Shown: piece after piece, positions 1-64,000 of the stretch
Layout: each line of letters starts with the position of its first letter
How positions within the stretch are numbered: position 1 is the first letter of the stretch
Assembly (NCBI GenBank): GCA_030390025.1
Contig: CM059431.1
Coordinates: forward strand, 152,274,001-152,338,000
Direction of reading: 5' to 3'
Length of the DNA: 64,000 nt
From: Squalus acanthias
Taxonomy: Eukaryota
Translations under genes and position numbers: made by a program
Notes under the pieces: model-generated
Seen by the model: only the letters and a program-made list of their open reading frames with translations
The model's database searches: none
What the model was told of the DNA's origin: nothing

Positions 1-573
1 TACTGGTGTTGAATATACACTAACAATACTGGTGGTGCTTCTACTCTAAAATTACTGTTGAGGACCCTACTTAACTTCACTTCTGGTGACTCCACTCTAA
101 CATTACTGGTGAGGACTCAATACTATCATTGCCGGTGGTGACACGATTCTAACATTACTGGTGATGACCCGACACTAACTTTAATGGTGGAGACCATATT
201 CTAAAATTACTGTTGTGACACAGCTCTGTGATGAGTCTAGTCCAACTTAACTGGTGGAGACAATACGCTAACCTAAATGGCGATGACACGACTCTAGCCT
301 TATTAGTGGTGATGCTACTTTAACATGACTGGTGATGCTTCTACTCTAACATAACTGGTGGTGACACTACTCTAACATTACTGATGGTGACTCTATTACA
401 ATATTACTGGTGGTGACTCTACGATAACATTATTGATGTTGACTCTGCGCTAACATTACGGGTGGTGACTCTACTGTAACATTACTGGGGGAACACAAAT
501 CTAACATTACTGGTGGTGACTCTACTCTAACTTCACTGTTGATGACCCTAAACTAAAATTACTGGTGGTGAAT
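1..573 (+). repeat. 26-bp minisatellite/satellite (consensus ACTCTAACATTACTGGTGGTGACYCT), runs off the left edge
   Basis: CTAAC recurs at 26-nt spacing (e.g. 501, 527); degenerate tandem units. Confidence 0.95.
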
Positions 574-1981
574 TTATGCAGACATTTTTTAAATATTCCT
601 TCATGGGATATGGGCGTCACTGGCGAGGTCCGCATTTATTGCCCATCACTATTTGCCGTTGAGAAGGTGTTGAAACACTTACTTGACCCGCTGCAGTCCG
701 TGTGGTGAAGGTACTCCCACAGTGCTCTTTGGGAGGCAGTTCCCGGATTTGGACCCAGTGATGATGAAAGGACGGCGATATATTCCAAATTCAGAATGTT
801 GTGTGAGCTGAAGGGGAACCTGGAGGTGATGGTGTGCCCATGCGTCAGCTGCTCTTGTCCTTCTAGTTCGTAGAGTTCATGGGATTTGGGGGGTGCTGCC
901 GAAGAAGCCTTGGCGAGTTGCTGCAGTGTATCTTGTAGATGGTACACGCTACAGCCACGGTACTCCGATGATGGAGGGAATTAATTACGGTGTTGGAAGG
1001 GACGCCAATTAAGCGGGCTACATTGACTTGCACGGTGTCGAACTTCTTTAATCTTATTAAAGCTGCACTCATCCAGACAACTGGAGAGTATTCCATAACA
1101 CTCCTGCATTGTGCCTTGTAGATTGCAGAAATGCTTTGGAGGGTCATGTGTTCATGCACTCGACGTAGAATACCCAGCCTCTGACAGGCTCTTGTTGCAG
1201 CAGTATTTATGTAGTTTGTCCAGTTACGTTTCTGGTCATTGGTGACCCTTAGGATATTGATGGTGGCTAATTCGGCAATGGTAATGTCGTTGAACGCCAA
1301 GGGACGGTTTATTAGATGCTCGCTTGTTCGAGATGGTCATTGCCTTTCAATTGTGTCGCGCGAATGTTACCTGCCACTTATCAGCCCAAGCTTAAATGCC
1401 GAAAAGATCTTGCTGCATGTGGGCATGGACTGCTTCATTTTCTTAGGAGTTGCGAATGGTACTGAACACTCTTCAGTCATCAGCGAACATCCGCACTTCT
1501 GAACTTATGATAGAGGGCAGGACATTGATGAAGCAGCTGAAGATGGCTGGACCAACACCCTTCCCTGAGGATGTCCTGCAGCGATGTCCTGGGGCGGTGA
1601 TGATTGACCCCCAATCACCACAATCATCTCCCTTTGTGCTCGGTATGACTCCAGTCCAGTGGAGAGATTCCCCCCTCCCGATTCCCATTGACTTCAGTAT
1701 TACTGTGGCTCCTTGATGCCACATTCGCCCTAATGCTGCTTTGATGTCAAGCACAGTCACTCTCACATCACCTCTGGAATTCAACTCCTTTGTCGATGTT
1801 TGGACAAAGGCTGAAATGACGTCTAGAGCCGTGTGGTCCTGGAAGAACACAAACTGAGCATCAGTGAGCAGGTTATTGGCGACTAAGTGTTACTTGATAG
1901 CTCTTTCGATGACATATTCTATCACTCTGCTATTGATTGAGAGTTTACTGATGAGGACGTAATTGGCTGGATTGTATTTGT
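1..1981 (-). repeat. Inverted segmental duplication arm, partner 12319-14262
   Basis: The LINE and diagnostic satellite variants match the reverse complement of 12319-14262 (e.g. actgggggaacacaaat vs ttgtgttcccccagt). Confidence 0.9.
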
Positions 1982-2362
1982 CCTGCTTTATGTGGACAGG
2001 ACATATCTGGGCAGTTTTAATAACTGTCGGATAGACGCCAGTGTTATAGAAACAGCTTAGCTAGTGGAGCGGCTAGTTCTAAAGCACAAGTCTTCAGAAC
2101 AACAGTCGGCATGCTGTCGGGGCCCACAGCCTTGGCTGTATCCAGTGCGCTCAGCCGTTTCTTGATAACAAGTGGATTGAATCGAATTAGCTGAAGCCTG
2201 GCTTCTGTGATGGTGGGGACCTCAGGACGAGGCTGATATGTATCATCCACTCTGCACTTCTGGCTGAAGATGGATGCACACGCTTCAGCTTTGTCTTTTG
2301 CACTCATGTGCTTTGCTCCATCAGCATTATGGATGGGGATATTCATGGCACCTCCTCCGCCC
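585..2362 (-). mobile_element. 5'-truncated, decayed CR1-group (Zenon-like) non-LTR retrotransposon inserted in the satellite
   Basis: Minus-strand ORF pieces with RT motifs (MFADD, WHQG, YKAQxRSVMEYS, DKAEACASIFSQKC); frameshifted; A-rich 3' end near 585. Clade assignment is tentative. Confidence 0.85.
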
Positions 2363-3955
2363 GTTACATTACTGGTAACTGACTCTACTCTAAAATTTCC
2401 GGTGGTGACCCTACTCTACGATTACTCGTAGTGTTCTTCCTCCATCATTACTGGTGGAGAACATAATCTAACATTTATGGTGATGACTTTAGTCTAACAT
2501 CACTGGTGATGATTCTGCTCTAACATTACAGGTGAAGACCCGACTCCAACATTCCTGGAGGTGACGCTACTATTCCATTACTTGTGGAGTTTATAATACT
2601 GGAGGACACCATATCCTAATATTACTGGTGGTGACCCTACTGTAACATTAATGGTGATGACCCTACACTAAATTTACTTTTGGTGAATCCAATGTAACAT
2701 TACTGGTGGCGAATCTATTCTAACATTACTGATTAGGACTTTACACTAACATTAGTTGTTGTGACCCTCCTCTACCAATACTGGTGTTTGTTCATTATAT
2801 ACCGTTACTTGTATTGACTCTACTCTAACATGACTGATTGTGATCATAATCTAACATTACTGGCGGTGACACTTACCTAATATTACTGGTGGTGAACCTA
2901 ATCTAACATTACTGGTGGTGACCCTACTCTAACCTTACTGGTTGTTACTCTACTCTAACATTACCGGTGGTGACACTATTCTAACATTACTGGTGGTGCA
3001 CTGAGTCTAACATTACTGATGATAGCACGACTCTAACATTATTAATGCTGACATTAATCCAACATTACTGGGACTGACTGAATTCTAACATTACTGGTGG
3101 TGAATCTACCCTAACATTACTGGCGGTAACTTAACTCTAACTTTATTGGTGTTGACGCTACTCTAACATTACTTGTGGTGACTCTACTGCAACATTAGTG
3201 GTGGTGTACCTACTCTAACTATACTGGTGGTGTCCCGACGCTAATATTAATGGTGGTGGCCCTACTCTAACATTATTGGGATAACGCTTCTCGAACGTTG
3301 CTGGTGAGGAGCCTCCTCTAACGTTACTGCTGTTGACTGTATTATAACATTACTGCTGGTGACCCGTCTCGATCAATATTGGACGTGCTGATACGATTTC
3401 ATAAATCTGCTACAACATTTCTGGTGAATACTCTAGTCTAACATTACTTTTGGTGAATCTACTCAAACATTACTGGTAGTCATGATGTGGAGATGCCGGT
3501 GTTGGACTGGGGTGGACAAATGTGAGTAGTCGCTCAACACCAGGTTATAGTCCAACAATATTGTTTGAAATCACAAGCTTACGGAGCACTGCTCCTTCGT
3601 CAGGTGAAATCTTCACCTGACGAAGGAGCAGCGCAACGAAAGCTTGTGATTTCAAATAAAGCTGTTGGAATATAATCTGGTGTTGTGTGACCCTCTCACA
3701 TTACTGGTAGTGACCTTCATGTAACAATACTGGTGGTGACCGGAATGTAACATTACTGGTGGTGATCCTACTCTAACGTTACTGATGGTGACTCTACTAT
3801 AACAATATTGTGGAGTCCCTGCACTATCATTACTGGTGATGACCCTACTGCAACCTTAATGTTGGTGACTCTACTCTATCATTACTGGTGGTGACCGTCC
3901 TCTAACATTATTGGTGGCAACTCTACTCTAACGTTACTGCGGATGACACGAAAAT
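2363..3955 (+). repeat. 26-bp satellite array, interrupted by a hairpin element at 3481-3698
   Basis: Same unit as 1-573. Confidence 0.95.
3481..3698 (-). mobile_element. Non-autonomous Penelope-derived hairpin (inverted pLTR) element with two degenerate hammerhead motifs
   Basis: ~90-bp inverted arms centred on caggtgaa-atc-ttcacctg; matches the pLTR at 34306-34433; 13-bp TSD CATTACTGGTAGT (3468-3480 / 3699-3711). Confidence 0.85.
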
Positions 3956-4717
3956 GGCCCGAAAATTAGACCTAATACGCGAGAGTACGCACTGTGTACT
4001 CTCGAGTGTTCGTTCCAGAATTGCCGGTTTCCTGCATGCACTGCGCATGCGCGGGAAACCGGAACTTCGTGTATTGCAAAGGGGGTGGTTACTCAGTCAA
4101 CCGCGTGCACGCTACAGGCTGCAGGCACTCAGTGCACTAAGTTTTTTTTCAGGTTTGAACGCGCAGGTAAGTGGTGAAGATTTTACACATAAAGAAAGGA
4201 GGCGTAGGACCCCCTTTTAACAAGGTAAGCAGTTAATTAAGTGTTATTTAATTTTTTTTTTAGCAGGTTTATCTTTTTTAGAGACTTTAAAGAAAGGTAA
4301 GTTTATTTTTATAACTTTTAAAAAGAGTTAAAATTTTTTCAAAAATTTAATTTTTTGTTTAAAGTGGTTAATTTATTTAACTATAGTTATTGTATTAATG
4401 TGATGGCTTTTCTTAATTTAATTGAGGTTTAGCTGTTCTTTTGGGGGCTTGTAGTATTCATAGCTTTGACAGCCCTTGCTGTCAAAACTATGAATGAAAG
4501 ATGGTGTGCTGCCATTGGCTCTAACTGAATCACGTGATCCCAGAGCTCGCACGAACAAATTGCGCCTTCTGGGACACGCAAGCACTGCACGCCGGCAACA
4601 AGGAGAGGCCCTGAAACTGCAGTTCGTGTTGGCCCGAAACAAAAAGGTAGGCGCGGAGTGCGATATCGCAGGGAATCCTTAACCCCGCAACAACCATCGA
4701 TGTTTAATTTCTGGGCC
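3956..4717 (+). mobile_element. PIF/Harbinger-type non-autonomous DNA transposon (MITE), 762 bp
   Basis: TIRs GGCCCGAAAATTA...TAATTTCTGGGCC; 3-bp TSD AAT (3953-3955 / 4718-4720); empty paralogous site near 42135; second copy at 19206-19966. Confidence 0.9.
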
Positions 4718-4935
4718 AATATCATTTCTGATGATGACCGTGTTCCAATCTTACTGGTGGAGAGCTTTCTCTAGTTTTATTTTATGTGATTCTACTGTAA
4801 TGCTTTTTCTGGAGATAATACTTCTCTAACATTACTGGGGGTGACCGTATTCTAATAATATGTGTGGTGACTTTACGCTGCATCTACGTCTGGTGATCGC
4901 GTTCCACCATTATTGATGGTGATTTTGCTATCACA
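4718..4935 (+). repeat. Degenerate end of the 26-bp satellite
   Basis: ctctaacattactgggggtgacc-like units. Confidence 0.7.
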
Positions 4936-6164
4936 TTAATTTTGCCAGGGCTTGAGGTTTGACTGGGCTTACTTCTATTAATATTTCTATGTTTCTAATC
5001 TATCGCATCATCCCGCAGCTCAGAGTTTACCCATCTATAAATATGCTAGCTCTTTTCTGACATCTTTGAACAGCCTAACGTTACCTGTATTAAAGCTTTA
5101 TGTTTTAATCAACTTGAGTTCTGCCATATTTTCAGAATGAATTCCGTTTCCGCAGTTATCTTTAAAAAAATGTTCCATATCGTCCTCTGGTGCGGCTTGA
5201 TTCTCACTTCCACCATCAATTGTATTATAAACCCAAGGAGAATATTATATATATAAACCATGCCTTCATCTTCCTCAATCATATCGGCACCATCACTGCC
5301 CAGCAATCATATCCGTTCTCTCACGGTATGTGGAGCGAAACTTCCACATTCGATGGGGTTGTAAAAGTGGCGGTAGAGGATCGTCCGCCCATTACACACC
5401 ACGCCCGATTTTACATCGTGATTTCTCCAAAGCCATTTTCTGATCCGTCTGCAGTTGAAAAGTATAAAATCCACTCACTGGGGATAATTCTAGCTTTAGG
5501 CGATTATGTAAAATTGCCGAAATAGAAATGGTCACCTATATTACGCCCCGCCCAATTTTTCCACTTCACTGAATTGTAAGCGAAGGAAAATCGACCTTGG
5601 TGTATAACGAGCGGCCAATTCTATATCATTCATGTTGACCACCGCTTACATTTAAAATCACCCCACTCATTCAATCAAACTTTAGAACAACAGCAGTGAT
5701 GCCAATGACGATTGCAGGTGAAACAATTCTCCATTAATTACTCTTAACGCTCCATTGCCTTGCACACCTTTACCAAGTGCTTCATTGCTACCAAATTGAT
5801 ACAATTCCCTGCATGGATTGAGCGTTTTTTTGATTCTCAGGGTTTGGTTTTTAGATCGATATTGATTAGAAATAAACTATTCACTGTTTCTTGTATAATC
5901 AAAATTTCAGTTTTGAAATACAACATGATTAATTATATTAAATTAAAACACTACCGTTTACTGATGGCGTGCATTGTCAGCTTGGCAGTTTAAGAAAATT
6001 CATTCACTAGCTAATTTGCCTAGTATTTATAATGGATTTGTAATAAAATTGCAAAACCTCGTGACTAGCAATAGGAACACAAAATTAAAAAAATGCTGCT
6101 GTTATAAATCTGAAGCAAAACCAGAAAATGTTGCAAGCATTCATCATCTGTGGATAAAACAGAC

Positions 6165-6410
6165 ACAGCAACAAAAACAAATGACATTTCTACATCGACC
6201 ATAAAGTTGTAAAACGTCCCAAGGCGTTTCACAGATGCGTTATCAGGCAAGAATTTGACACCGAGCCACATAAGGACACATTACCAAAAGTCTGGACAAA
6301 AAGGTCTGTCTGTCTGTCGCTCTCCTTCTCTCTGCTGCTCCCTGCAGTGGGACTTGAACCAACAAACTTCTGACTCAGAGGCGAAAATCTTACCAACTGA
6401 AAGTAAAACT
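6165..6410 (-). mobile_element. Internally deleted tRNA-head SINE with L2-like 3' tail
   Basis: Minus strand reads GAGTCAGAAG..GGTTCAAGTCCCAC (B box) and tail TGTGAAACGCCTTGGGAC...GTTGCTG; paralog at 40485-40720. Confidence 0.65.
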
Positions 6411-6519
6411 CCTCTGTACCCTTTCCAAGGCATTGGCATCCTTGCTAAAGTGTGACGTCCAGAATTAAACACAATACAACAGCTCTGGCCAAATTAGTGT
6501 TTTAAGATGGTTTAGCATT

Positions 6520-7977
6520 ATCATACAGTAATAAAGTCATAGAGTTATACAGCACAGAAAGAGGCCTTTGGCCCATCGTGTCCGCGCCGACTATCAACCC
6601 CTATCTATTCTAATCCCGTTTTCCAGCACGTAGTCCGTAGCCTTGTATGCTCTGCAGTTTCAAGCGCTCATCTAAATGCTTCTTGAATGTTGTGAGTGTT
6701 CCTGCCTCTAGCACCTTTTCAGGTAGTGAGTTCCAGATTCCAAACACGCTCTGGGTGAAAATGTTTTCCCTCAAATCCCCTCTAAACCTCTCTCCCTTAC
6801 CTTGTCCCTGGCTATTGATCCCTCTACTGAGGGGAACTGTTAATTTCTATTTACCCTGTCTGTGCCCCTCATAATTCTGTACACCTCAATCAGGCCCTCC
6901 CCTCAGCCTTCTCTGCTGTAAGGAAAACAACCCCAGCCTGTCCACTCTCTCTTCATAGCTGAAGCGCTCAAGCACAGGTAACATCCTGGAGAATCTCCTC
7001 TGCACCCTCTCTAATGCAATCACATTCCTCCTTTTGTGTGGTGACCAGAACTGCACATAGTTTTCCAGCTGTGGCCTAACTAGCGTTTTGTACAGCTCCA
7101 TCATAAACTCTCTGCTCTTATATTCTATGCCTCGGCTAATGAAGGCAAGTATCCCATATGCCTTTTCAATCACCTTATCTACCTGCCCTGCTGCCTTCAG
7201 GGATCTAGGTACATGCACACCAAGGTCCCTCTAATCCTCTGTCCTTCCTACGATCCTACCATGCATTGTGCATTCCCTTGCCTTGTTTGTCCTCCCAAAA
7301 TACACCACCTCTCACTTTTCAGGGTTAAATCCCATTTGCCACTGTTCTGCCCATCTAACCGTTCAGGCTATATCGTCCTGTACCCTGAGGCTTCCCTCCT
7401 CGCTATTTACCACTCCACCAATTTTCGTGTCATCTGCGAACTTACTGAGCATACCTCCGACATTCATATCAAAATCATTAATGTACACTACTAACAGCAA
7501 AGGACCAAGCACCGATCCCTGCGTTACACCAATGGACACAGGCTTCCAGTCTCAAAAACAACCTTCCATCATCACTCTCTGCCTCCTGCTAATTTTGGAT
7601 CCAATGTGCCATATTACCCTGGATCCCATGGGCTCTTACCTACTTGAGCAGTCTCCCATGCGGAACTTTGTCAAAAGCCTTACTGAAGTCCATGTAGACT
7701 ACATCAACTGCACTACCCTCATCCACACACCTAGTCATCCACACGAAAAAGTCAATCAATTTGGTCAGACATGATCTCCCCCTGACAAAGCCACGCTGAC
7801 TATCCCTGATTAATCCCTGACTCTCCAAGTGGAGACTGATTCTGTCGCTCAGAATTTTTCCCAATCATTTCCCTACCACTGATGTTAGGCTCACTGGCCA
7901 GTAATTCCCTGCTTTATCACTACTACCCTTCTTGAACAATGGCACTACGTTAGCTGTTCTGCAATCCTCCGGCACCT
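6520..7977 (-). mobile_element. 5'-truncated CR1 LINE specific to cassette A
   Basis: RT motifs (YMDFSKAFDKVPH, LVRPQLENYVQFWSP); empty site at ~40360-40370 (tttagcatt|cccctcaatag on the minus strand). Confidence 0.92.
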
Positions 7978-8696
7978 CCTCAATAGTCTCTCATCAGAGA
8001 GAGAAGACCTGTTGTGTCATTGCTGCATTAAGCCGACGTCCCAGATTTGAAAAATATATTTTGCGATTTTTGAGATTGGGTGCTTATACAAATGTTAAAT
8101 AAATATTCTTCTTGCAACTTTATAGAGTGCTCTTTGCACAGCCCACTAAACATAATTAGCAAAATCTGAAAAGCTTTTGCCTGCACACAGTAAACATATC
8201 CGCTGGGGTTTGATGGTCATTTTCACAACCGAACTGCACACTGAGGAAAGCAGCAAAACCTCCAAAACTTCTGCTGATTAAATATTGTCAGCTGACGAAT
8301 CAGCAGAGGATAACGAGAAAACATAAGATGGTGCTTTAATACTGAGATAATATGATAATATTAACCTCAATCTGCAAGACTGCGATAATAATAAATCAGT
8401 TCACTATTTGAAGGTTAAGTTTATTCTGGAGATTTGCAGCATTGTCTCAATGGGGTAGGTTTACATTTTAACTTGGATCCCTAGACTGATTTTTGATTAT
8501 GCTGAAAACTTTATGAAAGCTAATGCGATATCCAGTTCTAAAAAGAGAATACTTGTCCAATTCGGGTTCAGTCGTTACAGAGGCAGACTAACTCAATGTA
8601 ATACCTTAAAAACAAATATTTATACAGAGGGTCGACCATAAAAATAGAATATAGGAAAGCTACGATATACTAACAGAGAAAGATACAAAGACATAT

Positions 8697-11362
8697 AGGC
8701 CAGTGGTGTCGCAATATTAGTCAAGGAGTCAATTGCTGCTGTAAGGAGGGATGATATTTTAGCAGGTTCCTCTAATGAGGCCATATGGGTGGAACTTAAA
8801 AACAAAAAGGGGGCAAGCACTTTGCTGGGAGTGTACTATAGGCCCCCAAACAGTCAGGGGTAGATAGAGGAATAAATATGTCGGCAAATCTCAGAGAAAT
8901 GTGGAAATAATAGGGTAATAATAGTAGGAGATTTCAACTTCCCCAATATTAACTGGGATTTCAGAGTGTGAAAGGCTTAGAGGGTGCGGAATTCTAAAAG
9001 TGCTTTCAGGAGAGCTTTTTGAGCCAACATGTAGAAATTCCTTCAAGAGAGGGAGCGGTACTGGACCTAATTCTATGGAATGTAGCTGGGCAAGTGGTAG
9101 AAGTCTTAGGAGGAGAGCATTTTGGTGACAGTGACCATAATTCGGTGAGATTTAAGGTAGTCATGGAAAAGGACAAAGATCGACCGGAGATAAAGGTCCT
9201 AAATTGGGGGAAGGCCGATTTTAATATGATAAGGCAGGATCTGGCCAAAGTGGACTGGGATCAGCTACTTGTAGGAAAATCCATATCAGAGCAGTGGGAG
9301 TCTTTCAGAAATGAATATAAAGAGTACAACGGCAACATATTGCCGTAAAGGTCAAGGGTGGGACCAACAAGCCCAGGGAACCCTGGATGTCAAGGGATAT
9401 ACGAGAAGAGATTCCCAAAAAAGGGAGGCTTTTGGCAGATATAAAAAAGGACTAAAAACAGAGGAAGCTCCAGAGAAGTATAGAAAGTGCAGGGGTGTAC
9501 TTAAAAAATAATTTAGGTGAGCGATAAGGCAGGCAAAAGAAAGGAAAATCCCAAGGTGTTTTATAAGTATATTAAGGGCAAGAGGTAAGCAGGGAAGGAG
9601 TAGGGCCCATTAGGGACCAAAGTGGCAATCTGTGTGTAGAGCCAGAAGATGTAGGTGAGGTTTTAAATGAATATTTTGCATCTCTGTTCACTATGGAAAA
9701 GGACGATGTTGGCATAGAAGTCAGGCAGGGGGATTGTGATATACTTGAATCAATTAGTATTGAGAGGGAGGGGGTACTCGCGGTTTTAGCGGCCTTGAAA
9801 GTGGATGAATCCCCAGGCCCAGGCGAGATGTATCCCAGGCTGCTTTGTGAGGCAAGGGAGGAGATTGCAGGGCCTCTGACACACATTTTCAGATCATCTC
9901 TGGCCACAGGGGAGGTGCCAGAGGACTGGAGAACAGCTAACGTAGTAACATTATTCAAGAAGGGTAGTAGGGATAAACCATTAAATTACAGGCCAGTGAG
10001 CCAACATCAGTGTTAGGGAAATTATTGGAAAACATTCTGAGGGACAGAATTACTTTCCACTTGAAGAGGCAAGGCTTAATCAAGGAAAGCCAGCATGGAT
10101 TTGTCAGGGGGAGATAATGTCTGACTAATTTGATTGACTTTTTCGAGGGGGTGATGAGGGTAGTGCAGTTGATGTGGTCTACATGGAATTCAGTAAGGCT
10201 TTCGACAAAGTCCCGCATGGGAGACTGGTCAAGAAGGTAAGAGCCCATGGGATCCAGGGCAACTTGGCACATTGGATCCAAAATTTTCTTAGTGGCAGGA
10301 GGCAGAGGGTGATGGTCGCAGGTTGATTTTGTGACTGGAAGCCTGTGTCCAGTGGTGGACCGCACGGATCGGTGATGGGTGTTTTGCTGTTTGTAGTGTT
10401 CATTAATGGTTTAGATATGAATGTAGGAGGTAGATCAGTAAGTTCGCAGGTGGCACGAAAATTGGTGGGGTGGTAAATAGCGAGTAGGGAAGGCTCAGGC
10501 TACAGGACGATATAGACGTGTTGGTCAGATGGGCAGAACAGAGGCAAATGGAATATAACCCTGAAAAGTGTGAGTTGATGCATTTTGAGAGGACTAACAA
10601 GGCAAGGGAATAAACAATGAATCGTAGGACCCTAGGACGGACAGAGGATCAGAGGGACTTTGGTCTGCATGTGCATAGATCCCTTAAGGCAGCAGGACAG
10701 GTAGATAAGGTGGTTAAAAATGCATATGGGATACTTGCCTTCATTAGCCGAGCCATAGAATATAAGGAGCAGAAAGTTTATGATGGAGCTGTACAAAACG
10801 CTATTTAGGAGACAGCTGGAATACTGTGTGCAGTTCTGGTCGCCACACGATAGGGAAGATGTGATTGCGTTGCAGGTGTGCAGAGGAGATTCACCAGGAT
10901 GTCACCTGGGCTGCAGCGCTTCAGCTTTGAACAGAGACTGTACAGGCTGGGTTTTTTTTTCCTTGGAGCATAGAAGGCTGAGTGGGGACCTGATTGAGGT
11001 GTACAGAATTATGAGGGGCATAAATAGGATAGATAGAAAGGAACTTTTCCCCTTAGTAGTGGGGTCAATAACAAGGGGACATATTTTCAGGGTAAGGGGC
11101 AGGAGGTTTAGAGGGAATTTGAGGAAAGACATTTTCACCCAGAGTGTGTTTGGAATCTGGAACTCACTGCCTGAAAGGTGGTAGAGGCAGGAACCCTCAC
11201 AACATTCAAAACGCATTTAGATGAGCACTTGAAATGCCATAGCATACAAGGCTCCGGACCAAGTGCTGGAAAATGGGATTTGAATAAACAGGGCTTGATG
11301 GCCGGTGCGGACTCGATTGGCCGAAGGGCCTCTTTCTGTGCTGTGTAACTCTATGACTCTAT
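8697..11362 (+). mobile_element. CR1 LINE ORF2 (endonuclease + RT), decayed, specific to cassette A
   Basis: EN motifs (GDFN, LDLIL, SDHN), RT motifs, (CTATGACT)n tail; empty site near 39637. Confidence 0.93.
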
Positions 11363-11424
11363 GACAATCAATAAGGGTATTTTATAGGCATATTACTAAT
11401 TAGAGGACATGCGATTTAATATTT

Positions 11425-12320
11425 TATATTAATGACCTTCTCTTGAGTGGACAGGGCATCATATTAGCGTTTGCAAATGCCACAAAAATTGGAAATGTAA
11501 TAAATAGTGAGGAGGATAGTAACAGACTTCAGGAGGACACTGGCCGGTGAAATGGGCAGACACATGGCAGATGGAATTTAATGCAGAAAAGTGTTAAGTG
11601 ATTCATTTTGGATGGAAGAACGAGAAGAGGCAATATAAACTAAATGGTACAATTTAAATGGGGTGCAGGAACAGAAAGGTGGACGTACACACATCTTTGA
11701 AGCTGGCAGGACAAGTCGATACAGCTGTTAAAAAAGCAAACGGGAATCATTGGCTTTATAAATCGAGGCATAGATAACAAAAGTTAGAAAGTTATGGTAA
11801 ACCTTGATAAACACTGGTTAGGTCTCAACTGGAGTTTTGTGTCAAGTTTTGGGTACCACACTTTAGGAAGGATGTCAAGGTATTAGAGAGGGTACAGGAA
11901 AGATTTAGTGGAATGGTGCGAGAGATGAAGGACTTTAGTTGTACTGCAGAAGCTGGGGTTGTTCTTCTCAAAAGAGAGAAGGTTAAGGGCAGGTTTTAAA
12001 GAGCTGTTCAAAATAATGCGGCGTTTTGACAGATTAAATAAGGAGAAACTGTTACCATTGGCAGGATGGATCGGTAAGCAGAGGACACAGCTTTAAGTGA
12101 ATTGGCATAAGCACCAGAGGGGGAGAAGAGTAGACTTTTTTTATGCAGCGAGTTGATGTGATCTGGAATGCACTTCCTGAAAGGGCGGTGAAAGCAGATT
12201 CAATTATAATCTTCAAAAGGGAATTAGATATATAGTTCAAAGGGGGAAAAGTGCAGGGCTATGTGGAAAGAGCTCCCGAGGAGTCGGATTCATTGGACAG
12301 TTCTTTTCAAGTGCCGGCAC
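11425..12320 (+). mobile_element. Older CR1 3' fragment
   Basis: Degenerate RT C-terminus and 3' UTR; paralog at 38690-39575 (-). Confidence 0.8.
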
Positions 12321-13708
12321 AAATACAATCCAGCCAATTACGGCCTCATCAGTAAACTCTCAATCAGCAGTAAAGTGATGGAATTTGTCATCTATAGTGC
12401 AATCAAGCAACACTTAGTCGCCAATAACCTGCTCACTGATGCTCAGTTTGGGTTCTGCCAGGACCACTCTGCTCGAGACGTCATTTGAGCCTTGGTCCAA
12501 ACATCGACAAAGGAGCTGAATTCCAGAGGTGATGTGAGAGTGACTGCCCTTGACATCAAGGCAGCATTTGTCCGAAAGTGGCATCAAGGAGACATAGTAA
12601 AATTGAAGTCAATGGGAAGCGGGAAGGGGGAAACTCTCCACTGGCTGGAGTCATACTTAGCACAAAGAGAGATGGTTGTGGTGGTTTGGGTTCAATCATC
12701 ACAGCCCCTGGACATCGCTGTAGAAGATCCTCAGGGAAGGGTCTTGGTTCAGCCATCTTCAGCTGCTTCATCAATGACCTGCCCTCAATCATAAGGTCAG
12801 AAGTGCGGCTGTTCGCTGGTGACTGCAGAGAGTTCAGTGCCATTCGCAACTCCTCATAAAATGAAGCAGTCCATGCCCGCATGCAGCAAAATCTTGACGG
12901 CATTTAGGATTGGGCTGATAAAAGGCAGGTAACATTCGCGCCACACAAGTGCCAGGCAATGACCATCTCCAACAAGCGAGCATCTAAAAACCGGCCCTTG
13001 GCATTCAACGGCATTACCATCGCTGAATTACCCACCATCAATATCCTGAGGGTCACCAATCACCAGAAACCTAACTGGACCAAACAACATAAATACTTTC
13101 GCAACAAGAGCAGGTCAGAGGCTGTGTATTCTACGTCGAGTGTATGACCCACCAAAGTATTTCAACAATCTACAAGGCACAAGTCAAGAGTGTTATGGAA
13201 TACTTTCCACTTGTCTGGATTAGTGCAGCTTCAACACACTCAAGAAGCTCGACACCATACAAGTCAATGTAGCCCGCTTACTTGGCACTCCCTCCAACAC
13301 CGTAATTCATTCCCTCCACCATCGGAGTACCGTGGCTGTCGTGTGTACCATCTGTAAGATACACTGCAGCAACTCGCCAAGGCTTCTTCGGCAGCACCCC
13401 CCAAACCCATGAACTCTAACAACTAGAAGGACAAGAGCAGCAGACGCATCGGAACACCATCACCTCCAGGTTCCCCTTCAGGTCACACAACATTCTGACT
13501 TGGGAATATATCGCCGTTCCTTCTTCATCACTGGGTCAAAATCCTGGAACTTCCTCCCAATGAGCACTATGGGAGTACCTTCAGCACGCGGACTGCAGAG
13601 GTTCCAAAAAGCGTTTCAACACCTTCTCAACGGCAAATAAGGATGGGCAATAAATGCGGGCCTCGCCAGTGACGCCCGTATCCCATGAAGGAATATTTTT
13701 TTTTTTTA
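12319..13708 (+). mobile_element. CR1-group (Zenon-like) LINE fragment, duplicate of 585-1981
   Basis: QFGF, LDIKAAF, WHQG, LFAGD motifs; same 3' junction with the satellite as at 585. Confidence 0.85.
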
Positions 13709-13711
13709 GCA

Positions 13712-16110
13712 TCAATTCACCACCAGTAATTTTAGATTAGGGTCATCAACAGTGATGTTAGAGTAGAGTCACCACCAGTAATGTTAGAATTGTGTTCCCC
13801 CAGTAATGCTAGAGTAGACTCACCACCAGTAATGTTAGAGTAGAGTCACCACCAATAATGTTGAGGTAGACTCCGTATCATTAATGTTAGTGTAGAGTCA
13901 CCACCAGTAATGTTAGAGTAGAAGCATCATCAGTCAAGTTAAAGTAGCGTCACCACCCATAAGGCTGGAGTAGAGTCATCGCCAGTAAGCTTAGCGTATT
14001 GTCCCCACCAGTTAAGTTGGACTAGAATCATCTCCAGAGCTGTGTCACAACCACTAATGTTGGAATATGTTATCCACCATTAAAGTTAGAGTAGGGTCAT
14101 TACCAGTGATGTTAGAGTCGTGTCACCACCCGTAATGATATGATAGAGTCCTCATCAGTAATGTTAGAGTGGAGTCACCGGCAGTGATTTTAAGTAGGGT
14201 TCTCAAAATACTTTTAGAGTAGAAGCACCACCAGAATTGTTCGTGTATATTCAAAACCAGTAATGTTAGAGGAGAGTCACCACCTGTAATGTTAGATTAC
14301 GATCACCACAAGTTTTGTAAAAGTCGGTTCACCACCAGTAATGTTCGAGTATAGTCACCACTAGTAAATTAGAGTAAGGTCACCTCCAGCAACGTTGGAA
14401 TAGAAGCACCACCAGTATTTTTAGAGTAGTGTTATCACCAATAATGCTTGAGTCGAGTCATCATCAGTAATGTTAGTTTAGGGAGACCAACAGTAATGTT
14501 AGAGTACGGTCACCAACAGTAATGTTAGAGTGGGGGCACCACCAGTTATGTTAAAGTAGGGTCACCAACAGTAATGTTAGAGTAGGGTCACCACCAGTTA
14601 TGTTAGAGTAGGGTCACCACCAGTTATGTTAGATTAGGGTCACCACCAGTAAAAATAAAGTAGAAGTACCACCAGTCATGTTAAAGTAGGGTGACCACCA
14701 GTAGTGCTAGAGTCGTGTCATCGCCAATAAGGTTAGCGTATTGTCTCCACCAGTTAAGTTAACTAGACTCACCAACAGAGCAGTGTCACAACCAGTAATA
14801 TTAGAATATGGTCTCCACAATGAAAGTCACAGTACGGTCATAACCAGTAATTTACGGGGGTCGGGTTATCACCGGCAATGCTAGTATAGAGTCCTCATCA
14901 GTAATGTTAGAGTGGAGTCACCAGCAGTGGTGTTAAGTAAGGTCCTCACCAGTAATGATAGTGTAGAAGCACCTCCAGTATTCTTGGGGTAGATTCAACA
15001 CCAGTAATGTTAGTGGAGAGTCACCACCAGTACTGTTAGATTATGATCACCAACAGTAATGTTAGAGTCGGGTCAGCACCACTAACGTCAGAGTAGTGTC
15101 ATCACCAATAATGTTTGAGTAGGGTCATCATCAGTAATGTTAGAGTAGGGACACCAACAGAAATGTCAGATTAGGGTCACCACTAGTAATGTTAGAGTAG
15201 AGTCACCAGCAGTACTGTTAGAGTTGTGACAATACCAGTGATGCTACAGCAGAGTCACCACTAGTAATGTTAGAGAAGAGCAACGACCAGTAACGTTAGA
15301 GTAGAAGTAATGTTAATGAAGGGTCATCACCAGTAATGCTAGAGTAGCGTCACCTCCAGTCATGTTAGTTTATGATTACCACCAGTAATGTCAGAGTAGA
15401 GTCAGCAGCAGTAATGTTAGTTTATGATCACCATCAGTAAGGCCAGAATAGTGTCATCAGCAATACTGTCAGAGTAGAGTGACCAACAGTAATGTCAAAC
15501 TAGGGTCACCAACAGAAATGTTACAGTAGAGTCACTACCAGTAAGGATAGAGTAGAGTCACCACCAGTAATGACACAGTAGCGTCATCACCAGTAACGTA
15601 AAAACAGAGTCACCACCAGTAATTTTAGAGTAGGGTCACCACCAGTAAGGTTAGAGTAGGGTCATCACCAGTATTTTAGAGAAGAGTCACCACTGGTAAT
15701 GATAGAGTAGAGTCACCACCAGTAATTTTAGAGTAGAGTCAAAACCAGCAATGTTAGAGTAGGGGCAGCAGCAGTAATATAAGAGCAGAATCACCACCAG
15801 TAACGTGAGAATAGAGTCACCACCAGAAATGTTAGGGTAGTCTCACAAACAGTAATGATACAGTACAGTCAGCAACACTAATGTTAGAGTAGGTTCATAT
15901 TCAGTAATTTTCGAGCAGAGTGACAACCAATAATGTTAGAGTAGACTGAACACCAGTAAGGTTAGCGTAAAGTCACCACCAGTAATCTTAAAGTAGGGTC
16001 ACCACCAGTAAGGTTAGAGTAGAGTCACCACCACTAAATGTAGAGTCGGGTCATCACCATTAAGGTTACAGTTGCGTCAACAACAGTAAGGTTAGAGAAG
16101 GGTCACCTCC
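13712..16110 (-). repeat. 26-bp satellite array (~2.4 kb) directly upstream of GPCR copy 1
   Basis: (AGAGTCACCACCAGTAATGTTAGAGT)n on the + strand. Confidence 0.95.
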
Positions 16111-16392
16111 ATTTTTCATCATGGTGCAAAGCTAAATTTAACTGTCCAATGGATGAGTTAAGATTTCACGAATTATTACGCGGGAGCATTAACCGAACGC
16201 AGTACCCGTGGTGGGCAGTTCCCTTCGGGGATCACGGTGCTGGTGCCCAGTACAATCCATCTGCTGTGAGTTCCCGTTCATTCATTTGAATTGATTGGGT
16301 ATCATGAACTGAGTTCAAAAATGTCCCCTTTGTTGTCCCAGGCACACTGAAGTGGAAAATCTTGCCTTGTTGGTTAAGTGACTGTAACTAAC

Positions 16393-16445
16393 GCCAATTG
16401 TCGAGTGACTAATAGTCTCACTGGGGCACCGAGCTTTCTATAAAA
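16393..16445 (+). promoter_or_regulatory. Putative Pol II core promoter of GPCR copy 1
   Basis: GCCAAT at 16393 and TATAAAA at 16439-16445, ~80 nt upstream of ATG 16524; conserved in copy 2. Confidence 0.6.
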
Positions 16446-16523
16446 GGAGAGTGTTTATGGATCGCATGTATACTCTGACGCTAACCATACTGCCGGACAG
16501 AAGTCACATATTCTTCTAAAAAA

Positions 16524-16593
16524 ATGTTACTGTCAACAATTCAAATGGTCAGCATCATTTACTATCCTGCTCTCGCAGCCTTTGGCATTCCCG
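16524..16593 (+). CDS. GPR139-like GPCR copy 1, coding exon 1 (MLLSTIQMVSIIYYPALAAFGIP; not in ORF track)
   Basis: Encodes the first half of TM1 (YYPxLAxxGxP); a phase-1 join to exon 2 gives GIP-ANLL; donor reads G|TTAAGT. Confidence 0.75.
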
Positions 16594-17462
16594 TTAAGTC
16601 AGTGAATGCTGTTGTCTGATGGCTGCAGACTATCTCAGTGTTAATGATTATGTAATGATTCCCAGAATGTCCTCATTGCAGGGTCACTTATCCATCGGGA
16701 TAAGTTGGCGAATGTCAGTGGCAATCCAACCAGTCCACGCGGCTGGTGAGGCTGGTCGGTAGATCGTTGGTGCCGGGCGCTCGCCTTTCTTTCCTGTACT
16801 GAGGGAGGGTGAAGCTGACATTCCCCGGCTCCTCCAACAATATAGAGATCAGTACAGGATGTGTTTCTTCCAGTGGATAGTAATCACATCAGTTTTACAA
16901 TTGTACCCTGTTTATTTTACGTTGATAATTGCTCGAACTGCAGTAACCTCCACCCAACAGGGTACTTTGAAAGATACTTTGGCAACAGTTGCCTCTCAGG
17001 GAGCTGCTCCACTCCTCTCGGCTGCAAAGAACCTTACCCTCTCCACCAGCTCCCGCTCTGTTACCGAGCAGCTCCCAGTCCCACCCATCCCCACCCCCCG
17101 ACTCCCTTCCCCCACCCCACTCCAGGGAGATTGTACATAGAAAATGCGCAGAGTTTCAACCTAAATTCAATGATGTTCTCGCAACTGTATGCTTCGTTTG
17201 AATTCATATCTTTGCAGTAACTGCTGCGAAATTATATTTAATATTTGACGATGGCTGTCTGAAGTCTGCAGGGAAGTGCGGCGGATTTTCAGTCCCTCTA
17301 TATTGAGTGTTCAATGTTTATTTTTAAACGTTTTTCGTTAACGATCGCCTATATAATTAAAAATCCGCCTGCACAGGGACACATCTGCACATTTCCCCAC
17401 AATAAGGTGTGAGATTTATCCGAGTGTGGCCGTTACTGACCGCTTGTCCCTCTTTCTTACAG

Positions 17463-18364
17463 CGAACCTACTGACAATCGTGATTCTGTCCGGAGGAAAA
17501 TGCGGTCTTTCCATAGGTATCTCGGTCTATATGGTGGCCATGGCAATAGCAGATCTACTGGTCATGATCATCAATGTACTGCTGCACCGCGTTTTTACAT
17601 ATCACTTTCCTCATTCATTCTTCGGCTACATTGCCGTCTGTAGGTTACTTATATACTTGAATGCTGCTGTCCTCGATATGTCCGTGTGGTTTACCGTCAG
17701 CTTCACATTTGACCGCTATGTCGCGATAAGTTGTGAGAAGTTTAAATCGAAATATTGCACAGTGAGAACTGCGGCCGCCGTAATAACAACGGTCTCTGTT
17801 CTGCTCTGGTTGGACAATATTCCCTATTCGTTCGCATATGAAACTGCAGGAATCATTGATAATATTCACTGGGGTTGCCGCTTGAAAATGGACTTCTTCA
17901 CCTCCCCTGCAGGTACAGCATTTGTCTGGTTAGAAACTCTTTTAACTGCAGGGCTTCCTTTTGCTTTGATATTACTGTTTAATGGTTTGACAGTCAGACG
18001 GATTTTAGTGGCCAGTAGAGCCCGCAGAAGACTCCGGGGTCACAGCAGTGAGAGTCAGAGCGATCCAGAGATGGCGAGCCGGAGGAAATCCATCATTTTA
18101 CTGTTCAGTGTATCGAGCAGTTTTATATTGTTGTGGCTGACAGCTGTCGGTAGTTATTTGATGAACTCCCTGGTCATTTATGAACGACCCGATTATACAT
18201 CTGCTGCATACATCGCCTCTACAAGCGGATTTATGCTCATGTATTTGAGCTCCTGTACAAACAGGTGCATTTATGCAGCGACCCAAACCAAATTCAGGGA
18301 AGAGATGGTGAGATTAGTGAAATCTCCCTGGACATTGATTCGGAACTTGGTTAACAAAATATGA
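17463..18364 (+). CDS. GPR139/GPR142-like class A orphan GPCR copy 1, exon 2 (323 aa spliced); possibly a pseudogene
   Basis: Branch point TACTGAC, pyrimidine tract and CAG acceptor at 17462; ADLL, FTFDRY, ECL2 WGC, LPF, NxCIY motifs; 7TM hydrophobic pattern; ORF uninterrupted. Confidence 0.9.
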
Positions 18365-18539
18365 AGATCAAACCAGAGCTTCCTATCCTAACTAGAGCTT
18401 AATTGCGGATCGTGTTCAGTTTTAGAATGTCGTTCTTTCAGTTTGGACGAAAACGAGTTTATTGTTGCGAAAATCAACTGGTTTCCGGAAACATTTCTTC
18501 AATTTTGTGCCGTGTGTTTGATGTCTGCTGCTTTCCCCA

Positions 18540-21160
18540 GGTGTACATTATCGTTTCTAACCTATCCAAGCCGTCATAATCTTGTACACCACTATCAAAT
18601 CACCCCTCAACCTCCTTTTCACTAATAAAAACAAATCCTGCTTCTCCAACCTGTCCTTCTAGATAAGATCCCCATTTCCCGGAACCATTCTGGTGCATTG
18701 TCAAACACCTGCTGAACATCTATGTCGACAACATCCAATGTATTCCCTTCATCAATCCTCTCTGTTACTACATTAAATAATTCCATTAGATTCGTCAAAC
18801 ACGATCAGCCTTTTACAAATCCGTGTTGGCTCTCCTTAATTAGCTTAAACCTCTCCAAGTGCCTGTTATTTTTTCCTTGATTACTTGTTTCTAAACTTTA
18901 CCCACCACTGATGTTAAACTGACCGGCCTGTAGTTACTAGGATTGTCCTTACACACTTTCTTGAACAATGGTGTCACATTTGCCACTCACCAAACTTCAG
19001 GCACATCCTCCACATCAGGGAAAACTGGGAAATGAAGGTAAGCCTTACCGCTATCTCCTCCCGCAATTCCCTTATCAACCTGGGATGCAAACCTTCTGGA
19101 CCAGGTGTCTTTTCCACTATAAATATACGCAGCCTTTCTTGTACATTCTGTTGATCAATTCGCACTTATTCCATTGCTTACAACTTTACCACTTCTACCG
19201 ATATTGGCCCAGAAATTAAACATCGATGGTTGCATCGGTGGTAAGGAGCCCCCGCGATATCGCACTCCGCGCCTGCCTTTATGGTTTTGGCCCACACGAA
19301 CTTCAATTCGAGGGCCTCTCCCTGGTGCCGGTGCGCAGTGTGTGCGTGTCCCAGAGGCGCAATTTGTTCCGGCGACCTCTGGGATCACGTGGGCCAGTTA
19401 GAGCCAATGGCAGCACACCATCTTTCATTCATAGTTTTGACAGGAGAACTGTCAAAGCTATGAATACAACAAGCCCCCAAAAAAACAGCTAAACCTCAAT
19501 TAAATTTAAAAAAGGCGGCACATTAATAAAATAACTATAGTTAAATAAATTAACCTCTTTAAACAAAAAATTTAATTTTTGAAAAAAATTAAATTCTTTT
19601 TAAAAGTTATAAAAATAAACTTACCTTTCTTTAAAGTCTCTAAAAAAGATAAACCTGTTGACATTTATTTTAAATAACACTTAATTAACTACATAACTTG
19701 TTAAAAGGGGGTCTGACGCCTGCTTTCTTCATGTGTAAAATATCCAACACTCAGCTGCGTGTTCAAACCTGAAAAAAAAACTGAGTGCACTGCGTGCGCG
19801 CAACCTGTAGTGCGCACGCGGTTCACTTAGGAACCGCCCCCCTCGCCATACACGAAGTGAAGGTTCCCCGCGCATGCGCAGTGCATGCAGGAAACCGGCA
19901 CTTTGGGACCTAATACGCGAGAGTACACACTGCGTACTCACCCGCATTAGGTCTAATTTACGGGCCATTGCGTCAACAGCCACCTCTTTAGTAAACACCG
20001 ATACAAAGTAATCACTGATATACTAGCCTTGTCCAGCGCCTCTAAGCATATATCGCCTTCTTTGTCTCTAATAGACCCGACCCCGCCTCTTCCTACCACT
20101 TACTCTTTACAAGCCAATCGAAGATTTTTGGGGTCCCTTTTATGTTACCCGCCATTCTATTCTCATGTTCTCTCTTTGCCAATCTTATTTTCATCTTCAC
20201 TTCCACTCTCAACTAATTGTATTTGTTCTCCTTCCTCCTTGAATAATTCACCTGATATGCATCATAAAACCTCTTTTTCTGTTTCATCATCTTCTCTATC
20301 TCCCTCGTCATCCAAGGAGCCCTTGCTTTTCTTCCCTTACGCTTCCCTCTTGTTGGAATGTACCCAGCCTGTACTTGGAACAAATCCTCCTTTAAGATAA
20401 CCCGTTGTTCCCGTAAAGTTTTTCCTGTCAGCCTTACACTGGTCAGAACTTTTCGCATCCCATTGAAGTTAGCCCTAATCCAGTTTAGAAGTTCCACCCT
20501 AGATTGTTCCTTGCTCCATTCCATTGCTAATCGAAACCTTATGATATAATAATCACTCGGACCCAAGTCTTCTCCCACAGACACTAGGTCCACCTGGCCC
20601 ACCTCATTCCCAGCGTCAGATCCTCCCTAGTTGAGCCAAAAACATACTGGTCAAGGAAAATCTCCTGAACACATTTCAGAAATTCCTCCCCCACGTTTCC
20701 CTTTACCCTAGCATCATCCCAATCGATATGTGTGTCATTAAAGTCGTCCAATATGACCACACTACAGCTCTTGCATATCTCTGCGATATACGGGCAGATT
20801 TGCTGCTCTACCTCCCTCTCTCTATTTGGAGGCCTGTAGAATACCCCCAATAGCTTGATCATACCCTTGTTGCTCCTCAATTCTAACAGAATGGATTATG
20901 TCCTTGTCGCCTCAAGAACATACTCCTTTTCCACCACTACAATGTCTTCTTAGCCAGCACTGCCACCACACCTCCATTTTTTCTTTCCCTGTCTTTTCTG
21001 AACAACGTGTACCCTTGAATGTCAAGTGTCCTGTCCTCGCCGTTTTTAAGCCACGTTTCCATTATTGCCACAACATCATCTTGCCACACGACTAATTCTG
21101 CTTATTGCTCACCAACCTTATTCATCACACCTTCTGCGTTTACGTACATGCATTCTAAAA
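18540..21160 (-). mobile_element. Decayed CR1 LINE ORF2, interrupted by a MITE
   Basis: GVFYRPP, PGPEGLHPRL, KAPWMT-like motifs; paralog at 45750-47580. Confidence 0.85.
19206..19966 (-). mobile_element. PIF/Harbinger-type MITE, second copy (761 bp)
   Basis: TIRs GGCCCAGAAATTA...TAATTTACGGGCC; TSD ATT (19203-19205 / 19967-19969); empty site at 46372-46374. Confidence 0.92.
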
Positions 21161-21366
21161 TCAGTTTTGTTTTTTTTGTAGTATTTCTTAGTCTGCTCCT
21201 ATCTAATATGGTAGTACTTCCGCCTCCCGTACTACTTTCTTCTCCAACACACTCACTCTTTTATGCACATTATTCCTCTATTCTACTCCTGCATGATGGT
21301 GCCCATCTCTCTGCCAAGTTAGGTGAAACCAACTGAAAGACGCTGTGATATAAGAAAAAGGCGCGA

Positions 21367-21439
21367 GCCCAGATAGCTCAGTCGGTGAAACATCAAGCTT
21401 TTAACCTGAGGTTGCAGGGTTCAAGTTCCTGTCCGAACG
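21367..21439 (+). pseudogene. tRNA-Lys(UUU) pseudogene
   Basis: 73 nt with ~13 mismatches to vertebrate tRNA-Lys-TTT (GCCCGGATAGCTCAGTCGG...); TTT anticodon; broken acceptor stem; TTTT downstream. Confidence 0.85.
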
Positions 21440-21835
21440 CTGCTTTTATATCCAAATTCTCAATGACATCTTCCACGTTACCCCCTGAAGCACAAACCAT
21501 TCATGCTCATCTCATTAACATAATTGAAAGATTTGTCACAGTGGCTGTGCTTTAAACACATTGAGCTGTAGTTTCGAGATGGTAATTTCTATGTTCATGC
21601 AGCCCCAAGAAACACCTGCATTTCAAGCTGCTCTTCCCTGTTGTCTCAATAAAACAGCTTAATATGTGTTGCATATTTGTCACAACACCTGAATTTTGAA
21701 ATCTATTACAATCTAGTATTTATTTAATCTCTATTAAACCGTTGCAAGTAAACGCATGATTCTTTTGATGGGGTATTTTCTGATATCACTGCTTTTAAGT
21801 GTAAACTTCAGTGTTGTATTCATTGTTAAAAGGAG

Positions 21836-21907
21836 CGCCACAACAGGACTTGAAGTCTAGACCCTCAGATCAAATATCGAATGCCCTACCGGCTGTGCTA
21901 TCCAGGA
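21836..21907 (-). pseudogene. tRNA-Lys-derived pseudogene, convergent with 21367
   Basis: cgcc..aacaggacttgaa..accctcagat..taccggctgtgctatccagg matches the reverse complement of tRNA-Lys. Confidence 0.7.
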
Positions 21908-21909
21908 CT

Positions 21910-22855
21910 ACATCCACTACTTCCAGCCACTCCAGTCAGCGGAAACAATCTCTCAGCATCTACCCTGTAAATCCCCTTCTCAATATTGTATGTTTCAATG
22001 AGATCACCGCTCATTCTTCTAAATTCCAGCGAGTACAGACCCATTCTATATAATCTCTCATCATAGCACAGCTCTCTCATCTCAGGGATCAATCCAGTGA
22101 ACATTTGGTTTTACCGCCTCCAAGGCAAGTATATCCTTCCTTAGATTAGCAGATCTAAACTGTGCACAGTACTCCATGTGTGGTCTCACCAAGGCCCTGT
22201 ACAATTGAAGCAAGACTTCCTTACTCTTGACTCCAAACCCCTTGCAATAAAGACCAATATGCCATTTGCCTTCCTTATTGCTTGCTGTAGTTGCATGCTA
22301 GTTTTCAGTGTTTCTTGCATGTAAACACCAACATCTCTCTGAACACCATCATTGAAAAGATTCTATTCACTTGAAAAATGTTATGTTTTTCTATTCTTCC
22401 AACAAAAGTGAATAACCTCACATTTCCCGACATTATCCTCCATCTGCCAACTTACTGGCCACTCACTTAGTCTATCTATATCCCTTTGCAGACTTGTTGT
22501 GCTCTCCTCACAGCTTACTGTCCCGCCTAGCTTTGTATCTTCAGTAAACTTGGATACATTACACTCGGTCCCGTCATCTAGGTCAAAAACATAGATTGCA
22601 AGTAGCTGAGCCTCCAGCACTGAACCTTACGGTACTCCACTAGTTATAGCCTACCTAACTGAAAAATAACCGTTTTTCCAAATCTATTTTTTCTGTACGT
22701 TATCCAATCCTCTATCTATGCTACTATATTACCCCAAACCCATGATAACTTACCTTGTGCAATATAATTTTATGTGGCACCTTATCGAATGCCTTTTAGA
22801 AATCCAAATATACTACATCCACTAGTTCCCCTTTATCTACACTGCTAGTTACATT
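21910..22855 (-). mobile_element. CR1 LINE 3' part; host of a nested insertion, continues at 26372-26650
   Basis: SKFTEDTKLGG, VVYLDF motifs; sequence resumes after the nested element. Confidence 0.85.
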
Positions 22856-22856
22856 A

Positions 22857-25800
22857 ATAGTTAGGGGAGCAGACAGGCGTTTCTGCGGCCGCAGACGTGA
22901 CTCCAGGATGGTATGTTGCCTCCCTGGTTCCCGGGTCAACGATGTCACTGAAAGCTGCAGGACATTCTGAGGGGGGAGGATGGACAGCCAGAGGTCGTGG
23001 TCCATATCGGAACCAACGACATAGGTAGGAAGAGGGATGAGATCCTGCAGTCAGAGTTTAGGGAGCTAGGAAAGAGGTTAAAAAGAAGCATCTCAGAGTT
23101 AGTAATCTCCGTAGTAATACCAGTGCCACGTGCTATTGAGTAGAGAAATATAAAGTGAGCCCAGATGAATGCAAAGCTGGACAGATGGTGTAGGAGGGAG
23201 GGCTTTAGTATCCTGAGGAATTGGAAACGTTTCTGGGGGAGGTGAGACCTCTGCAAGCCAGATGGGTTGCACCTCAACGGGAACGGGACCAATATCCTCA
23301 CGGAACGGGTTGCTAGTGCTGTTGGGGAGTGTTTAAACAAGCTTGGCAGGGTGATGGGAATCTAAGTATAGAGTCAATAGGGAGGGAAGAAAAAGTGGAA
23401 TTGGAAAACAAAAACGTAGAAAGTAGATTGGCTGGACAGAGGAATCAAGTGCTAGATAATAGTCAACAACGAGGTTTGCCTGTCCTAAATGGTATGTACT
23501 TCAATGCAAGGAGTATAGCGAAAAAGGCAGAAGAGCTGAGGGCACAGGTTAATAATTGGGACTAAGATATGATAGCTATTACAAAGACGTGGCTAAAAGA
23601 GGGCAAGTATGGCAGCTCAACATTCCTGGTTACAGGATTTTCAGCTGGGATAGAGAGGGAGGTAAAAAGGGAAGGGTTGGTCGCGGTATTGATTAAATAA
23701 ACTTTTACAGCTGTGAGGAGGGCTGATATTTTGGATGGATAAAACGAAGCCATATGGGTTAAATTGAAAAAAAAAATGGGCGATCACACTGTTGGGAGTG
23801 TATTACATACCCCCAAACAGTGAGAGGGAGATAGAAGAACAAATATGTGGACACATTTCGGAGAAGTGCAAAATCTATAGGGCAGTAATAGTAGGGGATT
23901 TGAACTACCGCAATATTAACTGGGATAAAATTAGTGTGAAGGGTATAGAGGGTGCGGAATTCCTAAAATGCATACAGGAGAACTTTTTAGTCAGTTTGTA
24001 GCAAGCCCAACAAGGGAGGGGGCGGTTCTGGACTTAGTTTTAGGGAATGAAGCTTGGGAAATAGAAGACGTATCAGTGGGGGAGCATTTTGGTGCTAGTG
24101 ACCATACTTCTGTTAGATTTAAGGTAGTTATGGAAAAGAACAAGGATAGACGAGGAATAAAAATTCTGGATTGGAGAAAAGTTAATTTTGCTAAGCTCAG
24201 AGGGGATTTAGCCATTGTCGACTGCAAACTGCTACTTGAAGGTAAATCAGTGTCAGAGCAGTGGGACTAATTCAAGGAGGAGATCTGGAGGGTTCAGACC
24301 AAATATGTGCCCTTAAAGATAAAAGGTCGGACTAACAAATCTAGAGCCCCTTGGATGTCTAGGGACATACAGGGTAGGATAAAGAAAGAAAGGGTGGCGT
24401 ATGAAATGTACCGAATTTTAAATACTCCAGAATCTTTACAGGAGTACAGAAAGTGCAGGGGTGCAATTAAAAAGTGTATTAGAAAAGCAAAGAGAGAGCA
24501 TGAAAAATTATAGGCAAGTAAAATCAAGGAAAACCCAAAGATGTTGTATAAATGTATTAAGAGTAAGAGGATAACTAAAGAAAGTGTTGGGCCTATTAGA
24601 GATCATGAGGGTAATCTGTGGGTGGAGGCGGGCGACGTCGGTAGGGTTCTTAATGATTACTTTGCGTCTGTTTTCACAAAGGAGAGGGCCAAAGCAGACA
24701 TTTCTATGAGTGGGGAGGAGTGTAAAAGATTAGATGAAATAAACATAGTGAGGGAGGAGGTATTAAGGGGTTTAACAGATTTAAAAATGGATAAATCATC
24801 AGGGCCAGATGAATGTACCCCAGGCTGTTAAGCGACGCAAAAGAGGAAATAGCAGATACCCTGAGCATCATTTTTCAATCCTCTCTGGTTTCAGGTTTGG
24901 TGCCGGAGGACAGGAGGACTGCTAATGTGGTACCCTTGTTTAACAAGGGAGAAAAGCATAGACCAACTAATTACAGGCCAGTCACCCTAACCTCGGTGGT
25001 GGGTAAATTATTGGAAATAATTCTGAATAACAGTCTAAATGTTCATTTAGAAAGACATGGATTAATCATGGATAGTCAGCACGGATTTGTTGAGGGAAGG
25101 TCGTGTCTGACACACTTGATTGAATTTATTGAGTAAGTAACAAGAAGGGTACATGAGGGTTGTGCGTTTGATGTAGTTTATATGGATTTTGGTAGGCTTT
25201 TGATACGTTTCCACATGGCAGACTGGTCACGAAGTAAAAAGCCCGTGTGATCCAGGGCAAAGTTTCAACTTGGATTCAAAACTGGCTCGGAGACAGGAAG
25301 CAGAGGCTAATGGTTGATGAGTGTTTTTGTGACAGGAAGGCTGTTTCCAGTGTGGTTCCGCAGGGCTCAGTAATAGGTTCCTTGCTTTTTGTGGTATATG
25401 TCAATGAACTACACTTTAATATAGGGGGTATGATTAAGAAGTTTGCAGATGATACTAAAATCGGCTGTGTTGTTGATACTGAAGATGAAAGCTGTAGACT
25501 GCAGGAGGATATCAATAATTTGTTCAGGTGGGCAGAACAGTGCCAAATGGAATTCAATCCGGGAAGTGTGAGGTCATCCATTTGGGGCGGGTTAACAAGG
25601 AAAGGATATACACATTAAATGGTAGGACACTGAGTAGTGTGGAGGAACAAAGGGACCTTGGAGTGCATGTCCACAAATCGCTGAAGTTTGCAGTCCAGGT
25701 AGATAAGGTGGTTAAGAAGGTATACGGAATGCTTAATTTATTAGCCGTGGCATAAAATACAAGAGCGGGGGGGGTTATGCTTCAACTGTATAAAACGCTA

Positions 25801-26368
25801 GTTGTGCCTCATCTAGAGTACTGTGTCCAGTTCTGGTCACCACATTACAGGAAAGATGTGATTGAACTAGAGAGGGTACAGAGGAAATTTACAAGGATTT
25901 TGCCGGGAGAGCAGAATATTAGCTATGACGAAAGACTGGATAGGCTGTGTCTGTTTTCCTTGGAACAGAAGAGGCTGAGGTGAGACATTATTGAGGTGTC
26001 CAAAATTATGAGGGGCATAGATAAAGTGGATAGAAATGACCTATTTCCCTCAGAAGAGCGGTCAAAAACCAGGCGGCACAGATTTACAGTAATTGGTGGA
26101 AGGTTTAGAGGGGATTTGAGGGGAAATTTCTTCAGCCAGAGGATTGTGAGGGTCTGGAACTCAGTACCTGAAATGGTGGTAGAGGCAGGAACCCTAACTA
26201 CATTTAAAAAGTACTTGGATGTGCACTTGGGATGCTCTAACCTGCAGGGCTACGGAGCAAGAGCTGGGAAGTGGGATTAGGATGGATAGCTCTTTGTTGG
26301 CTGGCGTGGACACGATGGGCCGAAATGGCCTCCTTCCGTGCTGTAACTTACGATGATTCTATGATTAT
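22857..26368 (+). mobile_element. Long CR1 LINE (ORF1 esterase C-part + ORF2 EN/RT), decayed, nested in another CR1
   Basis: CLPG..VVHIGTND (SGNH esterase-like ORF1), YFNARSI, PQGSV, FADDTK, ctatgatt tail. Confidence 0.93.
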
Positions 26369-26371
26369 ATG

Positions 26372-26650
26372 ACCCACAAAAACTCTAATAAATTTGTCAA
26401 ACACGAGTTCCCTTTCATAAAACCATGTTGACTCTACCTAATTATCTTATGGTATTCTAACTGCCCTGACACCACTTCCTTAACAATGGTTTCCAGCATT
26501 TTGCCAACGACTCATGTCAGGCTAACTGTCCTGTAGTTCCCTGGTTTCTCTCACCGTGCTTTCTTGAATAGCGGTGTTACATTTGCTACCTTCCAAATCA
26601 CTAAGACCGTTCTAGAATCTACGGAATTTTGGAAGATCAAAGCCATTCCA
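26372..26650 (-). mobile_element. Continuation of host CR1 21910-22855
   Basis: HGFMKG..CLTNL region on the minus strand. Confidence 0.75.
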
Positions 26651-26795
26651 TCCGTCTTTCAGATGAGACATGAAACGGAGGCCCTGTCTGCTCTCTCAGG
26701 TGGACGTAAATGATCCCATGTTACTATTTCGAAGAAGGGCAGTGGAGTTATCCCCGGTGTCCTGGCCAATATTTATCCCTCAACCAACATGACAT
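26651..26795 (+). mobile_element. DeuSINE (SacSINE1/AmnSINE-like) core fragment
   Basis: GATCCCATG..CTATTTCGAAGAAG..CCCCGGTGTCCTGGCCAA Deu-domain-like motif; paralog at 53031-53170. Confidence 0.7.
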
Positions 26796-26964
26796 AATAT
26801 TTGTTGAATGTTTGTCACAACAACTGTTTTTTCAAATATAATTCTAATATTTTGCTAAAATATTTGAAAAATTTGTAAGCAAGCCTGCTTCTTCTGATAG
26901 GTTATTTTCTAAATTCACTGCTTTCAAGAGTAAATGATGTGTTGTATTAATTGGCAATAGGCAA

Positions 26965-27036
26965 CGCCTTACCAGGGATTTGAGCTCTTTCCCTCAGATT
27001 AAAAGGCTGATGTTATACCGACTGAGCTATCCGGTC
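26965..27036 (-). pseudogene. tRNA-Lys(UUU) pseudogene
   Basis: ccctcagattaaaag..tgatg..taccgactgagctatccgg. Confidence 0.8.
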
Positions 27037-27350
27037 TCATGCACCGAATGTAACACAGAGGCCTTCACCAGCCGACAGTGAACCTTACATCGTTGATATC
27101 CTTCAGTATTGAACACTTCAGTGCAGCGCATTTTCTCGCACACCCACACGTTACAGATACCCTGACTGCCCCCGCACCACATCCAACACCTACATGCTCT
27201 ATAATGTGTTGTTCTGTGGTGCTGCGTGACTGAAAGGAAAAAAAATATAATATTAAGCTAACTGCTACTCTTAAGGTAACTGCGAAGATGTGCACAACAT
27301 GTCAGTAACAAACCCATTAGGAAATCTCTCCAAAAGCAGGCACTGCGAAC

Positions 27351-27892
27351 AAAAGAAAATAAGAACAAAATAAATAGGAGCAGAGTAGTAGGCCATTCGG
27401 CCCCTCGAGCCTACACCGCCATTCATGAGTTCATGGCTGAGCTTCTGCCTCAATTCCATTCACCGGACTTATCGCCATATCCCTTGATGCACTTACTCGT
27501 CAGAAGTCTATCGACTTCTGTTTTGAATGTACCCCCAGCCCTCTGGGGTAGATAACTCCAAAGATTCACCAACCTCTGTGTGAAGAATTTTCATCTCATC
27601 TCAGTCCTGAATGGACAACCCTTTATACTGCGGCTGTGGCACCTAGTTCTAGACTCCCCATCAAAGGAAAACATTCTCCCAGCTTCCAACCTATGAATCC
27701 CTGTAATAATGTTGTATGATTCAATGAGATCCCCTCTGATTCTTCTGAATTCAAGAGAATATAGGCCGAGTTTACTCAATCTCTTCTCATACGACGGTCC
27801 CGCCATCCAAGGAATCAATAGCGTGAAAATTCGTTGCACTCCAACTATGGCAAGTATATCCTTCCTTAGGTAAGGAGAACAAAATTGTACAC
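27351..27892 (-). mobile_element. Short CR1 3' insertion specific to cassette B
   Basis: RT C-terminus and 3' UTR; AAC duplicated at both ends; empty site at ~53718-53720. Confidence 0.85.
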
Positions 27893-28029
27893 AACTGGGA
27901 GAGCAAGGCGGAACAAGGACAGGGGTCGGGGGGAAATGCAAGCAAAGCTTGAAAGGCAACACTGTGCAAAAATTAGAAAACAGCATATGGGATCTTTGTC
28001 ATTATTGTCAGAGGTATCAAGTGGAAAAG

Positions 28030-28490
28030 CCAAACCTTTATAAAACACTGCTGAGCCCAAAGCTGGTGTATTGTGTTCAATTCTGGGCACCACACTTTAG
28101 GAAGGATTTAGGGTTTAGAGGAGATTTACGGGCATGGTACCAGGGATGAGGGACTTCATCTACGTGGACAGACGAGAGAAATTGGGGATTCTCGCCTTCG
28201 AGCAGAGATGGTTAAAAGATTAATCTCAATGTTCAAAATTATGAGGCGTTTTGATAGAGTAAATAAGAAGAATCTGTTTCCAGTGTTCGATAGGTGGGTA
28301 ACCAGAGGACACAGACGTCAGGTGATAGGCAAAAGACCCAGCAGAAGATGAGTAGAACTTGTTGTACACACTTGTTGTTATGATCTGGAATGCACTTCAT
28401 TCTCTTTTGAATGTTACTATTGAATCTGCTCCCACCACACTTGCAGGCAGTGCATTCCAGATCACAATAACTAATTGTGTAAAAAAAAAT
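28030..28490 (+). mobile_element. Old CR1 fragments (direct piece plus a short inverted piece)
   Basis: LYKTL..YCVQFWAPHFRKD; paralog at 53870-54330. Confidence 0.7.
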
Positions 28491-28723
28491 TACAATCATC
28501 TTCATCTGTGCCCACTATGATTCTATGATATTTGTGTTTCGTGGGGCTGCATGAAGATAAGAATTAATCATCTCGAAAATGCCGCTCAATGTCCCTTAAA
28601 GCACTGCTTTTGGAAAACAAGCTCTATTTAAATCATCAGGATGTGTTAATGGGATCCACGTGAATTGCTTGTGTTTAAGGGGTTGCGGGAAAGATGAAAT
28701 TGAGAATTTTCTTTTAAAAACAT

Positions 28724-28796
28724 CGGCCAAACAGCAACTTGAACACTGGATTCTCACGTTAAATATCGGATGTTCAATCGCCTGAGCGATCTTGGA
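28724..28796 (-). pseudogene. tRNA-Lys-derived relic
   Basis: aacagcaacttgaacactgga..ttaaa..gcctgagcgatc. Confidence 0.6.
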
Positions 28797-29489
28797 TCGC
28801 ACCCTTAGTATAACACAGCGACCTCCACTGGCTGCCATGGAACATTAAATCGTTCACATCCTGCATTTCCTGCTGCAGTAATCCCTTCTGTCGAGGGATT
28901 TTCTCTCATACACACACTCTCACTGCCTCCCAAAGGCTTCACTTCATAAATACACTCATCCACCCTTCCCCAGCATCTACAAGCACTTCGATATTTTGGA
29001 TTTTATGGGGTTGCGTTGGTAAAAGTAAAAGTTGATAATCTTGAGCTACCCTGAAACTTTAGAGCCATTGCAAAGTTTTGCAATGTATGTGAGTATCAGA
29101 CCCATTCGGAAACCCTTCCAAAAGCGTGCACTGGGAACTGGGTGACCAAGACTAAACACGGCCGGGGGGCAAATACAAACAAACCTTCAAAAGCAACCCT
29201 GTGCGAAAAAGGGAAAAGAGCGTAAAAACATAAGAATTAGGAGCAGGAGTAGGCCATATGGCCCCTCGAGCCTGCTCCGCCATTCTATGAGATCATGGCT
29301 GATCTTCGACCTCAACTCCATTTCCACGCCCGAATCTGATATCCTTGATTTCCGACAACAAATCAGTTTTTTTCAAATGTAATATATATTCTGATATTAT
29401 CTTGCGACATTTTAAAATTTTGCAGGTGCACTTGATAGGGTAATTTCCAAAGACACGGCTTTCAAGTGTAAATTGTTTTCGGCTTCATT

Positions 29490-29560
29490 GAATAACAGGG
29501 ACATGAACCCTGAACCATCAGAATAAAAGTCTCATGTTCCACCGATTAAGCGAACTACGA
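29490..29560 (-). pseudogene. tRNA-Lys-derived relic
   Basis: aacagggacatgaaccctgaaccatcagaataaaagtctcatg. Confidence 0.65.
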
Positions 29561-30224
29561 CCAAACGCTTAACGTTGACCAACGACCTACCTGGACTGAT
29601 ATTGAAAATTACACTGTTCACATTCTGCATTTCCTTCTGCAGTCACCCGGTCTGTGCAGCGCAACCACTCTCAATACCTTCCACAGGCTTCACTTCACAA
29701 AGACTCTCCTCCGCACACGCACACCACCATCTGCACGCACTTTTATGTTTTGCTTTTAACGGGGCTGAGCGATTGAAGGGAAAAATTTGGTAATCTTGAG
29801 CTAACTGCAACTTTAAGGTCAGTGCGAATATGTGCTTAAACTGTCAGCAGCAGACTCATTCGGAAATCCGTCCAAATGCGTGCACTGGGTACTGGGTGAG
29901 CAAAGCTTCAAAAGGTACCCGAGAAATAGGAGCAGGAGAAGGCCAGTCGGCCCCTCGAGCCTGCTACGCAATTCAATATGATCATGGCTGATGTTTCATA
30001 GGATATACGGCACAGAAACAGGCCTTTTCCTGCTGTGCAAATCAAACTCATTATTACGTGTTAAATGTTTACCACAAGACCTGATTTTTCAATTACAATT
30101 TATTTCCTTATATTGTTTTAATATATCTTCAGATTTTCCAAGCAAGCCTGATTCCTTTGTCAGGGTATTTTCTATTGGCACTGTTTCAAGTGTAATGTGT
30201 GTGTGGTCTTCATTGATAAAAGCA

Positions 30225-30297
30225 ACGCAAAAACAGGGACTTGAACACTGGACCCATCAGATTAAACTTCTGATACAGAATTATTGAACTTATTCAA
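30225..30297 (-). pseudogene. tRNA-Lys-derived relic
   Basis: aacagggacttgaacactggacccatcagattaaa. Confidence 0.65.
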
Positions 30298-30534
30298 CAT
30301 TAAACAACTTTACAACATCCTGAGCATTCCTTTGTACCATACAATAATTCACTTACTAGTTTTTAGCTCTCGAAATTAAAGTCATCATAAGAGACATCAA
30401 CGACATTGTTATTATTCAGTTTTACTGTACTTCCCTTTACCGTTTATTAGCTACAGAAATTAATGTTCAATATGTCGCCCAACACATATCTTAATTTACT
30501 GAACTTCAAAAACGGTTCAAGAAATGTCATTCTA

Positions 30535-31478
30535 AATAAAGGAATAACAAGGGCAGAAAACATTGGTAGGATTAGTATATAGGACCCCTAACAGTAGCTA
30601 TACAGTTGGACAGTATATTGTCACGAAATCGAAGGAACTTGCAACAAAGTTAATGCAATAATCGTGTGGTACATTAATTTTCATATAGACTGGACAAAAA
30701 AAATTGGCTAAGTTAGTCTGAAAGACGAGTTCATGGAATGCTTTCGGGATAGGTTCCTTGAACAGTATCTCAGGAACCAACGAGGGAACAGTGTAATTTG
30801 GATCGTGTACAGTGTAATGAGACAGGGTTAATTCGCAATCTCATAGTAAAGGATCCTCTGGGGCAGAGAGATCATAATATGATAGAATTTCACGTTTGTT
30901 TGAGAGTGACATGCCTGAGTCCGAAACTAGAGTCTTAAACTGAAATGAAGACAATTATATAGGTATGAGGGGCGAGTTGGCTAAGGTAGATTGGAAAAAA
31001 TAGATTAAAAGCTGTAGATTACCAGTAGCTAGCATTTAAATAAATATTTCATAAAACTCAAATAAAAACAATCCATTGAGAAATAAGAACTCCACGGAAA
31101 AAGTGATACATCTATGGCGAACAAAATAAGTTAAGGATAGCATTAAATTGAAAGCAGAAGCTTGTAATGTTGCGAAGAATAGTAGTAAGCCTGAGGATTG
31201 GAAGAGTTTCAGAAAACAGCAAAGGATGTCCAAAAAAATTGATAAAACGGAAAAAATGGAATGAAAGAAAAATAGCAAGGAATAGAAAAAACAGATTGTA
31301 AGAGCTTCTACAATTATTTAAAGAGGAAGAGCGTAGCAAAAGTAAACGTTGGTCCATTAGAGGTTGAGACAGGAGAAATTATTATGGGAAATCAGGAAAT
31401 GGCAGCATCGTTAAAAAAATATTTTGTATCTGTCTTCAGAGTAGAAGACATCAAAAGCATACAAAAATGGTGGGGAAC
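30535..31478 (+). mobile_element. CR1 ORF2 N-terminal fragment, cut at the cassette B breakpoint
   Basis: Endonuclease-region similarity; continues in the paralog at 59280-61436. Confidence 0.8.
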
Positions 31479-31679
31479 ATTAATATATACCGACTGAGCT
31501 ACATGGCCGCAAATCATTATCATAATGCAGTGAACTACCCTGGCTGCAATGGAACATTGCATCGTGCAAATGCTGCATTTCCGTCAGCAGTGATCCCGTA
31601 TGTACAGGGCTTTTCTCACACGCACACACTCATTGCCTCACGCAGGCATCACTTCAGAAATATTTGTCCCGCCACCAAC

Positions 31680-32738
31680 TACATTAAGAGCAATAGGATA
31701 ACTAAAGAAAAAGTACGGCCATTGAGAGACCATGAAGGTAACCTGTGTGTGGAGGCGGAAGACATGGGTATGGTTCTTAATTAATACATTGTGTCTATTG
31801 TCACAAAAGAGAGGGGGGATCCATACATCGCAATCAGGGTTGAGGACTGTGAAAAATTAGATTTAATAAACATAGTGAGAGAGGATGTATTAAGGGGCCT
31901 AGCAGCGTTTAAAGTACATCAATTCACAAGCCCGGTTGAAATGTATCCCAGGCTGTTAAGAAAAGCAAACGATGAAATAGCAGAGGCTCTGTCCATTATT
32001 TTCCAATCTATGCTGGCAACAGGTGAGGTGCCGAAGGACTGGAGGACTGCTAATGTTGTACCTTTGTTTAAAAAGGGAGAAAGGGATAGACCGACTAATT
32101 ATAGGCCAGTCATCCTAACCTCGGTGTTGGGAAAATTATTGGAAAAAATGTTGAGGGAGAGGATAAATCTTCATTTAGAAAGAGACGGATTTATCAAGGA
32201 CAGTCAGCAGGGATTTAAAAGGGAAGGTCGTGTCTGACTTGATTGAAATATTTGAGTTGTTAACAATGAGGATCAATGAGGGTAGTGCGTTTGATGTAGT
32301 CTATATGGACTTTCGCATGGATTTTGAGAAGGTCCCACGTTGCAGATTGGTCACGAAATAAAAACCCATGGGATCAAGAGCAAAGTGGCAAGTTGGATTC
32401 AAAATTATCTCAGAGGTAGGAAGCAAAGGATAATGGTTGATGTGTGTTTTTGTGACTGGAAGGCTGTTTCCAGTATGGTTTCGCAGGGCTCAGTACTGGG
32501 TCTCTGCCTTTTTGTGAAGCGAAGCAAAAGAGGAAATAGCAGAGGCCCTGACCATTTTTTTTCAATCCGCTCTGGCTGCAGGTGTGGTGCTGGAGGACTG
32601 CTAATGTGGTACCCGTGTTTAAAAAGGGAGAAAGGGATAGACCGAGTAATTATAGGCCAGTCATCCTAACTTCGATGTTGGGAAAATTATTGGAAAAAAA
32701 ATTGAATGACAGGGTAAATCTTCATTTAGAAACACATG
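31680..32738 (+). mobile_element. CR1 ORF2 fragments with an internal repeat (32516-32738 repeats ~31960-32185)
   Basis: WRTANVVPxFKKGERDRPxNYRPV occurs twice. Confidence 0.85.
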
Positions 32739-32739
32739 G

Positions 32740-32967
32740 CTCCCTCTCCCGCTTTCTCTCTCCCGCTTACTCTCTTTCTCTCTCTCCCCCTCTTTTCTAT
32801 CTCTCTATCTTTCTCTCCCTTTTTTTTCTCACTTACACACTTTCTCTCTCCTACTCTTTATCTCTCTCCCACTCTTTCTCTCTCTCATTCTCTTTCTCTG
32901 TCTCCCGTTCTTGCTCTCACTCCTACTTTCAATCGCTCTCTATCTCTCTCTCTCACTCTCTCACTCT
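32740..32967. repeat. Imperfect (CT)n pyrimidine microsatellite
   Basis: ~230 bp CT-rich tract. Confidence 0.95.
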
Positions 32968-34250
32968 ATAGTCATAGGAACATAGGAACAGGAGGAGGCC
33001 ATTCAGCCCGTCGAGCCTGTTTCACCATTCAATTAGATTATGGCTGATCTGTATCTTAACTCCTTTAATCCACCTTGGATCCGTAATCATTAATACCCTT
33101 ACCTAACAAAAATCTTTCAGTCTCATTTTTTTAAAATTTTCAATTGACCTCAATTACCCTCAACTAGTTATTGGGAGAGAGAGTTCCAGATTTCCAGTAA
33201 TTTTTGTATAAAGAACCGCTTCCTGACATCATCTCTGAACGGCCTAGCTCTAATTTAATGATTATACCCCCTTGTTCTAGACTCCCTCCACCAGAGGGAA
33301 GAGTTTCTCTCTATCTGCCCAATCAACTCCTTTGATCATCTTAAACAACTCACATAGATCGACACTTAATCTTTTGCATTAAATGCAATTTAATTCCTTT
33401 AGCCCTGGTATCATTCTGGTGAGTCTGCGTTGCAGCCCCTCCAAGGCCAATTTATTCTTCCTGAGGTGCGGTGCCCAGAACTGCGCGCAGTGCTCCAGAT
33501 GGGGTTTACCGGAGTTCTCTACAGCTGTAACATAAACACCACCTCTTGTATTCCAGCCCTCTTGAGATAAAACCAAATTTACATTAGCCTTTTTAATTAT
33601 TTTTTGTACCTGTCCACTAGCTTACAGTGAATTCAGTACTTGGACCACTGAATCTCTCTGATCATCTGCAGATGCTAGCTTGCTAACATCTCACCATTTA
33701 GAAAACACTCTGATCTGCCTTTGTTTTGTCCAAAGTAGATGACTTCGCATTTTCCCACGTTAAGCTCCATCTACCACAGTTTTGTCCACTCATTTAATTT
33801 ATCAATGAACCCTTGCAACTTTCTCCTCCCATCTGCATTATTTATTGTGGGACCTAACTTAGCGGCGTCAGCAAACTAAGATATATTGCTCTCTATTCCT
33901 TCGTCTAAGTCATTTAAAAATATATTGAAAAGCTGAGGCTACGCAGCTTTGCCAGGGAGACACCACTCGTCACATCCTGCCAATTTGAGCGTATATCCAT
34001 TACCCCTGCTCTGTCTCCGATCTCCTGAGCAATGACCTATCCAAGCCAAAAGTTTGCCTCCAATTCCATGCGCACTCATCTAAGTTAACAGTCTATTATG
34101 TGCAACCTTGGCAATGCCTTCTGTAGATCATATAAATAGCATCCATACCAACATGATTAACGACAACGTTAGTTAACTCCTCAAAGAAAATCAATTAGCT
34201 TCGTTAGACATTACTTAACTTTTAATAATCTATGTAGGCCTTCTCTCATA
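32968..34250 (-). mobile_element. Decayed CR1 3' portion
   Basis: PHLEHCAQFWAPHLRK; cataggaa tail at ~32973. Confidence 0.85.
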
Positions 34251-34305
34251 AAAGTTCTGGAATGGGCAAGGCAAACCAGATAGAGGAACTGAAAGTGGTT
34301 AATAT

Positions 34306-35219
34306 AATGACGTGGAGATGCCGGCGTTGGACAGGGGTGGACAAAAATGAGAAGTCGCACAACACCAGGTTATTGTCCAACAGATTTATTTAATTTTACA
34401 AGCTTTCGGAGCTGTTCGCTCCTTCTTCAGGTAGCATAGCTGTGAGAGAATCTCCCAGAATTCACAATATAAACACAGAAAAAATCTATTGAAATCTTTC
34501 CCTACATCAAAGACACACTAAGAGCACAGCCAAGACAATGAGATGTGTCCCAGGGGGTCCAACGTGTCAAAACACCTGCTGGCTGCATATCCTCTCCATT
34601 TGTGTTAGTCTTTTTAAAACAAAACCTGGAAAGACCGGCCATGATGTCAAGTCACGTTCTGTATCGTGACATGAACCCGATATCGCGATTGAGGCCATCC
34701 TCATGAGTGCGGAACTTGGCTATCAGTTTCTGCTCTATGATTTTGCGCTGTCGTGTATCCCGAAGGCCGCCTTGGAGAACGCTTACCCGCAGATCCGAGG
34801 CTGAATGCCCCTGACTGCTGAAGTGTTCCCCGACTGGGAGGCAACCCTCCTGCCTGGCGATTGTTGCGCGGTGTCCGTTCATACGTTGTCTCAGTGTCTG
34901 CATGGTCTCGCCGATGTACCATGCTCTGGAGCATCCTTTACTGCAACGTATCAGGTAGACAACGTTGGCCGAGTCACATGAGTATGTACCATGTACCTGG
35001 TGGGTAGTGTCCTCACGTGTGATGATGGTATCTGTGTCCATGATTTGGCATGTCTTGCAGAGGTTGCCGTGGCAGGGTTGTGTGTTGTCGTGGTTGCTGT
35101 TCTCCTGAAAGATGGGTATTCTGCTGCGAACGATGGTACTTTTGACCTTAGGCGGCTGCTTCAAGGCGAGTAGTGGAGGCGTGGGGATGGACTTAGCAAG
35201 GTGTTCGTCGTCATCGATG
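34306..35219 (-). mobile_element. Penelope-like retroelement, 5'-truncated (GIY-YIG endonuclease + pLTR)
   Basis: ORF 35227-34652 with NVVYLIRC..C..WYIGET..LRQRMNGHR..GLNRD; pLTR carries a hammerhead motif and an AATAAA-like signal. Confidence 0.92.
34397..34433 (-). ncRNA. Minimal type I hammerhead ribozyme in the Penelope pLTR
   Basis: Minus strand: tac-CUGAAGA-A-GGAGC-gaaca-GCUCC-GAAA-GC-UU-gta; core intact, stem II paired, palindromic AAGCUU helix III, stem I tac/gta. Confidence 0.75.
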
Positions 35220-36847
35220 AAAAGCACTGGAGAAAGTAATGGGACAAAACACCGAAAAATACCCTGGACCTGATGGACTACAAACTAGGGTTTCCAAAGA
35301 GGTGTCTGCAGAGATAGTGAATGCATTGGTTTGGACCTTCCAGAATTCCCCAGATTCTTCAAAAATCCCCGTGGATTGGAAGGCAGCAAATGTAACACCG
35401 CTGTTCAAGAAAGGAGGGAGAGCGAAAACAGCGATCTAAAGATAAGTTCGCCTGACATCAGTAGTACGGGGAATGCTACAATCTTTTATTCGGGAAATGG
35501 TAACAGGGAACCTAAACAAAATCATAAAATGATTAGGCAGAGTCAACACGGTTTTATGACAGGGAAATTGTGTTTCACAAATCTATTGGAGTATTTTGAG
35601 GATGTCACTGATAGAGTAGATAAGGGAGAAACAGTGAATGTACTATATTTGGATTTTCAGAAGGCTTTCGATAAGACACCAATCAAGAGGCTGTTACACA
35701 AGATTAGGGCCCATGGGATTGGAGATACGCTATTCGCTTGGATTGAGGATTGTTTAATGGACATAGAACAGAGAGTAGGAATAAACGGGTTATTTTTGGG
35801 ATGGCAAGATGTAAATAGTGGAATGCACCAAGTAACAGGGCTTGGGCCTCAGCAATTTAAATCTATATCAATGACTTAAATGAGGGGACCGAGTGTAATA
35901 TATCCAGGTTTGCTGACGATAGAAAGCTAGGTGGCAAAGTAGGCTCTGAGGAGGGCAAAATGAGCCTGCAAAGGGAAATAGACCAGTTACATTATTGGAC
36001 AGGAAGTTGTTATATGGAGTATAATGAGGGGAAATATGAAAATTATGCACTTGGGTAGGGAGAAGCGAAAAGCAATTTATTTTAAAAGGTGAGAGACCAG
36101 TAAATGTTGTTATTCAGAGATATTTGGGTGTTCTTGTAAATGAATCACAGAGAGTTAACACACAGGTGCAGCAAGCAAATAGGAAGACAAATGGTATATT
36201 AGCCTTTATTGCAAGACGTTTGGTGTATAAGAGTAAGCAAATGTTGCTGCAATTATATAGGATTTTGTTGAGAACACGCCTGGAGTACTGTGTACAGTTA
36301 TGGTCACCTTATCTAAGGAAGGATATACTTGCCTTAGAGGAGGTGAAACGAAGGTTCACTAGATTGATTTCTGGGATGAAATGGCTGTCCTATGAGGAGA
36401 GATTGAGTAGAATGGGCCATTATTCTCTGGAGTTTAGATGAATGAAAGGTGATCTCATTGAAATGTATAAAATTCTTTGAGGGATTGACAGGGTAGATGC
36501 TGAGAGGCTGTTTCCCCTGTCTGCAGGGTCTACAGCTAGGGGTCATATGCTAAGGATAAGGGTTCAAGCATTTATGAATGAGTTAAGGAGAAATTTCTTC
36601 TCTCAGAGATTTGTGAATCTTTTGAATACTGTACTCCAGAGGGTTGTAGTTGCTCCGTCATTGATTATATTCAAGGCTGAGATCGATAGATTTTTTAAGA
36701 AACTAAGATAATAAGGGGAGATGGCGATAGGGCAGGAAAGTGGAGTTGAGGTCGAAAAACGGTCATGATCTTATTGAATGATGCAGCAGACTCGATATGC
36801 CCTATGGCCTAGTCCTGCTCCTAATTCTTATGTCCTTATGTTCTTAC
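35220..36847 (+). mobile_element. Decayed CR1 ORF2 RT region + 3' UTR
   Basis: QHGF, YLDFQKAFD, LEYCVQLWSP; cttatgtt tail. Confidence 0.9.
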
Positions 36848-37169
36848 GTTTTTAACCAGTGGGAAGAATGTATTACGGGTCACTCCTCATGATCTTACAG
36901 AACTCTAGCAAATTACCTGATAGTGTTCCCACCTCCAGTGGGAAAAGCATCTCCTCGTATTCTTCATGACTGCAAGTTTTCATTCCCAGCAAAAACCTGG
37001 TTAATAAATGCATCCACTTTTCCATTGATTTAAAATCCGACCTATAGCAGGGTGACCAAAACTTGTCAATATATTGCAACTGGACATTAATAAGGCCTCG
37101 TACAACCCGAGATCTCGCTACTAGCATTTTATGCCTTTAGATATAGAAGCAAGCATTTCCTTTAACATC

Positions 37170-38230
37170 TTGATCATAGAAGCATGGAATGATACAGCAC
37201 AGCAGGAGGCCATTCAAACCATCGTGCCTGTGCTGCTTCCTTGGCAGAGTTATCTAACTTATCCCAGTCCCCTGCTCTTTCCTCATAGCCCTGCAATGTT
37301 GTTCGTTTCAAGTATTAAACCAATACCCTTCTGAATGTTACTATTGAATGTGCTTGCACCACCCTTTCAGGCAGTGCACTCCAGATCACAAAAACTCGCT
37401 GTGTAAAAAAAGGTTTCCTCATGTCGCCTCTGGTTCTTTTTCCAAACACCTTAAACCTGTGTCCTCTGGTTACTGATCCTCCTGCCACTAGAAAGAATTT
37501 CTCCCTATTTACTCTATCAAAACCCTTCATGATTTTGGAATCTTCTATCAAATCTCTTCTCAAACACGTCTGCTCCAAGGAAAAACTTCCCAGCCCCTCC
37601 AGTCTCTCCACATAACTGAAATCCATCATCCCTGGTACGATTCTAGTCAATCTCCTCTGCACCCTCTCTAATGACTTGACATCCTTCCGAACGTGTTTTT
37701 CCCAAAACTGAACACAATAATCCAGCTGAGTACTCAGTGGTGTTTTATAAAAGTTTAGCATAATTTCCTTGTTTTGTATTCCATTCCATTATTAATAAAG
37801 TCACGGATCCCATATGCTTTTTGAACAGCATTTTGAACTTCCCTGCCAGGTTCAACGATTTATGTACATGCACCCCCAGGTCCCTCTGTACTCGATGCAC
37901 TTGATCAAGCATGTTCATAGAATCCTGAAATGATACAGCACAGAAGGAGGCCATTCGGGACCTCACACCCGTGCCGGCTCTTTTGGTAGAGCTATTCAAT
38001 TAGACCAACTAATTTGCCCTTTCCATAAAGCCATGCAAATTGTTCCGCTTTTGAAAGTTGTTATTGAATCTGCTTCTACCACTCTTTCAGGCAGTACATT
38101 CTAGGACATAACAACTCACTGCTTCTGGTTCTTATGCCATTTACCTGAAATCTGTGTCCTCTGGTTACTGATTCTCCTGCCACTGCAAACAGTTTCTCTT
38201 AAATCTGCGTCCTCTGCTTACCGATCCTCC
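37170..38230 (-). mobile_element. Clustered CR1 3' fragments
   Basis: ORF 37761-37315 (LDYCVQFW..RGHRFKV); catagaa tails at ~37175 and ~37917. Confidence 0.8.
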
Positions 38231-38639
38231 TGCCAAAGATGTGTGTACGTCCACCTCACAGTTCCTGCACCTCATTTAAATTGTTCCAGTTAGATTATAT
38301 TGCCTCTCCTCATTCTTCCTTCCTAAATGCATCACTTTACACACCAAACCCAGTAACAGCACCTCTGTGGAGACTGAGGCAATATATTTGTTTAATGTCA
38401 GTGGCCATTGCTTCAGTACACGTGTCCCGGCAGCCCGTGGTTTTCTGTCCTTTTAACTCATAGACCCATGGCATGCGGACTTCAATTTCCCGATCAGTGC
38501 ATTGTGAGAATGCATCACCTCACGTGAACCAACTAATCAGAGAATCAGGCATTCCGTATCGAAATAATGCCCTCGATCTCCACTATAAAACGTTCCACCT
38601 TCCACCTTAATCTCTGAATTGCCTCACACTTATCTTATA

Positions 38640-39575
38640 CAATATTAGAATCAGGATGCACGGAAGGAGACCATTCGGCCCATTCTGCCTGTGCCGGCAC
38701 TCTGAAAGAGCTGTCTAATAAATCCCACTCCTCTGCTGCTCTTTCCACATAGCCCTGCATTTTTCGCCCTTTGAAGTATATATCTAACACCCTTTTGAAG
38801 GTCATTATTGAATCTGCATCCACCGCCCTTTCAGGCAGTGCAATCATAATCATAACAGCTCGCTACATAAACAAATCTAATCTTCTCCCCCTCTGGTTCT
38901 TATGCCAATTCTCTCCAATCTGTGTACTCTGCATATCGATCCTCCTGCCAATGGCATCAGTTTATCCTTATTTATCGATCAAACTCCTTATTATTTTGAA
39001 CAGTTTGTTTAAACCTGCCCTTAACCTTTCCTCTTTTAAGAAGAACAGCCCCAGCTTCTCCAGTCCCTCATCCCTCGTACCATTCCATTAAATCTTTTCT
39101 GTACCCTCTATAAGGCCTTGGCATCCTTCCTAAATTGACCTGCCCAGAACTGCACAAAAAACTCCAGTTGAGAACTAACCTGTGCTTTATGAAGTTTTAC
39201 CTTAACTTCCTTGCTTTTTTAAATCTTTGCCTCTATTTATAAAGCCAACGATACCCGTATGCTCTTTTAACAGCTTTAGGGACTTGTCCTCCCAGCTTCA
39301 AAGACTTGTGTTCGTCCACCTTTATGTTCCTGCACTCCATTTAAATTGTACCATTTAGTTTATATGGCCTCTCATCGTTCTTCCATTCAAAATGAATCAC
39401 TTAACACGTTTCTGCATTAAATTCCATCTGTATTGTTTCTGCCCAGTTCACCAGTCTGTGTCCTCCTGAAGTCTGTTACTATGCTCCTCACTGATTACTA
39501 CATTTCCAAGTTTCGTGGCATTTGCAAACTCTGAAATGATGCCCTGTACACCCAAGATCAGGTCATTTATATAAA
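38640..39575 (-). mobile_element. Older CR1 3' fragment (paralog of 11425-12320)
   Basis: Reverse-complement match; retains the 3' UTR that is lost at 12320. Confidence 0.8.
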
Positions 39576-40484
39576 TTAATAAATCGTATGTCCTCTTATT
39601 AGTATTGTGCCTATAAAATGCCCATTTTGTTTGTCCTATGTCTTTGTTTCTTTCCCTGGTAGTCTCTCGTAGCTTTCGTATATTCTATTTTTATTTTCGA
39701 TCCTCCATATAAATATCAGTTTTTAAGGTATTGAAATTGATGTAGACTCCCTCTGCATCGACTGAACCCGAATTGGACACGTGATCCCTTTTTAGTACTG
39801 GGTATCGCATTAGCTTACATAAACTTTTCAACATAATCAAAAATCAGACCAATGATCTCAGGTAAATGAAAACCGACCTCATTAATACAATGCTGCAATT
39901 CTCCAGAATACTCTAAACCTTCAAATAGTGAACTGATTTATTGCTATCGCAGTCTTGCACAATTAGTTTAATATTATCATATTATCTCAGTATTAAAGCA
40001 CCATCCCAGATTTTCTCATTGACCTCTGGTGATTCGTCAGATGACAATATTTAATCAGCAGAAATGTTGGAGGTTTTGCTGCTTGACTCAGTGTGCAGTT
40101 CGGATGTGAAAATGACCATCAAACTCCACGGGATATGTTTGCTGTGTGCAGACAATAGCTTTTCAGATTTTGGTGATTGTGTTTATTGGGTTGTGCAAAG
40201 AGCACTCTATGAAGTTGCAAGAAGAATATTTATATTCACGGTTGTGTAAGCGCCCAATCTTAAAAGTAGCAAAATATATTTTTCAAATCTGGGACATGGT
40301 CTTATTGCTTCACAGACACAAGGGGTGAAGATCTCTTCTCTCTGATGAGAGACTATTGAGGGGAATGCTAAACCTTCATAAAACACTGGTTTGACCAGAG
40401 CTGTAGTATTGTGGTTAATTCTGGACTTCACACTTTAGCAATGATGCCAATGCCTCTGAGAGGGAACTAGAGGAGGTGTACTTT

Positions 40485-40720
40485 TAGTTGGTAACATGTT
40501 CGCCTCTGAGTCAGAAGGTTGTGGGTTCAAGTCCCACTCCAGAGAGCAGCAGAGAGAAGGAGAGCGACAGACAGACAGACCTTTTTGTCCAAGCTTCTGG
40601 AAATATGTCCTTATGTGGCTCGGTGTCAAATTATTGTCTGATGACGCTCCTGTGAAACGCCTTGGGACATTTTACGACGTTATGGTCGATGTAGAAATTT
40701 AATTTGTTCTTGTTGTTGTG
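40485..40720 (+). mobile_element. tRNA-head SINE with L2-like tail (paralog of 6165-6410)
   Basis: GAGTCAGAAGGTTGTGGGTTCAAGTCCCACTCCAGAG head; CCTGTGAAACGCCTTGGGAC..TGTTGTTG tail. Confidence 0.7.
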
Positions 40721-41943
40721 TCTGTTTTATCCACAGATGATGAATGTTTGCAGCATTTTCTGGTTTTGCTTCAGATTTATGACAGCAGCATTTTTTTTCT
40801 TTTTTTTACTTAATGCAATTCACGAGGTTTGCAATTTTATTAGAAACCCATTATAAACACTAGGCAAATTATCTAATGAATGAATGTTCTGATACTGCCA
40901 AGCAGACAATGCACACCATCTCGAAACGGAGGTGTTTTACTTTAATATAATGAATCATGTTGTATTTCAAAACTGATAATTTGATTATACAAGAAACACT
41001 GATTAGTTTCTTTCTAAGACTTATCGATCTAAAAACCAGTCCCCTAAAATCGAAAAAACGCTCAATCCATGCAGGGTATTGAGTCAATTTGGCAGCAATG
41101 AAGCAGTTGGTAAATCTGCGCAAGGTAATGAAGTAATAAGATTAATATATGGAAAATCGATTCATCTGCCATAGTCATTGGCATCACTGCTCTTGATATA
41201 AAGTTTGATATAAATAGTGGGGTGATTTTAACTTTAAGCGTTGGTCAACATGAACGATACCGAATTGGCAGGTCGATTTTCCTTCGCTTTGAATTCAGTG
41301 GAGTGGAAAAATTGGGCGGGGCGTAATTTAGGCGAACAATTCTATGCCGGCCATTTTACATAATCGCCTAAAGCTAGAATTATCCCCAGTGAGGGGTGTT
41401 TATACTTTTCAACAGCGGAAGGATCAGAAAATTGCTTTGGACGATCACAATGTAAAATCGGGCGCGGTGTTTAATGGGCGGACGATCCTCTACGGCCAAT
41501 TTTACAACCCCATCTAATAGGAACTTTCGCTCCAAATACCGTGAGAGAACGGATAGGATTTCTGGGCAGTGACGGTGCCGATATGATTGAGGAAGCTGAA
41601 GGCATTGTTTATATATATAATATTTTCCTTGGATTTATAATACAAATGATGGTTGAAGTGATAATCAAGCTGTACCAGAGGACGATATGGAACATTTTTT
41701 TAAGATATCTGCGGAAACGGAATTCATTCTGAAAATATGGCATAACTCATGTTGATAAAGACATAAAGCTTTAATACAGGTAACGTTAGGCTGTTCAAAG
41801 ATGTCAGAAAAGAGCTAGCATATTTATAGATGGGTAAACTTTGAGCTGAGGCATGATGCGATAGATTAGAAATATAGAAATATTAATAGAAGTAAGCCCA
41901 GTCAAACCTCGAGCCTTGGCAAAAGTAATGTGATAACAAAATC

Positions 41944-43300
41944 GTCACCAATAATGGTGGAGCGCGATCACCAGGACGTAGATGCAGCGTGCAGTCACCA
42001 CACATATTAATAGAATACGGGAACACCCAGAGAAGGATTATCTCCAGAAAAACATTACTGAAGAGTCACATAAAATAAAACTAGATAAAGCACTCCACCA
42101 GTAACGTTGGAACACGGTCATTATCAGAAATGATATTGTAGTGCCATCCACAGTAACGTTGGAGCAGATTCGCCACCAATAATGTTAGAGGATGGTCACC
42201 ACCAGTAGTCGCACAACACCAGGTTATAGTACAACAGTTTTTTTTTTAAATCACAAGCTTTCGGAGCGTTGCTCCTTCATCAGACTTCACCTGACGAAGG
42301 AGCAGCGCTCCGAAAGATTATGATTTCAAATAAAACTGTTGGAATATAACCTGGTGTTGTGCGACTTCTCACATTTGTCCACATCATGACCACCAGTAGT
42401 GATAGAGTAGAGTCACCACCATTAATGTTGGAGAAGGGTCATCACCAGTAATGATAGTGTAGGGACACCGCAGTATTGTAATGTAGGGTCACCACCAGTA
42501 AATTTAGATTCGGTTCACCAACAGTAATGTGAGAGCTATGTCACAAACAGTAATATTGTAGTTGGATCATCACAATTAATCTTAGAGTAGAGACATCACC
42601 AGTTATGTTCGACTAGGGTATTCACCAGTAATGTTAGAGCAAAGTCACCAGAAGTAATGTTATTGTAGATTCGTCACAAGTAGTGTTAGAGTATTGTCAA
42701 CATCAGTAATGTTATAGTCGGGTCACCACCATTAATGTTAGATAGAGTCACCAGGATTAATGTTAGAGTAGAGTCATCACCAGTAATGTTAGAGTACAGT
42801 CATCTCCATTAATGTTAGAGTAGAGTGATCACTAGTAATGTTAGATTAGAGTCATCACCAGTAATGTTAATGTAGGGTCAACACCAGCACGGATAGAGTA
42901 GAGTCACCACCACTTAGTTTGGAGCAGGGTCGCCACCAGTAATGTTAGAGTACAGTCAACACCAGTAATGTTAAAGTAGGGTCACCACCAGTAATGTTAA
43001 TGTAGGGTCAACACCAGCACGGATAGAGTAGAGTCACCACCACTTAGTTTAGAGCAGGGTCGCCAACAGTAATGTTAGAGCACAGTCACCACCAGTAATG
43101 TTAAAGTAGGGTCACCACCAGTAAGGTTAGAGTAGAGTCACCACCACCAAGTTTAGAGTAGGGTCACCACCAGTAATGTTAAAGTAGTTTCAACACCAGT
43201 AAGGTTTGAGTAGAGTCACCACCACTAAGTTTAGAGTAGGGTCACCACCAGTGAGATTACAGTTGCGTCACCACCAGTAAGGTTAGAATAGGGTCAACTC
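41944..43300 (-). repeat. 26-bp satellite array upstream of GPCR copy 2
   Basis: Same unit; the border with unique sequence matches that at 16110. Confidence 0.95.
42210..42388 (+). mobile_element. Penelope-derived hairpin element, second insertion
   Basis: Inverted arms around catcag-ac-ttcacctg; 12-bp TSD ACCACCAGTAGT (42198-42209 / 42389-42400). Confidence 0.85.
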
Positions 43301-43572
43301 CATTATTCATCATGGTGCAAAGCTACATTTAACTCTCTAATGGATGAGTTTAGATTTCAAAAAGAAGCAGTCACCGAACGCAGTGCCCGTGTGGGCAGTT
43401 CCCTTCGGGGATCACGGTTCTTGTGCCCAGTACATTCGTTCTGCTTTGAGTTCCTGTTCAATTATTTGAATTGATGGAGTTTCATGAACGGATTTGTAAA
43501 ATGTACAATTTGGTATCCCAGGAACACTGAAGTGGAAAATCTTGACTTGTTGGTTAAGTGACTGTAACTAAC

Positions 43573-43625
43573 GCCAATTGTCGTGTGACTAATAGTCTCA
43601 CCGGGGCACCGAGTTTTCTATAAAT
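43573..43625 (+). promoter_or_regulatory. Putative core promoter of GPCR copy 2
   Basis: GCCAAT at 43573 and TATAAAT at 43619-43625. Confidence 0.6.
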
Positions 43626-43703
43626 GGAGAGTGTTTATGGATCGCATGAACACTCTGACGCTAACTATACTGCCGGACAGAAGTCAAATATTCTTCTAAA
43701 AAA

Positions 43704-43773
43704 ATGTTACTGCCAACAATTCAAATGGTCAGCATCATTTACTATCCTGCTCTCGCAGCCTTTGGCATTCCCG
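43704..43773 (+). CDS. GPR139-like GPCR copy 2, coding exon 1 (MLLPTIQMVSIIYYPALAAFGIP)
   Basis: Differs from copy 1 exon 1 by one substitution; donor reads G|TTAAGA. Confidence 0.75.
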
Positions 43774-44669
43774 TTAAGACAATGAATCCTGTTGTCTAAT
43801 GGCTGTTGACTATCTCAGTGTTAATGATTATGTAATGATTCCCAGAATGTCCTCATTGTAGATTCACTTATTCATCGGGATAAGTTGGTGAATTTCAGTG
43901 GGAATCGAACCAGTCCACGCGGCTGGTGAGGCTGGTCGGTAGCTCGTGTGTGCCGGAAGCTCGCCTTTCCTCACTTTACTGATGGAGGGCGAAGCTGACT
44001 ATCCCCGGCCCTTCCAACAATATAGAGATCAGTACAGGCTGTGTTGCTTCCTGTGGATAGTAATAACATCAGCTGTCCCCTTGTACCCTGCTTATTTTTC
44101 GTTGATAATTGCTCGAACTGCAGCCACCTCCACCAAACAGAGGACTTTGAAAGATAATTTGAGCAACAGTTGCCGCTCAGGGAGCTGCTCCAATCCCCTC
44201 GGCTGCAAAGAACCTTCGCGTCTAAACCAGCTCCTGCTCTGTTACCGAGCAGTTCCCAGTCCCCACCGCCGCCCACCGCGCACCCCCCCCCCCCCCGCCC
44301 GCCCCCGAGTCCCGTCCTCCACCCCACTCCAGGGCGATTGTACAGAGAAAAAGCGCAGAGTTTCGACCTAAATTCAATGATGTTCTCTCAACGATATGTT
44401 TCGTTTGAATTCATATCTTTGTAGTAATTTCTGGGAAATTATATTTAATATATGACGATGGCTGTCTGAAGTCTGCAGGGAAAGGCGGCGCAATTTCAGT
44501 CCCTCTATATTGAGTGTTCAATGTTTATTTTTAAAATATTTTCGTTAACGATCGCCTATATAATTAAAAATCCGCCTGCACAGGGACACATCTGAACTTT
44601 TCCCCACAATATGGTGTGAGATTTATCCGATTGTGCCCGTTACTGACCGCTTGTCCCTCTTTCTTACAG

Positions 44670-45598
44670 CGAACCTACTGACAATCGTGATTCTCTCCGG
44701 AGGAAACTGCGGTCTTTCCAAAGGTATCTCGGTCTACCTGGTGGCCATGGCAACAGCAGATCTACTGGTCATGATCATCAATGTGCTGCTGTACCGCGTT
44801 TTTACATGTCACTTTCCACATTCATTCCTCAACTTCACTGCCGTCGGTAGGTTGCTTATATACTTGAATGCTGCTGTCTTCGATATGTCCGTGTGGTTTA
44901 CCGTCACCTTCACATTCGACCGCTATGTCGCGATAAGTTGTGAGCAGTTTAAAATGAAATATTGCACAGTCAGAACTGCGGCCGCCGTCTTAACAACGGT
45001 CTTTGTTCTGCTCTGTTTAGACAATATCCCCTATTCGTTTGCATATGAAACTGAACGAATAATTAACAATATTCACTGGGGTTGCCGCTTGAAAATGGGC
45101 TTTTTTACCACGTCTGCTGGTACAGCATTCATCTGGTTAGAACGTTTTTTAATTGCATGGCTTCCTTTCGCTTTGATATTACTGTTTAATTTTTTGACAG
45201 TCAGACGTATTTTAGTGGCCAGTAGAGCCCGCAGGCGACTCCGGGGACACAGCAGTGAGATTCTGAGCGACCCAGAGATGGCGAACAGGAGGAAATCCAT
45301 CATTTTACTGTTCAGTGTAACGGGCAGTTTCATAGTGTTGTGGCTGACATCTATCGTTAGTTATTTAATTAACTCGCTGGCCATTTATGACCGAATCGAT
45401 TATACAGCTCCTGCATACATGGCTTCTGCAACCGGATTTATGCTCATGTATTTGAGCTCCTGTACTAACACGTGCATTTATGCAGCGACCCAAACCAAAT
45501 TCAGGGAAGAGCTGGTGAGATTAGTGAAATCTCCTTGGTCCTTGATTCGGAACTTGGTTAACGAAATAGGAAGATCAAACCCGAGCTTCCTATCCTAA
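44670..45598 (+). CDS. GPR139/GPR142-like class A orphan GPCR copy 2, exon 2 (332 aa spliced); possibly a pseudogene
   Basis: TACTGAC branch point and CAG acceptor at 44669; DRY, WGC, NTCIY; ~83% aa identity to copy 1 by manual count, no indels. Confidence 0.9.
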
Positions 45599-45749
45599 CT
45601 AAAGCTTAATTGCAGATCGTGTTCCCTTTTAGAATGACGTTCTTTCAGTTGTGACGAAAACGAGATTATTGTTGCGAAAATGAACAGGTATCAGGAAACA
45701 TTTCTTCCATTTTGTGCCGTGTGTTTGATGTCTGCTGCTTTCCCCGGCT

Positions 45750-47580
45750 GAACGTAATCGTTTCTAGCCTATCCAAACCCGTCATAATCGTGAACACCTC
45801 TATCAAATCAGGCCTCAACCTCCTTTGCACTAATGAAAACAAATCCCCCATTCCCGGAAGCAATCTGGTACTTTGTCAAACGCCTTCTATGTGCACAACA
45901 TCCAATGCATTCCCTTCATCAATCCTCTCTGTTACTTCATTTAAAAATTCAATTAGATTAGTCAAACATGATCAGCATTTTACAAATCCGTGTTGGCTCT
46001 TCTTAAGTTACTTAAACCTCTCCAAGTGCCTGTTAATTTTTTTCTTGATTATTGTTTCTAAATCTTTTCCCACCACTGGTGTTAAACTGACCGGCCTGTA
46101 GTTACTAGGATTGTCCTTACACGCTTTCTTGAACAATGGTGTCACATTTGCCACTTACCCATTCTGAGGCACATCCCCTGCATCTGGGGAAGCCTGAAAA
46201 ATTATGGCGAGACCTTCCGCTATCTCCTCCCACAATTCCCGTAGCAACCTGGGATGCAAACTATCTGGACCAGGTGACTTTTCCAGTATAAATATACCCA
46301 GCCTTTCTAGTAAATCCTGCCTATCAATTCGCAGCCCTTCCATTGCTTATAACTTTACCACTTCTACCGATATTGTGTCAAAATCCACCTCCTTAGTAAA
46401 CACCGATACAAAATACTCACTGAGTATTCTAGCCTTGTCCTGCGCCTCTTAGCATATATCGCCTTCTTTGACTCTAATAGGCCCCACCTCGCCTTTTCCT
46501 ACCCACTTACTCTTTACATGCCAGGAGAAGATTGTTGGGCTCCATTTTATGTTAACCGCTATTCTATTCTCATATTCTCTCTGTGACAATCTTACTTTCA
46601 TCTTCACTACCCCTCTGAAGTCTTTTTATTTGGTCTCTTTTCTCCTTGAAGAATCCACCTGACATGCATCATAAAACCTCTTTTTTTGATTCATCATCTT
46701 CTCTAACTCCCTCGTCATGCTAGGAGCCATTTCTTTGCTTCCCTTACCCTTCCCTCTTGTTGGAATGTACCTTACCTGTACTTGGAACAAATGCTCCTTA
46801 AAGATAACACATTGTTCCCTTTTAGATTTTCCTGTCAGCCTTCCACTGGTTAGAACTTTTCACATCCCATTAAAGTTAGCTCTAATCCAGATTAGAAGTT
46901 CCACTCTAGATTGTTCCTTGCTCCGTTCCATTGCTAATCTAAATCTTATGATATGATAATCAATCGGATCCAAGTGGTATCCCACAGACACTTGGTCGAC
47001 CTGGCCCACCTCATTCCGCAGAACCAGATCCAGCAATGCCTCCTCCCTAGTTGGACCAAACACAAACTGGTCAAGGAAAATCTCCTGAACACATTTCAGA
47101 AATTCCTCCCCCACTTTTCCCTGTACCCGAGCATTATCCCAATCGATATGTGGGCAATTAAAGTTCCCCAATATGACCACTCTATAGCTATTGCATATCT
47201 CAGCGATATACCTGCAGTTTTGCTGCTCAACCTCCCTCAAACTATTTGAAGGCCTGCAGAATACCCCAATTGCGTGATCATACCCTGGTTGCTCCTCAAC
47301 TCTAACAAAATGGATTCTGTCCTTGTCGCACCCAGGAACATCTTCCCTTTCCACCACTACAAATTCTTCCTTAATCAGCACTGCCACCCCACCTCCCTTT
47401 TTTCCTTCCCTATCTTTTCTGAACACCGTGCACCCTTGAATGTTAAGTGTCCTGTCCTCGCCGTTGTTAAGCCACGTTTCCATTATTGACACAACATCAT
47501 ATTGCCACACGACTAATTCTGCTTATTGCTCACCAAACTTATTCATCACAGCTTGTGCGTTTATGTACATGCATTCAAAA
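45750..47580 (-). mobile_element. Decayed CR1 LINE ORF2
   Basis: ORF 47510-46860 with EN motifs (ETWL, GGGVA, GNFN, LLDLVL). Confidence 0.88.
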
Positions 47581-47786
47581 ATAATTTTTGATTTTTTTGT
47601 AGTATTTCTTAGTCTGCTATTATCTAATATGATAGTACTTCCGCCTCCCGTACAATATATTCTCCAACACACTCAATATTTTATGCACCTTATTGCTCTA
47701 TTCTACTCCTACATGATGGTGCCCATCTCCCTGCCAGGTTAAGTGAAACCCACTGAAAGTCGCTGGGTTATAAATAAAAGGCGCGA

Positions 47787-47858
47787 GCCCAGATACCTCA
47801 GTCGGTGAAACATCAGGCTTTTAATCTGAGCTTCAGGGTTCAAGTTCCTGTACGAACG
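47787..47858 (+). pseudogene. tRNA-Lys(UUU) pseudogene (paralog of 21367)
   Basis: gcccagatacctcagtcggt..cttttaatctgag..gggttcaagttcctg; TTTT downstream. Confidence 0.85.
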
Positions 47859-48257
47859 CTGCTTTTAAATCAAAATTCTCTATTCCATCTTTCAGGCTAC
47901 CCCCTGAAGCAAAAACCGTCCATTCTGATCTCATTAACGTATTTGAAAGATTTGTCATCGTGGCGGTGCTTTAAGGTACATTGAGTGGTAGTTTCGAGAT
48001 GGTCAATTTCTATGTTCATGCAGCCACGTGAAACACGAGCATTTCAAGCTGCTCTTCCCTGTTGTCTCAATAAAACTTGTTAATATGTGTTGCATATTTG
48101 TCACAACACCTGAATTTTGAACTATATTACATTTTCTAGTATTTACTTAATCTATATTAAACCGTTGCAAGTAAACGTATGATACTTTGGATGGGGTATT
48201 TTCTGATGTCATTGCGTTCAAGTGTAAACTTACGTGTTGTCTTCACTGTTAAAAGCA

Positions 48258-48332
48258 GCCTCTCAACAGGGACTTGAACTCTGGACCTTCAGGTTAAAAG
48301 TCGGAAGCTTTACCGACTATGCCATCCGGAAC
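48258..48332 (-). pseudogene. tRNA-Lys(UUU) pseudogene (paralog of 21836)
   Basis: aacagggacttgaactctggaccttcaggttaaaagtc..taccgact. Confidence 0.75.
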
Positions 48333-48339
48333 AAGCTCC

Positions 48340-49257
48340 TCCAGTTCTAGACTCTCCAGTCAGGGGAACATCTACCCCCTGTCAATCCCCTTCTCAATCT
48401 TGTGTGTTTCAATGAGATCACCTCTCATTCTTCTAAACTCCAGAGAATAAAGGCCCATTCTACACAATCTCTCATCATAGGGCAGCCCTCTCATCCCAGG
48501 ATTCAATCTAGTGAACCTTTCGTTTCACCGCCTATAAGGCAAGTATATCCTTTCTTAGATAAGGAGAACAAAACTGTGCACAGTACTCCAGGTGTGGTCT
48601 AAACAAGGCCCTGTATAATTGTAGCAAGACATCCTTATTCTAATACTCCAACCCCCTTGCAATAAAACCAGCATGCCATTTGCCTTCCTTATTGCTTGCT
48701 GTACCTGCAGGCTAGCTTTCTGTGTTTCTTGCACGAGAACAACCAAATCTCTCTGAACACCAACATTTAAAAGGTTCTCACCATTTAAAAAATATTATGC
48801 TTTTCTATTCTTCCTACATAAGTGAATACCATCACATTTCCCTACATTATCCTCCATCTGCAAATTTACTGCCCACTCACTCAGTCTATCTATATCCCTT
48901 TGCAGACTCGTTGTGTACTTCTCACAACTTTCTGTCCCGTCGAGCTTTGTATCGTCAGTAAACTTGGATACATTACACTCTTGGTCATTAACATGGATTG
49001 CAAATAGCTGAGGCTCCAGCACTGAACCTTGCGGTACCCCATTAGTTATAGCCTGCCGACCTGAAAAATTCCCGTTTTCGCTATTCTCTGTTTTCTGCGC
49101 GTTAACCAATCCTCTATCCATGCTACTATATTACGCCAAACCCATTAGAACGTATCTTGTGCAATAACCTTTTATGTGGCACCTCATCGAATGTCTTTTG
49201 GAAATCCAAATATACTACATTCACTAGTTCCCCTTTATCTACCCTGGTAGTTACATC
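48340..49257 (-). mobile_element. CR1 3' part (host element; continues at ~52752-53030)
   Basis: PQGSVLEP, FTDDTKL motifs. Confidence 0.85.
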
Positions 49258-52200
49258 AATAGTTAGGGGAGCAATCAGGCGTTTCTGCGGCCACATACGT
49301 GACTCCAGAATGGTATGTTGCCTCCCTGGTTCCAGGGTCAACGATGTCACTGAACGGCTGCAGGACATTCTGAGGGGGGAGGGTGAACAGCCAGAGGTCG
49401 TGGTCCATATCGATACCAACGACATAGGTAGGAAGAGGGAAGAGGTCCTGCAGGCAGATTTTAGGGAGCTAGGAAAAAGGTTAAAAACCAGGACCTCAGA
49501 GTCAGTAATCTCCGGATTCCTACCAGTGCCACGTGCTGGTGAGAACAGAAATAGGAAGATAGCGCAGATGAATGCCTGGCTGGAGAGTTGTTGTAGGACG
49601 GAGCGCTTTGGATTCCTGCGGAATTGGAACCGTTTCTGGGGAAGTTGAGACCCCGACATGCCAGACGGGTTGCACCTCAACGGGAACGGGACCAATATCC
49701 TCACGAGACGTTATGCTAGTGCTGATGAGAGTGTTTAAACTAGCTTGGCAGGGTGATGGGTGTCTAAGTATAGATTCAATAAGGAGGGAAGAAAAACTGG
49801 AATTGGAAAACAAAAACATAGAAAGTAAATTGGAAGGGCAGAGGAATCAAGGGTTAGACAGTAGTCAACAAGGAGGTTTGCCTCTACTAAATGGTATATA
49901 TTTAAATGCAAGGAGTATCGCGAAAAACGAAGATGAGCTGAGGGTACAGGTAGATACTTGGGACTATGATATTATAGCTATTACTGAGAAGTGGCTAAAA
50001 TAGGTGCAGGTATGGCAGCTCAACATTCTTGGTTACATGATTTTCAGACTGGAGAGAGAGCGAGGCGAAAAGGGAGGGGGGTTCGTGATTGATTAAAGAA
50101 ACTGTTACAGCTGTGAGGAGGGAAATTATGTTGGAGGGATCATCAAACGAGGCCATATGGGTCGAATTGAAAAACAAAAAATGGGCGAACACACTGCTGG
50201 GAGTGTACTGTAGACCCCAAAAAAGTGAGAGGGAAATAGAAGAACAAATATGTGGACAAATGTCTGAGAAGTGCAAAATTATAGGGCAGTACTAGTAGGG
50301 ATTTCAATTACCACAATATTAACTGGGATAAAATTAGTGTGAGGGGTATAGAGGAATTCCTAAAATGCATCCAGGAGAACTTTTTAGTCAATATGTAGCA
50401 AGCCCAACAATGGTGGGATCGGTTCTGGAATTAGTTTTAGGGAATAAAGAAGGCGTATCAGTGGGGGAGCATTTTGGTGCTAGTGACCATAATTCTGTTA
50501 GGTTTAAGGTACTTCTGGAAAAAAGGACAAGGATAGACCAGGAATAAAAATACTAAACAGGAGAACAGCAAATTATGCTAAACTCACAGGGGATTTAGCC
50601 ATTGTGGACTGGAAACAGCTACTTGAAGGAAAATCAGTGTCAGAGCACTGGGAGGCATTCAAGGAGGAGATCCGGGGGAGTAAGACCAAATATGTGCCGT
50701 TAAAGAAAAAAGATGGGACTAACAAAGCTTGAGCCCCCTGGATGTCTAGTGACATACTCGGTAGGATAAAGAAAAAAAGGAAGGCGTATGGCAGATACCG
50801 AGGGCTAAGTACTACATAATCTTTAGAGGAGTACAGAAAGTGCAGGGGTTCAATTAAAAAGGATACTGGGAAAGCAAAGACAGAGCATGAAAAATTCTAG
50901 GCTGGTAAAATCAAGGAAAACCCAAACATGTTGTATAAATATATTAAGAACAAGAGGATAACTAAAGAAAGGGTTGGGCTTATTGGAGATCATGAGTGTA
51001 ATCTGCATGCGGAGGCGGGAGACGTCGGTCGGGTTCTTACTGATTACTTTGCGTCTGTTTTCCCAAAGGAGAGGGGCGAAGCAGACATTGGTATCAGGAG
51101 GGAGGAGTGTGAAATATTAGATGAAATAAACATAGTGAGAGAGGAGGTATTAAGGGGTTTAGCAGCTTTAAAAATGGATAAATCCCCAAGCCCGGGAGAA
51201 TGTACCCCAGGCTGTTAAGCGAAGCAAAAGAGGAAATAGCAGATGCTCTGACAATCATTTTTCAATCCTCTCTGGCTTCAGGTGTGGTGCTGGAGGACCG
51301 GAGTACAGATAAAGCGGTACCCTTGTTTAAAAAAGGAGAAAAGGATAGAACCAGTAATTACAGGCCAGTCAGCGTAACCACGGTGGTGGGAAAATTATTG
51401 TATAGAATTCTGAAGGACAGTATAAATCTTCATTTAGAAAAACACGGATTAATCAAGGATAGTCAGCACGGATTTGTTAAGGGAAGGGCGTGTCTGACAA
51501 GCTTGATTGAATTTTTTGAGGAGAAAACAAGGAGGGTAGATGAGGGTAGTGCCTTTATATTGAATTTAGCAAGGCTTTTGATAAGTTTCCACATGGCAGA
51601 CAGGTAACCAAGTTAAAAACCCATGGGATCCAGGGCAAAGTGTTAAGTTGGATTCAAAATTGGCTCGGAGACATGAAGCAGAGGGTAATGATTGATGGGT
51701 GTTTTTGTGACTGGAAGGCTGTTTCTAGTGGGGTTCCACAGGGCTCAGTACTAGGTTCCTTGCTTTTTGTGGTGTATGTCAATGATCTACACTTGAATAT
51801 AAGGGGTATGATTAAGAAGTTTGCAGATGATACTAAAATCGCCTGTGTTGTTGCTACTGAAGAAGAAAGCTGTAGACTGCAGGAGGATATCAATATGTTG
51901 GTCAGGTGGCCAGGTCACTGGCAAATGGAATTCAATCCGGAGAAGTGTGAGGTTATCCATTTGGGGAGGGCTAACAAGGAAAGGGATTACACATTGAATG
52001 GTAGGACACTGAGTAGTGTAGAGGAACAAAGGGATCTTGGAGTGCAGGTCCACAGATCCCTGAAGTTAGCAGACCAGGTAGATAATATGTTTAAGAAGGC
52101 AAATGCAATGCTTCCCATTATTAGCCGTGGCACAGAATACAAGAGCAGGGGGGTTATGCTTCAAATGTATAAAACGCCAGTTCGGCCTCAGCGAGAGTAC

Positions 52201-52750
52201 TGCGTGCAGTTCTAGTCATCACATTACAGGAAAGATGTGATTGCACGAAAGAGGTTATAGTGAAAATTTACAAAGATGTTGCCAGGAGTAGAGAATCTTA
52301 GCTATGACGAAAGAACAGATAGGCTGTGTCTGTTTTCCTTGGAACAGAGGAGGCTGAGGTGAAATCTTATTGATGTGTCCGAAATTATGAGGGGCATAGA
52401 TAAAGTGAATAGAAAGGACCTATTTCCCTTAGCAGAGCGATCAAAAACCAGGGGGCACAGATTTACAGTAATTGGCGGATGGTTTAGAGGGGATTTGAGG
52501 GGAAATTTCTTCAGCCAGAGGATTGTGGGGGTCTTGAACTCACAGCATGAAAGGGTGGTAGAGGCAGGAAACCTAACCACATTTAAAAAAGTACTTGGAT
52601 GTGTCCTTGGGATGCTCTAAACTGCAGGGCTACGGATCAAGAGCTGGGAAGTGAGATTAGGCTAGATAGCTCTTTGTTGGCCGGCATGGACACGATGGGA
52701 CGAAATGGCCTCCTTCCGTGCTGTAACTTGCTATGAGTCTATGAGTATAT
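49258..52750 (+). mobile_element. Long nested CR1 (ORF1 esterase part + ORF2), paralog of 22857-26368
   Basis: CLPGSRV..VVHIDTND; PQGSVLG; FADDTK; ctatgagt tail. Confidence 0.93.
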
Positions 52751-53030
52751 GATCCTCAAAAACGGTAATAAATTCGTCAAACACGAGTTCCCTTTCAGAA
52801 AACCATGTTGACTCTACCTAATTATGTTACGATATTCTAACTGCCCTGATAGCACTTCCTTAACAATCGATTCCAGCATATTGCCAACCACCGATGTCAG
52901 GCTAACTGACCTGTAGTTCCCTGTTTTCTCTCACCCTCCTTTCTTGAATAGCGGTTTCACATTTGCTACCTTCCAAATCTTTGAGACCGTTCTTCAATCA
53001 ACGGATTTTTGGAAGATGAAAGACAATCCA

Positions 53031-53170
53031 TCCGTCTTTCAGATGAGTCGTGAAACGGAGGCCGTGTTTGCTCTCTCACGTGGACGTAAATTACCCCATG
53101 GTACTATTTCGAAGAATTGTAGTGAAGTTATCCCCGGTGTCCTGACCAGTATTTAACCCGCAACCAACTT
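53031..53170 (+). mobile_element. DeuSINE core fragment
   Basis: Paralog of 26651-26795. Confidence 0.7.
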
Positions 53171-53333
53171 AACATAATATTTGTTGAATGTTTGTCACAA
53201 CACCTAATTTTTCAAATAAAATTCTAATATATTCGAAAAATTTGAAAGCAAGCCTGATTCTTCTGAAAGGGTATTTTCTAAAGTCACAGCTTTCAAGTGT
53301 AAATTACGTGTTGTATTCATTGGCAAAAGGCAA

Positions 53334-53406
53334 CGCCTTAACAGGGACTTGAGTCCTGGCCCCTCAGTTTTAAAGACTGATGTTATACAGACTGAGCTAT
53401 CCGGTC
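53334..53406 (-). pseudogene. tRNA-Lys pseudogene
   Basis: cgccttaacagggacttgagtcctgg..gactgagctatccgg. Confidence 0.8.
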
Positions 53407-54561
53407 CCATGCACAAAGGCTAACACAGCGCAATTCACTAGCCGACAGTGAACATTACATCGTTGACATCCTTCTCTATTGAACAAGTCTGCACAGCGCG
53501 TTTCTCTACCACACCCACACTTCACAAATACCCTGACTGCCGCCGCACCACCACCACCATCTACATGCTCTATAATGTGTTGTTTTGTTGGTCTGCGTGA
53601 CTGAAAGGAAAAATTGATAATCTTGAGCTAACTGCTACTCTTAAGGTAACTGCAAAGATGTGCACAACATGTCAGTAACCGACCCATTAGAAAATCTTTC
53701 CAAAAGCATGCACTGGGAACTGGGAGAGCAAGACTGAACACGAACAAGGCGGGGCTTGGAGGTGGGGGAGGATGCAAGCAAAGCTTGAAACGCAGCCCTG
53801 TGCAATAATGAGAAAACAGCAGATGGGATCTTTGTCTTTATTGGCAGAGGCATCTTGTAGACAAGTCAAAACTTTATAAAACACTGTTTAGCCCCCAGCT
53901 GGAGTATTGCGTCCAATTCTGGGCACCACCTATTAGGAAGGATTTAGGGTATAGAGGAGATTTACTGGAATTGTAGCAGGGATGAGGGACTTCAGCTATG
54001 TGGGGAGACGAGAGAAATTGGGGTTGCGCGCCTTCGAGCAGAGAAGGTTAAATGATTAATCACAATGTTCAAAATTATGAGGCGTGTTGATAGAGAAAAT
54101 AAGGAGAAACTGTTTCCAGTGGTCGATAGGTCGGTAACCAGAGGACACATACGTAAAGTGATTGGCAAAAGACCCAGCAGCGAGATGAGGAGAACTTGTT
54201 GTACACAGTGAGTTGTTAAGATCTGGAAGCACGTCATTCTCTTTTGAGTGTTATCATTGAATCTGCTCCCACCACAATTTCAAGCAGTGCATTCCAGATC
54301 ACAATAACTCATTTTGTAAAAAAAACTGACAATCATCTTCAATCTGTGCCCACTATGATTCTATGATACTCGTGTTTCGTGGGGTTGCATGAAAATAAGA
54401 ATTGATCATCTCGAAAATGCCGATCAATGTACCTTAAAGCACCGGTATTGGAAAATAAGCTCTATTTAAATAATCAGTATGTGTTAATGGGATCCACGTG
54501 AATTACTTGTTTTTAAGGGGTTGCATGAAAGATGAAATTAAGAATTTTGATGTAAAAGCTT

Positions 54562-54635
54562 CGCCAAAACATGAACTTCAAACCTGGATTCTAACATTAA
54601 AGGTCTGATGTTATACCGCCTGAGCGATCTGGGGT
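54562..54635 (-). pseudogene. tRNA-Lys-derived relic
   Basis: cgccaaaac..acttcaaacctgga..ttaaaggtctgatg..taccgcctgagc. Confidence 0.65.
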
Positions 54636-54820
54636 CTCACACTTATTATAACACAGCGACCTTCACTCGCAGGCATTGAGCATTACTTCCTTCTCATCCT
54701 GCATTTCCTGGTGCAGTATTCCCTTCTGTCCCGGGATTTTTTCATCTACACTCTCACTGCCTCCCAGAGGCTTCACTGTATAAATCCTCTCACCCACACT
54801 TCCCCAGCATCTACATGCAT

Positions 54821-57283
54821 TGAAGCATAGAAGCATAGAAGATAGCTGCAGGAGAAGGCCATTCGGCCCCTTGAGCCTGCTCCACCATTTAATGAGATCA
54901 TGGCTGATCATCCAAATTCAGTACCCTGTCTCTGGTTTCTCCCCATTTCCCGTGATCCCTTTAGCCATAAGAAATATATCTATCTCCTTCTTGAATATAT
55001 TTAATGAATTGGCTCAACTGCCTTCTGTGGTAGAGAATTCCACAGGTTCACCACTCTCTGGGTGATGATATTCCTCCTCATCTCATTCCTAAATGGCTTA
55101 CCCCTTATACTTAAACTGCGACCACTGGTTCCGGACTCCACCGCCATCGGGAACATCCTTCCTGCATCTAGTCTGTCTAGTGCTGTTAGAATTGTGTAAG
55201 TTTCAATAAGATCCCCTCTCATTCTTCAAAAGTCTAGCTAATAAAAGCCTAATCGATCCAATCGCTCTTCATACATCATTCCTGCCATCCCAGGTATCAG
55301 TCTGGTAAATCTTCGCTGCACTCCATCCATGGCAAGAACATCCTACCTTAGAAAGGGCGACCAAAACTGCACACAATACTCAAGGTGTGGTCTCACCAAG
55401 GCCTTGTACAACTGCAGCACGAAATCTTTGCTCCTGTACTCGAATCCTCTCGCTATGAAGGCCAACATACAATTTGCCTTCTTAACCGCCTGCTGCACCT
55501 GCATGATGACCTTCAGCGACTGGTGCACAAGGGCTCCCAGATCTCGTGGCACTTCCCCTTTTCCCAATCTATTGCCGTTCAGATAATAATCAGTCTTCCT
55601 GTTTTTGCCACCAAAGTGGATAACCTCGCATTTATCCCCATTGTACTGTATCTGCCATGCATCTGCACAATCACCCAACCTATCGAAATCATACTAGAGT
55701 TTCTCTGCATCCTCCTCACAGCACACACGCCCACCCAGCTTTGTGTCGTCTGCAAACTTAGAGATATTACATCTGGTTCCCTTGTCTAGATCATTAATAT
55801 ATATTGCGAGTAGCTGGGGTCCGAGCACCGATCCCTGCGGTACCCATATAGTCACTGCCTGCCACTCGGAAATAGACCCGTTTATTCCAAATCTTTGCTG
55901 CCTGTCTGCCAACCAGTTCTCTATCCAAATCAGTTCCTTACCCCCAATCCCATTTGCTTTAAATTTGCACGCTAATCTCTTATGCGGGACCATATCGAAA
56001 GCCTTCTGAATGTCCAAATGCACCACATCCACTGGTTCTCCCTGATCTATTCTACCAGCTACATCCTCAAAAAAATTCAGTAGATTAGTCAGGCATGATT
56101 TACCTTTTGTAAATCCATGTTGACTTTGTCCGATCCTGACACTGTTTTCAAAGTGCTCTGCTATTACATCTTTTATAACGGGCTCGAGCATTTTGCCCAC
56201 TACCGATGTCAGGCTTACCGATTTATTATTCCCTTTCTTTTCTCTTCCAATTTTTTTTAAATAGTAGGTTTACATTAGCTACCCTCCAATCCATGGGAAC
56301 TGTTCCACAGTCTATCGAATTTTGAAAGATGACCGGCAATGCATCTACTATATGTAGGCCACTTCCTTAAGTACCCAAAAATGCAGCTTATCAGGCCCTG
56401 GGGATTTATCGGTCTTCAATCCCGTCAATTTCCATAACACCATTTCCCTTCAAATACTGATTTCATTCAATTCCTTCCTCTCATTTGACCCTATGTTCCC
56501 CGACATCTCTGGGAGTTTATCTATGTCCTCCTTTGTGAAGACAGAACCAAAGTATGTATTTAATTGGTCAGCAATTTCTTGATTCACCATTATAAATTCA
56601 ACTGATTCTGACTGCAACGAACCTACGCTTGACTTCATCAATCTTTTTCTCTTCACAAACCTATAGAAGCTTTTACAGTAAGTTGTTCTGTTCCCTGAAA
56701 GCTTACTCTCATATTCTGCTTTCCCCCTCTTAATTAATCCCTTTTTTCCTCCTTTGCTGAATCCTAAACTGTTCCCAATCCTCAGGTTTCCTGCTTTTTC
56801 TGGCCAATTTATATGTCCTCTCGTTGGATCTTATGCTGTCCCTTATTTCCCTTGTTAGCCACGATTGCGTCACCTTTTTTGTTTAATTTTTATGACAAAC
56901 AGGGATGAACAAATTCTGTAGATCATCCATGTGATCTTTAAATGTTTGCAATTGCCTATCCAACGTCAACCATTTACGTAACGTTCCCCAATCCATCGTA
57001 GCCAACTCGCGACTCATACCATCGTAGCTACCTTTATTTAAATTCAGGACCCTAGTCTCTGAGTCAACTACTTCACTCTCCATCTTAATGAAGAATTCTA
57101 TCATATTATGATCGATCCTCCCCAAGGGGCTTCGCACAACAAGATTGCTAATTGATCATTTCTCATTACATAATACCCAGTCTAAGATGGCCTGATCTCT
57201 CGTTGGTTCCTCGACATATTGGTCCAGGAAACCATCCCGTATACACTCTAGGAATTCCTCCTTCACAGTATTATTACTAATTT
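54821..57283 (-). mobile_element. CR1 LINE specific to cassette C
   Basis: EN-RT ORF pieces (PQGSVLGP, FADDTK); (agcataga) tail at ~54824; empty site at ~28985. Confidence 0.92.
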
Positions 57284-57782
57284 GCGCTTTAATTTTTTGG
57301 GTTTTATGGGGTTGCGTGGGTGAAAGTAAAAGTTGATAATCTTGAGCTAACTGAAACTTTAGAGCCAGTGCAAAGATGTGCAATGTATGTAAGTATCAGA
57401 CACATTCGGAGACCCTTCCAAATGGGTGCACTGTGAAGTGGGTGACCAAGACTAAATAGCAAAGCTACAAAAGCAACCCTGTGCGAAAATGGGAAAAGAG
57501 CATAAAAGCATAATAATTAGGAGCAGGAGTAGGCCATACGGTCCCTCGAGCCTACTCCACCATTTTATAAAATCATAGCTGATCTTCGACCTAAACTCCA
57601 TTTTCACGCCAGATTCTGATATCCCTTGATTTGCCACAAAAAAGCAGGTTTTTTTTTCAAATATGATATATATTCTCATATTTTATAATGACATTTTAAG
57701 TTTTTGCAGGCGTACTTGATATTTTGATAGGGTATTTTCCAATGGCACGGCTTCAAGAGTAAATTAGGTTTCGGATTCATTG

Positions 57783-57854
57783 GATAAAAGGGACCTGAGC
57801 CCTGGAACATCAGATTAAATGTCTCATGTTCCACCGATTCAGCTATCTACGAGC
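57783..57854 (-). pseudogene. tRNA-Lys-derived relic
   Basis: Paralog of 29490-29560. Confidence 0.6.
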
Positions 57855-58562
57855 AAACGCTTGTCGTTGACAAGTGACCTACCCTGACTGATATTGAAAA
57901 TTACACTGTTCACATTCTGCTTTTCCTTCTGTCGTCACCCGATCTTTGCAGCGCATTTCACTCACACACCCACTCTCTCTGCCTCCAACAGGCATCACTT
58001 CACAAAGACTCTCCTCCGCACACGCACGCCACCATCTGCACGAACTTTAATGTTTTGCATTTAACGGCGCTGAGTGAGTGAACGTAAAATTTGTTAATCT
58101 TGAGCTAACTGCAACTTTAAGGTAAGTGCGAAAATGTGCTTAACCTGTCAGTAGCAGACTCATTAGCAAATCCGTCCAAATGCATGCACTGGGAACTGGC
58201 TGAGCAAGACTAAACACGGATGGGCAAATAATGCAAGCAAAGCTTCAAAAGGAACCCTGGAAATAGGAGCAGGAGTAGGCCAGGCGGCCCCTCGAGCCTG
58301 CTCCGCTATTCAATAAGATCATGGCTGATCTTTCATAGGATATACGGCACAGAAACAGGCCATTTCCTGCTGTGTCAATTAGACTCATTAATACGTTTTA
58401 AATGTTTACCACAACACCTGATTTTTCATTACAATGTATTTCCTAATATTTTCTTAATATATCTTCAACTTTTGCAAGCAAACCTGATTCCTTTGTCAGG
58501 GTATTTTGTAATGGCACTGCTTTCAAGTGTGATGTGGGTGTGGTCCTCTTTCATAAAAGCAA

Positions 58563-58629
58563 CGCCCCAACAGGAACTTGAACACCGGACTCATCAGATT
58601 AAAGGAATGATACATAATTATTGAATTTA
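58563..58629 (-). pseudogene. tRNA-Lys-derived relic interrupted by CR1
   Basis: cgccccaacaggaacttgaacaccggactcatcagattaaa. Confidence 0.65.
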
Positions 58630-59017
58630 GAAAAATAGAAACATAGAAAAATAAGATCAATGTAGACCATTCGGCCATTTGAGCCTGCTCCGCTATTCAA
58701 TATGGCCATGGCTGATCCTCTATCTCAATCCCATATTCCCACTCTCTCCCCATACCACGTGATGCCGTTTGGGTGTAGAAATCTATCTATCTCCTTCTTA
58801 AATATATTCAGTGGCTTTGACTCCACAGCCTTCTGTGGTAGAGAATTCAACAGGTTCACCACCCTCTGAGTGAAGATGTTTCTCCTCATCTCAGTCCTAA
58901 ATGTCCTACCCCGTAAACTGAGATTCTGACCACTCGTTTTAGACCCCCCAGCCAGTGGAAACATCCTCACTGCATCCAGTCTGTCCAGCTCTGTCAGAAT
59001 GTTATTTATTTCAATGA
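58630..59017 (-). mobile_element. Short CR1 3' insertion specific to cassette C
   Basis: Direct repeat GAATTTA at 58623-58629 / 59018-59024; empty site at ~30286-30292. Confidence 0.88.
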
Positions 59018-59279
59018 GAATTTATTCAACATTAAACCACTTTACAACATTCTGTGCATTCCCTTGTACCATACAATAACTCATTTACTAGATTTTAGCT
59101 CTAGAAATTAAAGTAATCTTAAGATACATTAACGACATTAACGACTTTGTTACTATTAAGTTTTACTGCACAGTCTTGCCTTTACCTTTTATTAGCTACA
59201 GCAATTAACTTTCAATATGGCGCCCATCACATATCTTAATCTATTGAACTTCAAAAAATGTTCAAGAGATGTCATTCTA

Positions 59280-61436
59280 AATTAAGGAACAACAAGGGGC
59301 AGAAAACACTTGTCGGAGTAGTATATAGGCCCCCTAACAGTAGCTACACCGTTTAACAGAATATTAATCACGAAATAGTAGGAGCTTGCAACAAAAGAAA
59401 TGCAATAATCATATGGGACATTAATCATCATATAGACCGGACAAAACAAATTGGCTATGATAGTCTGGATGACGAGTTCATGGAATGCATTCGGGATAGT
59501 TTCCTAGAACAGTACATCATGAAGGCAGCTTGTCAACAGGCTATTTAAATCTTGTATTGTGTAATGAGACAGGGTTAATTAGCAATCTCATAGTAAAGGA
59601 CCCTCTAGGGCAGAGTGAACAAAATATGATAGAAACTCACGTTAATTTTGCGATTTAATTACCTAAGTTCGAAACTAGAGTCTTAAACTGAAATAAAGCC
59701 AATTAGATAGGTATGAGGGGCGAGTTGGCAAAGGTAGATTGCAAAAATTGATTAAAATGTAGAGATAAACAGTGGTTAGCATTTAAATAAATATTTCATA
59801 ATTCTCAACAAAAATACATTCAATTAAGTATGAAGAACTCCACGGGAAATATGATCCCTCTGTGGCGATCAAAAGTAGTTAAGGATAACATTAGATTGAA
59901 ACAAGTAGCTTATAATGTTGTGAAGAATAGTAGTAAGCCTGATGATTGGGAGAGATTCAGAAACCAGTAAAGTATTTCTAAAAAATTGATAAAAAGGGAA
60001 AAAATAAAGTGAAAGAAAACTAGCAAGAAATATAAAAAAGATTGTAAGAGCTTCTACAAGTATGTAAAGAGAAAGAGAGTAGCAAAAGTAAACGTTGGTC
60101 CCTTAGAGTCTGAGACAGGATAATTTATTATGGGGAATTATGAAATGGCAGAAACGTTAATCAAATATTTTGTTACTGTCTCCATAATATAAGATAAAAA
60201 AGCATACCAAAAATGACGGGGAACCAAGGGTCTAATGAGTGTGAGGAACTTAACATAATTACTATAAGTAGAGAAAAAGTACTAGAGCAATGAATGGGAC
60301 TAAAAGCCGACATGCCCGCCGGACCTGATGGCCTACATGCTAGGGTTCTAAAAGAGGTGGCTGCAAAGATAGTGAATGCATCGGCTTTCATCTTCCAAAA
60401 TTCCCCAGATTCTAGAATGGTCCCAGCAGATTGGAATGTCGCAGATTTAACACTGCTAGTCAAAAAAGGAGGGAGAGTGTAAACAGGGACCTACAGGCCA
60501 GTTCGCCGGACATCGGTCGTCGGGAAAATACTGGAATCCATTCTTAAGAAAGTAGTATCAGGAAACTTAGAAAATCATAAGATGATTAGGCAGAGTCACC
60601 GTGGTTTTATGAAAGGGAAATTGTGTTTAACAAACTTATTCGAGTTTTTGAGAGTGTAACTAGCAGGGTAGGTAAAGGGGAACCATTGTATGTAATATAT
60701 TTGGATTTCCAAAGGCATTCGATAAGTTGCCACAAAAAAGGTTATTACACAAGATACGGGCTCATGGGGTGTTTGGTAATATAAGAGAATTGATAGAGGA
60801 TTGGTTAACGGTCAGAAAACAGAGAGTAGGCTTAAACGGTTCTTTATTAGGTTGGCAGGCTGTAACTAGTGGGGTGCCAGAAGGATCAGTGTTGGGGCCT
60901 CAGCTATTTACAACTAAGTTAATGACCTAGATGAAGGGACCGAGTGTAATGTAGCCAAGTTTGCTGACGGTACAAAGCTAGGTGGGACAGTAAGCTGTGA
61001 GGAGAACACAAAGAGTCTGCAAAGGGATATAGACAGTTTAAGTGAGTGGGCAGTAATTTGTCAGATGGAGGATAATGTAGGGAAATGTGATGTTATACTC
61101 TTTCGTCGGAAGAATAGAAAAACAGAATATTTTTAAAACGCTGAGAAAGTTTTAAATGTTGGTGTTCAGAGAGATTTGGGTGTCCTCGTGCAAGAAACAC
61201 AGAAAGCTAGCATGCAGGTAAGGCAATAAATAAAGAAGGCAAATGGCTTGTTGGCCTTTATTGTAAGGGGTTTGGAGTATAAGAGGAAGGAAGACTTGCT
61301 ACAATTTTACATGGCCTTGGTGAGACCACACCTGGAGAACTGTGCACAGTTTTGGTCTCCTTATCTAAGGATGGATATACTTGCTTTGGAGGTGCTGCAA
61401 CAACAGTTCGCTCGATTGATTCCTGGGATGAGAGGG
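59280..61436 (+). mobile_element. Decayed CR1 ORF2, 3'-truncated
   Basis: GPDGLHARVLKE, PEGSVLGP, LVRPHLE motifs. Confidence 0.9.
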
Positions 61437-61438
61437 CT

Positions 61439-61944
61439 TTCTTTTAACAGCATAAGAATTTTGAAAAAATGAAAAAACTTTTTACTCATTTATGAATTTA
61501 TTATACTTTTAAAAAAGGGACGTTTATTTTTAGCCCCTTAAAAAAACTTTAATTTTTTTTTCAAAAAATTTAGTTTTGGTTTAATATATTTAATTTAATG
61601 CAATTTTAACTAATTTTAAATATATGATTAAAAAAATAATATTTAATGTTTTACTGTGTTTTTTAAGTGATCCCCATTCATACTTTTCCCGATCTGTGCG
61701 GACACACCTGTCATAAGTGTGAACGGGGATTCCCCTCTTTCATTGGGTCCCCAAGTCCCGCGTGATCCCAGGGGCGCTTGCGAACCGCATGCGCCCCTCG
61801 CACACCTGGGCCTCTGCGCATTTCCAACATTAGTGGCCCAGGATCGCATGTCTCGGGACCTGCGGCCCCAACAGGTCAGTGCGTAGATTTTTCCCGATCG
61901 TAGGCATCCGCCCACAGGAAGCCTCCGATCGGAAATTCAGGCCC
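61439..61944. mobile_element. One-ended Harbinger-like MITE fragment from a different family
   Basis: AT-rich core, then a CpG-rich arm ending GGAAATTCAGGCCC, resembling the GGCCC..AATT termini of the other MITE; left TIR not found. Confidence 0.55.
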
Positions 61945-62202
61945 ACATTTTAATTTGAAACATGCAGCCCCAGTAAACAGAAAACATTAAAGACCTTTGT
62001 GTTGGGAGCTGGGGGCGTGGCGGGGGGGGGGGTGGAGGGGAGAGTCTATTTGTGAAGTGAATCCCATGGGAGGCAGTGACATTGTGTTTGTGAGTGAAAT
62101 GCGCTGTACAGACGGGATGACGGCAGAAGGAAATGCAGAATGTGAACGTTGTAGTGGTCAATGACAACCGGGTTAGGTCTTTTTACAATATTAAAGATGT
62201 GA

Positions 62203-62276
62203 GCCCGGATATCTCAGACGGTAGAGCATTCAGCCTTTTAATCTTCGGGTCCAACTTTCAAGTTTCTGTTTAAGCG
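62203..62276 (+). pseudogene. tRNA-Lys(UUU) pseudogene
   Basis: gcccggatatctcagacggtagagcattcagccttttaatct..gggtcca..ttcaag. Confidence 0.8.
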
Positions 62277-62649
62277 CTGCTTATAAACGAAGATTTTTAA
62301 TTCCTACTTACATGCAGCCCCGTAAAACATGACCAATTCACCATGACCGTTCCTGCTGTCTGAACAAAACCGGTTGATGTATTTCGAAACTTTGCAAGAA
62401 AGCCTGAATCTTTCTCAGTCCTGAAAGGTTCAAAAGTCCAAGCTTCCAGAATCATTTTGAGGACTGATTACCAGATTTATAACAACCCTCTGTGTGCTAG
62501 AAAGCTTCATGAATTCGCTCCTCAATGACTTAGAACTAATTTTAAAAGCATTTCCCATTGAGAATAAGAGTCCAGATTTCTAATAAATTGTGTGCGAGCA
62601 AGTGCGTCCAAATTTCAGCCAGGGTAGATCTCTACATGGCATTATCTGA

Positions 62650-62715
62650 TCGCGGCTAGCTCAGTCAGTAGAACGGCAGGCTTTTAATCTGAGGTTCCCA
62701 GGGTTAAAACTAGTG
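62650..62715 (+). pseudogene. tRNA-Lys-derived relic
   Basis: gctagctcagtcagtagaac..cttttaatctgaggttcccagggtt. Confidence 0.7.
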
Positions 62716-63000
62716 CTTTAAAAATTAAAATTCTGAATTACCTCTACGGGCAACGCCTTATAACAGGAGTAATTTCTGCTGATCTCACAACGGTGATTGC
62801 TGGAGGTACATTGAGCGGTATTTTTCGAGATGATCAATTCTCACTTTAATGCAGCCCTATGAGACACGAGTATTTCAAGCTGATCTTTCCTGCTGTCTAA
62901 TTAAAACTCATTAATAAATGTTGAACGTCTGTCATCGCACCTGATTTTTCAAAGATAAAACATTTTCTAATATATTCTTCATATGTTTTAAAAATTTTCA

Positions 63001-63975
63001 ATGGATCAGGGAGTCGGATGCAGCATTTCCAAATTTGCAGACGACACTAAACTAGGAGGGGGGGTGGGCTCAGAGGAGGAGACCAGGAAGCTCCAGAGCG
63101 ATTTGGACAGACTGGGTGATTGGGCGGATAAATGGCAGATGCACTATAATGTGGACAAGTGCGAAGTTATCCACCTTGGGTGCAGGAACGGGAGGGCAAA
63201 TTATTATTTAAATGGCAATAAATTGGGAGAGGGGGAAGTACAGAGAGACCTGGGTGTTCTTGTACACCAGTCACTGAAGGCGAGCATGCAGGTGCAGCAG
63301 GCGGTCAAGAAGGCAAACGGTATGCTGGCCTTCATAGCAAAAGGGTTGGAATACAGGAACAGGGATACCTTGCTGCAGCTGTACAGGGCACTTGTGAGAC
63401 CACACCTCGAGTACTGTGTACAGTTTTGGTCGCCTCATCTGAGGAAAGATGTTCTTGCCATGGAGGGGGTGCAGCGGCGATTCACCAGGCTGATACCAGG
63501 AATGGCGGGATTGACCTATGAGGAGAGACTATGTAGTTTAGGGATGTACACACTGGAGTTTAGAAGATTGAGAGGGGACCTCATAGAAGTGTATAAAATT
63601 CTGACAGGTCTAGACAGACTAGATGCAGAAGGAATGTTTCCCTTGGCGGGTGAGAACAGAACTAGAGGACATAATTTAAGGATAAGGGCTAAACCATTTA
63701 GGACAGAAATGAGGGGGAATTTCTTCACTCAGAGGGTGGTGAACCTGTGGAACTCATTGCCACAGAGGGCAGTGTACGCCAGCTCATTAAATATATTTAA
63801 GAGGGAATTAGATATATTTCTACAGGCAAAAGGGGTTAAGGGTTACGGAGAGAAGGCGGGGACGGGATACTGAATTGGAGGATCAGCCATGATCTCATTA
63901 AATGGTGGAGCAGGCTCGAAGGGCCGGATGGCCTACTCCTGCTCCTATCTTCTATGTATCTATGTATCTATGTAT
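63001..63975 (+). mobile_element. Young 5'-truncated CR1 (uninterrupted 290-codon RT C-terminus 63001-63873 + 3' UTR)
   Basis: FADDTKLGG...LVRPHLEYCVQFWSP with no stop or frameshift; 3' UTR hairpin; (TATCTATG)n tail. Confidence 0.95.
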
Positions 63976-64000
63976 ATCAGACTTTTTTTTATAGGTTATT

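Follow-up and report, generated by a model that had tools for sequence, protein, structure and literature searches.

Two Penelope-like fold-back insertions at the same base of a 26-bp satellite in Squalus acanthias: likely independent events, with a possible role for mimicry of the element's ORF start

Within a stretch of 64,000 nucleotides of the Squalus acanthias genome (GCA_030390025.1, contig CM059431.1, positions 152,274,001 to 152,338,000; hereafter the window), two fold-back fragments of a Penelope-like element (PLE), here called A and C, lie in separate arrays of a 26-bp satellite, in the same orientation and at the same unit position, 17 (Table 1). The account that explains the whole best, which we hold at somewhat better than even confidence, is that of two separate target-primed insertions by a family that is not aimed at the satellite, with the common phase arising from the satellite's imitation of the element's ORF start and from pairing. 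A and C would then represent the 3' end (pLTR and tail, next to a copy in inverse orientation) of a shark Penelope-like retrotransposon present in great abundance, both inserted at about the time of the GPCR cassette duplication.

The window is a tandem cluster of cassettes that are about 10-14% diverged from each other, and the diverged 26-bp repeat forms one array per cassette, with 222 units in total. In two cassettes a rhodopsin-family receptor frame (7tm_1), one per cassette, adjoins the satellite array; these paralogous frames (17357-18364 and 44564-45598) measure 335 and 344 aa from stop to stop. LINE-like DNA (579-2363; 12319-13709) splits the array at the same unit in the cassette of 1-578 and in cassette B but not in C, and the satellite arrays thus gather several unrelated insertions. 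A 770-bp element with terminal inverted repeats, which looks like a non-autonomous DNA transposon, is present as two copies that are 87% alike: that at 3954-4718 in array A is missing from array C, and that at 19200-19969 is missing at the corresponding place of cassette C. Additionally, array A holds a 39-nt non-satellite insertion (about 3366-3405) that array C does not have, and the distal part of array C (43260-42870) contains a young five-unit higher-order repeat, in which units 13-15 and 18-20 are nearly identical.

Table 1. Positions of the satellite arrays, PLE copies, target copies and candidate motifs in the window
Feature	Position	Strand	Description
Satellite array, cassette A	2364..4955	+	26-bp repeat; continues from 1-578 across LINE; interrupted by fragment A and by the 770-bp element at about 3954-4718
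Target copy, tail side of A	3467..3480	.	14 bp apparent; the 7 nt adjoining the element read as Thr-Thr codons + A after the tail ATG
Fold-back PLE end fragment A	3481..3697	-	Tail ~3481-3514, direct pLTR arm, centre near 3610, inverted arm
ATG closing tail of A	3481..3483	-	Frame HRHLHIM identical to shark PLE protein P0049
Minimal hammerhead core (CUGANGA, stem II, GAAA)	3617..3641	+	Inverted arm of A
Second target copy of A	3698..3711	.	First 5 nt also fit the inverted arm
Empty homologue of the C-bearing unit, array A	3876..3901	+	2 differences, 2 shared variants
Satellite array, cassette B	13710..16122	-	26-bp repeat, 94 units, without PLE insertion
Copy E	34306..35219	-	5'-truncated PLE: C-terminal GIY-YIG part of ORF only, full tail; ORF stop 34652-34654, C-x4-C-x2-C linker, hammerhead core at 34430
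Satellite array, cassette C	41934..43313	-	26-bp repeat
Target copy, inverted-arm side of C	42198..42209	.	12 bp; last 3 nt also fit the arm
Fold-back PLE end fragment C	42210..42388	+	Inverted arm, centre near 42284-42290, direct arm, tail, ATG at 42386-42388
Hammerhead cores, fragment C	42291 and 42283	+ and -	
Target copy, tail side of C	42389..42400	.	12 bp; Thr-Thr-Ser after ATG

Three PLE copies were found in the window (A, C and a third, termed E), in addition to one weak 23-nt match at 50250-50272. The two satellite hairpins reported by the initial annotation are both real, with A ending at 3697 and not at 3698. The hairpin of A (3481-3697) folds at -113.2 kcal/mol (z -15.8), a stability reached by 0 of 200 shuffled sequences. 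From its tail at one end, each fragment runs through a direct arm and a centre into an inverted arm that is shorter; the two are 84-85% identical, three of their four arm ends agree to within about 1 nt, and the tail of C has a 25-nt deletion between short direct repeats. Their hairpin centres, which had been described as different, lie on the same axis, a 6-nt gap being the sole difference. In both fragments, as in EN+ PLEs, a 5'-truncated inverted copy lies alongside and the tail is confined to one end; their pLTR contains a minimal hammerhead motif, the core of which was recovered by a regular expression in three of the four arms and in E. The copy in the direct arm of A has an altered GAAA and was missed by this motif scan. 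Rfam at the gathering threshold returned no hits over the whole window. No head-to-tail tandem of the hairpin unit occurs in the window, and a pattern scan for further hairpin copies in viral contigs and metagenome contigs gave no matches. In the features tested, A and C are ordinary end insertions of EN+ PLEs.

Copy E, which is 82.5% identical to fragment A over 126 bp, links the fragments to a coding family. Its 177 aa show up to 86% identity to shark proteins, including P0001 with RVT_1, and its protein relatives come mostly from sharks; GIY-YIG clusters, with PF01541 on 23-27% of members, are among its atlas hits at 0.96, and a Pfam scan of the E ORF alone returned no family, two hits below threshold on other proteins being set aside as chance. 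The parent family, comprising E and its relatives, thus has an ORF with RT together with a C-terminal GIY-YIG endonuclease, of which E holds the EN part only. The assignment of the hairpins to Penelope elements with a GIY-YIG endonuclease is borne out: A and C are PLE ends, and E encodes a PLE GIY-YIG domain. The further proposal that an element like E mobilizes them in trans fails for E itself, which is without an RT domain and could not mobilize anything. The C-x4-C-x2-C in the E frame fits the CX2-5CxxC linker upstream of GIY-YIG, a motif of the Neptune clade that, in the available part of one survey, is common to Nematis and Naiad as well (PMC8557442); the E linker is thus probably of the Neptune/Nematis type, and the GIY-YIG core of E has two internal cysteines. 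E lies at an AT-rich spot in a LINE with no TSD seen; by comparison with one diverged LINE paralogue, a few target bases seem missing and not duplicated.

The common orientation and insertion point of A and C had been noted before, and both do lie at unit position 17. The reported distance of 7 units between the two sites likewise holds: the flanks of C match array A in 144 of 172 bases at unit +7, whereas the same-site register gives 100 of 172 and the 19 other offsets examined give 40-108 of 172, and free array-to-array alignment scores 1684 vs 1460.5 when the sites are forced together, a cost of 223 points. Both insertions are flanked by short TSDs, given earlier as 13 and 12 bp; the 12 bp of C is retained and A has an apparent 14 bp. 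Of these, 5 nt (A) and 3 nt (C) could equally be assigned to the inverted arm, leaving a 9-bp core that is identical in both, so that the exact TSD lengths are ambiguous owing to homology at both junctions. Each site was also said to be empty in the other array. This is clear for the C site, the homologous unit of which is uninterrupted in array A (Table 1), whereas the A site is empty in array C by position only: the five units around A differ from the colinear C units at 7, 11, 10, 6 and 5 positions, values near the background mean of 8.6 between units, and share one variant overall. This five-unit tract (3438-3798 vs 42483-42611) is colinear but not homologous, with well-matched anchors on both sides, which suggests a conversion or replacement event.

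In the absence of any preference, at least two of three copies would fall in satellite with a probability of 0.023, which multiplied by 1/52 for phase and strand gives 4.4e-4, a value without correction for the large number of windows scanned. That base and orientation coincide is thus likely to have a cause.

The evidence makes it likely that A and C are two independent insertions. Both target copies of A carry a variant present in 9 of the 222 units, 3 nt from the junction, and the C copies carry the common base. Furthermore, A and C are separated by three gaps of at least 6 nt (25, 6 and about 10 nt), with C the shorter at each; the aligned flanks contain 6 indels of this size in 5185 bases, which yields a Poisson P of 0.002 for the three gaps. 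These two lines of evidence, target letters belonging to each element's own unit and the gaps, together with the match of the flanks of C to the empty unit +7 of array A on both sides, make two insertions, as originally claimed, likelier than one. The alternative, that a single insertion made shortly before the duplication was moved by 7 units through out-of-register gene conversion or unequal exchange and that C later lost three pieces, appears unlikely. It would be in line with the common hairpin axis, with arm ages about equal to or above the cassette split (the A arms seem slightly older than the split, P 0.06), with the position of A in a five-unit tract seemingly replaced in one lineage, and with two shared letters: a rare position-24 variant (8 of 222 units) in the target units of A and C, and a G>T, absent from the listed family variants of at least 5%, in the inverted arm of A and the direct arm of C. 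However, because the letters in both target copies of each element are those of its own unit, the points of exchange would have to lie no more than about 2 nt from the junction; three deletions in 218 bp would be needed as well; arrays A, B, C and 1-578 yielded no donor for the five-unit tract; and at least one variant is shared by 9995 of 24531 random unit pairs.

The arms themselves do not separate one origin from two. Differences amount to 13/76 within A, 8/76 within C and 8-12/76 between them, with flanks diverged by 10.8-13.6%, and these arm distances, like the arm phylogeny, fit either history. In alignment A2, no private change common to like arms of A and C was seen by inspection. A scheme in which one flipped hairpin with two arm types was the source of both fragments was dropped, the letter at 3527 on which it leaned being nearly private to A (the family letter there is A at about 99% of depth). 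One remaining arm change common to A and C is within what parallel mutation gives.

Whether the satellite is a target of the whole family was addressed with read contigs of four of 11 listed sequencing runs (X2, X5, X7 and X11), aligned at 80% likeness to 3451-3612, that is, to 30 bp of satellite flank, the tail and one arm, and hence to one phase of one flank. With 7886, 3582, 1081 and 73 contigs aligned over these 162 bp, the family is very abundant. Relatives in the reads run on past the hairpin centre (loose ends behind 3608) or turn elsewhere (behind 3586-3608), so that the turn point varies within the family. As many relatives extend beyond the centre, A and C may be truncated copies of an autonomous element and need not form a non-autonomous family. 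Loose ends behind 3586-3587 in runs X2 and X11 reveal relatives with other hairpin centres, one of them a perfect palindrome in the hammerhead core region.

Family-wide targeting of the satellite, the central claim of the initial annotation, is not supported by these reads. Summed depth in the satellite flank (3457-3462) relative to the tail end (3481-3486) was 0.60% (9028/1,509,476), 0.015% (95/641,059), 0.46% (487/105,781) and 0.10% (3.8/3781) in the four runs, where contig depth is not copy number and run X5 was covered to about 55%. Thus, for at least 99.4% of the tail-end depth in each run, the sequence does not run on into the satellite flank. The listed contigs with loose ends there numbered 124, 172, 28 and 5, and their consensus agreement was 0.36-0.46 in all nine listed groups of at least 9 contigs, the flanks being mixed and mostly AT-rich, unlike the satellite; two tiny X11 groups of 2 and 3 contigs had agreements of 0.93 and 0.6. 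Low flank depth and heterogeneous loose ends together indicate that the family is not satellite-specific: most copies do not lie in one repeated target at one base, and E is also outside the satellite. The flat flank depth of 0.5-0.6% in X2 and X7 is ambiguous as to source and may stem from satellite-only contigs or from true junctions. A non-autonomous PLE family or subfamily that targets the 26-bp satellite at one base is accordingly very unlikely. Two of the three copies in the window are in satellite at one phase, at the chance level given above, and the flat X2 and X7 depth could represent many junctions; against this stand the tail-end depth and the heterogeneity of the listed flanks, the lack of subfamily marks common to A and C beyond one common allele at 3521, and the absence of PLE copies from array B (94 units) and the array part 1-578 (22 units). 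A local enrichment at a single satellite phase, as predicted by the account of two separate insertions favored here, may be compatible with the read data.

The DNA next to the tail points to a reason for the common phase. The ATG at which the tail ends is probably the start codon of the ORF, as the frame HRHLHIM is identical in fragment A and in shark PLE protein P0049. Among the shark PLE proteins found via a full-length relative of E, P0049 reads ...HRHLHIMTTID and P0050 starts MTTIN; read in frame from tail into flank, A gives HRHLHIMTTS and C gives HIMTTS. Thus, the satellite DNA beside the tail ATG probably imitates the next codons of the ORF. The motif ACNACNA, and also the looser RCNACNA, occurs at one of the 52 strand-phases of the consensus unit, which is the phase used twice, and 70 of 79 ACNACNA sites in the actual arrays are at this phase. 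The density of such sites is 0.0068 in satellite and 0.00065 elsewhere (10x), the satellite holding 51% of those in the window, and if a match to ACNACNA were required, two insertions would share a phase with a probability of 0.79. A match at the used phase has a chance of about 1 in 52, given that the proteins played no part in defining the same-phase finding. These values also bear on pure coincidence, i.e., two random insertions of a family dense enough to leave three copies in 64 kb, which we regard as the least probable of the readings considered: the very high abundance of the family and the number of windows scanned speak for it, but it demands the place and phase (4.4e-4) and then the 1 in 52 for a phase that is the ORF-start mimic.

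The reads lend some support to pairing. In runs X2 and X5, which are from the same species, the consensus of the loose ends before 3481 has AATAGC as its last six letters (overall agreement 0.37-0.38), and 23 of the 172 listed tail-end contigs of X5 align on to 3477, four bases into the flank. This consensus suggests a GCT (Ala) codon after the ATG in part of the family, which counts against pairing, as its fit is poorer; the GCT version forms 3 of 6 Watson-Crick pairs with A and 2 of 6 with C, the rest being G-U/G-T wobble, under a scoring chosen post hoc. A wobble-permissive six-letter pairing score, which places 79 of 123 satellite sites at position 17, was given little weight, having been chosen after the data were seen. 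Copy E, with its AT-rich end site without an ACNACNA-type match, falls into a different and apparently commoner class.

A mechanism can be proposed on this basis. The RNA of the element would continue beyond the tail into the ORF start (ATG, followed by Thr-Thr-Ile or Ala codons), and the satellite would imitate this continuation at exactly one strand and phase, leading to the same base and the same orientation. The endonuclease would nick the satellite after unit position 17, and the freed 3' end would pair over ~7 nt with the RNA immediately beyond the ATG, priming reverse transcription at that codon. Synthesis would proceed through the tail and pLTR to just beyond the hammerhead, where the observed anatomy ends; the inverted arm could form by fold-back or by second priming on the other strand, a known pattern, and would be joined to the other target end via the 3-5 nt of microhomology seen at the junctions, to give the observed 9-bp core duplication, ambiguous in length. 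We infer three parts of this scheme, namely the independence of the events, the continuation of the RNA in this species and pairing as the cause; the case for pairing comes from two junctions, the Thr-Thr codons being taken from the proteins of two further sharks. In LINEs, L1 among them (PMC3649969), and in telomeric EN-minus PLEs, priming is guided by short 3' pairing. In the accessible text on PLEs in general, the pLTR and tail overlap the ORF start (PMC3846280), and the RT of PAc, a Poseidon element of Anolis, starts inside the RNA, which implies a template running past the tail, with no primer-template homology in vitro (PMC11167929).

Two independent insertions could also share a phase through a DNA preference of the endonuclease, such as for an ATT motif or for DNA resembling the tail-ORF junction of the element itself, without pairing between primer and RNA. 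We consider this rather unlikely. ATT motifs on both strands are cut by the Poseidon protein, which needs no homology to start RT (PMC11167929), the unit has an ATT just left of the 9-bp core duplication, and mimicry of the element's own junction at the DNA level would give the same M-T-T reading. Yet the tail-side junction is in G-rich DNA, as opposed to the AT-rich flanks typical of the family, the C unit reads ACT and not ATT, and the match to the ORF start would not be expected from a preference for ATT alone.

Returning to pairing, two junctions that continue in frame as the first codons of the ORF suggest short primer-template pairing, and this bears on an open point in PLE biology, i.e., the way in which the target primer engages a template RNA extending beyond the point where RT begins. 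The general form of the proposal, that an EN+ shark PLE primes part of its insertions by pairing with RNA past the tail and is thereby enriched at a single satellite base, is put forward only tentatively. If true, it would provide EN+ PLEs with a homology-guided route, contrary to the sole in vitro study, in which the RNA template could steer the site; it would refine the PLE mechanism and account for recurrent hits at one phase of a repeat with no need for dedicated targeting. Should the flank depth of X2 and X7 also reflect true junctions, there would be many such insertions. In a literature search covering mainly open-access papers, no report was found of an EN+ PLE primed by an ORF-start match or aimed at a minisatellite.

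Among known systems, the closest are the complex insertions of EN+ PLEs, which the available portions of the sources describe as having a pLTR, an inverted 5'-truncated copy, a 30-40 bp tail and an 8-10 bp TSD (PMC3846280; PMC8557442). Compared with these descriptions (Arkhipova et al., 2013; Craig et al., 2021), A and C have the same head-to-head inverted arms with the inverted arm shorter, a tail of ~34 nt at one end only, a 9-bp core duplication, microhomology at the 5' junction and an internal deletion bounded by microhomology; they differ in being without the ORF body, with ~130 nt of end plus inverted copy, and in that both junctions match the ORF start. PLEs of the Neptune/Nematis type, as far as the same partial source describes them, combine the CX2-5CxxC linker before GIY-YIG with an insertion bias to microsatellites (PMC8557442); E resembles them in its C-x4-C-x2-C before GIY-YIG and in relatives that carry RT and EN, whereas the repeat here is a 26-bp minisatellite holding a tiny share of copies. 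Like PAc (Frangieh et al., 2024; PMC11167929), the present family has a hammerhead in its pLTR, and E and most flanks are in AT-rich DNA, into which PAc also inserts; PAc starts RT without homology to the cut DNA, whereas A and C suggest a primer-template match of ~7 nt.

The hammerheads of A and C resemble the minimal PLE hammerheads, in the accessible part of their description, in the CUGANGA and GAAA boxes and in a palindromic AGCU for helix III (Cervera and de la Pena, 2014; PMC4209133). A and C also have no coding capacity, like non-LTR retrozymes; retrozymes, however, are monomers or head-to-tail tandem repeats in the portion of the preprint available (bioRxiv 10.64898/2026.07.22.740005), whereas A and C each form one inverted pair bearing a tail. 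Finally, A and C occupy one fixed base of a repeated target, as do two repeat-specific retroelements, PLE-X in spike-moss 28S rDNA (PMC8557442) and SART1Bm in telomeric repeats (PMC7265360); in the available parts of these sources, those families insert at a precise repeated target, whereas here at most 0.6% of tail-end depth has a satellite flank.
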